From: Chloroflexi bacterium UBA4730
GTDB lineage: Bacteria > Chloroflexota > Limnocylindria > P2-11E
Assembly (NCBI GenBank): GCA_002404155.1
Contig: DHJC01000015.1
Coordinates: 100,887-164,886, forward strand
DNA: 64,000 bases
Reading direction: 5' to 3'
In this document: positions 1 to 64,000 of the stretch, piece by piece
Layout of the letters: the number at the start of each line of letters is the position of its first letter
How positions within the stretch are numbered: position 1 is the stretch's first letter
Made by a program: the position numbers and the translations under genes
The notes under the pieces: generated by a model
Database searches by the model: none
What the model was told of the DNA's origin: nothing
The model's input: the letters and a program-made list of their open reading frames with translations, nothing else

Positions 1-690
1 ACCATGTCGGTCTCGCCGCGCATGTGGGTGACGTACGGCCGGCCAGTTCCCGCGAGCGCACGGGCGATCGCGACGAGCTCATCGGTCCGCGAGTACAGGC
101 CCGGCGCGTACACGAGGCCGGTCGAGAAGCCGACCGCACCCTGCGCGAGCGCGGCCTCCGCCAGACGCGTCATCGCGCGGAGCTCGTCGGCGGTCGGCGC
201 GCGATCCGCGAAGCCGAGCACCGCGGCCCGGATGCTTCCGTGCCCGACGAGTGGCGCGACGTTCGTGAACATGCCGGCGCCTGAGACCGCGGCCCGGTAG
301 GCCGCGAGGTCGGGCCAGGTGTGCGGACTGCCAGCGACGAGCGTGCCCATGAGCGCAGCGACCTGATCGGCGTGCGGGCCGTCCGCCGGGAACGGGCTGA
401 ATCCGCAATTGCCCGTGACCTCGGTCGTCACACCCTGCCGCAGCTCGGCCGTCTTCACGTCGAGATGGGCCTCGGGCAGGAACATCGCGACGTCGCCGTG
501 GGTGTGCGTGTCGATGAAGCCCGGCGCGACGACGTGGCCGGTCGCATCGATCGTCTCGGTCGCTGCGGCCCCGCCGAGCTCCCCGATCGCCTCAATCCGG
601 CCGTCGCGGATCCCCACGTTGGCACGGCGCGCCGGGCTGCCGGTGCCGTCGACGAGAAGGCCGCCGCGGATCAGGACGTCGAGCGGCATG
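1..690 (-). CDS. N-acyl-D-amino-acid deacylase (D-aminoacylase) family amidohydrolase, N-terminal part only (gene runs off the window start)
   Basis: Own translation of the minus strand from ATG 690-688: MPLDVLIRGGLLVDGTGSPARRANVGIRDGRIEAIGELG...ATGHVVAPGFIDTHTHGD...GVTTEVTGNCG. The GFIDxHxH metal motif and overall pattern are typical of this amidohydrolase family. It is absent from the ORF track because there is no stop inside the window. Confidence 0.75.
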
Positions 691-703
691 ACGCCGCGAC
701 CGC

Positions 704-2071
704 CTATTGCTGGAGGGCGAGGAGGAGCGCGCCGAGGCCCTGCTGGCCACGCACGCGTGCGCGCTGGAGGAGATACATCGCGTTCGAGCTCTGCACCGAC
801 CCGCCGCCCTTCTTGAATCCGGAGAGGTAGCCGCAGCGCTGGAGCGCGGTCCCCGACTGGTCGTTGTAGTCGCCCGACGGATACGCGAAGTGGCGCACGT
901 CGGTGCCGGTCCACGCGTTGAGGAAGTCCCGCGCCCGGCACATCTGATAGATCTGGTCGTTGAGCGGCCGAATCATGCTGACGTGGTCCATCGCATGTGA
1001 TTCGACGTCCATGCCCGCGTCGGCGAGTGCTTTCACTTCGGCGCGGCTGATGTAGCCGGGCTTGTCGACGAGGTTGACGGTCACGAAGAACACGCCGGTC
1101 ATCCCGTACGCCTTGAGCAGCGGCATCACGACGCTGTACGCGTCGGCGTAGCCGTCATCGAAGGTCAGCATCACCGGCTTCGGCGGGAGCGGCGCGGTCC
1201 GATCGAGCGACCACCAGAGGTCCTTCGCGGTGATCGTGTGGTAGCCGTTGTCGCGGAGGTACTTCAGCATCGCTTCGAAGTCCGTCGGGCTGACGGTGAG
1301 GTCCTTGCGCAGATCCATGTTCGGATCGGTCGCCGGCAGCCAGCTGACGTAGTGGTACATGAGCGACGGCACGCGGATCATCCGCGAGCCGTCCGCGAGC
1401 GTCGCCGGCAGGTACGTCCGCACGACCTCGCTCGTGGAGGCGATTGTCGGATCCGGCGTCACGTGCTCGTCGTCCGCCTTCACGAGGACATAGAAGGTGA
1501 GATTCGGATCCTCGAGCCACTGCTGCCCTTCGAGCAGTGGACGCAATCCGAGCTTGTACGCGCCCGGCATCGTCGGCGCCTGGACACTGAACTGGAACCA
1601 CATGATCTCGCCGGGACCCACGTACGGCGTGGACTGGATCGCCGGACGGTTCGCCCGCGACCAGCTCGTCGCGGGCGATCCGGTCGAGCCGTCCCCGCCG
1701 AGCGCGCTCGCCCGGTCCTGGCCCGGTTCGGGGCCCCAGGTGCCAAGCGCGGCGTTGCCGTACCACCCGAGCGAGCCGGTGTTGAGGAATGCGATCGTGA
1801 CCGTCGCGCTGCTGCCCGGGCAGAGCGTCGGGAACCCGGAGCGCGCGTAGAGCGCGGCGTGCGCGCCCGCGAGGCCCGTCGTCGCTCGCACTGGAGCCAC
1901 GCCCGGCGCGACCGTATCGGTGCACGTGATCATCGGGAGCGTGGGCGACGGCGGCAGCACCCGACCGGCAATGGTGCCGGGCTCCAGGTCGGCTGCTCGG
2001 GCAGCACGCGGAGAGCCGGGCACCCAGACGAGGGCGAGCGCGATCACGGTGATGCAGACCTTGCGGACCAC
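704..2071 (-). CDS. secreted polysaccharide deacetylase (NodB-homology domain) with an N-terminal Ig-like module
   Basis: ORF track 704..2119. The C-terminal half has NodB-type motifs (MLTFDDGYADAY, HAMDHV). Start placed at in-frame GTG 2071, which gives a signal-like N-terminus (VVRKVCITVIALALVWVPG) with purine-rich AGGAGAGGG upstream. TTG 2119 is the longest alternative. Confidence 0.8.
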   Translation of the reverse strand: MVRKVCITVIALALVWVPGSPRAARAADLEPGTIAGRVLPPSPTLPMITCTDTVAPGVAPVRATTGLAGAHAALYARSGFPTLCPGSSATVTIAFLNTGSLGWYGNAALGTWGPEPGQDRASALGGDGSTGSPATSWSRANRPAIQSTPYVGPGEIMWFQFSVQAPTMPGAYKLGLRPLLEGQQWLEDPNLTFYVLVKADDEHVTPDPTIASTSEVVRTYLPATLADGSRMIRVPSLMYHYVSWLPATDPNMDLRKDLTVSPTDFEAMLKYLRDNGYHTITAKDLWWSLDRTAPLPPKPVMLTFDDGYADAYSVVMPLLKAYGMTGVFFVTVNLVDKPGYISRAEVKALADAGMDVESHAMDHVSMIRPLNDQIYQMCRARDFLNAWTGTDVRHFAYPSGDYNDQSGTALQRCGYLSGFKKGGGSVQSSNAMYLLQRARVRGQQGLGALLLALQQ

Positions 2072-2186
2072 CCCTTGTCCTTGCCCTCTCCTCGCGTGCG
2101 TGACCGCCACTCGCGTCAACGCGCGTTACCCCGTTCGTCGTGATCCTAGGTGCGTCGGTTGTCATGGGTCAACCCATCGCTCGGTC

Positions 2187-2951
2187 TCAGCCTGGGAGGA
2201 TGACCGTCCGTCCGCTCAGTTGAGCGATCGTCAGACCCGGACCGAAGACGCGGGTGACGACGGCAGCCGCAAGCGCGGTCGCAGGCGGGCCGTCGGCAAC
2301 GACGCGACCCGCGTCGAGGACGACGACGCGATCGGCAAGCGTCGCGAGATTCAGATCGTGCAAGACCGCGAGCACGACGACCCCGCGCGCGCGGGCGAGC
2401 GCCGCGACCCGCCGCAGGGTGCCGAGCTGGTGCTGCGGGTCGAGGTGGGCGGTCGGTTCATCGAGCAGCAGGACGTCGCTCTCCTGAGCAAGGGCCATCG
2501 CGACGACGACGCGCTGCCGCTCGCCACCGGACAGCGCGTCGAGGCGGCGATCAAGGAGCGGCGCGAGATCCTGCTCGTCGATGGCTCGGGCGACCGCGGC
2601 GACGTCGCGTGCCGTCGGACGCGCGAACAGGCCCAGTCGCGCGGTGCGGCCGAGCGTGACGATCTCGCGCACCGTGAAGGGGAACAGCGTGTCGAACGCC
2701 TGCGGCACGACGGCGACACGCGCGGCGAGCGCGGCACGCGACAGCGTCGCGATGTCGATGCCATCGAGCGTCGCCGCACCGGCCGTCGGCCGAATGAGCC
2801 CGGCGAGCGCGCGCAGCAGCGTCGACTTCCCCGCCCCATTCGGTCCGACCAACGCCACGAGCGTCCCCGGCTCGAAGGTGAGATCAACACCGCGCAGGAC
2901 CGCGCGGCTGCCGTACCCGGCCGCGAGCGAGCGCGCGACGAGCGTTGTCAG
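2187..2951 (-). CDS. ABC transporter ATP-binding protein (BtuD/FepC-type, iron-siderophore/cobalamin class)
   Basis: Walker A GPNGAGKS, signature LSGGERQRV, Walker B LLLLDEP. The conserved N-terminus LTTLVARSLAAGYGSRAVLRGVDLTFEPGTL lies upstream of the first canonical start (GTG 2858). Start therefore placed at CTG 2951, which overlaps the permease stop. Confidence 0.8.
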   Translation of the reverse strand: MTTLVARSLAAGYGSRAVLRGVDLTFEPGTLVALVGPNGAGKSTLLRALAGLIRPTAGAATLDGIDIATLSRAALAARVAVVPQAFDTLFPFTVREIVTLGRTARLGLFARPTARDVAAVARAIDEQDLAPLLDRRLDALSGGERQRVVVAMALAQESDVLLLDEPTAHLDPQHQLGTLRRVAALARARGVVVLAVLHDLNLATLADRVVVLDAGRVVADGPPATALAAAVVTRVFGPGLTIAQLSGRTVILPG

Positions 2952-3949
2952 GCGACCTCGCGGCGCCGCGCGCGGACGAGCAGCACGAGGAAGAACGGCG
3001 CGCCGAGCAGGCCGGTGAGGACGCCGACCGGCAGCTCCGCCGGCGCGAAGATGCTGCGAGCGCCCAGGTCCGCGAGCACGAGCACACTCGCGCCGGCGAG
3101 GAAGCTCGCGATCGAGAGCGTGCGGTGCGTCGCGCCGACGATCGGCCGGAGCGCGTGCGGCACGACGAGCCCGACGAACCCAACGAGGCCGGCGAGCGCC
3201 ACGGCCGCGCCGGTGAGCAGCGCGGCTGCGCCGATGACACCGATCGTCGTGCGCTCAGGATCGACGCCGAGCGTCGCTGCAGTCTCCTCGCCGAAGACGA
3301 ACGCATCGATCCGGCGGCCGAGGACGATCGCGAGCGCGACACCGAACGCCACGACGATCGCCGCGATGAGGAGCTCGCTCGTCGAACGGACGGCGACGCC
3401 GCCGCTCAGGATGTCGAGCACGGCGCGGAGGCGGAGCGAAAGCCGATCGCTCGCGAAGAGGAGGAGCGTGACGAGCGCGCTCGCAAAGGACGTCAGGATG
3501 ATGCCGGCGAGCAGCACCGTCAGGACGGTAGTGCGACCGCCCAGCCGCGCGAGCTGCCAGACCAACAGCGCGCTCGCGAGCGCGCCGATGAACGCGGCGA
3601 GCGGCACGACCGTTGCCGCGATGTCGCTGCCGAGCGCGATGACGCCCACCGCGCCGAGCGCGGCGCCGGCGGATGTGCCGGTGACATACGGATCGGCGAG
3701 CGGATTGCGGAACAGGCCTTGGAGCAACGCCCCCGCGACTGCGAGCGAGCCGCCGACGAGCGCGGCCGCGAGCACCCGCGGGAGTCGGAGGTCGCGGACG
3801 ATGACACCGGTGACGGGATCACCGCCGCCGAGGAGCGCGCCAAGCACGTCGGTCGGCGCGAGGGGGACCGCGCCGACGAGGATCCCCGCGGCAAGGCTCA
3901 CTGGGAGCGCCACCGCGAGGATCGCGATCGCCGGCGCGGCCCGGGTCAC
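2948..3949 (-). CDS. FecCD/BtuC-family ABC transporter permease
   Basis: 333-aa polytopic membrane protein with the typical FecCD pattern (LRLPRVLAA..., GAPFFLVLL C-terminus). GTG start overlaps the upstream stop (GTGA). Confidence 0.9.
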   Translation of the reverse strand: MTRAAPAIAILAVALPVSLAAGILVGAVPLAPTDVLGALLGGGDPVTGVIVRDLRLPRVLAAALVGGSLAVAGALLQGLFRNPLADPYVTGTSAGAALGAVGVIALGSDIAATVVPLAAFIGALASALLVWQLARLGGRTTVLTVLLAGIILTSFASALVTLLLFASDRLSLRLRAVLDILSGGVAVRSTSELLIAAIVVAFGVALAIVLGRRIDAFVFGEETAATLGVDPERTTIGVIGAAALLTGAAVALAGLVGFVGLVVPHALRPIVGATHRTLSIASFLAGASVLVLADLGARSIFAPAELPVGVLTGLLGAPFFLVLLVRARRREVA

Positions 3950-4875
3950 TTGAAGAGCTCGGGGTGCACCAGCTTCGCGTATTCCTGCGCCGCCTCGCCG
4001 AGCCGGGGGCCAGGCCGGCTGAAGAGGCTGATCCCGGCGTACACGCGTTTGTTCTTGACCGCGGTGAGCGCAGCCCAGCCTGGACGGCTCGCGACCGAGT
4101 CGATCGTGGTCCCGTAGAGGGCGTCGCCGAGGACGATGACCTCGGGATCCGCGCGCACGATCTCCTCGCCAGAGACCGTCGGGTACGCGCTCTTCGTGGT
4201 CGCGAAGACGTTCGTGCCGCCGGCCAGGTTGATGAGGTCGTCGATGAACGAACCCGGGCCGACGGTGTAGATCTTCGCCGGATCCGACGCGTCGACCTCG
4301 TGGAAGACCCTGAACTTCGGCGCCGTGTCGGTCTTGGCCTTCACCGCGTCAAGCTGCTTCTGGATGTCGCTCGCGAGCTTCGCCCCGTCCGCGCCGATGG
4401 CCTGCCCGATGAGCGTCGCCGAACGAGCGACGTCAGCCGCGCCCTGCGGATCGACGACGAGGACGGCGGCGGTCGTCTGGGACAGCGCCTCAATGGTTCC
4501 GTCGGAGAACTTCACCGTGACGATAAGGTCCGGCTTCAGTGATACGACCTTCTCGAGGTTGACCTTCACCCCACCCACGTGCTCCTTCGTCTGGGCCGCC
4601 GCGGGCTCGTCGGAGAAGTCGTCGTCACCGACGACACGGTCGCCGGCGCCGAGGGCGAACAGGAACTCGGTGTTGGAGGGACCGATCGAGACGATGCGCT
4701 CGGGACGCTTGGAGATCGCGACCGAGCGGCCTTGGAAGTCGGTGATGCTCGTGGGGAACGGAGCGGCCGTCACGCGTGCCTTCGGCGTCGCGGACGCTGA
4801 GGGGGTAGCGATCGGGGAAGTGGTGCAGTTCACCACGAAGAGAAGCGCGAACAGCAACGCGAAGCGTCGGGTCAT
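3946..4875 (-). CDS. BtuF-like periplasmic (lipoprotein-like) substrate-binding protein of the ABC importer
   Basis: 309 aa with a hydrophobic N-terminal signal ending in Cys (LLFVVNC). Class III PBP pattern (RIVSIGPSNTEFLFALG, PDLIV, RPGPRLGEA). First gene after a cobalamin riboswitch. Confidence 0.85.
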   Translation of the reverse strand: MTRRFALLFALLFVVNCTTSPIATPSASATPKARVTAAPFPTSITDFQGRSVAISKRPERIVSIGPSNTEFLFALGAGDRVVGDDDFSDEPAAAQTKEHVGGVKVNLEKVVSLKPDLIVTVKFSDGTIEALSQTTAAVLVVDPQGAADVARSATLIGQAIGADGAKLASDIQKQLDAVKAKTDTAPKFRVFHEVDASDPAKIYTVGPGSFIDDLINLAGGTNVFATTKSAYPTVSGEEIVRADPEVIVLGDALYGTTIDSVASRPGWAALTAVKNKRVYAGISLFSRPGPRLGEAAQEYAKLVHPELFK

Positions 4876-4889
4876 TTCAGGCTCACCCT

Positions 4890-5015
4890 TTCTCGCGAAG
4901 GTGTGTTGGCCGCGAGCGGATGACCAGGCGACCCGAGTTCGGCTGTTCGGCCGTTACGGTGGCGGGACCCTGCCGGAATCGCACCGGCTTCGCTGGAGAT
5001 CCGCGTATTCAGTTG
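4890..5015 (-). promoter_or_regulatory. cobalamin (B12) riboswitch in the 5' leader of the btuFCD-like operon
   Basis: Minus-strand sequence ...CAGCGAAGCCGGTGCGATTCCGGCAGGGTCCCGCCACCGTAACGG...AACTCGGGTCGCCTGGTCATCC... It carries the conserved cobalamin-riboswitch core (GGTG-n-A(A/T)TCC...CCCGCCAC-GTAA) and a degenerate B12 box (TC-GG-n3-CCTGG). Boundaries are approximate. Confidence 0.7.
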
Positions 5016-5029
5016 TGCGCGAAGGACAA

Positions 5030-5299
5030 CTAGGCCGTCGCGGGGATCCGCTCTTGCGTGAATCGCGCGCTGTCGGACAGGTTGGCCGCGAAGAGACGCT
5101 GCAGGGTCATGACGTGCGAGCAGAGGCCGTGCACCACGAAGTGCTCGCACTCGCACGACCACTCATCTCCGGAGAGGCGGATCTTGTGGGTCCCGTTGTC
5201 GCCACGAAAAGTCACCTCGAGGGCTTGGAATTGGACCCGTTCGGGCTCGGCTGCGTACCGTTTCGCCTTCTCGATCTTGGAGATGAGGCTCGAGTTCAT
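5030..5299 (-). CDS. small stand-alone SWIM-type zinc-finger protein (89 aa)
   Basis: ATG 5299 is preceded by GGGAGGAA. The C-x-C-x(n)-C-x-H pattern is WSCECEHFVVHGLCSH. The upstream part of ORF 5030..5653 is Arg/Pro-rich and was judged non-coding. Confidence 0.6.
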   Translation of the reverse strand: MNSSLISKIEKAKRYAAEPERVQFQALEVTFRGDNGTHKIRLSGDEWSCECEHFVVHGLCSHVMTLQRLFAANLSDSARFTQERIPATA

Positions 5300-5324
5300 G
5301 AGTTCCTCCCGCTCCGTTTCGGCG

Positions 5325-5884
5325 TCAGGCGGCGCCGTCCTTGCCGAGTATAGGAAGGCCATTTTCAGGCCGAATTCGAGCGATAAGCGGCGCGGTGACG
5401 AGCGCGTCGAGCGCGCCGGCGAGCCCGGAGATGATGGCGTGCCGCAGCGTCCAGTGCTCCTCGAAGACGCTCCCGAAGCCCGCTGCGCGCGTGATCGCCT
5501 GCCCGCCGATGCCGAGCACGAACGCCGCGGTCGTCGCGACGGCCCAGGACGGCGTGCGCAGGACCGCGGCCTGGAGGACGCCGGTCGCGAGGCCGCCGGC
5601 CAGCGCCACCGGCAGGTAGCCGCTGCTCGGGGGCCGGCCGTCGCCGAGCGCATGCGTCACCGCGATACCCACCGCTGTAGCGACCAGCGACTGCCACCGG
5701 CGTCGAAGGACGCCGCGAAGGGCGGGCAGCTGCGCGGCGCCGATGAGCAGCCGGTCAGCCCACCGAGGATGACCCCGGCCGGTGCGAGGCCGACGTCATC
5801 AAGGCTGCCGGGGAAGTGCAGGAACGTACCAAAGACAAGGAAGCCCCCGACCGTGAGGCCGGCCCAGGCCGCGAGGCGGCTCAC
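5325..5884 (-). pseudogene. hypothetical polytopic membrane protein split over two frames (apparent 1-nt indel near 5750)
   Basis: ORF 5657..5884 reads MSRLAAWAGLTVGGFLVFG...GVILGGLTG. The overlapping ORF ending at 5325 is open upstream of its first start and continues LLIGAAQLPALRGVL...GIAVTHALGDG. Adding one base after ACC GG fuses them into one hydrophobic protein. Confidence 0.4.
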
Positions 5885-6507
5885 CGCTCCGTCCGCCGAA
5901 GCAGCTGCGCACGGGCGGCCGCGTCATGGCCCCGATCGCGCTCGCCAAGACGGTCGGCGATGCGGAGACGATGCTCGACGGTCTTGTTCCCGCCGTACTT
6001 GAACTTCGCGCGCACGTCTTCGATGGTGCAGACGATCCCGCGGATCGAACCGAAGAGCTTCCCGTAGTCATTGTCCGGCTCGACCGGGGCGTGCCCGCCC
6101 TCGGGCTGGAAGTGCGCGAGCTGGCCGCGCAGGATCGCGGCGAGCTCCTCGGGGTCGTCGACCGTGCGCGTGCGCACGATCGCCTGCACCGCCGCGTAGT
6201 ACGACGTCGGGACGCCGTACTCGATGGGCGCACCCTGGTTCGCGTTCCAGTGCGTCGGGATGTAGCTGTAGTCCCCGTACACCGAGACGAGCGCGAGCGG
6301 ATTCTCCGCGAGGGCCCCCCACACCGGGTTCGGCGCGGCGAGGTGCAGGCGGATGATGCGGTCGCCGTCGTAGATGAAGTGGGTCGGGACGACGATCGGC
6401 ACGTCGCGACCGCGGCCGGAGGCGATCAGCTCGCCGAAATCACACGAGGCGAGGAAGGACTTCCACTCGTCCTCGGAGATCGCCGCGTCGTGCTTCTTGA
6501 TCAGCAT
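5881..6507 (-). CDS. PaiB-family FMN-binding putative transcriptional regulator
   Basis: 208-aa ORF. The pattern MLIKKHDAAISEDEWKSFL...VPTHFIYDGD...KFKYGGNK is typical of the PaiB / pyridoxamine-phosphate-oxidase-like family. Confidence 0.8.
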   Translation of the reverse strand: MLIKKHDAAISEDEWKSFLASCDFGELIASGRGRDVPIVVPTHFIYDGDRIIRLHLAAPNPVWGALAENPLALVSVYGDYSYIPTHWNANQGAPIEYGVPTSYYAAVQAIVRTRTVDDPEELAAILRGQLAHFQPEGGHAPVEPDNDYGKLFGSIRGIVCTIEDVRAKFKYGGNKTVEHRLRIADRLGERDRGHDAAARAQLLRRTER

Positions 6508-6531
6508 CGACGTCGAGCCTAGCGCCCGCGA

Positions 6532-6960
6532 TCACTGGTTCGTGGGGTTGCAGCCATTCCTGCTGATCTCGATCCCGTAGGCAGCAGAGCCGGCCGACGG
6601 CACGGACCGCGTAGTGAGCTTGGCGGTGAGCCTGCCGGTCGGATCGAAGTAGCAGCGCATCGAGACGTCGCCCTCGGTCCATTCGGGGCCCGGCCCCTGC
6701 CAGTTCATTTCGTGGAGCCGCTGGACGTAGTAGGTACGGATCTCTTCGGCCGAGTGCGGAGTCACGTATGACTCGGTGATCCGACGCTCGTCGTGCCGGG
6801 TGTTCACAGCGATTGCGTCGGGGAACCGGCCGAGCGTCACGAAGCTGCGCTCCATGAGATCGCGTTCCTCGGCGCCTTGGACCGTGCCAAGGACGACGAG
6901 CGATACGATGGCGAGCGTGATGGCTGCGAGGATCCCGACGTTGCGCGACCGGATCTTCAT
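6532..6960 (-). CDS. hypothetical membrane-anchored/exported protein
   Basis: 142-aa ORF with an N-terminal hydrophobic segment (VGILAAITLAIVSLVVLG). Codon usage is lower-GC than neighbouring genes. No recognisable domain. Confidence 0.55.
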   Translation of the reverse strand: MKIRSRNVGILAAITLAIVSLVVLGTVQGAEERDLMERSFVTLGRFPDAIAVNTRHDERRITESYVTPHSAEEIRTYYVQRLHEMNWQGPGPEWTEGDVSMRCYFDPTGRLTAKLTTRSVPSAGSAAYGIEISRNGCNPTNQ

Positions 6961-6984
6961 CTCCGATCACCCGGTGCAGCAGAT

Positions 6985-7542
6985 TTGACGCCACGGGTCG
7001 CGTCGGTGAACGTCGGGCGGCCGCGCGAGATCAGCGTCGGCGACGAGCTCGTGCGCACGAGCATCTGGAAGGATCCGGTCGCCGGCCGCGTCGCGGTCCG
7101 CGGCGTGAACCTCGCCGGCGATGATCAGTCCGACCGGACCGTCCACGGCGGCGACCGCAAGGCGGTGTATGCGTATGCGCGCGAGGACCTCGACTGGTGG
7201 GGCGATCGCCTCGGTCAGCCCCTCGGCTCCGGCACGTTCGGCGAGAACCTCACCACGGAGGGCATCGACGTCACCGGCGCGCGCGTCGGCGAACGCTGGC
7301 GGGTGGGGACGACGCTCCTCGAGGTGACCCAGCCGCGGCTCCCCTGCTTCAAGCTCGAGGCGCGGATGGATCGACCCGGGTTCATCGAGGAGTTCATCGA
7401 CGGCGGCCGGCCGGGCGCCTACCTCCGGATCGTCGACGAGGGCGAGGTCGGCGCGGGCGATGCGGTGCGGGTCGTCTCGCGCCCGGAGGACGCGCCATCG
7501 ATGGCCGAGGTCATGCGACGGAAGACGAAACGGGCGGAGTAG
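6985..7542 (+). CDS. MOSC domain-containing protein (YiiM-like)
   Basis: C-terminal 185 aa of ORF 6793..7542: VNVGRPREI...WKDPV...GDDQSDRTVHGG...GENLTTEG...VTQPRLPCFKL. Start placed at in-frame TTG 6985, because the upstream part overlaps the previous gene. Confidence 0.8.
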   Translation: MTPRVASVNVGRPREISVGDELVRTSIWKDPVAGRVAVRGVNLAGDDQSDRTVHGGDRKAVYAYAREDLDWWGDRLGQPLGSGTFGENLTTEGIDVTGARVGERWRVGTTLLEVTQPRLPCFKLEARMDRPGFIEEFIDGGRPGAYLRIVDEGEVGAGDAVRVVSRPEDAPSMAEVMRRKTKRAE

Positions 7543-8434
7543 TCAGCCGGATCGACCGCGCGCCGACCGGTGCGGATACGCGATCGGGATGCAGTAGCGA
7601 GGCGAGAAGCTCGATCCCGTCCACGACGCGCGGGCCCGGCCGGCTGAAGTACGCGTTCCCATCGAGCGCGTAGACGTTCCCGTCCCGCACCGCACGCAGC
7701 CGTTGCCACTCCGGTCGTGCGGTCACGGCGGCCGCCTCAACGACGGCGCGGTCGGCGTCGAAGCCGCAGGGCAGCAGGAACAGGAACTCGGGATCGGCCG
7801 CGACGAGGTCGTCCCACAGGACATCGATCGACGGCACGAGGGGTCGGCCGAGCAGATCCTCGCCGCCGGCGATCGCCACTTGCTCCGGCACCCAGTGTCC
7901 GGCGTTGAACAGCGGCGCGAGCCATTCGAGGCAGACCACGGTCGGTCGACCCGCGCCCGCGACGAGCGCGTCGACGCGCGCGATGCGCGACCGGAGATCC
8001 GCGACCAGCTGCGCCGCGGCCGGGCCACGCCCAAGTGCCTCGCCGACGCGAGCGATGTCGGAGAAGATCCCAGCGAGCGAATGGCCGTCCAGCGGAACGA
8101 CCGCCGGCGCGGGATCAAGCGCGACGGGCAGCTGCGCGACGGTGACAGCACAGACCTCGCAGAGCGTCTGACCGAGCAGCACGTCCGGCCGCGCCGCGGC
8201 AAGGGCGGCCGCGTCCAGATGAAAGGTGCTCTCGCCCCGCTCGACGGCGGCGCGGACCTCCAGGTCGATCGCGAAGCTGTCGCTCCCCGGCGTGATGGTC
8301 GAGCATGTGATCCGCGGCAGGGCCCGAACGGCCGGCGGATAGTCGCAGTCGTGGGTGACGGCGACGAGCTCATCGCCCGCCCCGAGCGCGCACGCGATCT
8401 CCGTCCCTGCCGGAACGAGTGACACGATCCGCAC
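7511..8434 (-). CDS. BtuF-like cobalamin/iron-complex binding protein lacking a signal peptide
   Basis: 307 aa starting MRIVSLVPAGTEIACALGAGDELVAVTHDCDYP, with no hydrophobic leader. Contains PDVLL, GHWVPE and YFSRPGPRVVDG, the class III PBP fold pattern. Confidence 0.75.
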   Translation of the reverse strand: MRIVSLVPAGTEIACALGAGDELVAVTHDCDYPPAVRALPRITCSTITPGSDSFAIDLEVRAAVERGESTFHLDAAALAAARPDVLLGQTLCEVCAVTVAQLPVALDPAPAVVPLDGHSLAGIFSDIARVGEALGRGPAAAQLVADLRSRIARVDALVAGAGRPTVVCLEWLAPLFNAGHWVPEQVAIAGGEDLLGRPLVPSIDVLWDDLVAADPEFLFLLPCGFDADRAVVEAAAVTARPEWQRLRAVRDGNVYALDGNAYFSRPGPRVVDGIELLASLLHPDRVSAPVGARSIRLTTPPVSSSVA

Positions 8435-8451
8435 CCTCGTAGGCTAGCCCC

Positions 8452-8664
8452 GTGGTCGAACGCGCTGTTTCGCTGACCATCGAGCGCGAGCGCGCGCTCG
8501 TTCGCGACGCGGGAGCGCGGCGCCCGAAGGCCTGGGGCGCGCTCGCGGCGAAGGGGGTCGTCGCTTTCCGCGAGCTCGCCGGGCGGGCGCCGACCGATGC
8601 CGAACGGCGCGCGATCTGGTCCGGGCTCTGGCGCGCCGCCGAAGAGGCGACCGTCCGTGGTTGA
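8452..8664 (+). CDS. hypothetical 70-aa protein (first ORF of an overlapping three-ORF cassette)
   Basis: GTG start. GC-rich third codon positions are consistent with coding. The stop overlaps the next start (GTGGTTGA). Confidence 0.4.
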   Translation: MVERAVSLTIERERALVRDAGARRPKAWGALAAKGVVAFRELAGRAPTDAERRAIWSGLWRAAEEATVRG

Positions 8665-8851
8665 TTGCGGGCACGCGATCGATCCGCGACACCATGCGAC
8701 CTGCGAGGTCTGCGGCGGACTCGTGCTGTGCTTTGACTGCGCGCGGACCCATCTGTGCACGAGCGAATGCGCCGCACGTGGTTGCCATCCTGGTCTCTGC
8801 GTGAAGGAGGTGCGCGACGGTGCGGTCGCCATCGAGTTCGGAATCCGCTGA
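8657..8851 (+). CDS. hypothetical Cys-rich small protein (64 aa, 9 Cys; putative zinc-binding)
   Basis: VVDCGHAIDPRHHATCEVCGGLVLCFDCARTHLCTSECAARGCHPGLC... Start placed at GTG 8657, which overlaps the upstream stop. The longer track ORF 8597..8851 begins in Gly/Pro/Arg-rich sequence. Confidence 0.45.
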   Translation: MVDCGHAIDPRHHATCEVCGGLVLCFDCARTHLCTSECAARGCHPGLCVKEVRDGAVAIEFGIR

Positions 8852-9506
8852 GCGATACGCACTCATGTGGTCCGGCGGCAAGGACAGCGCGCTCGCCCTC
8901 ATGCGTGCGCGTGCGACGGGTCTCGATGTCAGCCGGTTGCTGAACTTCTACGACCCGGCCACGGACCGGGTCCGGTTCCATGCGACGCGCACGGATCTCA
9001 TCCGGGCCCAGGCCGATGCCCTCGGTATCGACCTACGGCAGCTGGGCACGCCATGGGAGCGCTACGAAGCGACGTTCCTCGAGATGCTCGCGGAGCTGAA
9101 TCGCGAGGGATTCGCCGGGGTCGTGTTCGGCGATATCCACCTGGCGGACGTACGGGCGTGGTACGAGGAGCGGGTCCGCGCCGCCGGCCTCACGCACGTC
9201 GAGCCGATCTGGGGCGAAGCCCCGGCGGCACTCGTCGCCGAGTTCGTCGCGAGCGGCAGCCGTGCGGTGATCACGTGCTGCGAGCTGCCGAAGCTGGATG
9301 ACAGCTGGCTCGGACGGATCATCGACGAGCGGTTCCTAGATGACATCCGCGCCGTGCCGATCGACCCCGCGGGAGAGAACGGCGAGTACCACTCGTTCAC
9401 CTTCGCCGGACCGATGTTCCGCGCACCGGTGCCGTGGCGCGCAGGTGCGCGCCGGCGCGACGGCGAGTTCGTTCAGCTCGATCTGGAGCTCAGCCCCGGC
9501 GGTTAG
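8820..9506 (+). CDS. Dph6-related PP-loop ATP pyrophosphatase (MJ0570 / diphthine-ammonia ligase-like family)
   Basis: PP-loop WSGGKDS near the N-terminus, then FGDIHL and ENGEYHSF motifs. Alternative start ATG 8865 (MWSGGKDS). Confidence 0.8.
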   Translation: MRSPSSSESAERYALMWSGGKDSALALMRARATGLDVSRLLNFYDPATDRVRFHATRTDLIRAQADALGIDLRQLGTPWERYEATFLEMLAELNREGFAGVVFGDIHLADVRAWYEERVRAAGLTHVEPIWGEAPAALVAEFVASGSRAVITCCELPKLDDSWLGRIIDERFLDDIRAVPIDPAGENGEYHSFTFAGPMFRAPVPWRAGARRRDGEFVQLDLELSPGG

Positions 9507-9879
9507 AGAACTCCACCGTCCAGCGCCACTCGTTCCCGTCGGCCGCGTTCCACCAGCTCTTGAGGACCCCGGCCTCGCCGCCGGGCAGGATGACCACCGC
9601 GCCGAGATCCGTGTCCGTCGGCCAGCGATCCTCGCGCGTGACGTTCGCGCCGCGCTGCTCGAGCCGGGTCATCGGAAGCTGCGGTCCGGCACGTTTGAGC
9701 GATGCGCCGCGCGCGAGCACGCGGTCATCGCCTTCGCGGACGGTGACCGCGAGCACGGGGGGCGCCGCGTGCACCCAGACGACCGCCGTCGGATCGAGGC
9801 GCGCACGGGACACCTCGATGCCGGTCGCGGCAGCCTCCGGGTAATAGAGCTCCCACGTCTGGAGCGTCGGCAGTTCCAT
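9490..9879 (-). CDS. hypothetical protein (129 aa)
   Basis: Start ATG 9879 (MELPTLQTWELYYPE) is preceded by AGGAGG and lies 11 nt after the NUDIX stop. The longer track ORF overlaps that gene. Confidence 0.6.
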   Translation of the reverse strand: MELPTLQTWELYYPEAAATGIEVSRARLDPTAVVWVHAAPPVLAVTVREGDDRVLARGASLKRAGPQLPMTRLEQRGANVTREDRWPTDTDLGAVVILPGGEAGVLKSWWNAADGNEWRWTVEFSNRRG

Positions 9880-9890
9880 CGCCTCGCCTC

Positions 9891-10406
9891 CTAGGGCCGT
9901 GGCGGCTCGTAGGCCCGCCAGGCGTCGAGACCATACGCCGCCGACGGCCATGCGATCTCCTCGAGCGGTGGAAGTTCGGCCTTGGGGAAGAACTTCGCCT
10001 CGGACGCCTCATCCGGCGCGACGCGCAGGTCGCCACCGGTGATGTGCGCGCGGTAGATCACGACGAGGATCGGGAAGCCCGGCCGCATCCAGGTGACGAG
10101 CAGTCCGTCGAGCGCGACGTCGAAGCCGGTCTCCTCCTTCGTCTCGCGGGTCGCCGCCTCCTCGGTGGTCTCATCGTTCTCGACGAGCCCGCCCGGCAGG
10201 GCCCAGTGGCCGTCGCGCGGGCCGTAGTTCAGGCGGACGAGCAGCACCGCGCCATCGCGCTCGACGATCGTGTTCGAGCCGATCTGCACGTGCATGAAAT
10301 CCGCGAAGCCGCACGTCGGGCACGTCGGCCGATCTCGCCCGTCGATGCGGGTCAGCGTGAGCTTCGACCCGTCGCGCGGGCAGAACGCGAACGTGCTCGC
10401 CGGCAC
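9891..10406 (-). CDS. NUDIX hydrolase with N-terminal zinc ribbon
   Basis: Nudix box [24 protein letters not shown]-terminal CPRDG...CPTCG zinc ribbon. Confidence 0.85.
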
Positions 10407-11468
10407 TCAGGCTTTCGCCAAACGGTCCTTGAGATAGTCGATCGACGTCACCGGGGACGGGTCCGCGCCGTTCAGCAGCGCGACGTAGAAGGACACGTAG
10501 TCGGTGAAGTAGGTCATCTGCAGGACCTCGGAGAGCATCGAAGCGCCGTCAAACTCCAGATCCTGGTGCAGGATCTGCGAGCGGTCGAGCAGCTCCTTCG
10601 TCACGTCGAACCGCAGCCGGTGCCGCGGGTTGTCCCGGCGGCTCCGCAGCAGCAGCACGACCTGGGCATCGCGCGCGATCGGCGGGTGCGGGAATCCGAC
10701 GACGGCGTTGTGGTTGAGCTCGCTCATGACGTCGAAGTGCGCCCAGTTCTTGGCGTTCTCGTTCCACTGGTCCTTCACGCGCCGGGCCATCACGCCCATG
10801 ACGCCGGCGCCGTAGACCACCGGGATCTTGCCGACGAGCTCGATGGCCATCTTCTTCGCGTCGTTCGTGCGAGCACCCTCGTGGACGCGCTCCTCGAGCT
10901 TGGCCACATCCGCGAGGGCCCGCTCGATCTCCTTGCCCATGTCGCGCGCCAACCCGAGCTTGCCGAGGGTCCCGAGCACGAGCGTGAGCGAGTACCCGAG
11001 AGCCGCGCGGGGCTGGGCGTGGTAGCCGAAGGTGATCAGCGGGAGCCGCAGGGCCTTCGCCTCATCGGCGAGGCGGCCGCCGGTGGTGATGGCGAGGATC
11101 TTCGCGCCACGCTTCTTCGCCTCGTCGAATCCGGAGAGCGTCTCCTCGGTGTTGCCCGAGAACGACGATGCGATGACGAGGGAGTCGCGGCCGACGTAGC
11201 CGGGGACGCCGTAGTCGCGGTGCACGGAGAGCGGGACCTTCAGATTGTCTGCGAGGAGCGCACCGGCGAATTCCCCGCCGATCGCGGAGCCGCCCATGCC
11301 GAGGATCGTGATGTTGCGCACGTCGCCGTACGCGGGCGGGAGCGACGCGCCCTGCACGATCTTCCAGGCGTCCTTGATCTGGAGCGGTAGGTCCTTGATC
11401 TTCGTGAGCATGTCGCCGGGGTCCGCCTTCTTGATCGCATCGACGCTTTCGATGACCGATGTATCCAC
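10407..11468 (-). CDS. bifunctional phosphoglucose/phosphomannose isomerase (SIS domain)
   Basis: 353 aa with ILGMGGSAIGG and SFSGNTEET SIS motifs. The GTG start shares one base with the upstream TAG (TAGTG). Confidence 0.85.
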   Translation of the reverse strand: MDTSVIESVDAIKKADPGDMLTKIKDLPLQIKDAWKIVQGASLPPAYGDVRNITILGMGGSAIGGEFAGALLADNLKVPLSVHRDYGVPGYVGRDSLVIASSFSGNTEETLSGFDEAKKRGAKILAITTGGRLADEAKALRLPLITFGYHAQPRAALGYSLTLVLGTLGKLGLARDMGKEIERALADVAKLEERVHEGARTNDAKKMAIELVGKIPVVYGAGVMGVMARRVKDQWNENAKNWAHFDVMSELNHNAVVGFPHPPIARDAQVVLLLRSRRDNPRHRLRFDVTKELLDRSQILHQDLEFDGASMLSEVLQMTYFTDYVSFYVALLNGADPSPVTSIDYLKDRLAKA

Positions 11469-12919
11469 TATTTCGCCTCCCGCACCATCTTCTCGCCCGC
11501 ATCGAGCAGCGGCGCGAGCTCGTCATTGGATCTCGTCTCGGCGTACACGCGGACGAGCGGCTCGGTCCCGGACAGCCGCAGCAGCAGCCACGAGCCGTCG
11601 TCGAGGAAGAACTTCGTCCCGTCCTTCGTGTCCAGCTGCACGATCTTCGCCACCGCACGTCCAGCCAGGGCCGTCGGATGCTCCCGGTCGAGCGTGGCCA
11701 TGACACGCTTCTTGACCTCGGGGTATGCGGCCGCGTCGAAGTGCAGGTCGCGGCGCAGGTAAAAGGACGGACCGGCCATCGCCATGAGCTCGCCTATCAG
11801 CTGCGATGGGGTCTTCCTCGTCTTCAGCATGAAGTCGAGGATGAACAGATCGGCGACGATGCCGTCGCGCTCGGGGAGGTGCATCGCGAAGCCGTACCCG
11901 CCCGATTCCTCGCCACCAAACATCGCACCCGTCTCCTGCATCTTCGGCCCGATGTACTTGAAGCCGACCGGCACCTCGTAGACCTTTACGCCGAACCGCT
12001 CGCCGAGGCGGTCGGCCATCGAGGTCATGTTCACGGTCTTCACGACCGGCTGCTTCAGCCCGCGGATCTCGATGAGGTACCACATGAGCAGCGCGTAGAG
12101 CGTGAGGGTCGTGACGAACTTCCCGTTCTCGTCACCGACGCCGGCGCGGTCCGCGTCGCCGTCGACCGCGAGACCGACGTTCGCCTTCTCCTGCGGGATC
12201 CGCGCGAGGAACTCGTTGATGTTCGGCGGGATCGGCTCGGGGTTCACACCGCCGAAGAACGGGTTGCGCTCGCTGTGCAGCTCGATGACCTTCGTCTTGC
12301 CGCCACCGAGCAGCCGGGTGAAGTAGCCGCCCGCCGATCCGTACAGCGGCTCGCACACGAGCGTGTAACCGGCGGCCTTGAACGCTTCGAGGTCGAAGAG
12401 CTCGGCGACGTGCGCGAGGTAGTCGGGCGCCGGATCGAACCGCTCGATCAGGCCGGCCTTCTCGGCATCATCGAGCTTTCGGCGCTGGATCTTCTCGGGC
12501 GAGCTCTCCAGAGGATGGATGCGGGATTCGATCGCCTTCAGCATGTCTGGGCCGGCGGCCGCTCCGGTCTCGGCCTTCACCTTGAAGCCGTTGTCCATCC
12601 AGGGGTTGTGGCTCGCGGTGATGACGATGCCGGCCTTGGCTTTCTTGCGCATCGTCGCCCACGAGAAGGACTGCGTCGGGGATGCGGTGGTCGCCAGGTA
12701 CACGGGGATCCCGTGCGCCGTGACCACCTCAGCGGCCGCGTCAGCGAAGAATTCCGACGAGAAGCGCCGATCGAATCCGATGACGACACCGCGCGACTGC
12801 TCGCCGGTGCTCTTCACCCACTCGGCGACGCCGTTGGCACACACGCGCACGGCGTCGTACGTGTACTCCTCCGCGACGCGAGCGCGCCAGCCATCGGTAC
12901 CGAAGACGATCTTGGGCAT
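11468..12919 (-). CDS. phosphomannomutase/phosphoglucomutase
   Basis: Active-site loop TASHNPWMDNGFK, Mg loop AVDGDADR, sugar loop GGEESGG. Confidence 0.9.
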   Translation of the reverse strand: MPKIVFGTDGWRARVAEEYTYDAVRVCANGVAEWVKSTGEQSRGVVIGFDRRFSSEFFADAAAEVVTAHGIPVYLATTASPTQSFSWATMRKKAKAGIVITASHNPWMDNGFKVKAETGAAAGPDMLKAIESRIHPLESSPEKIQRRKLDDAEKAGLIERFDPAPDYLAHVAELFDLEAFKAAGYTLVCEPLYGSAGGYFTRLLGGGKTKVIELHSERNPFFGGVNPEPIPPNINEFLARIPQEKANVGLAVDGDADRAGVGDENGKFVTTLTLYALLMWYLIEIRGLKQPVVKTVNMTSMADRLGERFGVKVYEVPVGFKYIGPKMQETGAMFGGEESGGYGFAMHLPERDGIVADLFILDFMLKTRKTPSQLIGELMAMAGPSFYLRRDLHFDAAAYPEVKKRVMATLDREHPTALAGRAVAKIVQLDTKDGTKFFLDDGSWLLLRLSGTEPLVRVYAETRSNDELAPLLDAGEKMVREAK

Positions 12920-12931
12920 TGAGCGACCCTT

Positions 12932-13906
12932 CTAGCGCGCCGGGACGGCTGCGCGGGCGGTGACCGACCGCCAGTGGTCGAGCGTGTCTTCAAGCGAGCG
13001 TTCGAGCGTGATCGTCGGGGCCCACCCGGTCCGCGAGCGGAATCGCGACGAGTCGAGCGCGAGCGTGCTCGCATCGCCGCCGCGGACGCGCTCGGGGTCG
13101 AGCTCCGTGCGGACCTTGATCCGCGCGAGCCTGACCAGCGTGTGCAAGATGCGCTCGATCGTGACCGGCGCACCCGTGCCAACGTTGTACGTCTCGGTGC
13201 GCTCGGGCGCGAGGTCCGCCGCGGCCGCGTACGCCGCCGCGATGTCCCGGACGTCGACGAAGTCGCGTTGCGCGTCGAGGCGACCGTGCTTGATGACCGG
13301 CTCGGCGAGCCCGGCTTCGGCCTCCGCGATCTGCTTCGCGAACCCCGACGCCGCAAGGCCGGGGTGCTGGCGCGGCCCGTTCGTGTTCGCGGGCCGCAGG
13401 ATCACCGTCGGGTGGCCGGCACGATCGCCGAACTCGCGGACGAGCGCTTCGGCCGCGGCCTTCGACGCCGCGTACACGTTCGTCGGACGGAGCGGCGCGT
13501 CCTCGCCCACCGGTACCTGATCGGGCACGCCGTAGACATCGGCGCTGGACGCGTACACGAGGTGCGTGCCGCCGAGTGGCTCGAGCGCCGCGAGCAGGTT
13601 CGCGGTGCCGACGACGTTGACCTGGATCGTGCCGCTCGCGTCGCGCTGCGCGAGCGACGGGATCGCCTGTCCCGCCAGATGCACGACGGTATCGGGACGA
13701 GCGGCCGCGACGGCCTCACGCAGACCATCCGGATCCGAGAGATCGGCGCGGTGGATCCGCACGCTGGACGCGATCGCCGCGAGATTCGGATGCGGTTGGG
13801 GCTCGAACGCAATGCCGTGGACCTCGTGCCCGTCGGCGACGAGCCGTTCGGCGAGATGTGAGCCCACGAACCCGGTGATGCCGGTGAGAAGAACACGCGC
13901 GGTCAC
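12932..13906 (-). CDS. NAD-dependent epimerase/dehydratase (SDR family, nucleotide-sugar modifying)
   Basis: Rossmann motif LLTGITGFVGSHL and catalytic YAASK. Confidence 0.85.
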   Translation of the reverse strand: MTARVLLTGITGFVGSHLAERLVADGHEVHGIAFEPQPHPNLAAIASSVRIHRADLSDPDGLREAVAAARPDTVVHLAGQAIPSLAQRDASGTIQVNVVGTANLLAALEPLGGTHLVYASSADVYGVPDQVPVGEDAPLRPTNVYAASKAAAEALVREFGDRAGHPTVILRPANTNGPRQHPGLAASGFAKQIAEAEAGLAEPVIKHGRLDAQRDFVDVRDIAAAYAAAADLAPERTETYNVGTGAPVTIERILHTLVRLARIKVRTELDPERVRGGDASTLALDSSRFRSRTGWAPTITLERSLEDTLDHWRSVTARAAVPAR

Positions 13907-13937
13907 GTCCGGATGCTATTCCGCATTACCGTTTGGC

Positions 13938-14852
13938 GTGGTGCCCGCTCCCCTGCTCACTCTCCTTTTGTACGTGACCGTTGCGCTCTGCTGGAGCGGC
14001 AGCTGGACCGCGGGCAAGCTCGGTGTCGGCGCGGTCCCGCCGATCGAGCTCTCCGCCATCCGCTTCGCGATCGCCGGCCTGCTCATGTTCGGGATCGCGC
14101 GCGCAACGGGCGCGTCACTCGGCCTCGCGCGGTGGAAGCTGCTGCTCGTCGCGTCGTTCTTCGGCATCTTCGCGTACAACGCGCTCGTCTTCGTCGGCTT
14201 GACGCTCGGGCCCGCCTCCGACGGTGCGCTCATCGTGCCGACACTGAATCCGGTGATGACCGTGTGCCTCGCGACGTTCCTCGGCGAGCGGCTCACCCGG
14301 AGCAAGATCGCGGGCATCGCGCTCGCGACGCTCGGCGCGGCTGTCGTCGTGGTGAGCGCGCAGAGCGGTCTTGAATTCTCATCGCAGCGGCTCGTCGGCG
14401 ACCTGCTCATGCTCGGCGGCGCGGCCTGCTGGAGCGTGTACGCGACGCTCGGCGTCATCACGACGCGATCCGGCTCCCCGCTCGGCGTGACGGCCGTGGC
14501 CTGCCTCGCCGGCTCCGCAATGCTCTTCCCGTTCGGCTTCCTCGAGCACGGCTATCAGGACGTGCCCGCCTGGCCGGTCACGGCATGGCTCGACATCGCC
14601 TACCTGGTGGTGTTCGCCACGATCATTGGCTTCGTCCTCTTCTATTACGCCGTGCGGCGCTTCGGCGCGGGCACCGCGTCGATGGTGAGCTACCTCGTGC
14701 CAATGTTCGCGTTGGTGCAGGCGGTCTTCCTGCTGAACGAGCACCCGACCGCGCTGGAGATCGTCGGCGGCGCGATCATCCTGCTCGGCGTTCGCTTGGC
14801 CACCTGGCGGGTCCGACCGGTCACGGCGCTCCAGGACGCGGCCTCCGCCTAA
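13938..14852 (+). CDS. EamA/DMT-family transporter
   Basis: Ten-TM-like hydrophobic protein with duplicated EamA pattern. Start placed at GTG 13938, since the upstream part of track ORF 13566..14852 is antisense to the epimerase gene. Confidence 0.8.
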   Translation: MVPAPLLTLLLYVTVALCWSGSWTAGKLGVGAVPPIELSAIRFAIAGLLMFGIARATGASLGLARWKLLLVASFFGIFAYNALVFVGLTLGPASDGALIVPTLNPVMTVCLATFLGERLTRSKIAGIALATLGAAVVVVSAQSGLEFSSQRLVGDLLMLGGAACWSVYATLGVITTRSGSPLGVTAVACLAGSAMLFPFGFLEHGYQDVPAWPVTAWLDIAYLVVFATIIGFVLFYYAVRRFGAGTASMVSYLVPMFALVQAVFLLNEHPTALEIVGGAIILLGVRLATWRVRPVTALQDAASA

Positions 14853-14914
14853 CTCGTACGACCCCGGCCGTAAGTCGGACGCGCGACCGCCCGCCGGAGG
14901 GCACCATTCCGAAC

Positions 14915-16096
14915 ATGCGGAGAGTGCTCGCGATCGGGTTCGCGATCTGGGTGGCGGCTGGATGTGCCGCGGGCGACCGTGCGGCCGTGCCGGTCGCAGC
15001 CGCGGTCCCCGAGGCGACCGCGGCTGCGGCACCGGTAGCCGAGCCCACCACCGTGCCGTCCAACGAGCAGCGCAGCACGTTCCGCCAAGGGCCGGACGCA
15101 CAGCAGACGTCCGCGTCGTTGCTCGCGACCGCGGCGACCGGGCCGGGGGCGAAGGCCGAGCCGCTGTTCCTGTTCCCGCGTGTCGCGGTGCAGCCCGCGC
15201 GCTACGTGACCGTGCCGATGCCGAACCGGCAGGTGACCGCGTCGGAGCTCACCACCCTCGCCCCGACCGTGGCCGATTGGTCCGTCGTGTTCGCGCGCGG
15301 CCTCGACGGCGTCCGCCACCCGGTGCAGGGCGTCGACAGCGCGATGGCCCTTCGCGCGCTCACGGCCGAGAACCGCGTCGCGCGTGTGTTCGAGCGCTGG
15401 GCTGCGTACACCTACCAGGAGGTCGTCCCTCGCACGTTCGTCGTGACCGGCTCGCACGTGACCGGCGGCCTCGCCCGCGCCTGGGGCACGATGGCATACG
15501 TAGACGCGGACATCGATCTCATCGACCGCGGCGCGACGGACGTCCCGATCCACGTCACGCTACGGCTGCGGCCGATGGGCTTCAGCTATACGGTCATCGA
15601 CCTCTTCGATCGCACCGTGAGCGGCTGGCTCATCGGCAACGAGCCTCGCTACAGCGCGATCGATCTCGAGACGGAGCTCCCCGCGGCCGCATCGCAGTAC
15701 CTCTCGAGCGAGTCGTTCAGCCCGGGGCACGATCCGTACTCAGGCGTCATCCCCGAGACGCCGTTCGGCAAGACGCGGAACGACGCGATCCTCGCCCTCG
15801 GCGGACTGAAAGCCGCGGGCACGCTGGTCGACCGATACTTCGAGAAGGTGACCGCGACGATCGACCGCTTCGAGCCGGCGTGGTTCGGCGGCGACGGCGT
15901 CGTGACGGTCCATCTCGCGGGCACGCTCGTCGAGAGGAGCGTGACCGAGACGCAGCGGATCGCGTTCGTGCAGCCGCTCAAGTTCTTCCGAACGCCTGAG
16001 GGCTTCTGGACGCCGGTCGACGCGCTGGAAGCGGACGGCAGCTGGGATTCGGGCGGTGATCTGGCGCTCGGGGATGTCGCCAAACCGCACGGCTGA
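14915..16096 (+). CDS. hypothetical lipoprotein
   Basis: ATG 14915 gives MRRVLAIGFAIWVAAGC with a lipobox. No recognisable domain in the remainder. Confidence 0.65.
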   Translation: MRRVLAIGFAIWVAAGCAAGDRAAVPVAAAVPEATAAAAPVAEPTTVPSNEQRSTFRQGPDAQQTSASLLATAATGPGAKAEPLFLFPRVAVQPARYVTVPMPNRQVTASELTTLAPTVADWSVVFARGLDGVRHPVQGVDSAMALRALTAENRVARVFERWAAYTYQEVVPRTFVVTGSHVTGGLARAWGTMAYVDADIDLIDRGATDVPIHVTLRLRPMGFSYTVIDLFDRTVSGWLIGNEPRYSAIDLETELPAAASQYLSSESFSPGHDPYSGVIPETPFGKTRNDAILALGGLKAAGTLVDRYFEKVTATIDRFEPAWFGGDGVVTVHLAGTLVERSVTETQRIAFVQPLKFFRTPEGFWTPVDALEADGSWDSGGDLALGDVAKPHG

Positions 16097-16124
16097 TAAC
16101 GAACCTGATGCCGGCGGTCGCCGG

Positions 16125-16781
16125 CTAGGCGAACACAGGACGTGCGATCAGTAGCCCGTCCTCGCGCACGACGGGCAGCGCGAAGTCGAACCGATCGACC
16201 TCCAGCGCCAACTCGGCGTCGCGGCGTGGGAACCAGTCCGGCCATTGCTCCGCGGGGGCGAGCGAGATCCCCGGCTGCGGCGGCGCGGCGTCCAGCAGCA
16301 GCTGCTCCAGGTATGCCGCGCAGATCTCGTCCTCGCCATGATCGTCACCGTCACGTGTGCCCATCGCGACGAGCGAGACCTCGTTGCGACCGCGCAGGTA
16401 TCGGCCGGTCGCGGCAGCGATCACCAGGCTACCGAGCACGATCTCGGTGGCGCCAGCAGCCGCGACGACGCCCTGGGTACCCGAGCTGGTCCGCTGGACG
16501 ACGCGGCGCCCATCGAGCCGCAGGCCATCGATCTTTGACGGCGAGTTGCCGAGGTCGAAGCCCAGGATCGGCTTGCCGCCGATCTCGCCGGTGAGGAACA
16601 GCGTCGGATCGGCGGCCTTCATCGCCAGGGCCTGCTCGTGATCGGCCAGCAGCACGACGTCGCGCGCGCCAGCCGCAACACAGAACGCGGCGGTCGTGAA
16701 TGCGCGGAATACGTCGATGATCACCGCGGTGCCGGTCGCCTCGCGGGCACCCTCGACGAGGCTGAGCCGCCGGATGTGCAC
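16125..16781 (-). CDS. ComB-family 2-phosphosulfolactate phosphatase-like protein
   Basis: VHIRRLSLVEG...AVIIDVFRAFTT...GFDLGNSP, the family pattern. The GTG start shares one base with the upstream TAG (TAGTG). Confidence 0.7.
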   Translation of the reverse strand: MHIRRLSLVEGAREATGTAVIIDVFRAFTTAAFCVAAGARDVVLLADHEQALAMKAADPTLFLTGEIGGKPILGFDLGNSPSKIDGLRLDGRRVVQRTSSGTQGVVAAAGATEIVLGSLVIAAATGRYLRGRNEVSLVAMGTRDGDDHGEDEICAAYLEQLLLDAAPPQPGISLAPAEQWPDWFPRRDAELALEVDRFDFALPVVREDGLLIARPVFA

Positions 16782-17986
16782 TAGAGGACGGTCGTAGTGA
16801 AGGGCCTGCGTCCCGTACGGAAGCGCTCGATCGAAAGATCGGCGATGTCGAGCGTCGTGGCCTTGCCGTCGAGCAGCTCCTCGACGATGAGCTGGGCGGT
16901 CGCGGGCGTGTGCATGAACCCGTGGCCGGAGAATCCCGCGGCGATGTACAGACCCGGCGTCCCGGGCACCGCGCCGACGATCGGATGCTCGTCGGGGGTC
17001 ATCTCGTAGTTGCACGACCAGCGGTCGGTGATCTTCAGATGCGCGAACGGCTCCATGCGCCGCGCGCCACGGGCCTTCACCCAGGACTCGAACTGCGGTG
17101 GAACGTCGGCGGAATCGAGGGCCGGCGCGTCGAACGACGGCGGCGGCGCGGCGGGACCCTTCTCGATCGCACCGTCGGCGGTGAGGTTGGGCATCGCGAA
17201 ACGCTGGGCCGCGCCCTTCGGGCGGAAGTGGAGACCGGACTCCCACTCGATGACCAGCGGGATCGACGCGAGCTTCGGGAACGGCCCGGCCGCCTCCATG
17301 ATCGAGCGGCGGTACGGCCAGATGGGCACGCGCACGCCCGCGGTCGCGGCGAGCGGCGCGGTCCACGCACCTGTCGCGAGCAGCACGCGATCGGCGCGGA
17401 TCTCGCCGTCATTCGTGCGTGCGCCGATCACGCGGCCGTTCTCGGTGATGAGCGCGTCGACCCGCACGTGCTCGACGAGTCGGACGCCTTCGAGCGCCGC
17501 AGCGGCGGCGAAGCCTGCGAGCGCGTCGACCGGCACACCGTAGCCGTCGCGCGCGCCGAAGCGTCCGCCCTTCAGATCGTCGGTGCGGATCCCCGGCACG
17601 AGCCTGGCGATCCGCTGCGGTCCGACCATCTCGACCTCGACGCCGAGCCGCTCGTACAACGGCATCGGTGCTCGCAGCGCGGCCATGCCGTCAGCCGTCT
17701 CCGCCACGAACAGATAGCCGTTCTGCTCGAAGTCGTGCGCGCTCGAGGTGAAGGACTCGAAGTCGCGCCAGAACTCCGTCGCGACCTGCGAGAGCCGCAC
17801 GTCGAGCTCGTCGACGAATTGATGGCGGATCCCGCCAAGGCCACCCTTCGTCGTGCCCGAGCCGAGCCACGACTGTTCGACGAGGACCACGTCGGTCTCG
17901 CCGCGCTCGCCGAGGAAGAACGCCGTGGCCACGCCGACGATCCCGCCGCCGACGATGAGCGTCGACGCGCGGTCGGGTACGGTCAG
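16781..17986 (-). CDS. FAD-dependent oxidoreductase (DAO family; sarcosine/glycine oxidase-like)
   Basis: Dinucleotide fold STLIVGGGIVGVATAFFL...VVLVEQ and C-terminal GFSGHGF. The 724-aa track ORF is a composite that runs out of frame through the upstream MBL gene. Start placed at CTG 17986 inside that gene's stop (CTGA). Confidence 0.8.
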   Translation of the reverse strand: MTVPDRASTLIVGGGIVGVATAFFLGERGETDVVLVEQSWLGSGTTKGGLGGIRHQFVDELDVRLSQVATEFWRDFESFTSSAHDFEQNGYLFVAETADGMAALRAPMPLYERLGVEVEMVGPQRIARLVPGIRTDDLKGGRFGARDGYGVPVDALAGFAAAAALEGVRLVEHVRVDALITENGRVIGARTNDGEIRADRVLLATGAWTAPLAATAGVRVPIWPYRRSIMEAAGPFPKLASIPLVIEWESGLHFRPKGAAQRFAMPNLTADGAIEKGPAAPPPSFDAPALDSADVPPQFESWVKARGARRMEPFAHLKITDRWSCNYEMTPDEHPIVGAVPGTPGLYIAAGFSGHGFMHTPATAQLIVEELLDGKATTLDIADLSIERFRTGRRPFTTTVL

Positions 17987-18816
17987 TCCGCCAGCTCCGT
18001 GAAGCGGTACTTGCCGTCCACGCTCGTCACGGTGCCGAAGCGCGGGAGGTCGTGGGTGAACCCGACGATCCACTGCTCCTCGACCGCCCGCGCGAGGATC
18101 GTGCGCTTCGCCTCGAGGGTATCGAGCGGGAAGAGGTCCTGCGCCGGGATCCACGGAAGCGGCAAGTGGTGGCGATCGGGCATGAAGTCCGACGAGAAGA
18201 ACGCGGTCCGCCTGCCATCGGTCACCCGCACGGTCTGGGTACCCCGGGTGTGGCCCTGCACGCGATCGAGGCGGATGCCCGGCAGGATCTCGACGGCCTC
18301 GTCGATGAGCTCGAGCTTGCCGGCGGCCTCGAGCGGCGCGAAGTCGTCCGGAAAGTACGAGGCCCGGGTGCGCTCGTTCGTGTTCAGCGCGTCCACCCAC
18401 TCGAGGCGCTGGAACACGTAGCTCGCGCGCGGGAACGCCGCGACGAGCGTGTCGCCGTCGCGGCGGGTGTTCCCGCCCGAGTGGTCGAAGTGCAGATGCG
18501 TGTTCACGACGAGCGTGACGTCCTCCGGCTGCACTCCGCGTTTCGCGAGCTCGTTCAAGAGCTGCGGGGGCCGTTCGATCCCGTAGATGCCGCGCTGCTT
18601 GTCGGTCAGCTTCGAGCCCGCGCCGGTCTCGACGAGGACGACGTGGTCCGCATCGCGGATGAGGACGCAGTTCATGTCCATCGTGACGCGGTTGAGCTCG
18701 TCCGCCGCCTTCTGCGTGCTCCAGAGCACCTTCGGGACGACCCCGAACATCGCGCCGCCGTCGATCTTGAACGTGCCGTCGCTGAAGATGTCGATCTGGA
18801 AGTGTCCGAAGCGCAT
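17983..18816 (-). CDS. MBL-fold metallo-hydrolase
   Basis: HLHFDHSGGN metal motif. 277 aa. Confidence 0.85.
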   Translation of the reverse strand: MRFGHFQIDIFSDGTFKIDGGAMFGVVPKVLWSTQKAADELNRVTMDMNCVLIRDADHVVLVETGAGSKLTDKQRGIYGIERPPQLLNELAKRGVQPEDVTLVVNTHLHFDHSGGNTRRDGDTLVAAFPRASYVFQRLEWVDALNTNERTRASYFPDDFAPLEAAGKLELIDEAVEILPGIRLDRVQGHTRGTQTVRVTDGRRTAFFSSDFMPDRHHLPLPWIPAQDLFPLDTLEAKRTILARAVEEQWIVGFTHDLPRFGTVTSVDGKYRFTELAD

Positions 18817-18833
18817 GGTGGGAGTATGGAGAA

Positions 18834-19241
18834 GTGGAGATCCGGACGTACCGCGACGGCGACGGCGATCGGCTGCGGACGTTCTGGCTGGCGTGCGGCG
18901 TCAAGATCCGCCCCGGCGATGACGACGCGGGGCTCCTGCGTTTCGCCGCGCGCAATCCGGAACTGATGCTCCTGGCGGAGGAGGATGGCCACCTCGTCGG
19001 TTCCGCGCTCGGCGGCTGGGACGGCCGGCGGGGCTGGCTCTATCACGTCGCCGTGCATCGCGACGAGCGTCGCCGCGGGATCGGCCGCACGCTCGTGGCC
19101 GAGATGGAGCGGCGGATGCGCGAGCTCGGCTGCCCGAAGCTGAACCTCATCGCGTGGGATGACAACACGTACGCCATGCGGTTCTGGGAGGCGCTCGGCT
19201 ACCGCCGCGAGAAAACGGTCGAGTACGCCAAGGAGTTGTAG
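18834..19241 (+). CDS. GNAT-family N-acetyltransferase
   Basis: Acetyl-CoA motif VAVHRDERRRGIGRTLV. 135 aa. Confidence 0.85.
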   Translation: MEIRTYRDGDGDRLRTFWLACGVKIRPGDDDAGLLRFAARNPELMLLAEEDGHLVGSALGGWDGRRGWLYHVAVHRDERRRGIGRTLVAEMERRMRELGCPKLNLIAWDDNTYAMRFWEALGYRREKTVEYAKEL

Positions 19242-19250
19242 CGACCGATC

Positions 19251-20624
19251 TCAGTAGAAAACGAGGCGACCGTCGGCCAGCCACCGCCCGAAGGCCCCCG
19301 ACAGGCCGAAGCCGGCGCCGGCGGTCCGGCCGGTCACGAGGTCGATCAGCGTGAATCCCGAGTACCCCGCGCCGCCGGCCTGGGGCTGAAGGATGTATCG
19401 CGCGTCGGGGGACATGTACCACCCGCCGCCGCGATAGCGCTGATGCTCCGCGCCGTCGAAGCCCATGACGAGACCGAGCAATTGGGCTCCCGCACCTGGC
19501 TCACCGGGGTCGCGCACGACCAGGAGCTCGCCGGTGGGGAACGATGAGACGTAGAGCACGCCTCCCTCGATCGTGCGCACGGTCTGCCCTGTCGCGACGT
19601 CGACGATCCGCACCCGAGCCTTGGCCGCTCCGGCTTCGGAGTCGCTGTCGATCCCTGCGAGTAGCTTTCCGTCGCGAGACCACGCGAGCGACACGCGAGC
19701 GTCCGCGCCATACCGACGGAATGGTCCCGCCATCCGCGTGACCGCGCCGTCGCTGAGGTCGACCACCGCGATGTGTCCGTCGGCGTTGTACCCCCACAGC
19801 GCGACGCGATCGCCCGCCGGGTTCGGGACCGCGGTCCACGGCAGGCCGCCGACCGCACCGCTGGCATCCGCGATGGACCGCATCGCGCTGCCGACGCCGT
19901 CGCCGACCCAGACGTTGCGTCCGACGATCAGCAGTCGCCCGTCAGGCAGCCAGTCGGCGAACGCAAATGGCCCGTCGGCAGCGGTCGGCTGCGCGAGCGG
20001 CGCACTGGCACGCGTCGCGAGCTCGATCATCGCGGGCGCTACGGCACTGGGAGGCGCGATCGCCTGGTACGTGATCGCGTGTCGGCCATCGGGCGACACC
20101 GTGAGCGCGCCCGCGGAGCCGATGCGGAACGAGGTGGCCGCGGTGCGGGAGCCACCGGTCGCGATCGCGTACAGCTCGTCGACCGTGAACTCGCCGACCA
20201 CGCGTGTCGCCGGAAAGTCGAGGTGCACGGTGAACAGCCCGAGCACCGCGCTGTTGTCGGCGGCGCGCGTCTCGGGGACCTTGAACGAGAGATTCTCGTT
20301 CGCCTCGGCGAACACGAGCCGCACGGTCCGGTCATCGGTCCAGGTGAGCGCAGCGGTCTTCGGCAGCCAGGTCTCGAGGAACGCGCGGTCGACCGCGAAC
20401 GGGAAGGTCATGACGATCGTGACCGAGCCGCCTGTCGGCGTCAGCGTGAACCCAGTGCCGTCGGTGTAAGGCGCGCCGTTCACCGTGATGCGGACGGCGG
20501 AGCCCGGCAGCGGACCCGTCGGGGCCGCGGATGCCACCGAGGCCTTTGGCGAGGCCGAGCCGCCTGCGAGCGTCGAGCCGCAGGCGCCCAGGACCAATAC
20601 GGCGGCAAGCACAATGGATCTCAC
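19251..20624 (-). CDS. lipoprotein with TolB/PD40-like beta-propeller repeats
   Basis: GTG 20624 gives VRSIVLAAVLVLGACGS with a lipobox. Repeated SPDG/SRDGK/PDGR motifs. Alternative start ATG 20702. Confidence 0.7.
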   Translation of the reverse strand: MRSIVLAAVLVLGACGSTLAGGSASPKASVASAAPTGPLPGSAVRITVNGAPYTDGTGFTLTPTGGSVTIVMTFPFAVDRAFLETWLPKTAALTWTDDRTVRLVFAEANENLSFKVPETRAADNSAVLGLFTVHLDFPATRVVGEFTVDELYAIATGGSRTAATSFRIGSAGALTVSPDGRHAITYQAIAPPSAVAPAMIELATRASAPLAQPTAADGPFAFADWLPDGRLLIVGRNVWVGDGVGSAMRSIADASGAVGGLPWTAVPNPAGDRVALWGYNADGHIAVVDLSDGAVTRMAGPFRRYGADARVSLAWSRDGKLLAGIDSDSEAGAAKARVRIVDVATGQTVRTIEGGVLYVSSFPTGELLVVRDPGEPGAGAQLLGLVMGFDGAEHQRYRGGGWYMSPDARYILQPQAGGAGYSGFTLIDLVTGRTAGAGFGLSGAFGRWLADGRLVFY

Positions 20625-20711
20625 CAGCTCATGTTGCGTCCTGCCGCCAGTCCATCCGCGGCTGTATCGCCCGCCTGCCAAGCGGAGGAGCAGCACCCGC
20701 ATAATCCCGTC

Positions 20712-21551
20712 ATGGCGAGAGATCGGATGGCGTTCCTCGGCGGCGGCGTGATGGCCGAAGCGATGATCCGCGGCGTGCTCGACAAGCATCTCGTTCCACC
20801 GTCCCGGATCACCGTCACCGGCCCGCGGCGTGAACGGCGCGCGGAACTCGCGAAGCAGTTCGGCATCACGGCCCTCGCGTCGAACCTGGATGCGGCGAAG
20901 GCGGCGGACGTCGTCGTGCTCTCGGTGAAGCCGCAGGTGCTCCCGACGGTGATGAAGGAGCTTCGCGGGAAGCTGCGGGCCGATCAGCTCGTGATCTCGA
21001 TCGTCGCCGGCGCGAACATGCGCGCGCTCGAGATCGGCCTCGCGCATCCAACGATCGTCCGCGCGATGCCCAACACGCCGGCGCAGGTGGGGATGGGCGT
21101 CACCGCGTGGTATCCGTCACACGCGGTGACGGCCGAGCAACGGGAGCGCACCAAGAGCATCGTCGCCGCGCTTGGCGAAGAGCTCATGGTCGAAGACGAG
21201 TCGTACATCGACATGGCGACAGCGCTGTCGGCGACCGGCCCGACGTACGTCTTCCTCCTGATGGAGGCCCTCGTCGACGCGGGCGTGCATCTCGGGTTCT
21301 CGCGGCGCGTGGCCGAGGAGCTGGTACTGCGTACGGTCGAGGGCTCTGCGCTCTTCGCCCGCAAGAGCGGCCGGCATCTCGCGGAGCTGCGGAACATGGT
21401 CACCTCGCCGGGCGGCACGAGCGCGGCGGCGATCTATCAGCTCGAGAAGGGCTCGCTGCGGACCGTACTATCGAAAGCCGTGTACGCCGCATACCAGCGT
21501 GCGACCGAGCTCGGCGCCACCGCGGAACGGAAGGTCACGCAGGACGAATGA
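20712..21551 (+). CDS. proC: pyrroline-5-carboxylate reductase
   Basis: MAFLGGGVMAEAMIRG, SVKPQ, AMPNTPA and VTSPGGTS motifs. The upstream part of the 592-aa track ORF is antisense to the lipoprotein gene. Confidence 0.9.
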   Translation: MARDRMAFLGGGVMAEAMIRGVLDKHLVPPSRITVTGPRRERRAELAKQFGITALASNLDAAKAADVVVLSVKPQVLPTVMKELRGKLRADQLVISIVAGANMRALEIGLAHPTIVRAMPNTPAQVGMGVTAWYPSHAVTAEQRERTKSIVAALGEELMVEDESYIDMATALSATGPTYVFLLMEALVDAGVHLGFSRRVAEELVLRTVEGSALFARKSGRHLAELRNMVTSPGGTSAAAIYQLEKGSLRTVLSKAVYAAYQRATELGATAERKVTQDE

Positions 21552-21862
21552 AGAACGCCATCTCGATCGGTGTCGCACTCGTGGTCGGCGTGCTGCTCGC
21601 GTTCTACGACCTCCGCACCGACGACACGGGGATCGAGGTCGGACTGCTGCTCATCGCCTCGATCACGCTCGCGGCGCTCGCGCCACGGCGCTGGTGGCTC
21701 ATCGCGCTCTGTGTCGGCTTGCCGATCCCGATCGTCGAGATCGCGGTCGCCCATGCCTCAGTTTTTCCGCCTGGAGGGGTGGCCGCGCTCGGGGTGGCCA
21801 TCGTGGGGGCGCTCATCGGGTTCGCGATCGGGCGTGCGTCGAGGAGCAGCGCGGCGGCGTAG
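21548..21862 (+). CDS. small membrane protein (104 aa)
   Basis: ATG overlaps the proC stop (ATGA). Three hydrophobic segments. Confidence 0.6.
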   Translation: MKNAISIGVALVVGVLLAFYDLRTDDTGIEVGLLLIASITLAALAPRRWWLIALCVGLPIPIVEIAVAHASVFPPGGVAALGVAIVGALIGFAIGRASRSSAAA

Positions 21863-21880
21863 CCCGCCCGCGGCTCGTCG

Positions 21881-22336
21881 TTAGTTCGGGTTGACCTGGC
21901 TGACCTCGAAGACCTCGCCGTTCCGCTGGATCCGGGCGTGAGCATCGACCGAGCGAAGCCACGCCGTGCCACCGGCCGCGAGGGCCTCGAACGTCTTCGC
22001 TTCGTGGACGCTCGGCCAGAGCAGCGTCGTGTGCTCGTGGGGTGCGCCTTGCACGAGGAAGCGTTCGAGGTCCGTCCGATCCGCAAGGACGACCGCGCTA
22101 CCGGACGTGGTGTCATCCGATGCCCAGTTCACCTGCCGTGATTGCCAGCGGCTGAGCCAGGCGGGGACGGCTCCGACGTGGCCGACGACGCCGATGAGCG
22201 GCGTCGGTCCGAAGTCCCAGAGCCATGCGGCCGTTTCGGCGACGATCTCCGGATCCGCGAGCGGACGCCACTCGCTGTCCGCGGGCGGGAGCTCGAGCAC
22301 GAAACGGTCATACGCGACCTGGCTGACCTGCATCAC
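21881..22336 (-). CDS. hypothetical protein
   Basis: 151-aa ORF with plausible composition and no recognisable motif. Confidence 0.5.
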   Translation of the reverse strand: MMQVSQVAYDRFVLELPPADSEWRPLADPEIVAETAAWLWDFGPTPLIGVVGHVGAVPAWLSRWQSRQVNWASDDTTSGSAVVLADRTDLERFLVQGAPHEHTTLLWPSVHEAKTFEALAAGGTAWLRSVDAHARIQRNGEVFEVSQVNPN

Positions 22337-22432
22337 GACACTGGACTACGCCTGCGACCGCCGGGCTCACAGTCCCCTGGCGGGGGTGCTTTGGCTAGTA
22401 CCCCGGTACTATGGGTGCGCAACGGCCTCCTA

Positions 22433-23326
22433 CTAGCGACTGCGGCGGAGCCTGGGGTCCAAGGCGTCGCGAAGGGCGTCGCCGAAGAAGTTGAACGAAA
22501 AGACCGCAAGGAAGATCCCGATCCCGGGTCCGATGCTCATCCACCACTTCAGATTCGAGAGGTACCGCTGCGAGTAATACACGTCCGCGCCCCACGTCGG
22601 CGTCGGCGGCTGCGCCCCAAGACCGAGGAACGACAGCGCGGCCTCAGCGAGCATCGCGCCGGCGATCGCCAGGGTCGCCTGCACGATGAGCGGGTTGGTG
22701 ATGTTCGGGAAGATGTGACGAGCGACGATCCGGACGTCGCTGCAGCCGATCGTGCGCGCGGCCTCGATGTACTCACGATTCCGGGTGGCGAGTACCTGGC
22801 CGCGCGACAGGCGGGTGAATCCCGGAATTGCGACGATGCCGATGGCGATCATCGCGTTGCGCAGGTCCGGACCCAAAGCCGCGGTTATCGCGATCGCGAG
22901 GAGCAGCGCGGGGAACGCGAGGAGTGCGTCGATGAGCCTCATCGAGACGAGGTCGAACACGCCACCGACGTATCCCGCCGCCATGCCGAGCGAGATCCCG
23001 ATGACCGCACCGATACCGACCGCGATCAGACCCACGGAGAGCGAGACCCGGGAGCCGAAGATGACGCGGGAGAGCACATCCCGCCCGACGTCATCCGTGC
23101 CGAACGGGTGCGACCCGGACGGCGGCTCTAGCGAAACGGCGCCATTGACCGCGATGGGATCGTACGGGGCGAGAAGTGGTGCGAAGATCGCGACGGCCAC
23201 AAGGAAGAGCACGAGCCCACCGCCGATGAGGATGCGCGGATTCCGGCGGGCATTCTCCCAGGTGAGCCAGCCGCGCGCGCGTCGCGCGGCGTCGGTCGGG
23301 ACGACGGCCTGCGCCTGCGTCGTCAT
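22433..23326 (-). CDS. peptide/nickel ABC transporter permease (DppC/OppC-like)
   Basis: BPD transport motif pattern (EAARTIGCSDVRIVARHIFPN). Start placed at ATG 23326, which overlaps the upstream stop (ATGA). Confidence 0.9.
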   Translation of the reverse strand: MTTQAQAVVPTDAARRARGWLTWENARRNPRILIGGGLVLFLVAVAIFAPLLAPYDPIAVNGAVSLEPPSGSHPFGTDDVGRDVLSRVIFGSRVSLSVGLIAVGIGAVIGISLGMAAGYVGGVFDLVSMRLIDALLAFPALLLAIAITAALGPDLRNAMIAIGIVAIPGFTRLSRGQVLATRNREYIEAARTIGCSDVRIVARHIFPNITNPLIVQATLAIAGAMLAEAALSFLGLGAQPPTPTWGADVYYSQRYLSNLKWWMSIGPGIGIFLAVFSFNFFGDALRDALDPRLRRSR

Positions 23327-24276
23327 GCCGCGGTCCGATACGAGATGCGCGGATCGAGCCATGCGTACAGGAGATCGACCAGCAGCGTCGACGCCATGAA
23401 GGAGAGCGCCGAGAACAGGACGATCGCCTGCACCACCGGGTAGTCGCGGCCGTTGATGCTGTCGATCGCGAGCTTCCCCACTCCGGGCCAGAGGAAGACG
23501 GTCTCGGTGATAAAGGCGCCCTCGATCACCGCACCGACCTGCAGGCCGATGATCGTGACAGCCGGGATGAGACCGTTCTTCAGCGCGTGCCGCACGATGA
23601 CTCGCGTCTCGGAGAGACCTTTTGCGCGCGCGGTTCGCATGTAGTCCTGGCCGAACACATCGAGCAGGCTCGAGCGGATCTGGCGCATGTTCGCCGCGAT
23701 GCTTGCGGTCGCGAGCGTGATCGCCGGCAGAACGAGGCGCCCGAGATTGTCGAGCGGGTCCTCGCCGAACGGGACGTAGCCGCCCGGGTGGGCGATCCGA
23801 AACACCAAGCCAAAGACGAGGATCAGCACGAGGCCGAGGAAGAAGTTCGGAAGAGACACACCGGCAAGCGTGATGCCGGTCGCGATGAGATCGAGCGGCG
23901 AGTTGTGGCGCACCGCTGACAGCGTGCCGACAACGAGCGCAACCACGATCGACAGCGCGATCGCGGTAAGACCGAGCTCGAGGGTCGCCGGCACGCGTTC
24001 GCCGATCGCCTCGAGGACGGGCTGATGAGTGCGGATGGAGCGGCCGAAATCGCCGGTGACCGCACGAGACATCCAGGCGACGTACTGGATCGGCAGCGGC
24101 TGATCGAGACCGAGCTCATGGCGGACCGCGTCCATCGCCGCAGGATCGGGTTCCTCGCCGGCGATGATACGAACCGGATCGCCCGGTGTGAGGTGAAGAA
24201 GCGTGAAGACGATGACCGTGACAAGGATGACCACGGGGATCATGAACACGAGGCGGCGAAGGACATATTGCGTCAC
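23323..24276 (-). CDS. peptide/nickel ABC transporter permease (DppB/OppB-like)
   Basis: MTQYVLRRLVFMIPV...LHLTPGDP, the typical DppB N-terminus, plus YMRTARAKGLSE. Confidence 0.9.
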   Translation of the reverse strand: MTQYVLRRLVFMIPVVILVTVIVFTLLHLTPGDPVRIIAGEEPDPAAMDAVRHELGLDQPLPIQYVAWMSRAVTGDFGRSIRTHQPVLEAIGERVPATLELGLTAIALSIVVALVVGTLSAVRHNSPLDLIATGITLAGVSLPNFFLGLVLILVFGLVFRIAHPGGYVPFGEDPLDNLGRLVLPAITLATASIAANMRQIRSSLLDVFGQDYMRTARAKGLSETRVIVRHALKNGLIPAVTIIGLQVGAVIEGAFITETVFLWPGVGKLAIDSINGRDYPVVQAIVLFSALSFMASTLLVDLLYAWLDPRISYRTAA

Positions 24277-24309
24277 TTCGCCGCCTCCTTGCTCGAACTC
24301 AGGACAGGG

Positions 24310-25899
24310 TCACTTGATCCAGGCGTACGCGAACCGAATGATGCCGTCCGGGTACGCGTCGACTCCATGGACCTTCTTGGCCGTGGCGATGCCGGTGATG
24401 CGGAACGAATACCACACGCGGCCGGCTTCGTTCACGACCGTTTCCTCGGCCTTGCGGAGCAGCGGCTTGCGCGCCGCGGGGTCGGCCAGGGTGCGCTGCT
24501 GGTCCATGGCCTGATCGACCACGGAGCTCGAGTAGCTCGCGTCGTTGAAGGGCTTGCCGGTGACGATGTGGTCGTAGGTGTTGCCGTCCGGGTCCAGCCG
24601 GCCGGACCACCCGACGAGGGTCGCGTCCTTGAAGATGTGCTTCGTCTGCTGGTCCAGGATCTGCGCGAACTCGAGCGACTGGATCTTCATGTCGATGCCG
24701 GCCTTCTGCATCTGGGCCTGGATGAGCGTCGCGAACTGGACCTGCGTCGCGTCACCGGCGGAGATGATGAGCGTGAAGGACAGCGGTCCCTTGCCGACGG
24801 AATCGACGAGGGACTTCGCCTTGGCCGGGTCGACGGTAAACGGCTTGAAGGTGGGGTCGTACGCGAAATGCGCCGGCGCGATCGGGCCGTAGCCCACCGC
24901 TCCCACGCCGAAGCTGACCTTGTCGAGCAGCTCCTGCCGGTCGATCGCCGTTGCGACCGCCTGGCGGTACTTGACCTCGCTGAAGACGTTACCCGGCGCG
25001 TTGTTGAGGATGATGCTGTTGAAGCCGAAGTTCGGCGCCTCGATCCACGTGAGGTCCGTGGAGTTGCGCATGTCGGCAACGTCCTTACCCGGGATGTTGT
25101 TCGCGGCCTGGACGTCACCGGTCTTCAGCTGCGTGACCCGAACAGTGCCGTCGGTGATCGGCTTGATCGTGATCTTGTCGAGGTACGGAAGCTTGTTCCC
25201 GTCCTTGTCCTTCTCCCAGTAATTCGGGTTCTTCGCGAGCGTGATGTGGTCGTCCTTGACGGCTTCGACGAAGGCGAAGGGGCCCGTGCCGGCATTCACC
25301 GGCTTCCGGGTGAAGTCCGCACCTCCGGCCTCGACGGCCTTCTGGGACAGCATCATGCCGGCCCGATCGACGAGCTGCGCCGCGAGCGGCGAGAACGGTG
25401 CTTTCAGGTTGAGCTTGACGGTCTTGGCATCGACGACGGTGACGCTGTCGACGCTACCGAGCTCGCCCTTGCGCTGTGACTTCGCGTCGGTCCGGTACCG
25501 GTCGAGGTTCCACTTGACCGAGTCCGCGTTGAACGATGTGCCGTCTTGGTAGTTGACGCCCTCGCGGAGCGTGAGAGTGAAGGTCTTACCGTCGGATGAG
25601 GTCTCCCACTTCGTTGCGAGCCCCGCGACGATGATGCCCTTCGGATCGCTGCGGAGGAGCGTGTCGTAGATCAAGTAGTGGATGTTGCGGTCGACGAACG
25701 CCGTCGAGAGCAGCGGGTCGCCGTTGATTAGGTCGTTCTCGAGCGCGAACGCGAGCGTGCCGCCGGCGACGGGCGTGCCCGCGTTCGGGGTTCCGCTACC
25801 GCCGCTTGTGGTGCTCGTGCCGCCGGAACACGCGCCGAGGACGATGGCGAACGCGGCGAGGATGGCAAAGAGCCGCGCGATCGGTCGGGTCATGAACAC
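24310..25899 (-). CDS. ABC transporter substrate-binding lipoprotein, family 5 (peptide/nickel)
   Basis: Lipobox IVLGAC. 529 aa with typical SBP_bac_5 length and pattern. Confidence 0.9.
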   Translation of the reverse strand: MFMTRPIARLFAILAAFAIVLGACSGGTSTTSGGSGTPNAGTPVAGGTLAFALENDLINGDPLLSTAFVDRNIHYLIYDTLLRSDPKGIIVAGLATKWETSSDGKTFTLTLREGVNYQDGTSFNADSVKWNLDRYRTDAKSQRKGELGSVDSVTVVDAKTVKLNLKAPFSPLAAQLVDRAGMMLSQKAVEAGGADFTRKPVNAGTGPFAFVEAVKDDHITLAKNPNYWEKDKDGNKLPYLDKITIKPITDGTVRVTQLKTGDVQAANNIPGKDVADMRNSTDLTWIEAPNFGFNSIILNNAPGNVFSEVKYRQAVATAIDRQELLDKVSFGVGAVGYGPIAPAHFAYDPTFKPFTVDPAKAKSLVDSVGKGPLSFTLIISAGDATQVQFATLIQAQMQKAGIDMKIQSLEFAQILDQQTKHIFKDATLVGWSGRLDPDGNTYDHIVTGKPFNDASYSSSVVDQAMDQQRTLADPAARKPLLRKAEETVVNEAGRVWYSFRITGIATAKKVHGVDAYPDGIIRFAYAWIK

Positions 25900-25992
25900 A
25901 CCCCCCAGACCTGCCTCAGGTCTGCTGGAGGATACGTCCGGCGCTCGCGCGTGGTTCAGGGTTCCGCGGATCGGAACCGGATCGTCGCGGGC

Positions 25993-26667
25993 CTAGCTGG
26001 GTTCGATCCGGTCGGTGTTCTCGACCGGCTTGACCGCTGGGCCCTCGTCAACGCGCTCGCCGCCTTTGCGGCCGGTACTGGGGAGCAGACGAAAGCGCGC
26101 GCGGAGGCGGTTGACCGGGGTCGCACTGACGGCGCGGTCATCGACGGCCGGTGACGTCGAGTCCGCCGCGACGGCGGGAACGGTCGCGACGGCGATCCGG
26201 GCCGGGGCGAGGAGCCCGCCCAGCCAGGCGGCGAAGACCGCGATGAGCAGGCCGAGCACCCCGCCGAAGGCGAACGTCTCGACCGATTGATAGAAGGCGA
26301 CGCCGAGCACGAGCGGCAGAATCTGGATGAGCCGTGCGGGCGCGCCGAACATCCCCACCGCGAACGCCAGATCGACGATGAGGAGCGCGCACACGATGAA
26401 CAGGCCGAGGAACGCGACCATCATCCCGTGCCAGCTGCCGCGGTAGCCCGCCATGCGGCCGGCGACGTAGCCGCCGATGAGATACGAGAGGCCGACGCCC
26501 GCGAGTATCGGGACCGCGGACGCGTACCCGCGTGTCGAGTAGAGGTTCGTGAGCATGAAAGCGATGATCGGGGTCAGGATCGCCGCAACGCCGACCGTCG
26601 CGAGCCATCCGTCAATGATCGAGCCCCACGACGTTCCCGTCGGGCGCACGACAACCTCGCGTGCCAT
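25993..26667 (-). CDS. hypothetical integral membrane protein
   Basis: 224 aa with four to five hydrophobic helices and a hydrophilic C-terminal tail. Confidence 0.6.
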   Translation of the reverse strand: MAREVVVRPTGTSWGSIIDGWLATVGVAAILTPIIAFMLTNLYSTRGYASAVPILAGVGLSYLIGGYVAGRMAGYRGSWHGMMVAFLGLFIVCALLIVDLAFAVGMFGAPARLIQILPLVLGVAFYQSVETFAFGGVLGLLIAVFAAWLGGLLAPARIAVATVPAVAADSTSPAVDDRAVSATPVNRLRARFRLLPSTGRKGGERVDEGPAVKPVENTDRIEPS

Positions 26668-26724
26668 GGCAGTGCCCTCCTTGAGGTCTCACCCGCCATC
26701 CATAGCAAGCGAGGGGCCAGGCGG

Positions 26725-27924
26725 CTAGACGGCCGCCGTGCGGCTCCCAGCGCTGCGCGCGAACGTGTCGGCGAGGTCCGTCCGCTCCCAGGGGAGGTCG
26801 AGTTCGGGCCGGCCGAAGTGGCCGTACGTCGCGGTCTGGCGGTAGATCGGACGGCGCAAGTCGAACCGCTCGATGATCTCCTGCGGACGGAAGTCGAAGT
26901 GCTCGTCGATGAGCCGGCGAATGACCTCGTCATCGACGGTGCCCGTGCCGAACGTTTCGACGTTGAGCGAGACGGGCTTCGCGACGCCGATGACGTACGC
27001 GATCTGGATCTGGCAGCGTCGCGCGAGCTTCGCCGCGACGATGTTCTTCGCGACGTAGCGCGCCGCGTACGCGCCGGAGCGGTCGACTTTGGTCGGATCC
27101 TTGCCGCTGAACGCGCCGCCGCCGTGCGGTGCGTATCCGCCATACGTGTCGACGATGATCTTGCGTCCGGTGAGCCCGGCGTCCCCCATCGGACCGCCGA
27201 TGACGAACTTGCCGGTGCCGTTGATGACATAGCGGGTCTCGTTGTCCAGCAGATGTGCCGGGATGGCCGCGCGGACCACCGCTTCCTTCACGTCGCGCCT
27301 GATCTGCTCGATGTCGATGCCGTCATCGTGCTGCGTCGCGACGACGACGGTGTGCACGCGCTTGGGCGCGCCGTTGTGGTACTCGACCGTGATCTGGCTC
27401 TTGCCATCGGGCCGGAGATAGCTGATCTCGCCGGACTTGCGTGACTTCGCGAGCTGCTTCGCGACGGCGTGCGCGAGCGTGATCGGCAGCGGCATGAGCT
27501 CCGGGGTCTCGTCGATCGCGAAGCCGAACATCATTCCCTGGTCCCCGGCCCCGAGCTCACCGCCATCGTCCTGCGCGCGGTCCACGCCCTGCGCGATGTC
27601 CGGCGACTGCGGCTTGATCGCGGTGAGGACACCGCACGTTTCGTAGTCGAAGCCGTAATGCGCGTTCGTGTAGCCGATGTCCTTCACGACATCGCGCACG
27701 ATCCCGATCACGTCCGCATACGCGGTCGTCGTGATCTCACCCGCGACGAGGACCGTGCCGGTCGTGGTCGCGGTCTCGCACGCGACGCGCGCCATCGGGT
27801 CCTTCGCAAGCAGCGCGTCGAGCACGGCGTCGGAGACCTGGTCGCAGAGCTTGTCCGGGTGCCCCTCGGTGACCGACTCGCTCGAGAAAAGCCATTTGTC
27901 GGCACGCATGAAGCTCAGCGTCAT
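26725..27924 (-). CDS. metK: S-adenosylmethionine synthetase
   Basis: [29 protein letters not shown] and [16 protein letters not shown] motifs. Confidence 0.95.
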
Positions 27925-29199
27925 CTAGGTCCCCGCCTTCCACGAGCTCGCGTAGGTCTTTTGCGCGTCGGTCATTCTGTCGATCTTCATCCCCATCGCG
28001 TCCAGCTTCACGCGGGCGATGAGCGCGTCCTGGTCCTCAGGCACGGCGTAGACGTCCGGCTTGAGGCGCTTGCCCCTCTTGAGCAGGTACTCGATCGAGA
28101 GGACCTGATTCGCGAAGCTCATGTCCATGACCGCCGCCGGATTCGCCTCGGCCGCGACGTGATTGAGGAGGCGGCCCTCGGCGAGCAGGAAGATCTTCTT
28201 CCCGCTCTCGTGGCTGTACTCCTCGACGAAGGTGCGGACCGTGCGCTTGCCCTTCGACTGCTTCTCGAGCGCCGGGATCTCGATCTCGTCATTGAAGTGG
28301 CCGGCATTCGCGACGATCGCGCCGTCCTTCAGCGTCGGGAAGTGCTCAGCGCGTATGACGTTGATGCTTCCGGTGGTCGTGATGAAGATGTCACCACGCT
28401 TCGCGGCCTCGGCGATCGGCATGACCAGGTACCCGTCCATCGCGGCCTCGAGCCCACGCAACGGGTCGACCTCCACGATGATCACGTTCGCGCCCATCCC
28501 GCGGAACCGCGACGCGACACCGCGGCCGACCCACCCGTAGCCCGCGACCACGGCCGTCTTGCCGGCGATGAGGATGTTCGTAGCCCGCAGCAGGCCATCG
28601 ATCGCGGACTGCCCGGTCCCGTACTGGTTGTCGAACATGTGCTTCGTGCGGGCCTCGTTCACCGCGACGATCGGATACGCGAGCACGCCCTCGGCAGCCA
28701 TCGCCCGGAGACGGATGACGCCGGTCGTCGTCTCCTCCGTGCCGCCGCGGACGTTGGGTAGGAGCTCCCGGCGGGTGGTGTGGAGGAGCGTCACGACGTC
28801 CGCGCCATCGTCCATCGTGATCTCGGGCTTCGTTTCGAGGACGGCCTCGATGTGCCGGTAATACGTGTCCCGGTCCTCGCCCTTCCTCGCGAACGTCGCG
28901 ATGCCCTCGTTCTTCACGAGCGCGGCCGCGGCGTCGTCCTGCGTCGACAGCGGGTTCGACGCGCAGAGGGCGACCGACGCGCCGGCGTCGCGCAGCGTGA
29001 TCGCGAGGTTCGCGGTCTCCGTGGTCACGTGGAGGCACGCGCCGATCCGCAGGCCCTTGAACGGCTGCTCCCTCGCGATGCGCTCGCGGATCGCGGCGAG
29101 CACGGGCATCTCGCGGCCGGCCCACTCGATCCGGCGCGAGCCCGCATCCGCGAGCCTGAGGTCCGCGACGTCGGACTGGGACTTGGTGGCGACGGTCAT
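27925..29199 (-). CDS. ahcY: adenosylhomocysteinase
   Basis: 424 aa with GYGWVGRG NAD motif, HFNDEI and the typical N-terminus (VADLRLADAGSRRIEWA). The stop abuts the metK start. Confidence 0.95.
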   Translation of the reverse strand: MTVATKSQSDVADLRLADAGSRRIEWAGREMPVLAAIRERIAREQPFKGLRIGACLHVTTETANLAITLRDAGASVALCASNPLSTQDDAAAALVKNEGIATFARKGEDRDTYYRHIEAVLETKPEITMDDGADVVTLLHTTRRELLPNVRGGTEETTTGVIRLRAMAAEGVLAYPIVAVNEARTKHMFDNQYGTGQSAIDGLLRATNILIAGKTAVVAGYGWVGRGVASRFRGMGANVIIVEVDPLRGLEAAMDGYLVMPIAEAAKRGDIFITTTGSINVIRAEHFPTLKDGAIVANAGHFNDEIEIPALEKQSKGKRTVRTFVEEYSHESGKKIFLLAEGRLLNHVAAEANPAAVMDMSFANQVLSIEYLLKRGKRLKPDVYAVPEDQDALIARVKLDAMGMKIDRMTDAQKTYASSWKAGT

Positions 29200-30035
29200 G
29201 ACGTTCTCCCGAACAGATTCTTGGTGAGCCGCTCCCAGACGGCGCGACGCACCGCCGGGCCTTCGACGAATGGTGCGTGTACCGAGTAGCCGAGACGGTG
29301 ATAGACGCTGATCGCGGGCTTGTTGTCCTGGCGCACGTTGAGGACCACGTCGCGGTGCTGCTCGAGCGCGGCCTCGGTCGCGGCCGACGTCACCGACGTC
29401 GCCATGCCGCGGTTCCGATACGCGAGCCGAGTGAGCACGTTCCCGACCGCCGCGAGGCCCGCGGCCTGCGAACGCACGTGCGTGCCTGCCGCGGCGGCCA
29501 GCTGCCGCCCGGCGTAGACACCGAAGTACAGCTCACGCGCGATCCGCGCCGGCGTGAAGTACGACCGCGACGCGTTGCCATAGAGATCGATGATGGCTTC
29601 GAGCTGCTCGGGATCGAGTCGCTGCACGGTGTGGCTGACCCGGGGCTGGAAGGTAGCGGCGGTCACGACCATCCGGTTCATGACGTCCAGCCGCTCGAAG
29701 CGATAGCTGGCCTCGATTGGCAGGCGGCCGTTCGGCGGCGTCGCGAGGATCAGCCGGGGCTCGGTCATCCCGCTGCGGAAGAGCTCGGCGAGGGCCTGCG
29801 ACTCGCCCATCGCGAAGCACGGCCGGAACGGGAGCACCTCGACGAGGAGCGCCGCCGCGACGATGTCGTCCCCGCGCCGCGCGACCCACCAACGCGACTG
29901 ATCGACGTTGTCGGGATCGAGGTCGGCGAGCGCGTACGCGGCGATGTAGCGGTCGCGCTCGAAGAAGGCCCGGACGTCCGCGGCCGATGCGTGTGGGTCC
30001 AGGTCGATCTCGGGCATGAGCGGGGCCGCGGTCAT
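29196..30035 (-). CDS. GNAT-family acetyltransferase (two-domain, FR47-like C-terminus)
   Basis: C-terminal VGNVLTRLAYRNRGMATSV acetyl-CoA motif. AGGAGG upstream. ATGA overlap with ahcY. Confidence 0.65.
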   Translation of the reverse strand: MTAAPLMPEIDLDPHASAADVRAFFERDRYIAAYALADLDPDNVDQSRWWVARRGDDIVAAALLVEVLPFRPCFAMGESQALAELFRSGMTEPRLILATPPNGRLPIEASYRFERLDVMNRMVVTAATFQPRVSHTVQRLDPEQLEAIIDLYGNASRSYFTPARIARELYFGVYAGRQLAAAAGTHVRSQAAGLAAVGNVLTRLAYRNRGMATSVTSAATEAALEQHRDVVLNVRQDNKPAISVYHRLGYSVHAPFVEGPAVRRAVWERLTKNLFGRTS

Positions 30036-30101
30036 GGGCTCCTCCAGTTCTGAGGGCTACGACCTAGCGGGGCTCCGCCGGTTGTGCTGTGGAGGCTCAG
30101 T

Positions 30102-30563
30102 CTACCGCGGGCGCTGGGCCTGGACCAGCACCGCGGCGCAGCGCGCGGCGGATACCGGCACGGCGAGGAAACCGAGCACGCGCAGCGGCCGCGGCCCGAG
30201 GGCCGCGGCGAACACCGCCATCTGCGCGACGCCGGTCACGCGGTCCCAGCGCACCCCGTCGCGATCGAGCGGCCCGGTCCGGATCATCGCGATGGCGTAG
30301 CGCGCGAGCGGCGCGAGCAGCACGACGCGCGGCGCTCCGACGCGCGCCGCCGCGATCGATGCGCCGAGCGTGAGGAGCGAATCGGCTTCGAGGTCGAATC
30401 GCGCGCCCCTGGCGGTCGGGCCGGCGCGTCGGGCGAGCGGACCGTCGAGCCAATCGCTGACGACGCCCACGAGGAACACGGCGAGGCTCGGCCAGAACGG
30501 AAGGAGAAGACCGCACATCGCGCGGACGGCTGTGAGCATGTCGGCCGCGCGGCGTGAGGTCAC
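30102..30563 (-). CDS. CDP-alcohol phosphatidyltransferase family protein
   Basis: D-x2-DG-x2-AR...G-x3-D-x3-D pattern (SDWLDGPLARR...GARFDLEAD). Membrane protein. Confidence 0.7.
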   Translation of the reverse strand: MTSRRAADMLTAVRAMCGLLLPFWPSLAVFLVGVVSDWLDGPLARRAGPTARGARFDLEADSLLTLGASIAAARVGAPRVVLLAPLARYAIAMIRTGPLDRDGVRWDRVTGVAQMAVFAAALGPRPLRVLGFLAVPVSAARCAAVLVQAQRPR

Positions 30564-30580
30564 CGCGCGAGCGTAATCGG

Positions 30581-32092
30581 CTAGTGGTGCCCGCCCACGA
30601 TCGTCGCGCTTGCACTCGCTGTCGTGCCGAGGGTGCCATCGGAGCTCGTGACATCGACGGTGACGACGTCGCCCTTGTTGCCATTGCCTGGCCGCCCGAG
30701 ATCGAAGCTGTCTGACGATGCCGTGGTCACGGTCGTGCGCCGCGTCACGCCGTTCACTTTCCAGACGTACGTGAACGCCAGTGCGTCGCCATCGGCATCC
30801 GACGCCGTTGCCGTCGCGACGAGCACGGTCTGTGTCGTCGGGGAGGTCGTGTTCAAGGCGACGTTCGCGACCGGCGCGGAGTCCACGACCACGACGGCGG
30901 CCGAGGTGAGTGGCACGGTCGTCATCGAGGCATCCGACGCGGTCACGCGCACCGCGATCGAATCGCCGCGATCACCGGTCCCGGCGACCGAGAGGTCGAG
31001 CGTCGACATCGTCGCGCCCGCGATGTCCGCTCCGTTCCGCGTCCACTGATACGCGTACGTCAGCGCATCGCCATCCGCGTCGTGCGCGGTCACGGTCGCT
31101 GACAGCGTGTCATTCGTCTTGGGTTGGCCCGGCGAGACGGTGACGCTGTCGATCACCGGCGCGCTGTTGCCGAGCTCGGCGACGGAGTTCGCGCCGTTCA
31201 AGGCCACGTAGGTCTTCGGCCCGACGATGGCGAGCCCCGCCGGCTTCGACCCGACCGCGACACGGGTCACGGCTCCCGTCGCCAGATCGACGGTGGCAAG
31301 GTCGTTGCTCCCGAGATCGGTCACGTAGACCGCGGACGCCGAGGCCGGCGCGACGTGGCTCGGGAAGTCGCCGACCGTGATCGTCCGCACGACGAGGTTC
31401 GTGCTCGAGTCGATGACCGCGAGCCGCCCCGGCGCGGTATCCGTGGCCGCGAACACACGCCCGCGCGCCGGATCGGTCGCGAGCGCGAGCCGCACCGGGC
31501 CGCCGACGTCGATGGTCGCGACCACCGCGTTCGTCGTCAGATCCAGGACCGTCACACCGTGCCCGGCGAGATCGCCGAGGTAGCCAAGGTGCGTGACCGG
31601 ATCTACCGCGACCGCCCACCATGACGTTCCGGACGGCGCGAGGACCGCCGCCACCTGCTGGCGCGTCGCGGTGTCGTAGACCGTCAGCTGCGCTCCGCTC
31701 GTCGCATAGAGGCGCGCCAGGCCCGGATCGACCGCCACGCCAAGTCCACCGGGCGCGAGGGTCGCGATCGTTGAGCGCGCCACCGTATCCACGACGGACA
31801 CGGTGCCATCGTTGAAGTTCCCGACGTAGGCGCGACCGGCTGCAGCGTCGACGGCGACCTCGCCCGGTCCGCTCCCGACAGTGACCGACCCGACGACGCG
31901 AGCGGTGGCGGTGTCGATGACCGAGAGCGTCGAGCCGCCGCTATTGGCGACGTAGACGTTGCCGTTCGCGTACGCGACACCGAACGGTTGCGCGCCGACG
32001 GCGATCGTGGACGTGACCGAGAGCCCGGCGGCCGGCGTGACGTGGGCCAGCGCGAGTACCAGGACCACGGCGGCGATCAGCAGGCGTCGCAT
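30581..32092 (-). CDS. secreted YVTN-type beta-propeller repeat protein with two C-terminal Ig/cadherin-like domains
   Basis: Signal peptide, then repeated ...VYVAN/YVTD...VSVID/LTVYD units. The C-terminus has two similar DADGDAL(T/A)-containing domains. Confidence 0.75.
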   Translation of the reverse strand: MRRLLIAAVVLVLALAHVTPAAGLSVTSTIAVGAQPFGVAYANGNVYVANSGGSTLSVIDTATARVVGSVTVGSGPGEVAVDAAAGRAYVGNFNDGTVSVVDTVARSTIATLAPGGLGVAVDPGLARLYATSGAQLTVYDTATRQQVAAVLAPSGTSWWAVAVDPVTHLGYLGDLAGHGVTVLDLTTNAVVATIDVGGPVRLALATDPARGRVFAATDTAPGRLAVIDSSTNLVVRTITVGDFPSHVAPASASAVYVTDLGSNDLATVDLATGAVTRVAVGSKPAGLAIVGPKTYVALNGANSVAELGNSAPVIDSVTVSPGQPKTNDTLSATVTAHDADGDALTYAYQWTRNGADIAGATMSTLDLSVAGTGDRGDSIAVRVTASDASMTTVPLTSAAVVVVDSAPVANVALNTTSPTTQTVLVATATASDADGDALAFTYVWKVNGVTRRTTVTTASSDSFDLGRPGNGNKGDVVTVDVTSSDGTLGTTASASATIVGGHH

Positions 32093-32123
32093 CTACCGTT
32101 GAACGGGGCCGAGCATCTGTCCG

Positions 32124-32774
32124 TTACGACCAGCGCGCGACGAGCTCGCGCAGGGCGGCGCCGGCGCGCTCGAGCCGCGGCAGATGACCGAACAGGATCG
32201 TCCCGATGTCCAGCTCCGCGAGACGTCGGACCGATGCACGCGCCGAGGTGAGGTCTTCGCTCCAATAGCGATTCGGGCGATGGAGCGAGCCGCCCGCGTC
32301 GCGCCACAACGCGTCCCCACTGAAGAGCAACCCGTCGCGCGCGGCGTACAGACACACGCTGCCGGGGGTGTGCCCGGGCGTGTGCACGACATGCAGTCCG
32401 CCGAGGACCGGGAGCACCTCGCCGTCACGCAGATCCGTGGTCGGTGGCAGGCGCCGCAGCGCGAAGCGGCGCACGATCGTGCCCGCGTTGAGATGGAGCG
32501 CGCGATCGCGATCCGCCGGGTGCATGAGGATCGGCGCGCCACCCGCGCCTCCCGCGTGATCGGGATGGCCGTGGGTCACGATGAATCGCGCGATGTCCGC
32601 GGGTGAGCGGCCCAACGCCGTGATCGCCGCGTGCAGTCGGGGTAACGAGCCATGCATGCCGGCATCGATGACGGTGATCTCATCCTCGAGGATGGCGTAT
32701 GCGGTGGCGCCGATCAGCCGGACCTCGTGGACCGCCGGTCTGACGCTAGAACTCGATGAGCGTGGCGATGTCAT
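32124..32774 (-). CDS. MBL-fold metallo-hydrolase
   Basis: THGHPDHAGG motif. The start is uncertain because it overlaps the apt 3' end by 29 nt. Confidence 0.8.
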   Translation of the reverse strand: MTSPRSSSSSVRPAVHEVRLIGATAYAILEDEITVIDAGMHGSLPRLHAAITALGRSPADIARFIVTHGHPDHAGGAGGAPILMHPADRDRALHLNAGTIVRRFALRRLPPTTDLRDGEVLPVLGGLHVVHTPGHTPGSVCLYAARDGLLFSGDALWRDAGGSLHRPNRYWSEDLTSARASVRRLAELDIGTILFGHLPRLERAGAALRELVARWS

Positions 32775-33276
32775 AGCCTTGGAGCCGGTCGCGGCCGCGC
32801 AGAGCCTTGAGCTCGATGAGGAACGCGAGCGCCACGATCTCGCCGCTCAGTTGTTTCACCAGCTCGATGGTGCCGGCGACCGTGCCACCGGTCGCGAGCA
32901 GGTCATCGACGATGAGGACCCTCGCGCCCGGCTGCATCGCGTCCTTGTGCATCTCGAGCGTCGCCGAGCCGTACTCGAGGTCGTACTCGACGCTCACGAC
33001 GTCCGCCGGCAGCTTGCCGAGCTTGCGGACCGGGACGAACCCGACGCCGAGCGCGTACGCGATGGGCGCGCCGAAGATGAAGCCGCGCGACTCCATCCCC
33101 ACCACGACGTCGATGTGCTTGCCCTTGATCTTCGCGAGGAGCCCGTCGACGGCGCTCTTGAACGAGTCGCCGTCCTTGAGCATCGTCGTGATGTCCTTGA
33201 ACAGGATCCCCGGCTTGGGGAAATCCGGGATGTCACGGATGCGGGCGGCGAGCTCTTTCGGGGCGATGGCTGCCAC
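32746..33276 (-). CDS. apt: adenine phosphoribosyltransferase
   Basis: IRDIPDFPKPGILFKDIT and PRPP loop VLIVDDLLATGGT. GTG start. Confidence 0.9.
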   Translation of the reverse strand: MAAIAPKELAARIRDIPDFPKPGILFKDITTMLKDGDSFKSAVDGLLAKIKGKHIDVVVGMESRGFIFGAPIAYALGVGFVPVRKLGKLPADVVSVEYDLEYGSATLEMHKDAMQPGARVLIVDDLLATGGTVAGTIELVKQLSGEIVALAFLIELKALRGRDRLQGYDIATLIEF

Positions 33277-33295
33277 GGACGAGAGACTAGCGCTC

Positions 33296-33318
33296 TGATA
33301 GTCGGGCGGTGTGTTGAC
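33296..33318. repeat. left terminal inverted repeat of the IS
   Basis: See the IS feature. Contains a TTGACA hexamer facing the transposase gene. Confidence 0.7.
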
Positions 33319-33381
33319 ATTCGCCGTCGCAGGCGCAAGAAAGCACGGAGTTCGTGACCCACTTCAAAGGAGACGAACCCC

Positions 33382-34662
33382 GTGCTCAAAGCCGAGAGTA
33401 CCTGCGTAGTCCAGGTCGATCTCGCATCGCCCGATGGCGCTCTTGGTGGCTGGGAGCGTGCGCTCGCTGAGGCGCGCGCCAACCTCGTCCCCGTGATCGC
33501 GTCTCGCGTCCTCGCGGTCTTCGAAGAGCGACTCCTCGAACGAGCCTGTGGCGCCCGCCGCCACCCCGCCTCGGACGTCGCTCCATTCGGCTGTCCGCGG
33601 TGCGGCGCCGACTGCGGCTTCCGTCGCCGCGGCCGGCGGCCCCGCGCGGTGCTCAGCCGCGTCGGTCGGCTGCAGCTGCGCGTGGCGATGGTCGGCTGCC
33701 GCTGCGGTCACCGCTTCGCGCCGCTGCTGGGCGCGCTCGGCATCGAACCCCACGCCCGCCTCGCCCCGGGGCTCACCCGCCGAGCCCTGGAGCTGTGCAG
33801 CGAGCTGCCGTACGCGCGGGCCGCCGGCCAGCTGCGGCGCGAGGCCGGTGCGGCCCCGTCGCCGCGCAGCCTCGGCCGATTGGTCCGTCGTGCGGCCAGG
33901 CGCATCGCGCTCAACCAGCCGCGCTCGCCGCTGGGCGGGATCGAAGCGGTGCTCGTCGACGAGACCCGGGTGCGCGCCGGGCCCCGCAAGGGCGCGGACG
34001 ATCGGGGGCGCGAGCTCAAGATCGGCATTGCGCTCCGCCCGCCGGGTCTGGGGCAGCGCATCGAGCTGCTCGGCGCGAACCTCGCCGACAGCTGGGCCGC
34101 CCTTGGCCCGGCGCTTCGCGCGGCGCGCGGTGCGCGGATCGCGGTCACCGATGGCGAGTGGGGCGCCCGCGCGCTCATCGCGACGGCGCTGCCTGGGATC
34201 CCGCACCAGGTCTGCACGTTCCACGTTCGCCACTCACTCGACCACCGGCTCTGGCAGGACGGGGTGCCCTTCGCCCGCCGGCGGGCCCTGGCGAGCCGGC
34301 TCGGCGACGCGATCGAGTTCGCGCGCTCGGCGGAGAGCGCCCAGCAGGCCTTGGACGCCGCCCTCAGCCAGGCCGAGCGACAGCGCTGGCGGCACGCGGC
34401 CCGGCACTTGCGCGAGGTCGCGCCGCACCTGGCCACGTGGCTGCGCTTGGACCCCACCGGTCAGCTCGCGCACACGACCTCGCTCCTCGAGCGGACCATG
34501 CGCGAGGTCAACCGCCGCGTGGATCCGGCGGGCATGCGCTGGTCACTCGAAGGCGCGCGGGCAATGACCGCGCTCGTGCTCGCTCGACGGTTTGGGCACC
34601 CGCGCTGGGTCCGGTTGTGTCACGATCGCGGACCAGCGACGAGTCGGGTCCGGATCTCGTGA
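33382..34662 (+). CDS. transposase (ISLre2/UPF0236-like, family assignment tentative)
   Basis: 426 aa with AAGGAG 9 nt upstream of the GTG. N-terminal zinc ribbon CPRCG...CRCGH, acidic-residue contexts VLVDETRV and AVTDGEWG, and a C-terminal ERTMREVNRRVDPAGMRWSLEGARAM motif as I recall for this family. Confidence 0.7.
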   Translation: MLKAESTCVVQVDLASPDGALGGWERALAEARANLVPVIASRVLAVFEERLLERACGARRHPASDVAPFGCPRCGADCGFRRRGRRPRAVLSRVGRLQLRVAMVGCRCGHRFAPLLGALGIEPHARLAPGLTRRALELCSELPYARAAGQLRREAGAAPSPRSLGRLVRRAARRIALNQPRSPLGGIEAVLVDETRVRAGPRKGADDRGRELKIGIALRPPGLGQRIELLGANLADSWAALGPALRAARGARIAVTDGEWGARALIATALPGIPHQVCTFHVRHSLDHRLWQDGVPFARRRALASRLGDAIEFARSAESAQQALDAALSQAERQRWRHAARHLREVAPHLATWLRLDPTGQLAHTTSLLERTMREVNRRVDPAGMRWSLEGARAMTALVLARRFGHPRWVRLCHDRGPATSRVRIS

Positions 34663-34685
34663 GTCAACACATCGCCGCGCTATCA
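34663..34685. repeat. right terminal inverted repeat of the IS
   Basis: GTCAACACATCGCCGCGCTATCA. See the IS feature. Confidence 0.7.
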
Positions 34686-34690
34686 GCGCT

Positions 34691-35725
34691 CTACAGCTCG
34701 AGGGGCGGGTAGTAGCGGTCCACGCCTTCGCGCTTCAGATCGTCAAGCCACGTCGTGCCATAGATCGCCGGATGGTCGGGCCCGGCGATCGCCCATGCGT
34801 CGCGCCGGTACGTCCAGCTCGTCGGATGGAGGCGCTGCGCCTCCTTGAAGTGCTCGGTCGCGAGCTCGCGCTCACCGGAGGTGTTGAGCTGTTGGCCAAG
34901 CGCGAAGTGCGCGGCCGCCGTCGCCTCGCTCACCGGCCGTGGCCGGCTGCGGCGCACGACCTCATCGGCAGCGAGCGCGTAGCGGCTCGCCGGTCCAAGA
35001 GCCACCCAATCGCGAAGTGCCGCGACGTACCCGTCCGCGTCGACGTTCAGCGCCTTCACCGCCTCGATCCGTTCGCGTTCGACCGGCGTCGCGCCGTCCG
35101 GGACGGTCTGGTCCTTGAACGCCGGCCGCCGCGGGTACGCCGTCTCGGGCAGCCGCACGATCACGCCGCCCTCATCGATCCACACGCCGCTCGGGACGTT
35201 CACGATGCCGAGTGCCGCGAGCGTGTGCGCCTCGTCGACGAGCGATGGGTGGGCCGGCTGGGCCTTCTCGATCCACGGCCGGGCAGCGGCGCTGCCCCGC
35301 GCATCGAGCGCGACGGTCACGATCTCGAGGTTCGGGTAGAGCTCGGTCCGCAGGTCCTGCCACACGGGCAGGTCGAAGCGGCAGCCTCACCATGACGCCC
35401 ACGCGAGTAGGAAGGCCTTGCGTCCGCGCAACGCGGAGAACCGGAATGGCCGGCCCTCGAGGTCCGGCAGCTCGAGGTCCGGAAGCGTGGCGCTCTCGAG
35501 CGCCCTGCCGCCGGCCTCCGTCCCGAGGGCCCACAGTCGGGCGCGCGGCTCGACGACGAGCGGCATCCCCAGCGCGCGCGACACGGCCGCGAGATCGATC
35601 GCGTCGGACGAGCCGCTCGAGAACGGCACGCAGCGCTCCATCTGACAAAGCCCTTCGGGCTTTAGCTCCCAACCGGTCACACGATCGAGCTCGTCCGCCG
35701 ACACGCGCGCCGAGCGGAAGATCAC
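34691..35725 (-). CDS. TlpA/ResA-like thioredoxin-fold protein with in-frame TGA at the redox-active position (candidate selenoprotein; alternatively a nonsense pseudogene)
   Basis: Track ORFs 35387..35725 and 34691..35365 are in the same frame, separated only by TGA 35389-35387. The joined sequence reads ...GRKAFLLAWASW-TGA-GCRFDLPVWQDLRTELYPNLEIVTVALD, the WxxWCxxC...D pattern of TlpA/ResA redoxins. The C-terminal extension is helical-repeat-like. Confidence 0.6.
35348..35381 (-). promoter_or_regulatory. hairpin downstream of the in-frame TGA (candidate bacterial SECIS element)
   Basis: mRNA after the UGA is GGCUGCCGCUUCGA-CCUGCC-CGUGU-GGCAGG-ACCUGCGG. It has a 6-bp G/C-rich upper stem starting 15 nt after the UGA, a 5-nt loop containing G/U, and a possible 4-bp lower stem (CCGC/GCGG). 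Confidence 0.35.
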
Positions 35726-36318
35726 GCGGTCTCCACGACGTGCGAGTCCTTGAACATCTCCTGCACCACGAAGCCGCGCTCGGCGTCGTGCGTGACGATC
35801 GTGATGTTCGTGTTCGTCGCCGGCACGCGGACGAGCTTCGGCAGCACGCCCATGAAGAGGCTCACCAGGATCCGGGTGACGCCGCCGTGGCCGACGATGC
35901 AGATGGTCTTCCCCGGGCTCTCGCTCACGAGCCGCTCGATCACCCGCATGACGCGGGTGACGATCTGGTCCAGCGACTCACCACCGGGCCACTGGGTGAA
36001 GCCGTCGCCCGAGTAGCTCGGCAGCCCCCTCATCTCGTCGAACGGCTTGCCCGCCGCGTCGCCGAGGTCGATCTCCTTCAGCCCGGCGTAGGTCTCGAGC
36101 GGGACCCCGCGACCGGCGGCGATCTCTGCGGCGGTGTCCGTCGTGCGTGAGAGCGTGCTCGCGACGATGCGGTCGAAATGAATGGGCCGGAGAGCCTTCG
36201 CGACGACCGTCGCCTGCTCACGGCCTTTCGCCGTGAGCGGGCTGTCGCTCTGGCCGGCGAAGACGCCGGCCGCGTTCGCCTCGCTCTCGCCATGGCGGAT
36301 GAGGTACAGCGTGGTCAC
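35722..36318 (-). CDS. histidine phosphatase family protein (phosphoglycerate mutase-like)
   Basis: LYLIRHGESEANAAG...SPLTAKG catalytic RHG motif. Start at GTG 36318, just after the upstream stop. Confidence 0.8.
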   Translation of the reverse strand: MTTLYLIRHGESEANAAGVFAGQSDSPLTAKGREQATVVAKALRPIHFDRIVASTLSRTTDTAAEIAAGRGVPLETYAGLKEIDLGDAAGKPFDEMRGLPSYSGDGFTQWPGGESLDQIVTRVMRVIERLVSESPGKTICIVGHGGVTRILVSLFMGVLPKLVRVPATNTNITIVTHDAERGFVVQEMFKDSHVVETA

Positions 36319-36323
36319 AGCGT

Positions 36324-36938
36324 TCAGACGCCGAGCTCCGTCGCCAGATCCGTCCACGTCGCGACCCGGGTGATGTTCGGATGCGCGAGGTCGCGGTTCC
36401 AGGTGTGATCGAAGAGCCACACCCGGATCCCGGCCTCCGCGAGCGATCTCGCGATCAGCACGTCGTCCTCGCAGAACGCGTCGAGCTCGAGCTCCTTCGC
36501 GAGGCGGACTTTGTACTTCGCGGAGCTCGTCGCGTCGTAACGGCCGGGCGGCACGCCGGGATCGAAGTCGCCGTGCGGCTTGAGGTGGACCGCGCGAGCG
36601 TGCTGGATGAGGCCTTTCTCGCGGAGCCAGGTCTCCGTGACGACGCGGCGGCGCTCGGCGCGAGCGGTGATGAAGTAGATCTCGTGGCCGGCGTCGGCGA
36701 TGCGCTCGACGATCGTCGGGCAGTCCTCGTACGGCTCGAGCTTGCTGAAGAACTTTCCGTCGTAGAGCGCGATCCGGAAGCGATCCTTCTCTTCGCCGCT
36801 CACCTCTTCGATGCGCGCGAGGGTCTGCCAGCCGAGATCCTCGTCAGGCAGCTCCAGGCGGAATCGATCTGCGAAAGCGCGCAGGTAGGGCACCGCGCAC
36901 TCCGCGACGACGTCGTCGAGGTCGACGCCGATCCTCAC
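36324..36938 (-). CDS. HAD-superfamily 5'(3')-deoxyribonucleotidase-like hydrolase
   Basis: N-terminal DxD motif MRIGVDLDDVV. 204 aa. Confidence 0.65.
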   Translation of the reverse strand: MRIGVDLDDVVAECAVPYLRAFADRFRLELPDEDLGWQTLARIEEVSGEEKDRFRIALYDGKFFSKLEPYEDCPTIVERIADAGHEIYFITARAERRRVVTETWLREKGLIQHARAVHLKPHGDFDPGVPPGRYDATSSAKYKVRLAKELELDAFCEDDVLIARSLAEAGIRVWLFDHTWNRDLAHPNITRVATWTDLATELGV

Positions 36939-39900
36939 GCCGCGAGTCCCTCGAGAACGCGCGTGAGCGCGTCGCGCCAGTCGCCGCGGAGGTCGACGAT
37001 CGAGGCCCGTACCTGGCGCTGACCGTGCTGGGCCTTCGGGAAGACCGAGAGCAGCACGCGGCGCTGCGCGTCGCCGAGATCGCGGCCCATGACGATGCGG
37101 AGCTCGGCACCGCGCACCCGTACCTCGGTCGCGCCGGCCTTCGCCGCGCGGAGCTTCACCTCGACACCGTAGAGGAGGTTCCGCGTCGCCTCCGGCGGCG
37201 GGCCGTAACGGTCCTTCAGCTCTTCGCGGAGGGCGACGAGCTCGTCGAGCTCGCGCAGCTCGGCGATGCGCCGGTACATCTCGAGCTTGCGCGCGCGCGC
37301 CGGGATGTACTGATCGGGGATAGCCGTCGAGAGCGCGAGGTCGACCACGACATCCGACGGGGCCGGCGCCCCTGTCCGGAGGCCCCGTTGCTCGTTCACC
37401 GCTTCTTCGAGGAGCTGGGCGTACAGCTCGAAGCCCACCGCGGTGACGTGCCCGTGCTGCTCGGCGCCGAGGATGTTGCCGGCGCCGCGGATCTCAAGGT
37501 CGTGCATCGCGATCTTGAAGCCGGCGCCGAGCTCGCTCGCCTCGAACACCGCCTGGAGCCGCGCGCGGGCCTGCTCGGTCAGGGTCGCCTCCTTGTTGTA
37601 GAGGAGGTATGCGTACGCCTTCTCGGCACTGCGGCCGACGCGGCCGCGGAGCTGGTAGAGCTGCGCGAGACCGAGCGTGCCGGCACGGTCGATGACAATC
37701 GTGTTCACGTTCGGGATGTCGAGGCCGGATTCGATGATCGTGGTGCAGACGAGGACATCGTGGTCCTGGTCGGCGAAGTCGACCATGACGCGCTCGAGCT
37801 TCCGTTCGTCCATCTGACCGTGGCCGACGATGAACTTCGCCTGGGGGACGAGCTGGCGGAGCCGCTCGGTTTCCTGCTCGATGCCGATGACCCGGTTGTG
37901 CACGTAGTAGACCTGCCCGCCACGATCGATCTCGCGCACGATCGCCTCGCGGATGACATCGTCGCTCCGCTCGATGACGTGGGTCTCGATCGGCTGCCGG
38001 TCCTCAGGCGGTGTCTCGATGACGCTGATGTCGCGCACGCCGGAGAGCGCCATGTGCAGCGTGCGCGGGATCGGCGTCGCGGTCATCGACAGCACGTCGA
38101 CCTCGGTGCGCATCGACTTGAGCCGTTCCTTGTGCCGGACCCCGAAGCGGTGCTCCTCGTCGATCACGACGAGGCCGAGGTCACGGAAGCTCACGTCCTT
38201 CTGCAGGATCCGGTGCGTGCCGACGACGATGTCCACGTCGCCGCCCGTGATGCGCTCGACGGTCTCCTTCTGCTCCGCCGGCAGCCGGAAGCGGGAGAGC
38301 ATCTCGATCTTCACCGGGAACGTGGAAAGCCGCTCGCTGAACGTCTCGTAGTGCTGCTGCGCGAGCACGGTCGTCGGCACGAGCACGGCCACCTGCTTCC
38401 CGTCCATGACCGCCTTGAACGCCGCGCGCAGCGCGACCTCCGTCTTGCCGTACCCGACATCGCCGACGACGAGCCGGTCCATCGGTCGCCCGCGCTCCAT
38501 GTCCTTCTTCGTCTCTTCGATCGCGAGCAGCTGATCCGGCGTCTCGGTGAACTGGAACGCGTTCTCCATCTCGATCTGCCACGGCGTGTCCTTCCCGAAC
38601 GCGTGTCCGGCGGTCGCCTCCCGCGCGGCGTAGAGCCGGAGGAGCTCGCGCGCGATCTCGGCCGCGGCCCGCTTCGCCTTGCCCTTCGTCTTCAGCCAGT
38701 CGCGCCCGCCCATGACCGAGAGGGCTGGGGCCTGGCCGCCGACGTAGCGCGTGATCTTGTCGATGCGGTCGGTGGGCAGCCAGCGCGTGCCGTCGGCGAA
38801 GGTCAGGATCAGGTACTCGCGCTCGACGCCGATGACCTGCTTCGTCTCGAAGCCCTCGAACCGCGCGATGCCCGAGTCCTCGTGGACCACGTGATCGCCC
38901 GGCTTCAGGTCCTGGAGGAACGAGCCGACGGCGACACGGCGGCGGCGGCGCTCGGGGTGGCGCGGCTTGCGGAAGCCGAAGACCTCGGCATCGGTGAAGA
39001 CGCGCAGATCGAGCTCGGGGATCGCGAAGCCCTCCGCGAGCGGAACGTGGAGCAGGACGAGCGCACCCGGTGCGGGTGCGTCCGCAAGCGTCTCCAGCGG
39101 CGTCGCGGTGACGTCGCGCTCGGCCAGCAGCTCGGAGAGCCGCGCGGCCTGGGGCGTCGCGATGACGCGCGTTCCCGTCCCTGCGACGGCGATCTCGCGC
39201 AGGAACTGATCGAGCCGGCCGGCGTAGCTCGACGAGCCGGGCCAGCGGAGCCGCAGCGCGTTGTCGGCCGGCGCGACGCGGATCGCTCCGTGCCCGCCCG
39301 ACTCACGCTCGAGCTGGGTCCGCGGCACGTACGGCGCCGGGAATGCGATGACCGGCAGGCCATCGGCGCGCAGCTCCTCGCGCCGCTCGTCGGCCATCGC
39401 CTCGTACGCATCCCACGCGAGCGCGAGCTCGACCGAATCCTCGAACACGACCGTCGCGCGGTCCGGTGGCAGATGCGCGACGAGCGAGGCCGTGGCACCA
39501 AGCAGCGGCGCGAACGCGTCGACGCCGGGCGCGTACTGGCCCTGGCGCAAGCCTTCGAGCAGCTGCGTGTAGTCGGTGAAGTCCGCTCCCAGCCCGTCCC
39601 ACCCGGCGCCCGCGATGCGCTCCGCGATCTCGGGACCGCGCTCGAGAGAGATCTCGCGGGCCGGAAGGACCACGAGCTCGCCGAGGCTTGCCTGCGAGCG
39701 CTGCGTCACTGGATCGAAGGAGCGGATGGATTCGATGTCGTCGCCGAACAGCTCGATGCGCGCGGGCTCGGTGGCCGACGCGGGATAGACATCGATGATC
39801 CCGCCGCGCCGCGAGAACGTGCCCGGCTCGCTGACCTCGGGGACCGGCTCGTAGCCAAGCGAGAGCAGCCACGCCGCGGTCTTCTGCCATGGCAGCGTCG

Positions 39901-40372
39901 TTCCCGGAAACAGCGCGCGGCCGCGCTCGGCGAGCGTCTCGGCCGGCACGGTCCACTGCATCGCGGCGCGGAGCGACGCGACGACCGCGATCGGCTCGCC
40001 CTCGCGCAGCCGCCACAGCGCGAGCAGGCGCTGGTGGACGGAGCTTGCGGACGGGGAGCCGGCCTCGTACGGCATCGACTCGCGCTCGGGGAACGGGAGC
40101 ACGCGATCCTCGCCGAGCCAGCCGGCCAGCTCGGCGCGCCAGCGCCGGGCGCGGTCCTCGCTCGGCGCGACGACGAGCACGGTGCGGCCCTGGGTCGCGA
40201 CGAGCGCCGCCCACGCGTACGCGCGCGCGCCGGCGGACGCGTCCGCGACGGCGACCGTCCCACCAGACCCGATGCGATCGGCGAGCGCGCGGAATGCCGG
40301 ACTCTCTTCGGCACGCGCGAGCAGACCGGCGAGGCGCGCGGCGGGCGGGGCGGCGGGGACGGCGTCAGCCAT
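36935..40372 (-). CDS. mfd: transcription-repair coupling factor
   Basis: 1145 aa with helicase motifs GDVGYGKTEVA and DEEHRFGV, plus a TRCF C-terminal domain. Confidence 0.95.
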   Translation of the reverse strand: MADAVPAAPPAARLAGLLARAEESPAFRALADRIGSGGTVAVADASAGARAYAWAALVATQGRTVLVVAPSEDRARRWRAELAGWLGEDRVLPFPERESMPYEAGSPSASSVHQRLLALWRLREGEPIAVVASLRAAMQWTVPAETLAERGRALFPGTTLPWQKTAAWLLSLGYEPVPEVSEPGTFSRRGGIIDVYPASATEPARIELFGDDIESIRSFDPVTQRSQASLGELVVLPAREISLERGPEIAERIAGAGWDGLGADFTDYTQLLEGLRQGQYAPGVDAFAPLLGATASLVAHLPPDRATVVFEDSVELALAWDAYEAMADERREELRADGLPVIAFPAPYVPRTQLERESGGHGAIRVAPADNALRLRWPGSSSYAGRLDQFLREIAVAGTGTRVIATPQAARLSELLAERDVTATPLETLADAPAPGALVLLHVPLAEGFAIPELDLRVFTDAEVFGFRKPRHPERRRRRVAVGSFLQDLKPGDHVVHEDSGIARFEGFETKQVIGVEREYLILTFADGTRWLPTDRIDKITRYVGGQAPALSVMGGRDWLKTKGKAKRAAAEIARELLRLYAAREATAGHAFGKDTPWQIEMENAFQFTETPDQLLAIEETKKDMERGRPMDRLVVGDVGYGKTEVALRAAFKAVMDGKQVAVLVPTTVLAQQHYETFSERLSTFPVKIEMLSRFRLPAEQKETVERITGGDVDIVVGTHRILQKDVSFRDLGLVVIDEEHRFGVRHKERLKSMRTEVDVLSMTATPIPRTLHMALSGVRDISVIETPPEDRQPIETHVIERSDDVIREAIVREIDRGGQVYYVHNRVIGIEQETERLRQLVPQAKFIVGHGQMDERKLERVMVDFADQDHDVLVCTTIIESGLDIPNVNTIVIDRAGTLGLAQLYQLRGRVGRSAEKAYAYLLYNKEATLTEQARARLQAVFEASELGAGFKIAMHDLEIRGAGNILGAEQHGHVTAVGFELYAQLLEEAVNEQRGLRTGAPAPSDVVVDLALSTAIPDQYIPARARKLEMYRRIAELRELDELVALREELKDRYGPPPEATRNLLYGVEVKLRAAKAGATEVRVRGAELRIVMGRDLGDAQRRVLLSVFPKAQHGQRQVRASIVDLRGDWRDALTRVLEGLAA

Positions 40373-40961
40373 TGAACTGATTCATCGCCTGCTGCAGGTC
40401 ACGCAGGGCGACCGCCGCCGCTTCCGCCGCGCGATCCATCGTCTGGTCGGCGAGCGCCTTCTCGTCCTGATCGAATGGCGAGAGCACGTACGCGGCAAGA
40501 TCGGGCACCTCGCGCAGCTGGGTGGGCGCGACCCCGACGCGGATGCGCGGGAAGCCTTCGCCGACCGCCTTGACGATCGAGCGCATCCCGTTGTGCGTCC
40601 CCGACCCGCCCGACTGGCGGATGCGGATCGTCCCGAGGGGGAGGTCGACCTCGTCGAACACGACGAGCATGTCCGCGGGGTCGAGGCGGTAGCGGTCGAG
40701 GAGCTTCTTCACCGCACGGCCGCTGTCATTCATGAACGTCTGCGGCCGCGCGATCGCGATCTTGATGCCGCCGAGGCTGCCCTCGGCGATGCGGGAGTCG
40801 GCGGCCTTGATCCCGAACTCGGCGCGGGCGCGCTTGCCCAACCGGTTCGCGACCGCGAAGCCGACGTTGTGGCGCGTATTCGCGTATCCGTCGCCCGGAT
40901 TGCCCAGGCCGACGACGAGCCGGTCCACGCGCGGGGCGCTTCCGCCAAAGAACTTGCGCAC
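40365..40961 (-). CDS. pth: peptidyl-tRNA hydrolase
   Basis: LVVGLGNPGDGYANTRHNVGF motif. Alternative start GTG 40928 (VDRLVVGLGNPG). Confidence 0.9.
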   Translation of the reverse strand: MRKFFGGSAPRVDRLVVGLGNPGDGYANTRHNVGFAVANRLGKRARAEFGIKAADSRIAEGSLGGIKIAIARPQTFMNDSGRAVKKLLDRYRLDPADMLVVFDEVDLPLGTIRIRQSGGSGTHNGMRSIVKAVGEGFPRIRVGVAPTQLREVPDLAAYVLSPFDQDEKALADQTMDRAAEAAAVALRDLQQAMNQFNG

Positions 40962-41064
40962 GTTCCCCCTAGACGCCGAAATAGGGCCGCAGGCCGAAAC
41001 GGCCCGGGTCCTTGCGCGATCGCGTCTTCTCTTGATACGCAGGATAGCGTCACCTGACCGTTAG

Positions 41065-41094
41065 TTGACACTTACGTAAGCATTGGCTTATCAA
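41065..41094 (+). promoter_or_regulatory. candidate sigma-70-type promoter of the SRPBCC-ArsR-SRPBCC cluster
   Basis: TTGACA (41065-41070), 18-nt spacer, TATCAA (41089-41094), in an unusually AT-rich stretch. GGGAGG lies 7 nt before ATG 41118. Confidence 0.35.
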
Positions 41095-41117
41095 TGACGC
41101 GTCAGGGAGGTGCGTCG

Positions 41118-41552
41118 ATGCTGAGCGACATGGTCCACGAGGTGGAGATCGCGGCGGACCCGGCGACGATCTACGCGGCGATCACGACCCAACGGGGCGA
41201 GGCGGGCTTTTGGGTGTCGGACAACATGATCCAGCCGAAGGTCGGGAGCGAGGCCCAATTCCGATTCAAAGGCGCCCCGGTCCCGCTCCGGATGCGGGTC
41301 GATGCGCTCGACGCGAACAAGCGGGTGAAGTGGACCTGCCTTGGGGAGTTCCCGGGCTGGAAGGACACGACCGTCACCTGGACGCTGCTGCCCGGGACCG
41401 AGGCAGGTAAGACGAAGGTCGAGTTCCGGATGGGGAACCTCGCGGAGTACCCCGAGAAAGAGGTCGGCACCGTGAATTACACCTGGGGCCAGGTCGTCCG
41501 CCGGCTGAAGGCGTACGCGGAGACGGGCACGCCGCAGCCCCTCTTCCCCTAG
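41118..41552 (+). CDS. SRPBCC-family protein (Aha1/BPI-like domain)
   Basis: Start at ATG 41118 with GGGAGGTG upstream. The track start 41094 would sit on the -10 element. Typical ...EVEIAADPATIYAAIT...WTC pattern. Confidence 0.75.
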   Translation: MLSDMVHEVEIAADPATIYAAITTQRGEAGFWVSDNMIQPKVGSEAQFRFKGAPVPLRMRVDALDANKRVKWTCLGEFPGWKDTTVTWTLLPGTEAGKTKVEFRMGNLAEYPEKEVGTVNYTWGQVVRRLKAYAETGTPQPLFP

Positions 41553-41576
41553 AAGGAACGGTCGACGGACACTGCG

Positions 41577-41879
41577 CTGCGAGCGATCGCCGAGCCCCAC
41601 CGGCGCGAGATCATCCGGCTCGTGTGGAGCACCGAGTTGCCGGCGGGCGAGATCGCCGACCGTTTCCGCGAGGTCTCGCGGCCAGCGATCTCGCAGCACC
41701 TCCGCGTGCTGCGCGACGCGGGGCTCCTCAGCGAGCGCCGTGACGGGACGCGGCGCCTGTATCGCGCGCGGCGGGACCGTATCCAGCAGCTGCGCGCGTA
41801 CCTCGACGGGTTCTGGTCTGATCGCCTGGGCGCGCTGAAGACCGCCGCCGAGCGTGAGGCCCGGCGAAAGCGCTCGTGA
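41577..41879 (+). CDS. ArsR/SmtB-family HTH transcriptional regulator (non-canonical start)
   Basis: LRAIAEPHRREIIRLVWSTELPAGEIADRFREVSRPAISQHLRVLRDAGLL...RRLY is a complete winged HTH. The first canonical start (GTG 41622) would delete the first helices, and the ORF is bounded upstream by TAG 41550-41552. CTG 41577 or ACG 41565 are the candidates. Confidence 0.75.
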   Translation: MRAIAEPHRREIIRLVWSTELPAGEIADRFREVSRPAISQHLRVLRDAGLLSERRDGTRRLYRARRDRIQQLRAYLDGFWSDRLGALKTAAEREARRKRS

Positions 41880-42304
41880 CCGAGGCGCCACTTCGCCACG
41901 AGGTCCGGATCGAGGCGCCGATCGAGATCGTGCACCGCTTCTTCACCGATCCCGCGCAGTTGACCGAATGGTGGCCGTCGCGCGCCACGATCGATCCGCG
42001 CCCGCGCGGCCGGCTCCGGCTCGAGTTCGACAAGCCGGATGACGGTACCGATGTCGCGCTCGGCGAGTTCGTCGAGGTCTCAGACCGACGGATCGTCTTC
42101 ACGTGGGGCTTCCAGGGAGACTCGGACCTGCCGCCCGGTGCAAGCCGGGTCGAGGTGACGCTCGAGCCCGTGGGTGCGACGACGGTCGTGCGACTCGAGC
42201 ACCACGGCCTGCCAGCGGCGCGACGGACGCAGCACGAGCAGGGCTGGACGTTCGTCCTCGCGCGACTGCGCGAGGTCGCCCCGCCCAAGGCGCGACCGGG
42301 CTAA
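41876..42304 (+). CDS. SRPBCC-family protein (Aha1-like)
   Basis: GTG overlaps the ArsR stop (GTGA). Contains IEAPIEIVHRFFTDPAQLTEWW. Confidence 0.8.
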   Translation: MTEAPLRHEVRIEAPIEIVHRFFTDPAQLTEWWPSRATIDPRPRGRLRLEFDKPDDGTDVALGEFVEVSDRRIVFTWGFQGDSDLPPGASRVEVTLEPVGATTVVRLEHHGLPAARRTQHEQGWTFVLARLREVAPPKARPG

Positions 42305-42315
42305 CGTTTCCAGCG

Positions 42316-43419
42316 ATGCGGTTCCCCGAGTTCTCGATGGAGCGGATGCAATCGACCTGGGAGCACCGGGTGAAGTACGACCTGTCGGAATCCGGGCTCG
42401 AGGCGCTCACCCTCGAGGACGCCGTGCGGGACCTCGACGCGTTGCGGACCGAGCGGCTCGGGTACGCGAATGGGATGGGCCGCGATCAGACCCGCGCGCT
42501 CGTCGCCGCGTTCCACCCCGAGGCGACGCGCGACAACGTCCTCATCACGACCGGCACGAGCGAGGCCAACTTCCTCGCGCTCGCGACGCTCGTCGAGCCG
42601 GGCGACGAGGTCGTCATCGTCATGCCGAGCTACATGCAGCTCCATGGCATCGCGCGAGGTCTCGGCGCGAAGGTCAAGGAAGTGTGGTTACGGGAGGAGT
42701 GGGGCTGGCGCATCGACCTGGACGCGCTTCGCGCCGCGGTCACCCCGCGCACGAAGGTCGTCTGCATCTGTAACCCGAACAACCCGACCGGCCAGCTGCT
42801 CACCGCCGCCGAGGTGCTCGACGTCGCGACGATCGTCGAAGGCCAGGGTGGCTGGCTCCTCGCCGACGAGGTCTACCGCGGCGCCGAACGGGTCGCGCCG
42901 GAGACCGCGACGTTCTACGGCCACCACGACCGGATCATCGTGACCGGCGGGCTCTCCAAGGCGTACGGCCTTCCGGGCCTGCGGATCGGCTGGATCGTCG
43001 CGCCACCCGAGCGCATCGCCGCGACCTGGGCGATGAAGGATTACACGACGATCGCGCCCGCCACGCTCTCCGAGCTCCTCGCGGAGATCGCGCTCGCGCG
43101 CCGGGAGCAGCTGTTGAAGCGCGCGCGCTACCTCCTGAACGAGCGCTGGCCGATCCTCGAGTCGTGGGCCGCCGCACACGCGCAAGAGCTGCATTGGGTG
43201 GCACCGGCGGCCGGCGCGATCTGCTTCTTCGGGTACAGCTTCCCGATCGAGTCCGCTGAATTCGTGGACCGCCTCATCAAGGAGTGGGGCACGATGGTCG
43301 TTCCAGGCGCCCATTTCAACGCCGAGCGGCATCTACGGATCGGGTTCGGGATGCCGACCCGCACCCTGCGCGGCGGCCTCGAGGCGATCGATCGGGCCCT
43401 GGTGGCGCTCGCCGACTAG
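42316..43419 (+). CDS. PLP-dependent aminotransferase, class I/II
   Basis: ATG 42316. Contains NPNNPTG and the PLP-lysine context GLSKAYGLPGLRIGW. Confidence 0.85.
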   Translation: MRFPEFSMERMQSTWEHRVKYDLSESGLEALTLEDAVRDLDALRTERLGYANGMGRDQTRALVAAFHPEATRDNVLITTGTSEANFLALATLVEPGDEVVIVMPSYMQLHGIARGLGAKVKEVWLREEWGWRIDLDALRAAVTPRTKVVCICNPNNPTGQLLTAAEVLDVATIVEGQGGWLLADEVYRGAERVAPETATFYGHHDRIIVTGGLSKAYGLPGLRIGWIVAPPERIAATWAMKDYTTIAPATLSELLAEIALARREQLLKRARYLLNERWPILESWAAAHAQELHWVAPAAGAICFFGYSFPIESAEFVDRLIKEWGTMVVPGAHFNAERHLRIGFGMPTRTLRGGLEAIDRALVALAD

Positions 43420-43471
43420 CGCGGCCCATTCCTTGCATCGTCGGAGGGCAAGCTAGCGCACGGAGAACGCC

Positions 43472-43621
43472 ATGAGCCTTGTCCTCATTCTTGCCCTCAT
43501 CGCACTCGTCTGCGGGATCCTGATGCTCGTCGCGGGCCGCTGGTCGAAATGGCCACTTGCGGCGATCGCGATCATCTGTCTCGCGCTCAACCAAAGCGGG
43601 CTGCTCGACCGCCTCAAGTGA
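43472..43621 (+). CDS. possible small membrane protein (49 aa; below ORF-track cutoff)
   Basis: Own translation MSLVLILALIALVCGILMLVAGRWSKWPLAAIAIICLALNQSGLLDRLK. GGAGAA upstream and a hairpin immediately downstream. Confidence 0.4.
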   Translation: MSLVLILALIALVCGILMLVAGRWSKWPLAAIAIICLALNQSGLLDRLK

Positions 43622-43625
43622 CGCC

Positions 43626-43651
43626 GCGGCCGCATAGCGGCCGCCGTTATT
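43626..43651 (+). terminator. candidate intrinsic terminator
   Basis: GCGGCCGC-ATA-GCGGCCGC 8-bp GC stem followed by CGTTATT, a weak T tract. Confidence 0.35.
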
Positions 43652-43678
43652 GCGAAGCAGCAGGCCGCAGGACCGCAA

Positions 43679-44524
43679 GTGCGAGTCCTACACTCCGCCC
43701 AACTGATGGCCCATCGGTCGGTCCATCTGCTCGAAGCGGGGATCGTCACCGAGCAGCGCTTCGCCGGCGTGGCCGAGGCACCGGCCGCCCTGGGACCGGC
43801 AGTCGCGAAGCAGCTGCAGCCCGAGAAGCGCATCCGCGTCCCCTTTTATCCGCGTGATCGCTGGCTCACCGCCGCGCGCGAGGCCTGCATCCTCCTCTCG
43901 GACGCCGTCTGCACGTCGCTGACCGCCGGCGCGCGCGTCGGGATCCTCGGTGGCGAATGCACCCTCGTCGCCGGCTCGGTGTCCGGCGCGCTCCGGGTCG
44001 AGCCCGAGATGCTCCTCGTGTACTTCGACGCCCACGGCGATTTCAACACCCTCGCGACGACGCCGTCGCACTTCGTCGGGGGCATGTGCCTCGCCCACGT
44101 CTGCGGCAAGCAGGTCGCGCCGCTCCTCTGGCCCGGGGTGAAGAAGATCGCGGAGGACCACGTGTACCTCGTGGGCGCGCGCCAGCTCGACCCCGGCGAG
44201 GTCAGCAACCTGACGCATTCCAAGGTCCATCGCATCGCCTTCGGCCGCGAGGAGGTCGACGCGCCGTCGCTGCTCAACGCCGTGCGCCGAAAGCCGGTGT
44301 GGCTGCATGTCGCTCTCGACGTCATCGATCCGCGCGAGCTCGCCGCCGTCGCCCTCCCCGTCGCGGGCGGGCCGTCGCTCAAGTCGCTGAGCGAGCTCCT
44401 CGGATCCGTCGCGCAGGTCGCCGATGTGCGCGGCATCGAGATCTGTGGCTTCGACACACGCAAAGACCCCGGGGCGCAGCTCCCCGGGGTCCTCGCAGAG
44501 GCCTTTGCTGGCGTGTTCAGCTAG
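43679..44524 (+). CDS. arginase/agmatinase/formiminoglutamase (ureohydrolase) family protein
   Basis: Metal-ligand motifs YFDAHGDFN, HVALDVIDP and CGFD. Alternative start ATG 43706. Confidence 0.8.
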   Translation: MRVLHSAQLMAHRSVHLLEAGIVTEQRFAGVAEAPAALGPAVAKQLQPEKRIRVPFYPRDRWLTAAREACILLSDAVCTSLTAGARVGILGGECTLVAGSVSGALRVEPEMLLVYFDAHGDFNTLATTPSHFVGGMCLAHVCGKQVAPLLWPGVKKIAEDHVYLVGARQLDPGEVSNLTHSKVHRIAFGREEVDAPSLLNAVRRKPVWLHVALDVIDPRELAAVALPVAGGPSLKSLSELLGSVAQVADVRGIEICGFDTRKDPGAQLPGVLAEAFAGVFS

Positions 44525-44527
44525 GCG

Positions 44528-44692
44528 CTATTCGCCACCGATCGTGTAGCGGAGCTTGATCTCGGCCAGCCACTCCTCGAGGGCCCGCGTCAGGCGGTCG
44601 GCCGGCTTGTCGGACCCGCGGCGGGTGCGCGGTGGCTCCGGGAGGGGCCGCGGGACGCCGTGGGTCCCGGGCTGGGTCGCGTGCAGTGCCAT
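44528..44692 (-). CDS. hypothetical small protein (54 aa)
   Basis: ATG 44692 is preceded by GGGAGG with a 6-nt spacer. Sequence MALHATQPG...LTRALEEWLAEIKLRYTIGGE. Confidence 0.4.
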   Translation of the reverse strand: MALHATQPGTHGVPRPLPEPPRTRRGSDKPADRLTRALEEWLAEIKLRYTIGGE

Positions 44693-44783
44693 GTCAACCT
44701 CCCGCGGTCGCTGGATCAAAGCATGCGCACAGGGCCTGCCGAGCACGGTACCCGGCGGGTCGTGCTTCGGTAGCGGTTCGGTT

Positions 44784-44894
44784 CTAAGCGGCCTTGTCGA
44801 GCTCGATCGGCTGGTCGGCGGCGGGCGCCCGGAGCGGCAGGACGACCCAGGCGACCACGAGCAGGGCGAAGGCGCCGAGTGCGAACAGGTCCAT
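44784..44894 (-). CDS. possible 36-aa single-TM peptide immediately downstream of amt
   Basis: ATG 44894 is preceded by GGAGGAAG and lies 11 nt after the amt stop. Sequence MDLFALGAFALLVVAWVVLPLRAPAADQPIELDKAA. Confidence 0.4.
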   Translation of the reverse strand: MDLFALGAFALLVVAWVVLPLRAPAADQPIELDKAA

Positions 44895-44905
44895 GACTTC
44901 CTCCT

Positions 44906-46126
44906 TCAGTCCAGCTGGTACGCGATCTCGCCGTGCTGTGAGGCATCGAGCCCGAGCGACTCCTCGTGCTCGCGGACACGCATCCCGACGGTGACGTCGA
45001 TGACCTTCACGATCACGGCGGTCGCGATCGCGGCGTAGAGCCAGGTCGCACCGACCGCGATGAGCTGCGTGACGAGCTGCTGCGGGTTGCCGAAGAAGAG
45101 GCCGTTCGCGCCGGCCGTGTTGATCGCGACGGTGGCGAAGAGGCCCGTCGCGATGGCGCCCCAGGTGCCGCCAATGCCGTGCACGGCCCACACGTCGAGC
45201 GCGTCGTCGATCTTGAGGCGCGGCCGCAGCTGGATCGCGAGGTAGCAGAAGACGCCCGCGCCGAGGCCGATGATGATCGAGCCCGAGACGTCCACGAAGC
45301 CTGACGCCGGCGTGATCGCGACGAGCCCGGCGACCGCGCCCGCCGCCATCCCGAGCACGCTCGGGCGGCCGCGGTGGATCCACGAGACCGTGAGCCAGGT
45401 GAGGCCGGCCATCGCGGCGGCCGTGTTCGTGACGACGAACGCACTCGTCGCGAGGCCGCCGGCGGTGAGCGCGCTGCCGGCGTTGAAGCCAAACCAGCCG
45501 AACCAGAGGAGCGACGCGCCGAGGATCGTCATCGTCGCGTCGTGCGGCTCGCTCGTCTTCAACCGGCGACCGATGAGGATCGCCGCGACGAGCGCCGACA
45601 CGCCGCTCGAGATGTGCACAACGGTGCCGCCGGCGAAGTCCAGCGTCCCGAGGGCGTGCAGCCAGCCGCCGGTGCCCCAGACCCAGTGCGCGATCGGGTC
45701 GTAGACGAGCGTCGACCAGACGAGCGCGAAGATCACATACGCCTTGAAGCTCACCCGCTCAGCGAACGCGCCGGTGATCAGCGCGGGCGTGATGACCGCG
45801 AACATCATCTGGAACGCCATGAACGCCTGGTGCGGGACCGTCGCGGCGTAGTCGGCGTTCGGCGTGAAGCCGACGCCCTTCAGCGCGACCCAGCCGAGCC
45901 CGCCGATGAGGCCCGCGCCGGTGTCCGGTGAGAAGGACAGGGAGTAGCCCCACAGCACCCACTGCACCGAGATGAGGCAGAGGATGAAGAACGAGTGCGT
46001 GAGCGTGGAGAGCACGTTCTTCTTCCCGACGAGCCCGCCATAGAAGAATCCGAGTGCCGGGGTCATGAGCATCACGAGCGCCGCGCAGACCAGCAGCCAG
46101 GCCGTGTCACCGGAGTTGCTGTCCAT
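44906..46126 (-). CDS. amt: ammonium transporter
   Basis: 406 aa with DTAWLLVCAALVMLMTPALGFFYGG and the typical Amt/MEP signature DFAGGTVVHISSG. Confidence 0.95.
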   Translation of the reverse strand: MDSNSGDTAWLLVCAALVMLMTPALGFFYGGLVGKKNVLSTLTHSFFILCLISVQWVLWGYSLSFSPDTGAGLIGGLGWVALKGVGFTPNADYAATVPHQAFMAFQMMFAVITPALITGAFAERVSFKAYVIFALVWSTLVYDPIAHWVWGTGGWLHALGTLDFAGGTVVHISSGVSALVAAILIGRRLKTSEPHDATMTILGASLLWFGWFGFNAGSALTAGGLATSAFVVTNTAAAMAGLTWLTVSWIHRGRPSVLGMAAGAVAGLVAITPASGFVDVSGSIIIGLGAGVFCYLAIQLRPRLKIDDALDVWAVHGIGGTWGAIATGLFATVAINTAGANGLFFGNPQQLVTQLIAVGATWLYAAIATAVIVKVIDVTVGMRVREHEESLGLDASQHGEIAYQLD

Positions 46127-46216
46127 GCGCGGACGCTATGCGGCACCCCTGCCCGTCACAGTGCTGCCTCGGCTCAGGGGAGGTTGCGGTTGGGCATCGG
46201 CTGCGGGGGCTCGCCG

Positions 46217-49200
46217 CTACTCGGTCGAAACGGTCTGGTCGACGATCTCGCCGCCGGGACGGATCGCCAAGAATGCCGTCCTCGCCGCGTGCGCGAGCGT
46301 CCGCACCACATCCGCGTCGTCGTCCTGGCCCGAGCCGAGGAGCGCGCGGCCGTAGCCCGCCAGCAGCTCGCGCAATTCCGGCAGCTCGGACTCGCGGGGC
46401 GGCCCGACGTGCACCTTCGCGCCTTTCGCGAGGCGCGCGTGGATACCGGCGGGGTCGATGCCGCGCGTCGCGTCGACACGGACGAACACGATGCCGCCGG
46501 ACATGCCCGAGCAGATCCAGCGTCCGGGATCGCCGAGGACGACCGCGGTGCCGGCGGTCATGTACTCGAACGCGAAGCCGCCGAGGTCGCCGCCGAGCAC
46601 GACCAGGGCACCGGAGAGGCGGATGCAGGCCCGCGCGTCGGCCCCGCCCTGCACGAAGAAGCGTCCGCGCTGGGCGCCGTAGGCGAAGCACTTCCCCACG
46701 CCGCCATCGACGAACGTGCCCGCGGCGTTCGGCGCCTTGAGGATCGTGACCGTACCGCCGAGCGCGGTCTTGGCCGCGCCGTCCTGCGCGCCGCCGCCGA
46801 GATCGAGCGCCATGCCGTCGGTGAGGTAGGCCCCGAACCCGTTCCCCGCGACCGAGCCGGTGCGGATGGGCGTGACCTGCGGGATCGGCAACGTGCCGCC
46901 GATGCGGGCGCGAGCGAGGGACCCAGAGCCCGCGGTGCCGACGAAGCGATGCGCGCTCGAGAGCGGCTCGTCCGCGACCGCTGCCAGGGCGCCGGCGGTC
47001 ACGAGCGCGCCGGCGCTCACCGTCTCGCCGGCGGGCTCCAGAAGCGCCGCGAGGTCGAGGCGATCCCGCGCGCGGACCTGCCGGAGCAGATCGCTGCGGC
47101 CGACGAGGTCGCGCACGGTCACGAGACCGAGCGACGCGACGATCCGCGCGAGGTCCGCGCGCATCGCGCCGAAGAACCGCTCGAGCTGCGCGACGGCGCG
47201 GTCGAGCTCCTGCGGCTCGAACCGCTTCATCCCGCGCTCGGTGGCTTCGGCGATCGACTCGATCTGCGTCGCGATGCCGACATGGCACGTGTCGAGCTGG
47301 CAGCCGCGGCAGATCGTGCAGCCGATCGCCACCATCGCCAGCGTCCCGAATCCGACGCGGTCCGCGCCGAGGCAGAGCATCTTCACGATGTCGAGCGCGC
47401 TCTTCATGCCGCCGTCACACCAGAGCTCGACGCGATCGCGCAGGCCGCTTCGGACGAGTGCGCGGTGTGCCTCGACGACCCCGATCTCCGCCGGCAGCCC
47501 CGCCCGGCGGAGCGCGTGCTGGCGCGCGGCACCGGTGCCACCGTCGTAGCCGGACACGGTAACGATGTCGGCGCCGGACTTGGCGATGCCCGTCGCGATG
47601 ATCCCGATGTCCGGCACGGCCGGCACCTTCACCGAGACCTTCGCGTCGGGATTCACCGTCTTCAGCTCTCGGACGACCTGCGCGAGGTCCTCGATCGAGT
47701 AGATGTCGTGATTGTTCGACGGTGAGATGAGGTCGACGCCGGGCTTCGCGTTGCGGGCGAGCGCGACCTTCGCCGACACCTTCCGCCCGGGCAGGTGCCC
47801 GCCCTCGCCGGGCTTGGCACCCTGGCCGATCTTGATCTCGAGGTAGTGCGACGAGTTCGCGAGCAGCGCGGACACCCCGAAGCGGCCCGACGCGATCTGC
47901 TGGCCACGCCACTTCGGATACTTGCCGAGCAGGTCCGGCAGCTCACCGCCCTCGCCGTTGATGCAGAGGATGTCGAGGCGCTTCGCCGCCTCCGCATACG
48001 CGCGGTACGCGGTCTCGCCCTGCGAACCGAAGGACATCGACGAGATGTAGAACGGCGCGCTGTGCTCGCCCGCCGTCGTCGACGCATCCTCGGCCGGCGG
48101 ACCGGCGGGCCGCACGTCGAGCGCGTGGCGCAGCGAGACCGGGTGCTCGGCCTCGATGGCCGCGAGCTTCTCGGCGTACACCGCGTACGCGGTCTCGCCG
48201 GTGGCGACACCGAGCGCGGCCTTCCATAGCCGCGGGTAGATGCGGAACGCGGGCTCGAGCCGGGCCGGCGTGCGCTCGCGCAGCATCGTCGCGCGCTCGA
48301 ACCCGTCGCGCGCGAGCGCGTCCCAGCCGGTCCCGACGAAGGTACTCGCCCCGAACGTGCGCACGCCGAGGATCGCCGCGACGTCCGGGGTGAGGCCGAT
48401 CGCGGAGAACGCCCGGCCGTAGCCCCGCACCTCGTGCATCCCGAGGGTCGAGCAGACCTTCTCGATGCCCTTGCGCAGCGCCTCGAGGAGGTTGGGGAGC
48501 GCGTCGGGATCGCCCGTGGCAAGGGCGTGCTCGAAGAGCAGGTACGGATTGACCGCGTCGGCGCCGAGCCCGAGGGCGACGACGACGTCGTGGAGATTGC
48601 GCAGGCTCCCCGACGAGAGGAGCAGGGCGCACTCGCGGCGCAGCGACCCATTGGGCGCGGGCTGCGCGATGAGCGCGCGATGGGCGGCTGCGATCACGAG
48701 GAGCGGGTCGATCCACGCCCGGCCCTCGGCGCGGATCCCGCGGTCGCGCACGAGCACGACCCGGGTGCCGCCGCGCACCGCATGCGTCGCGGCGTTCGCG
48801 AGACGGGTCAGCGCGTCGCGGGGATCCTCTTCCCAGTCTCGGTCGGCCTCGAGCACCACGGCCGCCCGGCGACCCCGCCCGCCGAGCTCGGCGACGAGAT
48901 CCTCGACGAGCCACGTGCCGGCCGCGCGCGCGAGCGGGCGGAGGTCGTCGAGCGCGATCGCGCTCTCGGGCGCATGCCCGCCCAGCAGGAGGGGCACGCG
49001 CAGCTCGAGCCACGGCCGTGGTTTCCCGGAGCCGTCGATGGACGGCCGCGGTCCGATGACGACGCGGGTGGAGAAGTGCTCGATCTCGCGCTCCCGGTCG
49101 ATCGCCGGATTCGTGACGACGGCGACGGTCTCCTGGAGGTAGTCGGCGAGGTTCGCCCGCTTCGTCGCGAGCGCGGCGAGCGGACCGTCGTAGCCGAGCG

Positions 49201-50626
49201 ACCCGATCGGCTCATTGCCGGTCTCCTCCATGAACGCCGCCTGCTTCAGGTCCTCGGGCTCATAGCCCAGCGCCGCGAACTGCTGCTCCCGGCGGATCGC
49301 GAGATCTTCGATCTCGTCCGGCATGACGCTGAGCTCGATCCGGCGGCCGGGCGGCTTCGCCGCCGCCTCCGAGGCCACCGCTGGTCCACCTGCCTCGAGG
49401 CGCCGACGATCGTCGGGCGGCGCGCAGCCGCGCTTTGCCCGCAGCGCGACGAAACGCGCGCGCAGGTTCGGCTCGTCGAGGTACCGCCAGCCGCGGGCGG
49501 TGCGCTCGAGGCCGGCGTGCTCGCCCGGCGCGAGCGGACGCGGATCGGTGCTGTACCGCTCGAGCGGGATGAAGCCGCGCTCGCTCGCGAAGACGTGGGC
49601 CTCGTCCGTCTCGACGTGCCACAGCGGCCGAAGCCCCATCGCGTCAACGCCGACCAGGCAGAGGTCGCCGACCCGCGCGACGAACGCGGCCGGCCCCTGC
49701 GCGAACGGGCCGAACGCGGCGCGCGCGCGGGTGAAGGCGTCCTGGCCCTGCGGGTCCATCCGCCGCACCTCGTTCACGATCGGGGGAAAGAGCAGCTCGA
49801 GCGCTTCGATCGGATCGAGGCCGCGCCCGAGCACGAGGGCCCGGAGCGTCGCATCGACGTCCTGCGAGTCGCTGCCGTCGCGCGACAGCGCGAGGCCGAG
49901 CGAGGCGGCCTCCTCGCGCAACCGGGCGATCGTGTTGATCTCGCCGTTGTGGGCGAACGCCGCGAAGGGCTGGACGCGCTCGAAGCTCGTCGTCGTGTTC
50001 GTGGCGAAGCGATCGTGCCCGAACGCCATCGACGTGCGGAACCGCGGATCCGCGAGATCCGTGAAGTACGCCGAAAGCTGCTGCGGATGGCCGCGCAGCT
50101 TGTAGACGGCGGTGCTGCGCGAAAGGCTGATGATCGTCGCCGATGTCGCCTGCTCGACCTCGGCACCGACCCGATACAGGCGCCGCCCGGCGCGGCGCGC
50201 CGGACCGAGCACCTGGAGCGCGAGCTGCCAGAACCGCGGCTCGCCGGCCTGCGCGCGCGGCCCGAGCGCGGCGCGGCGGGTCGTGCCATGGCGCTCGAGG
50301 AGGATGCGGATCCGATGGCGCGCGAGGATCCGGCGCACCTCCGCTTGCACGAGCTCGTCGTCGTGCGGCGGGACGAACAGATGCGCGACCGCGAAGGCGC
50401 GGTCGAGTACCCGCGATGGATCGAGCCGGGCGGCGGCGAGCGCGTCGGCCCAGAGCTCGCGCGGGATGTCGGTCAGGACGCCGGCGCCGTCGCCTTCGCC
50501 GTCGATCGAGCCGGAGCGATGGGCGAGGCACTCGAGGCCGCGGATCGTCTCCGCGAGGACCTCGCGCGTCGCGGCGCCGTCCTTGCGGGCGATCGCCACC
50601 AGCGCGCAGGCGTCGCGTTCGTCCAT
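46217..50626 (-). CDS. gltB: glutamate synthase large subunit
   Basis: 1469 aa. N-terminal Ntn-amidotransferase Cys after a short propeptide (MDERDAC), an FMN/Fe-S central domain (GEGGE, CxxxxxC...C context) and a C-terminal GXGXG beta-helix domain. No gltD follows within the window. Confidence 0.95.
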   Translation of the reverse strand: MDERDACALVAIARKDGAATREVLAETIRGLECLAHRSGSIDGEGDGAGVLTDIPRELWADALAAARLDPSRVLDRAFAVAHLFVPPHDDELVQAEVRRILARHRIRILLERHGTTRRAALGPRAQAGEPRFWQLALQVLGPARRAGRRLYRVGAEVEQATSATIISLSRSTAVYKLRGHPQQLSAYFTDLADPRFRTSMAFGHDRFATNTTTSFERVQPFAAFAHNGEINTIARLREEAASLGLALSRDGSDSQDVDATLRALVLGRGLDPIEALELLFPPIVNEVRRMDPQGQDAFTRARAAFGPFAQGPAAFVARVGDLCLVGVDAMGLRPLWHVETDEAHVFASERGFIPLERYSTDPRPLAPGEHAGLERTARGWRYLDEPNLRARFVALRAKRGCAPPDDRRRLEAGGPAVASEAAAKPPGRRIELSVMPDEIEDLAIRREQQFAALGYEPEDLKQAAFMEETGNEPIGSLGYDGPLAALATKRANLADYLQETVAVVTNPAIDREREIEHFSTRVVIGPRPSIDGSGKPRPWLELRVPLLLGGHAPESAIALDDLRPLARAAGTWLVEDLVAELGGRGRRAAVVLEADRDWEEDPRDALTRLANAATHAVRGGTRVVLVRDRGIRAEGRAWIDPLLVIAAAHRALIAQPAPNGSLRRECALLLSSGSLRNLHDVVVALGLGADAVNPYLLFEHALATGDPDALPNLLEALRKGIEKVCSTLGMHEVRGYGRAFSAIGLTPDVAAILGVRTFGASTFVGTGWDALARDGFERATMLRERTPARLEPAFRIYPRLWKAALGVATGETAYAVYAEKLAAIEAEHPVSLRHALDVRPAGPPAEDASTTAGEHSAPFYISSMSFGSQGETAYRAYAEAAKRLDILCINGEGGELPDLLGKYPKWRGQQIASGRFGVSALLANSSHYLEIKIGQGAKPGEGGHLPGRKVSAKVALARNAKPGVDLISPSNNHDIYSIEDLAQVVRELKTVNPDAKVSVKVPAVPDIGIIATGIAKSGADIVTVSGYDGGTGAARQHALRRAGLPAEIGVVEAHRALVRSGLRDRVELWCDGGMKSALDIVKMLCLGADRVGFGTLAMVAIGCTICRGCQLDTCHVGIATQIESIAEATERGMKRFEPQELDRAVAQLERFFGAMRADLARIVASLGLVTVRDLVGRSDLLRQVRARDRLDLAALLEPAGETVSAGALVTAGALAAVADEPLSSAHRFVGTAGSGSLARARIGGTLPIPQVTPIRTGSVAGNGFGAYLTDGMALDLGGGAQDGAAKTALGGTVTILKAPNAAGTFVDGGVGKCFAYGAQRGRFFVQGGADARACIRLSGALVVLGGDLGGFAFEYMTAGTAVVLGDPGRWICSGMSGGIVFVRVDATRGIDPAGIHARLAKGAKVHVGPPRESELPELRELLAGYGRALLGSGQDDDADVVRTLAHAARTAFLAIRPGGEIVDQTVSTE

Positions 50627-50710
50627 GGACGGACGCTAAGGAGCGGGCAGGTCGCGGGTCAGGGTCGGCCGCGTTGCCGTTGGGTGACGGTCGCCGTCAC
50701 ACTTCGCGAA

Positions 50711-51289
50711 GTGAAATGGTCCGTGGCCCTGGCCTGCGCCGCGGTGAACGGCGCCGCGGCGATCGTCCTCGCGACGGTGCTCGCGCCGGGTGTCTCGCTC
50801 GCGCCGGCCGCGTCGAACGCGACCTACATCGCCCTGCACCTCGGCGTCTGGCGCGCGGGCTGGGCGGTGTGGATCGCCGCGGCGCTGTCGCTCCTCGCGT
50901 TCTTCCGGTGGTGGGGTTCGCGCATCGGGTGGCCGAGCCTCGCGCGGGTCGCGATCGCCGTCGCGGTGGCGGGCGTCGCTGCGGACGTCGTCGCCGAGAC
51001 CCGGATCATCGCCTGGTCGCCCGACCAGCCGTTCGACATCGTTGGCCCGCTGCGGCTGAGCGGCGTCGTCGCGAACGGCCTGTACAGCGTGGCCGGCGCG
51101 CTGCTCACCCTCGCGACCAACGCCGTCCCGCGGTGGCTCGCGACCTGGTCATGGGCGATCTGGCTCCTCGGCATCGCGCTCGCGATCGCCACGGCGGTGT
51201 CGAGCGACGCCGCGAGCGAGGTCGTGACCGCCACGCTGTTCGCACTCCTCGTGCCGTGGCTCGTCGTGTTCGGGCGGCGGATCGCCTGA
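50711..51289 (+). CDS. hypothetical integral membrane protein
   Basis: The last 192 codons of track ORF 48434..51289 are hydrophobic and Trp-rich. The upstream part is antisense to gltB. GTG 50711. Confidence 0.55.
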   Translation: MKWSVALACAAVNGAAAIVLATVLAPGVSLAPAASNATYIALHLGVWRAGWAVWIAAALSLLAFFRWWGSRIGWPSLARVAIAVAVAGVAADVVAETRIIAWSPDQPFDIVGPLRLSGVVANGLYSVAGALLTLATNAVPRWLATWSWAIWLLGIALAIATAVSSDAASEVVTATLFALLVPWLVVFGRRIA

Positions 51290-52227
51290 GACGGGTCATC
51301 GTCCTCGGCGCGCGCGGGTTCTTCGGCGCGCACGCCGTTCGCCTGCTGCGCGCTGCCGCCGTCCCGGCGGTGAGACTGGCGCGGGCGGACGCGGACGCGG
51401 AGGATCGCGCGTCGCTCCGATCGGCGCTGCACCCGAACGACGTGATCCTCGACGCCGCAGGTCCGTTCCAGACGCGGTCGACCGTGCTCCTCGACGTCGC
51501 GCTCGAGCTCGGCGCGGACCTCGTGGATCTGTCCGACAGCCTGTCCTATGCGCGATCGATGCGCGCACGGGAGGACGAGATCGCGGAGCGCGGTATCGCG
51601 GTGCTCACCGGCTGCAGCGCCATTTCGGCGGTCGCCGCGACGCTCGTCCGCGAGAGCGCGGTCGGCGAGGTCCGGCGGGTCGACGCGTGGCTCGCACCGG
51701 CGTCACGCGACACGGCGACCGTGGCGACCGCGCGAGCATTCCTGGCCTCCGTCAGCGCCTCGACCTGGAACGCATGCGACTTCGCGCAGGTGCGCGGCAT
51801 GCGAGTGGACAGCGGCCTTTCGGTCCAGCTCCCCGCGATCTGGCCGAGCCTCGCGGAGGCCGCATTCTGGGTCGATCCGCACACTCGCGGCGCGGCGGCG
51901 CTGGTGGAGCTCGCGGCGCGCTCCAGCCTGGTGCGGCGCGCGATGGACGCGGCGGTCCCGTTTGGCCTCCGGCTCGCGCGCCTGGCTGGCACGCACGACG
52001 GCATCTTCGCCGTCCGGATCGAGGGATCCGCCGGGGTCTCGCGGTGGATCATCCGCGCGCCGCGCGGGAGCTACCTGCTGGCGCTCGGACCGGCGACCAT
52101 CGCCGTCCGCCGTCTGGCGTCGGGCAAGCGCGGACCGCATGGCCTCGTTCCGGCGGACGAGCACGTATCCGCCGAGGCGCTCTTCGCGTACCTCGAGGCG
52201 CAGCGGATCACCGTGGAGCGGATCTAG
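51286..52227 (+). CDS. saccharopine dehydrogenase-like NAD(P)-binding protein
   Basis: Rossmann start RRVIVLGARGFFGAHAV. Start is either CTG 51286 nested in the upstream TGA, or GTG 51256 (34-nt overlap). Confidence 0.6.
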   Translation: MRRVIVLGARGFFGAHAVRLLRAAAVPAVRLARADADAEDRASLRSALHPNDVILDAAGPFQTRSTVLLDVALELGADLVDLSDSLSYARSMRAREDEIAERGIAVLTGCSAISAVAATLVRESAVGEVRRVDAWLAPASRDTATVATARAFLASVSASTWNACDFAQVRGMRVDSGLSVQLPAIWPSLAEAAFWVDPHTRGAAALVELAARSSLVRRAMDAAVPFGLRLARLAGTHDGIFAVRIEGSAGVSRWIIRAPRGSYLLALGPATIAVRRLASGKRGPHGLVPADEHVSAEALFAYLEAQRITVERI

Positions 52228-52892
52228 CCGAGCTTGTAGCCGACACCGCGCACGTTCGCGGGCACCGGCGCGCCCGCAGCCTCGAGCTTGGAGCGCAGCC
52301 GCGCGAGGTGGGCTTTCAGCCACTCCGGGTCGGGATCGCGCTCGTCGGGCCAGCCGGCACGAAGGAGCGACTTGCGATCCACGAGCTCGCCGGGGTGCGC
52401 GGCGAGCGCCGCGAGCAGCCGGAACTCCGTCGGCGTGAGCGGCAGCTCCGCTCCACCCATCCGCGCGCTGTGGGCCCGCGTGTCGATGCGCAGGCCGCCG
52501 ATGTCCGTCGACGTGGCCGGGCCGGTGCTGCGCGGTGCCCGGCGAAGCAACGCCCGCACGCGCGCGAGGAGCTCCTTGCGGCCGAATGGCTTCTCCAGGT
52601 AGTCGTCGGCGCCGAGGTCGAGGAGCTTCACGCGCTCGTCCTCGCCTTTCTCGCCGGTGAGCATCAGGATCGGCGTCGGCGCGATCGCCCGGATCCGTTT
52701 GCAGATCTCATCGCCGCTCATCTTGGGCAGGCGGCGATCGAGGATGACCAGGTCCGGCAGCTCCTCGGCGTGCCGGCGGAGCGCGGTCTCACCGTCGTAC
52801 GCGGTGAGCAGGTCGTAGCCTTCCGCGCCCAAGAGCGACGCGACCATCCCGACGAGCGCCCGGTCGTCGTCGACGATGAGGACGCTGGTCAT
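52224..52892 (-). CDS. OmpR-family response regulator
   Basis: Receiver MTSVLIVDDD...DLVILDRRLPKMSG and a winged-helix C-terminus (VRGVGYKL). ATGA overlap with the kinase stop. Confidence 0.9.
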   Translation of the reverse strand: MTSVLIVDDDRALVGMVASLLGAEGYDLLTAYDGETALRRHAEELPDLVILDRRLPKMSGDEICKRIRAIAPTPILMLTGEKGEDERVKLLDLGADDYLEKPFGRKELLARVRALLRRAPRSTGPATSTDIGGLRIDTRAHSARMGGAELPLTPTEFRLLAALAAHPGELVDRKSLLRAGWPDERDPDPEWLKAHLARLRSKLEAAGAPVPANVRGVGYKLG

Positions 52893-54556
52893 CGCTCCTC
52901 GCCTCGCGCGAGCGGCACGCTGAAGGCGAAGACGCTGCCGGCCTCGCCGTTCGACCGATCCTCGTACCAGAGCGCGCCGCCCTGGGCCTCGGCCACGCGC
53001 CGGCAAGAGAAGAGCCCGATCCCCGCACCGGAGATCTCGTCCGTGCCGAGGCGGACGAACGGTTCGAAGATGCGCCGGCGGTCCTCCGGAGGCACACCGG
53101 ATCCTTCGTCGGCGACGCGGACGATCGCGCGCTCCTTCTCCTTCGCCACCGTGACGGCGATCGCCGTCCCGGTGGGCGCGTACTTCGTGGCGTTGTGCAC
53201 GAGCCCGGCGACGACCTCGGCCGTCCGGCGCTTGTCTCCCCGAGCCCAGAGCGGCGCGCCCGCGCGCGGGCCGCGCAGGGTGTGCTTGCGGGCCATCGGC
53301 CCCATCTCGCGCACCGCGCTCACCAGTCCGGCGCGCAGGTCGAAGCGCGTGCGGCGGACATTGATGTCCGGACGATCGTCCTTGACCGAGGCGAGGATCC
53401 GGTCGACGAGCTGATCGAGCCGCTCGACCTGCGCGGAGGCCTCGGCGAGCCGCAGCTGGTGGCCGTTCTTGCTCTTCCGGGTCTGCTCCGCGAAGAGGTC
53501 CAGGTAGCCGCGGACGACCGACAGCGGCGTACGCAGATCGTGGGTGACGACGGCGACGAAGTCCGAGCGCGCGCGATCGAGCTCGCGCAGGCGCTCGGAG
53601 GTCCTGCGCTCGAGCGCATAGAGGGAGGCCTTGTCGATCGCGAGCGCGGCCTGGTTCGCGAGCGCGCCGACGAACGCCGCCTCGGTCTCGGCGAATTCGG
53701 TGTGACCCGGCACATGGAGCGCGACCGCGCCGACGAGCCGGTCGCCGGCGATGAGCGGCAGCGCGAGGCCGTCAGGGGAGACGACCGGGCGGGTCTCGGC
53801 GAGGGCCGTCCGCGCCGCCGCGAGCGCGGACCGCGGGAGCGCGCCGGAGCTCGCACGCAACACCGCTTCGCCGGTCTCGTCGCGCAGCAGGATGCCGCCC
53901 GAGGCGCCCGGATACACGCGCACGAGCCGGTCGACGACCAGGCCGAGCACCTCGTCAAGCTCCAGCGTCGAGGTGAGGACGTTGGAGACCTCGAAGAGCG
54001 CGGAGACCTCGCGGAGCTTGCGCTCGGCGTCGCGTTGCAGCCGGCTCTTCTCGATGATGCCGGCGACCTGGTTGGCGATGGTCTGCAGGAAATCGATCTC
54101 GCCGCGCTCGAACTCGCGCAGCTCGACGGTCTGGACGTTCATCACGCCGATGACCTCGTCGCGGATGACGAGGGGCACGCTGAGCATCGAGGTGAAGCGG
54201 TCGACGTCGACCGAGGGCACGACCTTCCACCGCGGTTCCGCGTGGACGTCGCGCACGGTGAGCGGGACGCGCGCGTTCGCGACCCAGCCGGTAATGCCCT
54301 CGCCGAGGCGCAGCGTCGCCTTGCCGATCGCGCGCGGATTCAGACCGTTGCTCGCGACAAGGCGCAGGAGCCCATCGCGCCTCTCGACGAGGTAGAGGGA
54401 CGAGACCTCCGCGTGCATCGCGTCGGTCGTTCGATCGATGACGATGCGCAGCATCTCGTCCCAATCGCGTGTCGAGGACGCGAGCTGCGCGATCTCACGA
54501 AGGAACGACAGCTCGGAGAGTTTCCGTTGGGTATCGGTGTCCGAAGGTGCCGTCAT
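52889..54556 (-). CDS. sensor histidine kinase with two GAF domains
   Basis: Two GAF-like segments, an H box (FVAVVTHDLRTPL), and N/G boxes (LVHNATKYAP, GAGIGLF). Start at ATG 54556 preferred over 54577, which would leave only 8 nt to the divergent gene. Confidence 0.85.
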   Translation of the reverse strand: MTAPSDTDTQRKLSELSFLREIAQLASSTRDWDEMLRIVIDRTTDAMHAEVSSLYLVERRDGLLRLVASNGLNPRAIGKATLRLGEGITGWVANARVPLTVRDVHAEPRWKVVPSVDVDRFTSMLSVPLVIRDEVIGVMNVQTVELREFERGEIDFLQTIANQVAGIIEKSRLQRDAERKLREVSALFEVSNVLTSTLELDEVLGLVVDRLVRVYPGASGGILLRDETGEAVLRASSGALPRSALAAARTALAETRPVVSPDGLALPLIAGDRLVGAVALHVPGHTEFAETEAAFVGALANQAALAIDKASLYALERRTSERLRELDRARSDFVAVVTHDLRTPLSVVRGYLDLFAEQTRKSKNGHQLRLAEASAQVERLDQLVDRILASVKDDRPDINVRRTRFDLRAGLVSAVREMGPMARKHTLRGPRAGAPLWARGDKRRTAEVVAGLVHNATKYAPTGTAIAVTVAKEKERAIVRVADEGSGVPPEDRRRIFEPFVRLGTDEISGAGIGLFSCRRVAEAQGGALWYEDRSNGEAGSVFAFSVPLARGEER

Positions 54557-54585
54557 CGCTGAATGATAGAAATACACTCGCGCCG

Positions 54586-55512
54586 ATGGGCGTGGTCCTT
54601 CGCACTGAACGTCTGGTGAAGCGATTCGAGCGCCTCACCGCCGTGGAGGACCTTGACCTCGAGGTCCGCGAGGGCGAGGTCTTCGGATTCCTCGGGCCCA
54701 ATGGCGCGGGGAAGACGACAACGCTCCGCCTGTTGTGCGCCCTCATCGCCCCGACCAGCGGGACCGCGGAGGTGGCCGGGTTCCGCCTTGGCGCGCAGGA
54801 CGAGCAGATCCGCGCCTCCGTGGGCATCCTCACCGAGCAGCCCGGCCTGTATGAGCGCCAGTCCGCGGAGGACAACCTCCTGTTCTTCGCGGCCCTGTTC
54901 GGCCTCAGCCCGAAGGTGGCGCGCGCGCAGACCGAACGCTACCTGCGGCTCATGGGACTCTGGGATCGCCGCACCGAGGCCGTCGCCACGTTCTCGCGCG
55001 GCATGAAGCAGAAGATGGCCATCGCGCGCGCCGCGATCCACGAGCCACGGATCATCTTCCTCGACGAGCCGACGACCGGCCTCGACCCCGACGCCGCGCG
55101 GACGGTGCGCGAGTTCATCGCGCAGATCCGCGGCGAGGGCCGGACCGTCTTCCTGTGCACGCACAACCTCGACGAGGCCGACCGGCTCTGCGACCGCATC
55201 GCGTTCTTCCGTCGCAGCGTCATCCGCATCGATACGCCCGCGCATCTACGCGCCGAGCTCTACGGCCACGCGACCGAGTTCCGGATCCTCCCCTCGCCTC
55301 GGCCCGAGCACCTCGTGACGGTCCAGGCGGTCGACGGCGTGACCGGCGCGCAGCTCGAGAACGGTTCGATCGTCGTCTCGAGCGCCGATCCGTTCCTCGT
55401 CAATCCCCAGGTGATCCGGGCGCTGGTCGGCGCCGGCGCCGAGGTCGCGTACGTGACCGAGCGCAAGGCCTCCCTCGAGGACGTGTACCTGCGCATCGTG
55501 GAGGGCATGTGA
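54586..55512 (+). CDS. ABC transporter ATP-binding protein (ABC-2/daunorubicin-type exporter)
   Basis: Walker A GPNGAGKTT, signature FSRGMKQK, Walker B IIFLDEPT. Confidence 0.9.
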   Translation: MGVVLRTERLVKRFERLTAVEDLDLEVREGEVFGFLGPNGAGKTTTLRLLCALIAPTSGTAEVAGFRLGAQDEQIRASVGILTEQPGLYERQSAEDNLLFFAALFGLSPKVARAQTERYLRLMGLWDRRTEAVATFSRGMKQKMAIARAAIHEPRIIFLDEPTTGLDPDAARTVREFIAQIRGEGRTVFLCTHNLDEADRLCDRIAFFRRSVIRIDTPAHLRAELYGHATEFRILPSPRPEHLVTVQAVDGVTGAQLENGSIVVSSADPFLVNPQVIRALVGAGAEVAYVTERKASLEDVYLRIVEGM

Positions 55513-56321
55513 GCACGCTCGCCAGGACGGCCGACCGCGGAACGATCGTGCGCGTGGTCTGCGTGCGCGAGTGGCGCGAGTCGCTCGGCAACCGGCTCTT
55601 GGTCGGCATGACGGTCTTCCCGCCGCTCGTGATCCTGGCCACGGGCATCGCCGCTGTGGCGACGGCCGCGCTCGTGCCCCCCAGCGAAAAGGACGTCGCC
55701 GCGCTGTACGCGGCGTCACCCGCGGTGATCGGCCTCGACCCGAAGGACGCGGTCCAGGGGATCATCGCGACGTACTTCCTCATTTTGTTCATGCTGATCC
55801 CAACAGTCGTGCCGCTCACGATCGCGATCTACTCGGTCATCGGCGAGAAGTCGGCGCGCACGCTCGAGCCCCTGCTGGCGACGCCGGTGCGGGTCGGCGA
55901 GCTGCTCCTGGCGAAGAGCCTCGCATCGGCGATCCCCGCGGTGATCGTCACGTGGCTCGCGTACGGGATCTATCTGAGCGCGGTGAGCATGCTCGGCAGC
56001 GCGGCGGCGGTGCGCGCGGTGACCGCGCCTCGCTGGATCCTCGCGATCATCGTGATGGTCCCGCTGCTCACGCTCCTCTCGGTGAACCTCGGGATCCTGA
56101 TCTCGACGCGCGTGAACGACGTCCGCGTCGCGCAGCAGGTCGGCGGTCTGGTCGTCGTGCCCGTCGTGGGCATCGGCATCCTGCAGGTGACGGGACGCGT
56201 CGTGCTGAACAACGAGTCGTTCGTGGGCACCGCGATCTTCCTGCTCGTGTGCGACGTGCTGGTCTTCCTCCTGGCGCGGGTCGCGTTCCAGCGGGAGAAC
56301 ATCCTCAGCCGCTGGCGCTGA
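55509..56321 (+). CDS. ABC-2 type transporter permease
   Basis: The GTG overlaps the ATPase stop (GTGA). Six hydrophobic segments. Confidence 0.8.
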   Translation: MSTLARTADRGTIVRVVCVREWRESLGNRLLVGMTVFPPLVILATGIAAVATAALVPPSEKDVAALYAASPAVIGLDPKDAVQGIIATYFLILFMLIPTVVPLTIAIYSVIGEKSARTLEPLLATPVRVGELLLAKSLASAIPAVIVTWLAYGIYLSAVSMLGSAAAVRAVTAPRWILAIIVMVPLLTLLSVNLGILISTRVNDVRVAQQVGGLVVVPVVGIGILQVTGRVVLNNESFVGTAIFLLVCDVLVFLLARVAFQRENILSRWR

Positions 56322-57978
56322 TCAGGGCGTGGGTGGCGGTGTGCGCCCACGCGGCGTCCCACTCGGGGACGGCCGCGGGGCCGGGCTCGCGCCGCTCGGC
56401 CGAGGTACGGGCGTCCCGCGCGGGGCCGGCTGGGCCGCACTGTCGCGATCGTCGGGATAGGAGCGCGGCCCGGCGATCTCCACGGTGACGGTCTGGGTGT
56501 CGCTCACGCTCTTTCCCGCCTCACGCAGCTCGATCGCGAGCTTGTACGTGCCGCGGAGCGCCGGCGCGATCAACACGGAGTAGAACGTCCCGCTGCCCGT
56601 GCCGGTGCTCGCACCGAGCGGCGAGCTGCCGGAGGCGACGCTCTTGCTCGTCGCCGGGTCGATGGCCCGCCAGAACAACGCGTACGCGTGCGGGTCGCTG
56701 CCGGCCGCGGGCAGATTCGAGTACTGCACGACGACCAGCGTGGCCTCGCTGCGATGGAGCAGCTGCGGCACGCGGGCGATCGACATGACGAGGAATGCGA
56801 CGTGCACGTGGAAGGTGAACGAGCCGGTCGCGGCGCCCGCCGCCGCGAGCGCGTTGCCGTTGGCGTCCGTGAGGCCGACGGTCAGGGTGTAGTCGCCGAC
56901 CGCCGCGGGCGCGGAGAACGCGAGGTTCACCGCCGACGTCGCAGCGGGTGCCAGCGCCGGAAGCGGGATCGGCGCCGGCGCTGAGGAGACGAGCTTCTTC
57001 GTCGCGTCGCGGATGTCCCAGCTGAGCTTGACGCTGCCGGCGCCGCTCGCGGTCCAGGCCTTCGTCCCGGAGTTCGTGACCTGCATCGGCAGCGTCTGCG
57101 TAGAGCCCGCGTCGTACGCGAGGGCAGTCACCGGAAGGCGGTACCGGGCGTTCGCCGGCGGCTCGAGGACGGCGGCGTACACGAGCGCGCCGAGGCCGCC
57201 GAGGAAGTGGATGGCCTCCTCTTCGTCGCCGTTCGCCGTCATGCCGACGACGACGCGCGGACCGGATGGCGTGTAGATGATCCCGGCGTCGTGCGTGGCG
57301 AACCCGAGGTTGCCGGTCTTGTGCGCGACGACCGTGCCGTCCGGCAGCTCCGAGGGGAGCCGGTCGTTGACCTGCTGCCGCTCGAGCCTGGCGAGCATCC
57401 GGTCGGACGCGGCGGCGGACACGAGCTTGCGCTGCGCAAGGAGCGTGAAGTACCGACCGATGACGCGTGCCGTCGCCGTGTTGTCGTCGCTGTCGTCATT
57501 CGCGATGTGGAAGTCGCCGAGCCCGAGCGTCTGCATCGTTGCATTGATGTTGTCCGGCCCGAGCGAACGCCAGAACGCCAGCGCGGTGCCGTTGTCGGAC
57601 ACGGTGATCATCGCCTCGAGCGCCTCGTCGACGGTCATGACGGTGCCGGCGAGCTCGTACGAGCCGTCGTCGGTGATGTCCTCGGGCTGGATCTCGATGG
57701 TGTCGGTGTACCTCAGCGTGCCGGCATCGACGAGGCTCTCCACGTGGGCCAGGATCCCGAGCTTGTACAGCGAGGCGCTGATGAATGCGACGTTGTCGTC
57801 GTGGGTGTAGAGCGGCTGCGGCGCGAGCGGGTCGGCGATGTACACGCCGGAGTCACCGGGGGAACGACGTGACCAGCCCGTCGACCTGGATCACGAGGTC
57901 CGCCGTCGAGGCGGTGCTCGGGCCGGCGAGCGTCCCGAGCACCACGAAGATCGCCAGGCCGACCGCGAGCCCCCGCAT
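56322..57978 (-). pseudogene. class A beta-lactamase-related serine hydrolase with C-terminal Ig-like domains, interrupted by a frameshift at a G5/C5 run
   Basis: Catalytic motifs S-x-x-K (SASLYK), SDN and KTG (HKTGN) lie in ORF 56322..57845. The signal peptide MRGLAVGLAIFVVLGTLAG... lies in ORF 57853..58134, in another frame. Removing one C from TTCCCCCGG (plus strand GGGGG 57858-57862) joins ...VTSFP-GDSGVYIADP.... Confidence 0.7.
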
Positions 57979-58012
57979 CAATAGCCTGTAACGACGATCG
58001 GTCGCGGGTGTT

Positions 58013-58417
58013 TCACCCGCGCGATGCTGCCACGGCGTCCGCGGTCGCGGCAGTCCCGAGGCGCACCATTTCGCGGTATCCGGCCGGTGTCTCGTCCTCG
58101 AATCCGAGGAGGTGGAGGGCGCCGTGGGCGGCAAGGAAGGCGATCTCGCGAACGAGTGGCCGCTTCCGGCGCTTCGCCTGCCGCTGGGCCTGGGCCGCGC
58201 TGATCACGATGTCACCGACGTCGAGCTCGCCGTCGGCGTCACGGGTCAGCTGTCGTGCGGCCCGCTCGCCCTTCGCCCGCCCGACGGACTGCCCAAAGGC
58301 GAGCACGTCGGTCGTCCGATCCTTCTTCCGGTAGCGGCGGTTGAGTGCGCGCATGTCCTCATCGCGAACGAAGGCCACGGTGATCCGGGCATCGGCCGGC
58401 AGCGCGTACGGCTTCAC
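58013..58417 (-). CDS. ybeY: rRNA maturation endoribonuclease YbeY
   Basis: Zinc motif HGALHLLGFED. Confidence 0.9.
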   Translation of the reverse strand: MKPYALPADARITVAFVRDEDMRALNRRYRKKDRTTDVLAFGQSVGRAKGERAARQLTRDADGELDVGDIVISAAQAQRQAKRRKRPLVREIAFLAAHGALHLLGFEDETPAGYREMVRLGTAATADAVAASRG

Positions 58418-58482
58418 GGCGGTCCGGATGGCACCGCGGATGGGCGCGAGATCGCACGGCGGCTCACCGCGGAAGGAGAGTC

Positions 58483-60600
58483 TCAGGTGCCGGAGGCGCT
58501 CGTCGGAGGCGTCGCCGCCGGGGGCAGTCGGGCGATCCGATCCTCGGGATACGGGATCCGCTCGTGGTACACGCCCGCGAGCAGCTCGCGGAACGCTTCC
58601 TTCACGCGCTGCACGTCGCGGAGGGTAAGGTCGCAGTCGTCGAGCTGTCCGTCCGCGACCTTCTCGCTAACGATGCGCTCGACCATCTCGCTGATCTGTT
58701 CGGGCGTCTTCTCCTCGAGGGAGCGCACGGCGGCCTCGGTGCCGTCGGCGAGCATCACGATCCCCGCCTCCTTGCTGCGCGGCTTGGGGCCGGGATGGCG
58801 GAAGGCGGCCTCGTCCACGACCAGGCCGCGCTGCTGCGCGAGGGTATGGAAGAACCGGATGAGGCTCGTGCCGTGATGGCCCGGGATGATCTCGCGGATC
58901 TGCGGCGGGAGGCGATAACGGTCGGCCAGCGCGAGGCCGTCGCGGACGTGCGCTGAGACGATGCTCGCCGACACCGCCGGATCGAGCTCGTCGTGCGGGT
59001 TCGTCCCGGTCTGGTTCTCGATGAACGCGAGCGGGTTCCGCATCTTCCCGATGTCGTGGTAGTACGCGCCGACCCGCGCGACGAGCGGATCAGCCCCGAT
59101 GACCTCGGCCGCGCGCTCGGAGAGGTTCGCGACGAGCAGGGAATGGTGATACGTCCCGGGCGTCCGCAGCAGGAGCTGGCGGAGCAACGGATGGTTCGGG
59201 TCGGAGAGCTCGCGCAGCTCGAACACGGTCGTGATCCGGAACAGGTGGCCGAGCATGACGATCGCGCCGAACGCGAGCACGCCCGACGCGACGCCGCTGA
59301 TGAGCGCGGCGGCCGCGAGCTGCAGCGCGCCCAGCGTGTCGGCCGAGCGGCCGACGAACAGGAACGTCGCGATGACGCCGAGGTCGCCCAGCGCGACGTA
59401 GAGGGCCGCGGCCACGAACTCCCGGGCGGTGGTCGCCTGCCGGACCGCGGCCATGCCCAGAAGCGCAGGGACGAGCACGTACGCGACGAGCTCGACCTGC
59501 CCGGACATGATGCCGACGTGGAGCGCGCCCGCGATCTGGGTCGCGAGCGCGGTGCGCCCGCCCACAAGGATCGTCAGCATCATCGCGACCGCGGCGAACG
59601 GCACGAAGTACACGGCGACGATGTGTCCGGGGATGAGCGCGCGCCCCGCGGCCGTGATGACGACGAGGGACAGCGCCACGACCATGAGCTTGCGGTCATC
59701 GGCCCACGCCTCCTCGGCGTAGCGCTCGACGAAGAGCGCGACGACGCCGGCGATCAGGAGGGCCCAGCTCAGCAACCCGATGGCGCTCTTCCAGTCCGTG
59801 CCGGGATTCACGAGGCCGAGCGCGCGGAGCTTCTCGAGATCCTGCTCGGTCACGACCTGGCCGTCGCGCACGACGATCTCACCAGCGGTGACCTGCACCT
59901 GGACCGGCGCGACGTTGTCGCGCGCGGTCTGCTGCGCCGCGGCCGTGGCGTTCGCGTCGAAGCTGAGGTTCGCCTGCACGCTCTGCTTCAGCAGCTCCGC
60001 GCCGATCCGCTTCTGGCGGTCGGTCCAGGCGGGGGGCAGGGCCTTCGTCGTGTCGGCCCGCTGCGCGTCGAGCTGCTCGGGCCTGATGCCCTGCTGATAG
60101 ATCGTCCGCAGTGCCGGATCGAGCTCCTTGCTCAGCTGGTCGAACTCGGCCGCGGTCATGTCGAGCGCGTCCGTGGCCAGCGGCACGCTGAGTGCGACCT
60201 CGCTCAGCTTCGTGAGCGCCGCGATCCGCTGGTCGCGCGGCAGCGTCGCGTCGCCGCGCACCCGGGCGATGCCGGTGAGCGCGGCCTGGAGGTGCGAACT
60301 CGAGGTCACGACGACGGCCGGATCCGCGGCGTACACGCGCTGGACCGCCGCCGCGGCCTTGTCCCGCTCGATCTGGCTCAGCGCCTCCGAGGAGAAGGCC
60401 GTGGAGTGCGGCGCGCGGACGTCGCGATCCGCGACCACGCCCGCTTCGCCATAGGACCCGACCGCCGATGGGAACAACAGGGCGACCGCGCTGAGCAGGC
60501 CGGTGGCGATGACGAACGCCACGATGCGGACCCGCGGGTCGGCCTGGACCAGGGCGCGCACGTCCGCGAGCGACCGGGAACGAGGCACGAACCGGATCAT
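58483..60600 (-). CDS. 7TM-HD (HDIG) membrane phosphohydrolase, PgpH/YqfF-like
   Basis: 705 aa with an extracellular N-domain, seven hydrophobic helices and an HD domain (HSLLVANL...YYHDIGK). Sits in the conserved phoH-...-ybeY context. Confidence 0.85.
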   Translation of the reverse strand: MIRFVPRSRSLADVRALVQADPRVRIVAFVIATGLLSAVALLFPSAVGSYGEAGVVADRDVRAPHSTAFSSEALSQIERDKAAAAVQRVYAADPAVVVTSSSHLQAALTGIARVRGDATLPRDQRIAALTKLSEVALSVPLATDALDMTAAEFDQLSKELDPALRTIYQQGIRPEQLDAQRADTTKALPPAWTDRQKRIGAELLKQSVQANLSFDANATAAAQQTARDNVAPVQVQVTAGEIVVRDGQVVTEQDLEKLRALGLVNPGTDWKSAIGLLSWALLIAGVVALFVERYAEEAWADDRKLMVVALSLVVITAAGRALIPGHIVAVYFVPFAAVAMMLTILVGGRTALATQIAGALHVGIMSGQVELVAYVLVPALLGMAAVRQATTAREFVAAALYVALGDLGVIATFLFVGRSADTLGALQLAAAALISGVASGVLAFGAIVMLGHLFRITTVFELRELSDPNHPLLRQLLLRTPGTYHHSLLVANLSERAAEVIGADPLVARVGAYYHDIGKMRNPLAFIENQTGTNPHDELDPAVSASIVSAHVRDGLALADRYRLPPQIREIIPGHHGTSLIRFFHTLAQQRGLVVDEAAFRHPGPKPRSKEAGIVMLADGTEAAVRSLEEKTPEQISEMVERIVSEKVADGQLDDCDLTLRDVQRVKEAFRELLAGVYHERIPYPEDRIARLPPAATPPTSASGT

Positions 60601-62642
60601 TCGGGCGACCTCTCGTGCCGATCGTACGCGTGCACGATCCGCGCGACGAGCGCGTGTCGGACGACGTCTCGTTCGTCGAAATCGACGAAGGAGATGCCTT
60701 CCACGCCCCGCAGGATCTCCCGCGCGACGGCCATCCCGGACTTTTGTCCCTCCACGAGATCGACCTGCGTGACGTCCCCGGTGACGACGGCCTGCGATCC
60801 GTAGCCGAGGCGGGTCAGGAACATCTTCATCTGCGGCGCTGTGGTGTTCTGCGCCTCGTCCAGGATGATGAACGCCTCATTAAGGGTGTTGTGCGTCACC
60901 AGGAAGTCCTCCGTGACATACAACGAGTCCCCGGCCGCGACACGAATACAGACCGTCTCCTGCTCCCCGGCCGGCGCGATGCTGTCGATGAATCGCATCG
61001 GACGGCCGCCGCCGGTCACGTTGTACAACTCGAGCTTCTGAGTCAACCGGAACGGGGCGATGCCTTCGGGAAGGCGGATATCGAGGACGTACGAATCGGA
61101 GCGATAGCCGACTTCTCGCCCACGGGCCCGGCCCGGAGTCCGACCGGCGGCGAGTCGCTTCCTCCAGTAGGCCACGCCGCCCAACGACCGCACGAGGAAG
61201 AGGACGTCGTCCTTCAACTGCTCCGACGCGGTCGAGTACTGGACCCTGCAAGTCCGCTCGCGTTGCGTCACCGGCCCGCCGTCGGTATCGAGCAGCCCTT
61301 GTAGGACGGCGAGCCGCGTGGCAGACGAGTTGAACAGGTACGAGGCAGGCACGAACGTCGTGCTCGAGCGGGTCCCGGCAACGCCCAACTCGCGCAGGGT
61401 CGCGGTCGCTGGATTCGCCATGATCACGCCGCCACGGCCGCCGCCGCCGCTCCGGCGCAGTACGTAGTCGAGGTCCGACTTCCGAGCCAACTCGATCCCG
61501 GGAGGTGCCATCTCAAGCGCGAGGGCGAGTTCCGGGTCGGCGGTCGTGAACGTCGGAGTGGTCGTTGTCGTGATGCACCCATCCCCGAGCAGACGTCCGA
61601 GCGCGTACGGATCCATCGGGACGGCGCGAGCCTTCAGTTCGACCGGTCGGGAGACGAGGGGCAGCTCGAAGCGGTGGTAGTGCGCGGAACGCAGTCGCCC
61701 GATCATGTCGCGCGTCTCGACAATGCGCATCGGCTTCCCGCGCGAGCGGTCCTCGCGGGTCGCGACCGCCCAGAGGTGGTCCGCACAGCAGAGCGTCGAC
61801 GCTCCGTCTTGGGTGGCGAGGCGGTACACCGGCTTGCGTCCTTGCGGATAGACGCCGACGACCGCGGTCGGGGATCCGTCCGACCCGATGACGAGGTCGC
61901 CGACGGCGAGACTCCCTATCGTTCGGAAACCCGACGGCGTGACAACATTGCTGAGCACGGGTTGCGCGCGACCCCGCATGTAGGCGAGCGGCGCGACCTC
62001 GATCTCGCCGCGCTCCTGCGCGCGGGCCATGCGCTCCGCGGGCATGAGCTCGTACAGCGCGTCGTACAGCGGCCGGAGGTACGGATCGATCTTCTCCTGA
62101 AGGTCGCCGGGAAGGAAACCGAGGCGCTCGCCGGCCTCGACGGCGGGCCGAGTCAGGATCAGCCGCGTGACCTTGCGCTCGCGCAGCGCGTTCACGCCCA
62201 TCGCAACAGCCAAATAACTTTTTCCCGTGCCCGCCACACCTGTCGCGAACACGAGGTCGTAGGCGCGGATCGCCTCGACGTAACGGCGCTGGTTCTCCGA
62301 TTGCGGCGCGATCCGTTTCCCGGTGACCGTGGTCGCGACGTGCTCGCGAAGCTGCTGCGGGGTCGCGACCGGCGCTTCCTTCGCGTCGCCGATGAGCCGC
62401 TCGAGGGCCGGCCGGCGCAGGTTGTCGTCGCGACCCGACAGCGAGCGCATCGCGCCGACGAGGTCGCCGACGCGCGCGACGGACGCGGGGTCGCCGCTGA
62501 TCCGGAGCTCAGCCCCGCGCGCGACGATCTTCACGCCGAACTCGCGCTCGATGCGGTCGATGTTCGTCTCGTTCTGGCCGGCGACGAACATCATCTCGTC
62601 GGGGTCGGGGATGAGGATCGTGATCTGCTGCGCCTGCGCCAT
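60597..62642 (-). CDS. phoH: PhoH-like ATPase precursor containing an intein
   Basis: Walker A GVAGTGKS. The sequence ...APLAYMRGR is followed by a 360-aa insert, then TLNEAFIILDEAQNTT (Walker B). The extein halves are contiguous in canonical PhoH. Confidence 0.9.
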   Translation of the reverse strand: MAQAQQITILIPDPDEMMFVAGQNETNIDRIEREFGVKIVARGAELRISGDPASVARVGDLVGAMRSLSGRDDNLRRPALERLIGDAKEAPVATPQQLREHVATTVTGKRIAPQSENQRRYVEAIRAYDLVFATGVAGTGKSYLAVAMGVNALRERKVTRLILTRPAVEAGERLGFLPGDLQEKIDPYLRPLYDALYELMPAERMARAQERGEIEVAPLAYMRGRAQPVLSNVVTPSGFRTIGSLAVGDLVIGSDGSPTAVVGVYPQGRKPVYRLATQDGASTLCCADHLWAVATREDRSRGKPMRIVETRDMIGRLRSAHYHRFELPLVSRPVELKARAVPMDPYALGRLLGDGCITTTTTPTFTTADPELALALEMAPPGIELARKSDLDYVLRRSGGGGRGGVIMANPATATLRELGVAGTRSSTTFVPASYLFNSSATRLAVLQGLLDTDGGPVTQRERTCRVQYSTASEQLKDDVLFLVRSLGGVAYWRKRLAAGRTPGRARGREVGYRSDSYVLDIRLPEGIAPFRLTQKLELYNVTGGGRPMRFIDSIAPAGEQETVCIRVAAGDSLYVTEDFLVTHNTLNEAFIILDEAQNTTAPQMKMFLTRLGYGSQAVVTGDVTQVDLVEGQKSGMAVAREILRGVEGISFVDFDERDVVRHALVARIVHAYDRHERSPE
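60888..61967 (-). mobile_element. intein (360 aa) with double-motif LAGLIDADG homing endonuclease; class-3-like splicing residues
   Basis: Begins with Ala (AQPVLSNVVTPSG...) and ends ...FLVTHN, followed by Thr (+1). Block B-like CADHLW, block F-like ETVCIRV, block G THN. LAGLIDADG motifs are LGRLLGDGC and LQGLLDTDGG. A/T-richer codons than the flanks. Confidence 0.85.
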
Positions 62643-63052
62643 TACGCCTTCGGTCTGAGCAGCTCGCTCACGACGCGCGAGACCATCCCGCCATCCGCCT
62701 GGCCCTTGAGCTCGGGCATGAGCTTCTGCATGACCTTGCCCTGCTCCTTCGGGCCGGTCGCGCCCGTCTCCGCGATCGCGCGCTGCGCGGCCGCGCGCAC
62801 GGTCGCCTCGTCGAGCTGCTTCGGAAGGTAGGACTCGAGGATCTCGAGCTCCTTCGTCTCCTTCGCCGCGAGCTCGGGTCGGTCGCCCTTGGTGAACGCG
62901 TCGATGGATTCGTGGCGCATCTTGGTCTGCTTGCGCAGAACGACCTCGATCGCGGCGTCGTCGAGCTCGGCGCGCTTGGCGACCGCCTCGTTGTGGATGG
63001 CCGCCAGGGCGAAGCGCACGGTGTCACGGCGCGCGACATCCTGGGCCTTCAT
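62642..63052 (-). CDS. GatB/YqeY domain-containing protein
   Basis: 136 aa. DTVRFALAAIHNE...YLPKQL...GKVMQKLMPELKGQADGGMVS is the typical YqeY pattern. Confidence 0.85.
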   Translation of the reverse strand: MKAQDVARRDTVRFALAAIHNEAVAKRAELDDAAIEVVLRKQTKMRHESIDAFTKGDRPELAAKETKELEILESYLPKQLDEATVRAAAQRAIAETGATGPKEQGKVMQKLMPELKGQADGGMVSRVVSELLRPKA

Positions 63053-63107
63053 GGCAGCACGAAGGTCCTGCTCGAGGCGGTCTTTCAGCGTGGGTCGCTG
63101 CGGGGCG

Positions 63108-63275
63108 TCAGCGCTTGCGACGCTTGGCTTCCTTGCGCTTGCGTCGCGCCGCGGGGCGCTCGTAGTACTCGCGCCTGCGGGCCTCCGCGAGGATCCCAGC
63201 CTGCTGGATCTTCTTGTTGAACCGGCGCAGGGCAGCCTCGAAGGACTCGCCTTCGCCGATGATCACTTCGGACAT
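63108..63275 (-). CDS. rpsU: 30S ribosomal protein S21
   Basis: ATG 63275 gives [41 protein letters not shown]...KRRKR. Confidence 0.9.
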
Positions 63276-63430
63276 GCGGTCTGTAGGGTCACCCCGCTTT
63301 CGGTCATACAAGACGAAGCCGGCGTACCCCGAGGGCCGCCGACTTTCCGAATGATACGTCCTTCCCGGCGGGCCTAACGGTACAGATACGCACACCTGTA
63401 CCGACCGCAGAATGACGTCCGTGGCAGCCG

Positions 63431-64000
63431 TCGCCGTCGCTCTTTCCTATCTGGGCGGGTCGGTCTCGTTCCCCTACTGGGTCGCCCGGCGCCACGGCGT
63501 CGACCTGCGGGCGGTCGGCGCGCGGAAGCTCGGCGGGAGCAACCTCTGGACGAGCGTCGGCCCGGGCGAAGCAGTGGCCGGCGGGCTGCTGGATGCGGCT
63601 AAAGGGTTCGTCGCCGTCAGCGTCGCGCGGGCGCTCGGGCTGCCGCTCGAGATCCAGCTCGCCTGCGGGATCGCCGCGATCGTCGGGCAGATGTGGCCTG
63701 CCTTCCATCGCTTCGACGGCGGCCGCGCGAACTCGGCCGGCTGGGGCTTCGCGCTCGCAGTCGATCCGATCGCGTTCCTGATCATGATGCTGCCGGTCCT
63801 CGCGGCGATCGCGATGCGCGTCGCTGTGCGGCCGCGCCCGAGCCGCGTGCTTCCGCTCGCGGCGCTCCTTTCCTTCGCGGTGTTCCCCGCGGTCATCTGG
63901 GAGCAGGAGGGCACCACGCCGGCGGTCCTCGCGGGGATCGCGATCCTCGGGCTCATCGCCATCCGGCGGGTCACCGCCGGTCTCGGCGAAGACCTGGCCA
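63431..64000 (+). CDS. plsY: PlsY-family glycerol-3-phosphate acyltransferase (runs off the window end)
   Basis: Own translation from ATG 63431: [45 protein letters not shown]...LLDAAKGF...[17 protein letters not shown]. The PlsY motif pattern is somewhat divergent. Not in the ORF track because there is no stop in the window. Confidence 0.7.

Follow-up and report, generated by a model that had tools for sequence, protein, structure and literature searches.

Results

One reading frame with a single internal TGA

Does a lone in-frame TGA inside a redoxin-like gene mark the end of a damaged reading frame, or does it encode selenocysteine (Sec)? We addressed this question in a stretch of 64,000 nucleotides of DNA from Chloroflexi bacterium UBA4730, hereafter called the window. 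On its minus strand, a frame runs from a GTG at 35725 to a TAG at 34693-34691, and reading of the sequence confirmed what the first-pass annotation had noticed, namely that the ORFs 35725-35387 and 35365-34691 share this one frame and that its sole break is the TGA at 35389-35387. The residues flanking the interrupting codon are LLAWASW-TGA-GCR. The read-through translation is ...RGRKAFLLAWASW-[TGA]-GCRFDLPVWQDLRTELYPNLEIVTVALD, also written ...RGRKAFLLAWASW-[TGA]-GCRFDLPVWQDLRTEL..., in agreement with the first-pass annotation. The resulting protein holds Cys or Sec at four positions only (27, 32, 113 and 115). The GTG start codon (35725-35723) overlaps the TGA stop (35724-35722) of the upstream histidine-phosphatase-family ORF, so that the four-nucleotide overlap with a phosphatase gene described at first sight is indeed found, as GTGA at 35725-35722. 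An IS element lies directly downstream of the gene, past the stop codon and outside the ORF. The features of the locus are as follows.

35722-36420, minus strand: upstream gene of the histidine-phosphatase (PGAM) family, translationally coupled; its best NCBIfam matches are alpha-ribazole phosphatase-like and below cut-off
34691-35725, minus strand: complete gene of the predicted selenoprotein, 344 codons plus TAG; member of NF041054, colinear with full-length Cys homologues
35723-35725, minus strand: GTG start; homologues begin at the same place (MIL.../MIF...), and the three closest loci (L001-L003) begin VIF...
35387-35389, minus strand: UGA codon 113, predicted Sec and predicted attacking residue of U-G-C, from TGA/Cys conservation and dN/dS
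35381-35383, minus strand: TGC codon 115, partner (predicted resolving) Cys of U-G-C, invariant in homologue alignments and in 76/76 Sec-form sequences
35356-35372, minus strand: putative SECIS hairpin CCUGCC-CGUGU-GGCAGG, supported by conservation; 6-bp stem and 5-nt apical loop (35366-35362)
35501-35725, minus strand: N-terminal domain, about 75 aa, without Pfam match; Cys27, Cys32 (C-x4-C) and T17-G18-W19 are invariant
35126-35500, minus strand: ResA/TlpA-like thioredoxin-fold domain with W-A-S-W-U-G-C (Pfam AhpC-TSA and Redoxin; Foldseek)
34694-35125, minus strand: C-terminal all-helical domain, weakly TPR-like (helices 204-337 in the homologue model; TPR matches below cut-off)

The product belongs to a curated selenoprotein family

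Profile searches were carried out with the 344-aa product in which U had been replaced by C. Residues 1-343 matched positions 1-353 of the 354 of the NCBIfam model NF041054 with 475.8 bits (cut-off 300; E = 8.9e-143). NF041054 is an equivalog model named 'WAxxUGC_long' and described as "ResA-like WAxxUGC motif-containing protein"; the motif reads W109-A110-S111-W112-U113-G114-C115 in the product, and its columns are invariant in the homologue alignments. This Limnocylindria-like Chloroflexota gene adds a member to a selenoprotein family that had already been curated. The single residue separating U from C had been called unusual in the first-pass annotation, a description that does not hold: because WAxxUGC is what defines the NF041054 family, the spacing is not peculiar to this gene. 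The motif and the three-part architecture are the same as in named homologues such as the Patulibacter minatonensis protein P0111, and no structural difference separates the product from the family, except that the copy studied here is the Sec form whereas several named members (P0111, P0069) are Cys forms.

Full-text literature searches retrieved no paper using the name WAxxUGC, the family being curated in a database and not experimentally characterised, and an experimental report of selenium incorporation in NF041054 proteins was not found in the searched literature. A UGC-containing Prx-like/TlpA selenoprotein family has nonetheless been present in the literature since 2008, with MDE0950781.1 as a published example. 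In the GOS study, the 'Prx-like (UGC-containing)' family comprised 46 Sec and 855 Cys sequences and was commoner in non-marine samples (PMC2398784). Judged by its description, this published family likewise has a thioredoxin fold, one Sec in U-G-C and many Cys homologues; it may be identical to the 'long' three-domain family, or else related to it and shorter. Its non-marine abundance fits the soil and groundwater MAGs found among the relatives of the gene described here.

TGA alternates with cysteine codons and both sides of it are under purifying selection

A scan of one genome per species (GTDB contigs) yielded 80 loci, 77 of which match the motif, the other three lying outside the motif pattern. 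At the column of interest, the codon is TGA in 75 of the 77 motif-bearing loci and TGC in the remaining 2. The TGA loci come from Chloroflexota, Actinomycetota, Dormibacterota, Acidobacteriota and some Proteobacteria, at 47-84% identity; the closest are MAGs of Candidatus Limnocylindria (Chloroflexota), with L001 reaching 84%. More distant full-length homologues have Cys at the Sec column (WASWCGC), as do 31 metagenomic Cys forms. The alignment with homologues that had been proposed as a check thus returns Cys or TGA at this column, and the TGA does occupy, as initially suggested, the position of the nucleophilic Cys of the thioredoxin fold.

In the databases, nearly all of the closest relatives (66-100% identity) are C-terminal fragments of 224-234 aa, which indicates that independent assemblies also bear a stop at the same place. 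Among them is a C-terminal ORF of 224 aa from an independent JGI assembly that is 100% identical to the window sequence and belongs to a cluster of 11 sequences. When compared to L001-L003, the gene gives dN/dS values of 0.20-0.25 upstream of the TGA and 0.19-0.30 downstream; the downstream values match the upstream ones, as expected under purifying selection, so that the two-thirds of the gene that follow the TGA are translated.

TGA terminates 20 of the 42 likely genes of the window and is a usual stop there, so that the code is not changed genome-wide. No in-frame TGA of the 64-kb window other than that of codon 113 is flanked by coding-type GC3 on both sides without being a gene boundary. 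Two other TGA codons, at 6534 and 10409, were considered as further selenoprotein sites and have a coding signal on both sides, but they are ordinary gene boundaries.

A hairpin downstream of the UGA is constrained as RNA in Sec forms

The hairpin begins at the 15th nucleotide past the UGA. Taken alone (17 nt), it folds with -9.3 kcal/mol (z = -3.1; 2 of 200 shuffles fold as well). In a 66-nt context, the z-score falls to -1.57, which is not unusual for DNA of 70% G+C, and because of this weak signal the single sequence is only suggestive of a SECIS element. We compared it with its counterparts by aligning 76 Sec-form sequences (75 distinct) without gaps. Across the 75 distinct sequences, the helix of six pairs is paired in 98.7% of cells; of the 76 Sec forms, 70 have all 6 stem pairs and the other 6 have 5. 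The basal pair covaries (CG 60, UA 7, GC 2, UG 2, broken 4), the covariation score exceeds those of all 500 shuffles, and the same helix is obtained with RNAalifold. Since the stem is nearly invariant at its other five pairs, the support amounts to covariation at one pair together with an argument from synonymous sites, the latter being the stronger of the two.

This second argument comes from codon usage within the hairpin. Among 96 conserved columns with 4- or 6-fold degeneracy (median 1.57 bit), L119 (CTG in 74/75; 0.10 bit) and P120 (CCC in 70/76; 0.48 bit) show the lowest codon entropies of the gene, and the codon of Q123 is CAG in 74/74. As a control, we used 31 distinct Cys-form members of the family fetched from metagenomes. 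In these genes, L119 is encoded by CTG (14), CTC (11), CTT (3), TTG (2) or CTA (1), P120 is often replaced by Ser, and the full helix is present in merely 8 of 31. The loss of the codon constraint in Cys forms indicates that the nucleotide constraint travels with the TGA.

The first-pass annotation had proposed that a hairpin starting 15 nt after the UGA was compatible with bacterial SECIS elements, and comparison with a published model, the consensus of Zhang & Gladyshev in the summary given by PMC13188914, bears this proposal out on all four of the model's counts. The model specifies an apical loop of 3-9 nt and an upper stem of 4-16 bp (PMC13188914, Fig. 2 legend), against a loop of 5 nt and a stem of 6 bp here. 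It calls for a G at loop position 1 or 2, with G or U as the usual next nucleotide (PMC13188914); the loop here is CGUGU, and G at position 2 with U or G at position 3 is found in 76/76 sequences (loop N-G-[U/G]-N-U; CGUGU 54, CGGGU 16, GGUCU 3, AGUUU 1, AGUCU 1, AGUAU 1). The distance from UGA to apical loop is 16-37 nt in the model and the energy at most -7.5 kcal/mol (PMC13188914), compared with 20 nt (35386-35367) between the UGA and the loop at 35366-35362 and the -9.3 kcal/mol given above. As for the possible lower stem mentioned at the same time, it is present in this sequence, but it is not conserved, being paired in 66% of cells across relatives. Taken together, these data support the view that the hairpin is a SECIS element, selected as RNA and tied to the UGA, to which SelB would putatively bind. 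It shares with the SECIS elements of the E. coli fdhF/fdnG type a stem-loop form and a place in the coding region immediately after the UGA, but it does not resemble the E. coli elements in sequence, and, in contrast to that type, only a short near-invariant helix is kept here while the lower stem is not.

Selenocysteine machinery and gene neighbourhood

In the search for tRNA-Sec, neither a tRNA nor an Rfam match was found in the 64-kb window, and an NCBIfam scan of its 20 larger ORFs detected no sel family (selA, selB or selD). ARAGORN and tblastn with E. coli SelD likewise returned nothing from the window or from 200 related loci (1.8 Mb), a result that is a weak negative for selD and tells little about the genome as a whole. 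Selenoproteins have been reported in some Chloroflexi (PMC1794560).

Only L001-L003, the three closest loci, share the gene order mfd, HAD-like, phosphatase, selenoprotein, APRT, and clustering of flanking ORFs disclosed no family common to more than 8 of the 77 loci. The upstream phosphatase gene is context and not a conserved partner. As there is no conserved neighbourhood, gene context gives no pointer to the substrate.

A ResA-like domain between two additional domains

The alignment of the window protein with its full-length Cys homologues (46-54% identity) is colinear. Invariant among the homologues are T17-G18-W19, C27, C32 and W109-A-S-W-[U/C]-G-C-R116. For the structure, the Cys homologue P0006 (53% identity) stands in for the window protein, by way of its AlphaFold model (pLDDT 88.5). 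This model has three parts: a small N-terminal alpha/beta unit, a thioredoxin fold and a helical C-terminal domain. Its best Foldseek matches are ResA, DsbE and TlpA (E ~1e-10, target-normalised TM 0.71-0.77), TlpA 1jfu/4txo being among them; for ResA 1st9/2f9s, the target-normalised TM is ~0.75 and the rmsd ~2 Å, with 24% identity over ~118 residues. The product had been described as a TlpA/ResA-like redoxin from its sequence, and the structural matches of the homologue model agree with this description. Profile matches were less pronounced: Pfam AhpC-TSA and Redoxin are marginal, just over their cut-offs, and the NCBIfam models for ResA, TlpA and StoA score 37.5, 33.3 and 29.9 bits, below their respective cut-offs of 230, 170 and 210. 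The N-terminal domain has no Pfam match even at E <= 5. TPR_14, TPR_1 and TPR_2 match the C-terminal domain, all below the Pfam cut-offs, and PF07719 is precomputed on many relatives.

A search for a membrane segment or signal peptide revealed no hydrophobic segment (maximal Kyte-Doolittle mean over 19 residues, 1.2), which makes the protein look soluble and cytoplasmic, unlike ResA and TlpA. Judging from the lack of a signal peptide and of a membrane segment, the protein is probably cytoplasmic.

Discussion

How the UGA is read

The reading frame, the family, the alternation of TGA with Cys, the purifying selection on both sides and the TGA-linked conservation of the hairpin are established, and this pattern of conservation makes it highly probable that UGA 113 is decoded as selenocysteine. 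This interpretation has to be weighed against three others. A single in-frame stop does look like a fresh nonsense mutation, and a TGC-to-TGA change may be imagined to have killed a Cys-type redoxin of which only a 112-aa N-terminal piece, or nothing, would be made; gene callers do annotate a 224-aa 'hypothetical protein', and an IS element is located directly downstream. Such a nonsense pseudogene, raised as the alternative in the first-pass annotation, fails on the comparative data. The same TGA is shared by 75 of 77 motif-bearing loci spread over several phyla at 47-84% identity, the 231 codons that follow it are under purifying selection equal to that on the upstream part (dN/dS 0.19-0.30), the frame contains no other stop or frameshift, and the IS is outside the ORF, beyond the stop codon. 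We therefore regard decay of the gene as extremely improbable. An error of sequencing or assembly, with TGC or TGT as the real codon, is the least probable of all: a single base parts TGA from these codons, and metagenome assemblies do contain errors, but TGA recurs in 75 independent genome assemblies, the identical 224-aa fragment comes from an independent assembly, and the SECIS-specific codon constraint goes with TGA and not with TGC. Pseudogene and sequencing error are effectively excluded by the conservation of the TGA, the fragment-only relatives, the dN/dS values and the usual role of TGA as a stop elsewhere in the window.

More credible than these two, yet still quite improbable, is that the UGA is read otherwise than as Sec, either because the hairpin assists a near-cognate tRNA (Trp or Cys), or by way of two polypeptides, one of residues 1-112 and the other of 224 aa starting at GTG 35365. 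Ordinary read-through can also be stimulated by downstream hairpins, neither the window nor the fetched loci yielded any Sec machinery (a weak negative as far as selD is concerned), and the GTG, 8 codons past the TGA, is used as a start in the ORF list. Against this reading, Cys codons are the only ones with which the TGA alternates, and the site is the catalytic one of a thioredoxin fold, as is characteristic of Sec/Cys pairs; the hairpin also has the stem, the loop G-[U/G] and the spacing of the SelB-type bacterial SECIS in 76/76 sequences. Two separate polypeptides would divide the active-site helix, with W112 on one side and G114 on the other, and would part the motif from the rest of the fold. 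Finally, the GTG at 35365 encodes Val121, and since 16 of the 76 Sec-form relatives (those with loop CGGGU) have Gly at this position, it is not a conserved start.

A proposed mechanism

Assuming decoding as selenocysteine, the SECIS hairpin would, by analogy with E. coli, recruit SelB-GTP-Sec-tRNA(Sec) to a ribosome paused at UGA 113. Sec113 would then be placed at the N-terminal end of the first helix, equivalent to the position of the nucleophilic Cys in CxxC redoxins, from where it could attack a substrate disulfide or an oxidised sulfur or selenium species, and Cys115 would resolve the intermediate with formation of a U-G-C selenenylsulfide. We infer these catalytic roles of Sec113 and Cys115 from the fold. 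The soluble protein of 344 residues would work in the cytoplasm, with its C-x4-C and TPR-like domains.

ResA of Bacillus subtilis and TlpA of Bradyrhizobium, which are extracytoplasmic oxidoreductases of cytochrome maturation, have the thioredoxin fold in common with the family described here, and the W-x-x-W context that precedes their active site is also found in the protein studied here. Their active site is C-x-x-C, whereas here it is U-G-C, or C-G-C in Cys forms, with one spacer residue that is invariant across the family. ResA and TlpA are membrane-anchored or carry a signal peptide; the protein here has neither, its N-terminus being a conserved soluble domain. It also differs from them by the addition of the N-terminal C-x4-C domain and of the C-terminal TPR-like domain, and by a neighbourhood without cytochrome-maturation genes. 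C-x-C centres behave differently from C-x-x-C centres in model studies. A more speculative reading, which we consider possible but rather unlikely, is that the family is not one more disulfide reductase but an uncharacterised cytoplasmic three-domain selenoenzyme with distinct chemistry, either that of an isomerase- or oxidase-like C-x-C centre or a relay to the C-x4-C pair. In such an enzyme, the ResA-like domain would carry a strained U-G-C selenenylsulfide and would be flanked by the N-terminal C-x4-C domain and the TPR-like domain.

Implications for annotation

With standard gene callers, the gene is broken in two and its 224-aa remainder becomes a 'hypothetical protein', when the correct annotation is a single selenoprotein of 344 aa; such a gene would also mark its source organism, a Limnocylindria-like Chloroflexota, as a user of selenocysteine. 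Little of the biology is new, since the family and its U-G-C motif had already been curated and bacterial SECIS elements of such type are well described. What is new is the dominance of the Sec form among the nearest species; in soil and groundwater Chloroflexota and Actinomycetota it is the prevailing form, with 75 of 77 species-level motif-bearing loci. The comparative description of the putative SECIS is also new: a near-invariant CUGCC-NG[U/G]NU-GGCAG embedded in the D-L-P-V-W-Q codons and relaxed in Cys forms.

Variation of the motif among related loci

Related loci were scored with the motif pattern W[AS][ST]W.GC, and three of them (L054, L057 and L060) fall outside this pattern and may carry a variant motif. 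The locus L067 (coordinates 1191-1268), from a Burkholderiales MAG, has the Cys form of the protein, encoded by a TGC codon, and nevertheless retains the CUGCC/GGCAG helix of the SECIS hairpin. This combination could reflect a recent switch from Sec to Cys.

N-terminal domain of the selenoprotein

The N-terminal domain of the selenoprotein spans about 75 residues and returned no match in a Pfam search. Protein alignments with homologues (A1 and A3) reveal that it contains an invariant pair of cysteines, along with an equally invariant T-G-W motif:

35630-35647, minus strand: C-x4-C pair (C27 and C32), codons 27-32 of the selenoprotein gene

The domain could constitute a second redox or metal site, acting as a partner to the U-G-C centre.

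Insertion sequence downstream of the selenoprotein gene

The selenoprotein ORF is intact, and directly beyond its TAG stop codon lies an insertion that separates it from the APRT gene:

33297-34684: insertion sequence, 1388 bp
33382-34662, plus strand: ISH6-family transposase ORF, which scores 269 bits with the model NF041731 (cut-off 240)
33297-33318 and 34663-34684: imperfect 22-bp terminal inverted repeats
33289-33296 and 34685-34692: 8-bp target duplication, AGCGCTCT

The closest related locus, L001, found in a Candidatus Limnocylindria MAG, represents an empty site for this insertion, with only 23 nt between the selenoprotein stop and the APRT start.

Other open reading frames

Three further ORFs of the window are of note:

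19251-21116, minus strand: 621-aa ORF with coding-type GC3
35722-36420, minus strand: phosphatase ORF, listed with a GTG start at 36420
36324-36938, minus strand: 204-aa ORF preceding the phosphatase ORF, putatively labeled HAD-like

The 621-aa ORF is not SelB-like as judged by an NCBIfam scan, which gave no match at E <= 1e-5. The 204-aa ORF likewise had no match in NCBIfam, and its end shares approximately 97 nt with the phosphatase ORF as listed. The true start of the phosphatase gene is probably located downstream of the listed GTG codon, because the conserved PGAM core (LYLIRHGES) begins only at about residue 36.

Follow-up and report, generated by a model that had tools for sequence, protein, structure and literature searches.

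Class 3 inteins, a class that dates from Tori et al. (2010), are defined by a Trp-Cys-Thr (WCT) triplet, in which Trp occupies block B position 12, Cys block F position 4, and Thr block G position 5 (PMC5050341, PMC2807308). Both their definition and their mechanism have been described (PMC2807308, PMC6195587, PMC5050341), and the thioester branched intermediate at the block F Cys, together with the absolute need for that Cys, has been shown for the MP-Be DnaB, Dra Snf2, and Msm DnaBi1 inteins (PMC6195587, PMC2807308). Inteins inserted in PhoH are also on record: the tally given by Novikova et al. (2016, PMC4760082) comprises 21 PhoH inteins, only from Actinobacteria and Deinococcus-Thermus; Fig. 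6a of Kelley et al. (2018, PMC6195587) aligns the PhoHi of M. fortuitum and M. xenopi as class 3 inteins; and a PhoH intein of M. smegmatis is mentioned by Woods et al. (2020, PMC7360933). The searchable literature yielded no biochemistry of any PhoH intein, and no paper in it contained the phrase "PhoH intein"; for this reason, we treat both splicing and the branched intermediate at block F by homology below.

Here, we analyzed a 64-kb stretch of DNA from an uncultured bacterium of the Chloroflexota (Limnocylindria), hereafter the window, in which phoH is interrupted by such an element. Judged by its sequence, the window intein is an allele at the site shared with mycobacterial PhoH inteins, and it is not new. 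A preliminary description of this DNA had asked whether the PhoH insertion site was catalogued; it is, and the element is therefore less noteworthy. With a probability of about 0.88, we read it as a member of the PhoH intein family that is bipartite (full length), belongs to class 3, splices, homes in the family at large, and was gained horizontally here.

Insertion site and empty-site allele of phoH

The operon setting (phoH-pgpH-ybeY) named in the preliminary description is confirmed by Pfam, which identified S21, YqeY, PhoH, 7TM-HD (PgpH), and YbeY, all encoded on the minus strand (Table 1). phoH overlaps both of its neighbors, with its start in the yqeY stop (TAATG) and its stop in the pgpH start (ATGA); yqeY synteny likewise occurs at the intein-free phoH loci L001 and L082-L084. 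The precursor matched Pfam PhoH with an E value of 2.6e-86 in two stretches, with a break at aa 226. The intein interrupts the P-loop ATPase core: Arg225, the last residue of APLAYMRGR, precedes it, and Thr586, the first residue of TLNEAFIILDE, follows it, which puts the insertion nine residues ahead of the Asp of Walker B. The codon of intein residue Ala1 (GCN) occupies positions 61965-61967, and that of Thr586, the +1 residue (ACC), positions 60885-60887. A tblastn search of the whole window found no further copies of the intein, returning only the query itself.

Table 1. Coordinates of phoH, its intein, and neighboring genes in the window.
Feature	Position	Strand	Support
phoH precursor ORF, 681 aa + stop, ybeZ-type PhoH ATPase	60597-62642	-	ORF list
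N-extein, aa 1-225, C-terminus APLAYMRGR	61968..62642	-	colinear with intein-free alleles P0121/L001
Walker A GVAGTGKS, aa 135-142 (N-extein)	62217-62240	-	
Intein, 360 aa (precursor aa 226-585), Ala1-Asn360	60888..61967	-	exact gap versus empty-site allele L001
Block B core CADHLW, intein aa 61-66: Cys61 (B7), His64 (B10), Trp66 (B12)	61770..61787	-	aligned homologues
LAGLIDADG homing-endonuclease domain, intein aa ~106-321	61005..61652	-	Pfam LAGLIDADG_3, Foldseek, dN/dS
First LAGLIDADG motif ALGRLLGDG, intein aa 122-130; catalytic Asp129; unusual Arg125	61578..61604	-	
Second LAGLIDADG motif LQGLLDTDG, intein aa 222-230; catalytic Asp229	61278..61304	-	
Block F core ETVCIRV, intein aa 337-343; Cys340 (F4), predicted initiating nucleophile	60939..60959	-	aligned homologues
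Block G and C-terminal splice junction, Val357-Thr358(G5)-His359-Asn360 / Thr586 (+1)	60885..60899	-	
C-extein, aa 586-681 + stop, begins TLNEAFIILDEAQNTT	60597..60887	-	
Walker B FIILDE, aa 591-596 (C-extein)	60855-60872	-	
yqeY (GatB/YqeY domain protein), upstream of phoH	62642..63052	-	Pfam YqeY, E 1.6e-41
7TM-HD (PgpH-like) gene, 705 aa, downstream of phoH	58483..60600	-	Pfam 7TMR-HDED, 7TM-7TMR_HD, HD
ybeY (endoribonuclease), downstream of phoH	58013..58417	-	Pfam YbeY, E 1.2e-27

The preliminary description had placed an in-frame insert of 360 residues at 60888-61967, between R225 and T586, and had proposed aligning it with intein-free PhoH; a natural empty allele confirms these boundaries exactly. 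P0121, an intein-free PhoH of 321 aa that is 99% identical at the amino acid level, equals the ORF minus exactly the 360 inserted residues (681 - 360 = 321). Its DNA (L001), from a near-identical metagenomic strain, is 96.8% identical at the nucleotide level, shares the rpsU-yqeY-phoH-pgpH synteny, and aligns to both flanks of the insert at 93-96% identity, with a gap that coincides with the 1080-nt insert. The empty-site sequence of L001 reads GCTTACATGAGGGGCAGA / ACCCTTAACGAGGCG (alternatively, GCTTACATGAGGGGCAGA / ACCCTTAACGAGGCGTTC), and the ligated exteins of the window read GCCTACATGCGGGGTCGC / ACCCTTAATGAGGCGTTC at the insertion point. Between the exteins and L001 we counted 31 nucleotide differences and only 3 amino acid differences, one of them the start codon. 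The exteins of the intein-bearing allele are thus still under purifying selection, which supports splicing indirectly: the gene is probably in use and would then have to be spliced.

These data also bear on two other readings, that PhoH has permanently kept the insert as a domesticated domain that does not splice and that the gene is a pseudogene, either of which we regard as scarcely credible. A domesticated domain would be in keeping with the purifying selection reported below and with the presence of relatives of the insert in 596 or more further bacterial species (species representatives), but the site is precisely empty in near-identical strains, the ATPase core is divided by the insert, with Walker A on one side and Walker B on the other, all residues needed for excision are invariant, the exteins are strongly constrained, and occurrence is scattered over phyla and does not extend through whole clades. 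Homologous PhoH-borne inteins numbered at least 1363, and single matches came from metagenome-assembled genomes labelled Myxococcales and Planctomycetota.

Predicted splicing residues and fold of the intein

Residue conservation was scored over 107 aligned homologues of the insert. His64, Trp66, Cys340, Thr358, His359, and Asn360 are each present in 107/107; at +1, nearly all homologues have Thr, and 3 have Ser. The earlier class 3 diagnosis was upheld in its particulars: residue 1 is Ala, leaving the insert without an N-terminal nucleophile; Trp66 (two residues after His64), Cys340, and Thr358 occupy B12, F4, and G5; and the motifs CADHLW, LGRLLGDGC (aa 123-131), LQGLLDTDGG (aa 222-231), ETVCIRV, and VTHN (aa 357-360), the last followed by Thr586, were all found. 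Residue 1 is Ala in 86/107 homologues and Ser in 21/107, so this position is not uniformly non-nucleophilic in the PhoH intein family; the window copy carries Ala.

KlbA-type inteins (class 2), which also start with Ala1, splice by direct attack of the +1 residue on the N-terminal junction (PMC2807308), and Thr+1 is available here for the same route without a Cys340 thioester. We nevertheless consider class 2 splicing very improbable: class 2 inteins lack the WCT triplet, the residues of which are invariant in this family; the closest sequence relatives include experimentally proven class 3 inteins; and the block F Cys is absolutely required in MP-Be DnaB (PMC2807308).

The insert matches solved inteins by sequence (E values of 1.5e-11 to 7e-7); among the nearest are gp41-1 and, from class 3, MchDnaB-1 (6rix/6riy) and Msm DnaBi1 (6bs8). 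His64 and Trp66 align with the H and W of MchDnaB-1, and Cys340 aligns with Asp107 of wild-type gp41-1 (block F position 4) and with the engineered D107C of 6riz. An AlphaFold (AF2) model of the intein (pLDDT 89, pTM 0.89) matched PI-SceI, TliVMA, and PI-PfuI over its full length in Foldseek, as well as class 3 HINT structures, and its predicted fold is that of a PI-SceI-like bipartite intein (versus PI-SceI, E 1e-18, TM 0.65-0.71). Profile searches, which the preliminary description had suggested, supported one half of this architecture directly: LAGLIDADG_3 scored above its gathering score, whereas the Pfam Hint models remained weak and sub-threshold (Hom_end_hint, E 0.005; Hint_2, E 0.12), so the HINT assignment rests on PDB sequence matches, AF2/Foldseek, and block conservation.

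Mycobacterial PhoH inteins share with the window intein the host protein and, in the cultured M. kyorinense, Mycolicibacterium brisbanense, M. porcinum, and Mycobacterium sp. M26, the insertion point; they also have its length (357-360 aa), WCT triplet, Ala1, Thr+1, and LAGLIDADG domain, and are 62-67% identical to it in amino acids. They differ in host (mycobacteria versus Limnocylindria) and in block B, which reads C-C-A-D-H-L-W in the window intein and A-S-G-D-H-L-W in theirs. All 13 loci that we inspected have the form MRGR/AQP...THN/TLN, with intein identities of 62-73%; among them are M. kyorinense, M. brisbanense, M. porcinum, Gordonia, Lentzea, and Pseudonocardia. Judging by genus, host gene, and class, the PhoHi entries of Kelley et al. 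(Fig. 6a) are probably the same element as at the loci compared here.

The class 3 DnaB inteins (Msm DnaBi1, 6BS8; MchDnaB-1, 6RIX/6RIY; and the mycobacteriophage Bethlehem prototype) likewise have a non-nucleophilic start of the Ala/Pro1 type, WCT at B12/F4/G5, Thr or Ser at +1, and a location in a P-loop ATPase core, and their HINT domains are 29-34% identical to that of the window intein; in contrast, they occupy another host protein and insertion site. The MP-Be DnaB intein resembles ours in being full length with an endonuclease domain (PMC2807308), whereas Msm and Mch DnaBi1 are mini-inteins without one. PI-SceI (the Sce VMA1 intein), TliVMA, and PI-PfuI also combine a HINT domain with an inserted double-motif LAGLIDADG endonuclease, but they belong to class 1 (Cys1, block F Asp), sequence identity is 14-17%, and PI-SceI is ~95 residues longer. 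Finally, the terminase intein of the mycobacteriophages Phrappuccino/Settecandela and jumbo-phage helicase inteins are 33-40% identical over aa 1-360, endonuclease included, but their host genes encode terminase and SNF2/DnaB-type helicases. This full-length likeness agrees with the proposal that phages are a reservoir of class 3 inteins (PMC5050341); among the matches listed, none was a copy of the window intein in a phage PhoH.

Homing endonuclease domain and origin of the window copy

Two LAGLIDADG motifs lie between the splicing halves, as originally noted, and Pfam LAGLIDADG_3 matched inside the insert with an E value of 7e-8 (33 bits versus a cut-off of 22.5). As in double-motif enzymes, each motif ends in its catalytic Asp followed by Gly; Asp129 is kept in 106/107 homologues, and Asp227, Asp229, and Gly230 in 107/107. 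Such enzymes have a pair of alpha-beta-beta-alpha-beta-beta-alpha folds, and the endonuclease fold matched PI-SceI, I-DmoI, and I-Tsp061I in Foldseek. Family-wide dN/dS (81-87 pairs) was 0.065 for the splicing (HINT) domain and 0.12 for the endonuclease (HEN) domain; purifying selection acts on both across the family.

At intein position 125, within the first LAGLIDADG helix, Leu is found in 106/107 homologues and Arg in the window copy only. Arg125 is present too in a fragment, P0001. In addition, the window intein has 6 deviations at columns conserved to at least 95%, placing it in the upper tail of the family distribution as joint highest. L125R and these column deviations may impair the endonuclease of the window copy. 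It is thus conceivable, though we do not favor it, that this copy splices but carries an inactive or decaying endonuclease, as a stranded and vertically inherited passenger that has lost homing; the nearest full-length relative is only 78% identical, and hence nothing indicates that a close donor passed the intein on very recently. Against such decay, both catalytic Asp residues and each following Gly are intact, the window intein has no frameshifts, deletions, or stops, the HEN domain folds confidently in AF2, its family-wide dN/dS is low, and the 96.8% identical intein-free allele together with junction-clustered synonymous changes points to recent gain.

The latter changes are six synonymous differences within ±24 nt of the insertion point, a clustering (Fisher p = 0.003) that resembles a co-conversion tract. 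Empty-site alleles were also compared for a signature of immunity to the endonuclease: codons -3 to -1 are AGG/AGA-GGC/GGA-AGA in the closest two and CGG-GGT-CGC, like the window, in two more distant ones, and both codon styles occur among intein-bearing alleles.

Horizontal acquisition had initially been proposed on the grounds that the insert was visibly less GC-rich than the exteins. GC content did not hold up as a sign of foreign origin, being 0.675 (67.5%) for the insert versus 0.680 (68.0%) for the exteins (GC3, 0.83 versus 0.89), and a local dip to 0.637-0.640 (windows spanning 60700-61149) extends over the C-extein no less than over the 3' end of the intein. The proposal itself is supported on other grounds, namely, the empty site in near-identical strains and a cross-phylum intein identity that exceeds that of the host protein. 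More specifically, the best 120 intein-free PhoH matches are 83-99% identical to the spliced protein, and identity to Actinomycetota copies is ~70% for the intein and ~63-66% for the exteins, with relatives ranked by nearest-neighbor analysis of an identity matrix. We infer that the Limnocylindria copy was probably gained horizontally, in a lineage with mostly intein-free phoH.

Predicted splicing pathway and implications

In our preferred reading, that of a splicing class 3 intein, the 681-aa precursor would be translated with the intein separating Walker A from Walker B, and it would for that reason presumably be inactive. By homology with characterized class 3 inteins, the Cys340 thiol would attack the Arg225-Ala226 bond, giving a thioester "block F" branched intermediate; the N-extein would then move to the hydroxyl of Thr586 (+1), giving a block G branched intermediate; cyclization of Asn360, assisted by His359, would free the intein; and an O-to-N acyl shift would yield native 321-aa PhoH (...YMRGR-TLNEAF...). 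The excised intein is predicted to be a monomeric double-motif LAGLIDADG endonuclease with Asp129 and Asp229 as its catalytic residues. In the family at large, such an enzyme would cut intein-free phoH at the insertion point, and double-strand-break repair would copy the intein in.

A regulatory role is a more speculative, and in our judgment unlikely, extension. Analogy and residue conservation would allow the PhoH intein, beyond being a parasite, to switch the PhoH/YbeY RNA-quality module post-translationally in response to redox state or metals, the model being class 3 DnaBi1 of M. smegmatis, for which a Cys48-Cys118 disulfide and zinc inhibition have been shown. Cys340 (F4) would adjoin Cys61 (B7), and oxidation could form a disulfide that traps the nucleophile and holds PhoH as inactive precursor. 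At position 61, 101/107 homologues carry Cys and the others Ser, and the window copy has Cys60 just before it; the B7 residue is Asp in Msm and Ser in MP-Be.

For intein biology the find is ordinary, adding one copy to a class 3 PhoH intein that is already catalogued; its unusual predicted splicing mechanism was correctly diagnosed by a reader with the sequence only. The window and L001 constitute a natural filled/empty pair, 96.8% identical at the nucleotide level, and are a ready substrate for tests of class 3 homing and co-conversion, and the widespread PhoH intein family is an open, easy target for biochemistry. The documented hosts of the PhoH intein allele widen from Actinobacteria and Deinococcus-Thermus to Chloroflexota (Limnocylindria).

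The phoH reading frame and its insert

The phoH open reading frame encodes 681 aa, of which 360 lie between APLAYMRGR (ending at residue 225) and TLNEAFIILDEAQNTT (from residue 586). Numbering within this insert runs from Ala1 to Asn360 (precursor aa 226 to 585), with Thr586 as the +1 residue. The limits matched exactly those in the preliminary description, which had proposed a class 3 intein with a LAGLIDADG endonuclease, and all the motifs it had quoted were found in the translated insert (see table). Pfam analysis returned a single PhoH domain, split at residue 226, with LAGLIDADG_3 falling within the insert at 33 bits (cut-off 22.5 bits; E 7e-8).

Features of the phoH locus and of compared loci
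Feature	Window position	Intein position	Strand	Remarks
phoH ORF	60597..62642		minus	681 aa
Insert	60888..61967	1-360		360 residues
Cys60-Cys61 dyad	61785-61790	60-61		
CADHLW		61-66	minus	translated ORF
LGRLLGDGC		123-131	minus	translated ORF
Arg125 codon (CGT)	61593-61595	125		first LAGLIDADG helix
LQGLLDTDGG		222-231	minus	translated ORF
ETVCIRV		337-343	minus	translated ORF
VTHN		357-360, then Thr	minus	translated ORF
Compared extein stretches	60861-60911 and 61944-61991			L001:1473-1520; ±24 nt around the two splice junctions
S21 ORF	63108-63395		minus	95 aa from GTG
Beta-lactamase2 family domain protein	56322-57845		minus	507 aa
GAF-domain histidine kinase	52889-54577		minus	562 aa
Thr-Leu-Ser codons (ACG CTC TCG) at +1 to +3				L083:2176-2184; L084:2176-2184

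Since the minus-strand genes run in the order S21, YqeY, PhoH, 7TM-HD (PgpH-like) and YbeY, and phoH has overlapping stop/start codons at both ends (TAATG with yqeY, ATGA with pgpH), the operon context described earlier was confirmed. The idea that the insert is visibly less GC-rich than the exteins (the PhoH flanks) was not borne out: GC was 0.675 versus 0.680 and GC3 0.83 versus 0.89, and the local GC dip covers the C-extein as well as the 3' end of the intein. The Pfam match of the S21 ORF spans residues 43-95 only and its relatives are called at 55-66 aa; the true start probably lies downstream of the listed GTG. The two genes listed downstream of ybeY are unrelated to the intein.

According to Tori et al. 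2010 (PMC2807308) and Kelley et al. 2016 (PMC5050341), class 3 inteins are defined by a non-nucleophilic residue 1, a Trp-Cys-Thr (WCT) triplet at block positions B12/F4/G5, and Thr or Ser at +1. The mechanistic hallmark of the class is a thiol-labile branched intermediate at block F, for which the block F Cys is strictly required. The window intein displays the sequence features as Ala1, Trp66, Cys340, Thr358 and Thr+1. Among 107 aligned PhoH-borne intein homologues, H64, W66, C340, T358, H359 and N360 were invariant (107/107), and +1 was Thr in all but a few (Ser in 3). Likewise invariant was Tyr350, ten residues past Cys340, where the DnaB intein of Bethlehem has the structural Phe330 (PMC2807308). 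Residue 1 was Ala in 86 homologues; the remaining ~20% (21/107; P0010, P0049, P0068, P0076 and others) combine Ser1 with a complete WCT triplet, so that a single family of orthologous inteins includes both nucleophilic and non-nucleophilic first residues.

The solved structures closest in sequence were the gp41-1 intein (E 1.5e-11), the class 3 DnaB inteins of Mycobacterium chimaera (6RIX/6RIY; 2e-7) and M. smegmatis (6BS8; 7e-7), and PI-SceI, which matched the central region of the insert. In the class 3 MchDnaB-1 intein, the His and Trp of block B line up with His64 and Trp66; in wild-type gp41-1, Asp107 (block F position 4) lines up with Cys340, at which position the engineered gp41-1 variant 6RIZ carries D107C. 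An AlphaFold2 model of the intein, built on 45 homologues (mean pLDDT 89, pTM 0.89), matched bipartite inteins over its full length in Foldseek, namely PI-SceI (E 1e-18, TMq 0.65-0.71), TliVMA, PhoVMA and PI-PfuI, and its splicing (HINT) part alone matched class 3 inteins at 29-34% identity. Judged by sequence and model, the insert appears to be a well-formed class 3 intein with a LAGLIDADG endonuclease in PhoH; the interpretation first offered is thereby supported.

Intein-free phoH alleles

Using the conceptually spliced 321-aa PhoH as query, we found the insert to be absent from all 120 PhoH matches listed (83-99% identical), of which nearly all named entries were Candidatus Limnocylindria (a class of Chloroflexota). 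The best match among those listed, P0121, has 321 aa, exactly 681 minus 360. It is encoded on L001, a JGI metagenome contig with the synteny of the window (rpsU-yqeY-phoH-pgpH), both flanks of which aligned at 93-96% identity; the stretch left unaligned corresponds to the 1080-nt insert, and the proposed boundaries held against this intein-free allele. We therefore regard the segment as a discrete, mobile insertion. Across phoH, 31 of 966 nt differ between window and L001 (96.8% identity), and just 3 residues do, one of them the start codon. This disparity indicates that strong constraint still acts on the exteins of the filled allele, an argument for continued production of functional PhoH, for which the insert would have to be removed after translation.

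Six synonymous differences fall no more than 24 nt to either side of the insertion point, versus 25 over the 918 nt elsewhere in the gene (Fisher p = 0.003); the codons concerned are, for window/L001, GCC/GCT, CGG/AGG, GGT/GGC, CGC/AGA (two changes) and AAT/AAC. Such a cluster is compatible with flanking extein DNA co-converted during homing or, alternatively, with target-site variation. In the two empty alleles nearest to the window's, the insertion site carries rare AGR Arg codons. The pattern is non-diagnostic, because the window's codons also occur in more distant empty alleles and both codon styles are found among other intein-bearing alleles. At two intein-free Limnocylindria loci (L083 and L084), +1 to +3 read Thr-Leu-Ser rather than Thr-Leu-Asn, an amino-acid change (Asn to Ser) in the presumed endonuclease target.

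Predicted splicing, endonuclease and cysteine dyad

The insert sets Walker A (aa 135-142) and Walker B (aa 591-596) of the precursor apart by 360 residues, and the unspliced form is presumably inactive as an ATPase. By homology, Cys340 would attack the Arg225-Ala226 peptide bond to form a block F thioester branch, from which the N-extein would be transesterified onto the Thr586 hydroxyl (block G branch); Asn360 cyclisation, assisted by His359, would free the intein, and an O-to-N shift would yield native PhoH. The released intein would then target empty phoH alleles as a LAGLIDADG endonuclease.

Both LAGLIDADG motifs expected between the splicing halves were present and close with Asp-Gly (ALGRLLGD129G and LQGLLDTD229G), Asp129 being kept in 106/107 homologues and Asp229 in 107/107. 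Over 81-87 pairs of related loci (80-98% protein identity; Nei-Gojobori), the splicing domain gave a median dN/dS of 0.065 and the endonuclease domain one of 0.12; the latter value indicates that selection maintains the endonuclease in the family as a whole. The window copy has Arg at position 125 versus Leu in 106/107 homologues, as does the 100%-identical fragment P0001, and this residue may impair its endonuclease. Given Arg125 and six deviations at columns at least 95% conserved, which place the copy in the upper tail of the family distribution, impairment is a serious possibility, albeit the less probable outcome.

A Cys60-Cys61 dyad directly precedes the block B xxHxW (Cys61 is block B position 7). 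Position 61 is Cys in 101 homologues and Ser in 6, and position 60 is Cys in 88 and Ala in 18, whereas mycobacterial PhoH inteins have Ala-Ser here. The dyad might serve as redox partner to Cys340, the catalytic residue. By analogy with Msm DnaBi1, the intein could use Cys61 and Cys340 to switch PhoH in response to redox state or metals, although this seems unlikely.

Distribution of the PhoH intein

An intein-only protein search yielded at least 1363 proteins at E <= 1e-3 among 8000 candidates scored, and the 120 matches listed were, all but two entries, PhoH proteins carrying LAGLIDADG_3. One of the intein-bearing PhoH homologues (P0117; 557 aa, ENA contig of 550 kb) has a precomputed YbeY domain (PF02130) at its C-terminal end, which suggests a phoH-ybeY fusion or a miscalled gene without the intervening pgpH. 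When GTDB species were scanned, each represented by a single genome, at least 599 stretches matched and at least 596 were confirmed. Hosts of the best 80 were mostly Actinomycetota, including the cultured Mycobacterium kyorinense, Mycolicibacterium brisbanense and M. porcinum; Gordonia, Lentzea, Micromonospora, Pseudonocardia, Agromyces and Kribbella; and many MAGs of Solirubrobacterales, Gaiellaceae and Thermoleophilia. Also among them were two Chloroflexota/Limnocylindria MAGs, one Myxococcales MAG and one Planctomycetota MAG. The insertion point was the same in 13/13 loci inspected (MRGR|AQP...THN|TLN).

Among the matches listed, the closest relatives of the window intein were in Limnocylindria-type PhoH (78%, 74% and 74% identity), followed closely by actinobacterial copies (72-73%); in these comparisons the exteins went from about 94% identity down to 64-66%. 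Across phyla, the intein thus shows greater similarity than the PhoH that carries it, as expected of an element spreading horizontally. Full-length phage relatives (mycobacteriophage terminase and jumbo-phage helicases; 33-40% identity) fit the phage reservoir proposed for class 3 inteins (PMC5050341).

Whether this PhoH site had been catalogued, as the preliminary description asked, can be answered in the affirmative. Novikova et al. 2016 place PhoH among intein-containing bacterial proteins (21 cases, Actinobacteria and Deinococcus-Thermus; PMC4760082), the PhoH inteins of M. fortuitum and M. xenopi were aligned with DnaB inteins as class 3 with the WCT triplet by Kelley et al. 2018 (PMC6195587), and Woods et al. 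2020 report an intein in PhoH of M. smegmatis (PMC7360933). Because of these reports and of orthologues at the same site in cultured mycobacteria, we assign the window intein to an already catalogued allele, the published entries being equated with it by genus, host gene and class features. The phrase "PhoH intein" retrieved no paper from the searchable literature, where biochemical characterisation of the family seems to be lacking. Beyond these three studies, our analysis adds a Chloroflexota host of the PhoH intein, the breadth of the family (596 or more species representatives), and a filled/empty allele pair, the window and L001.
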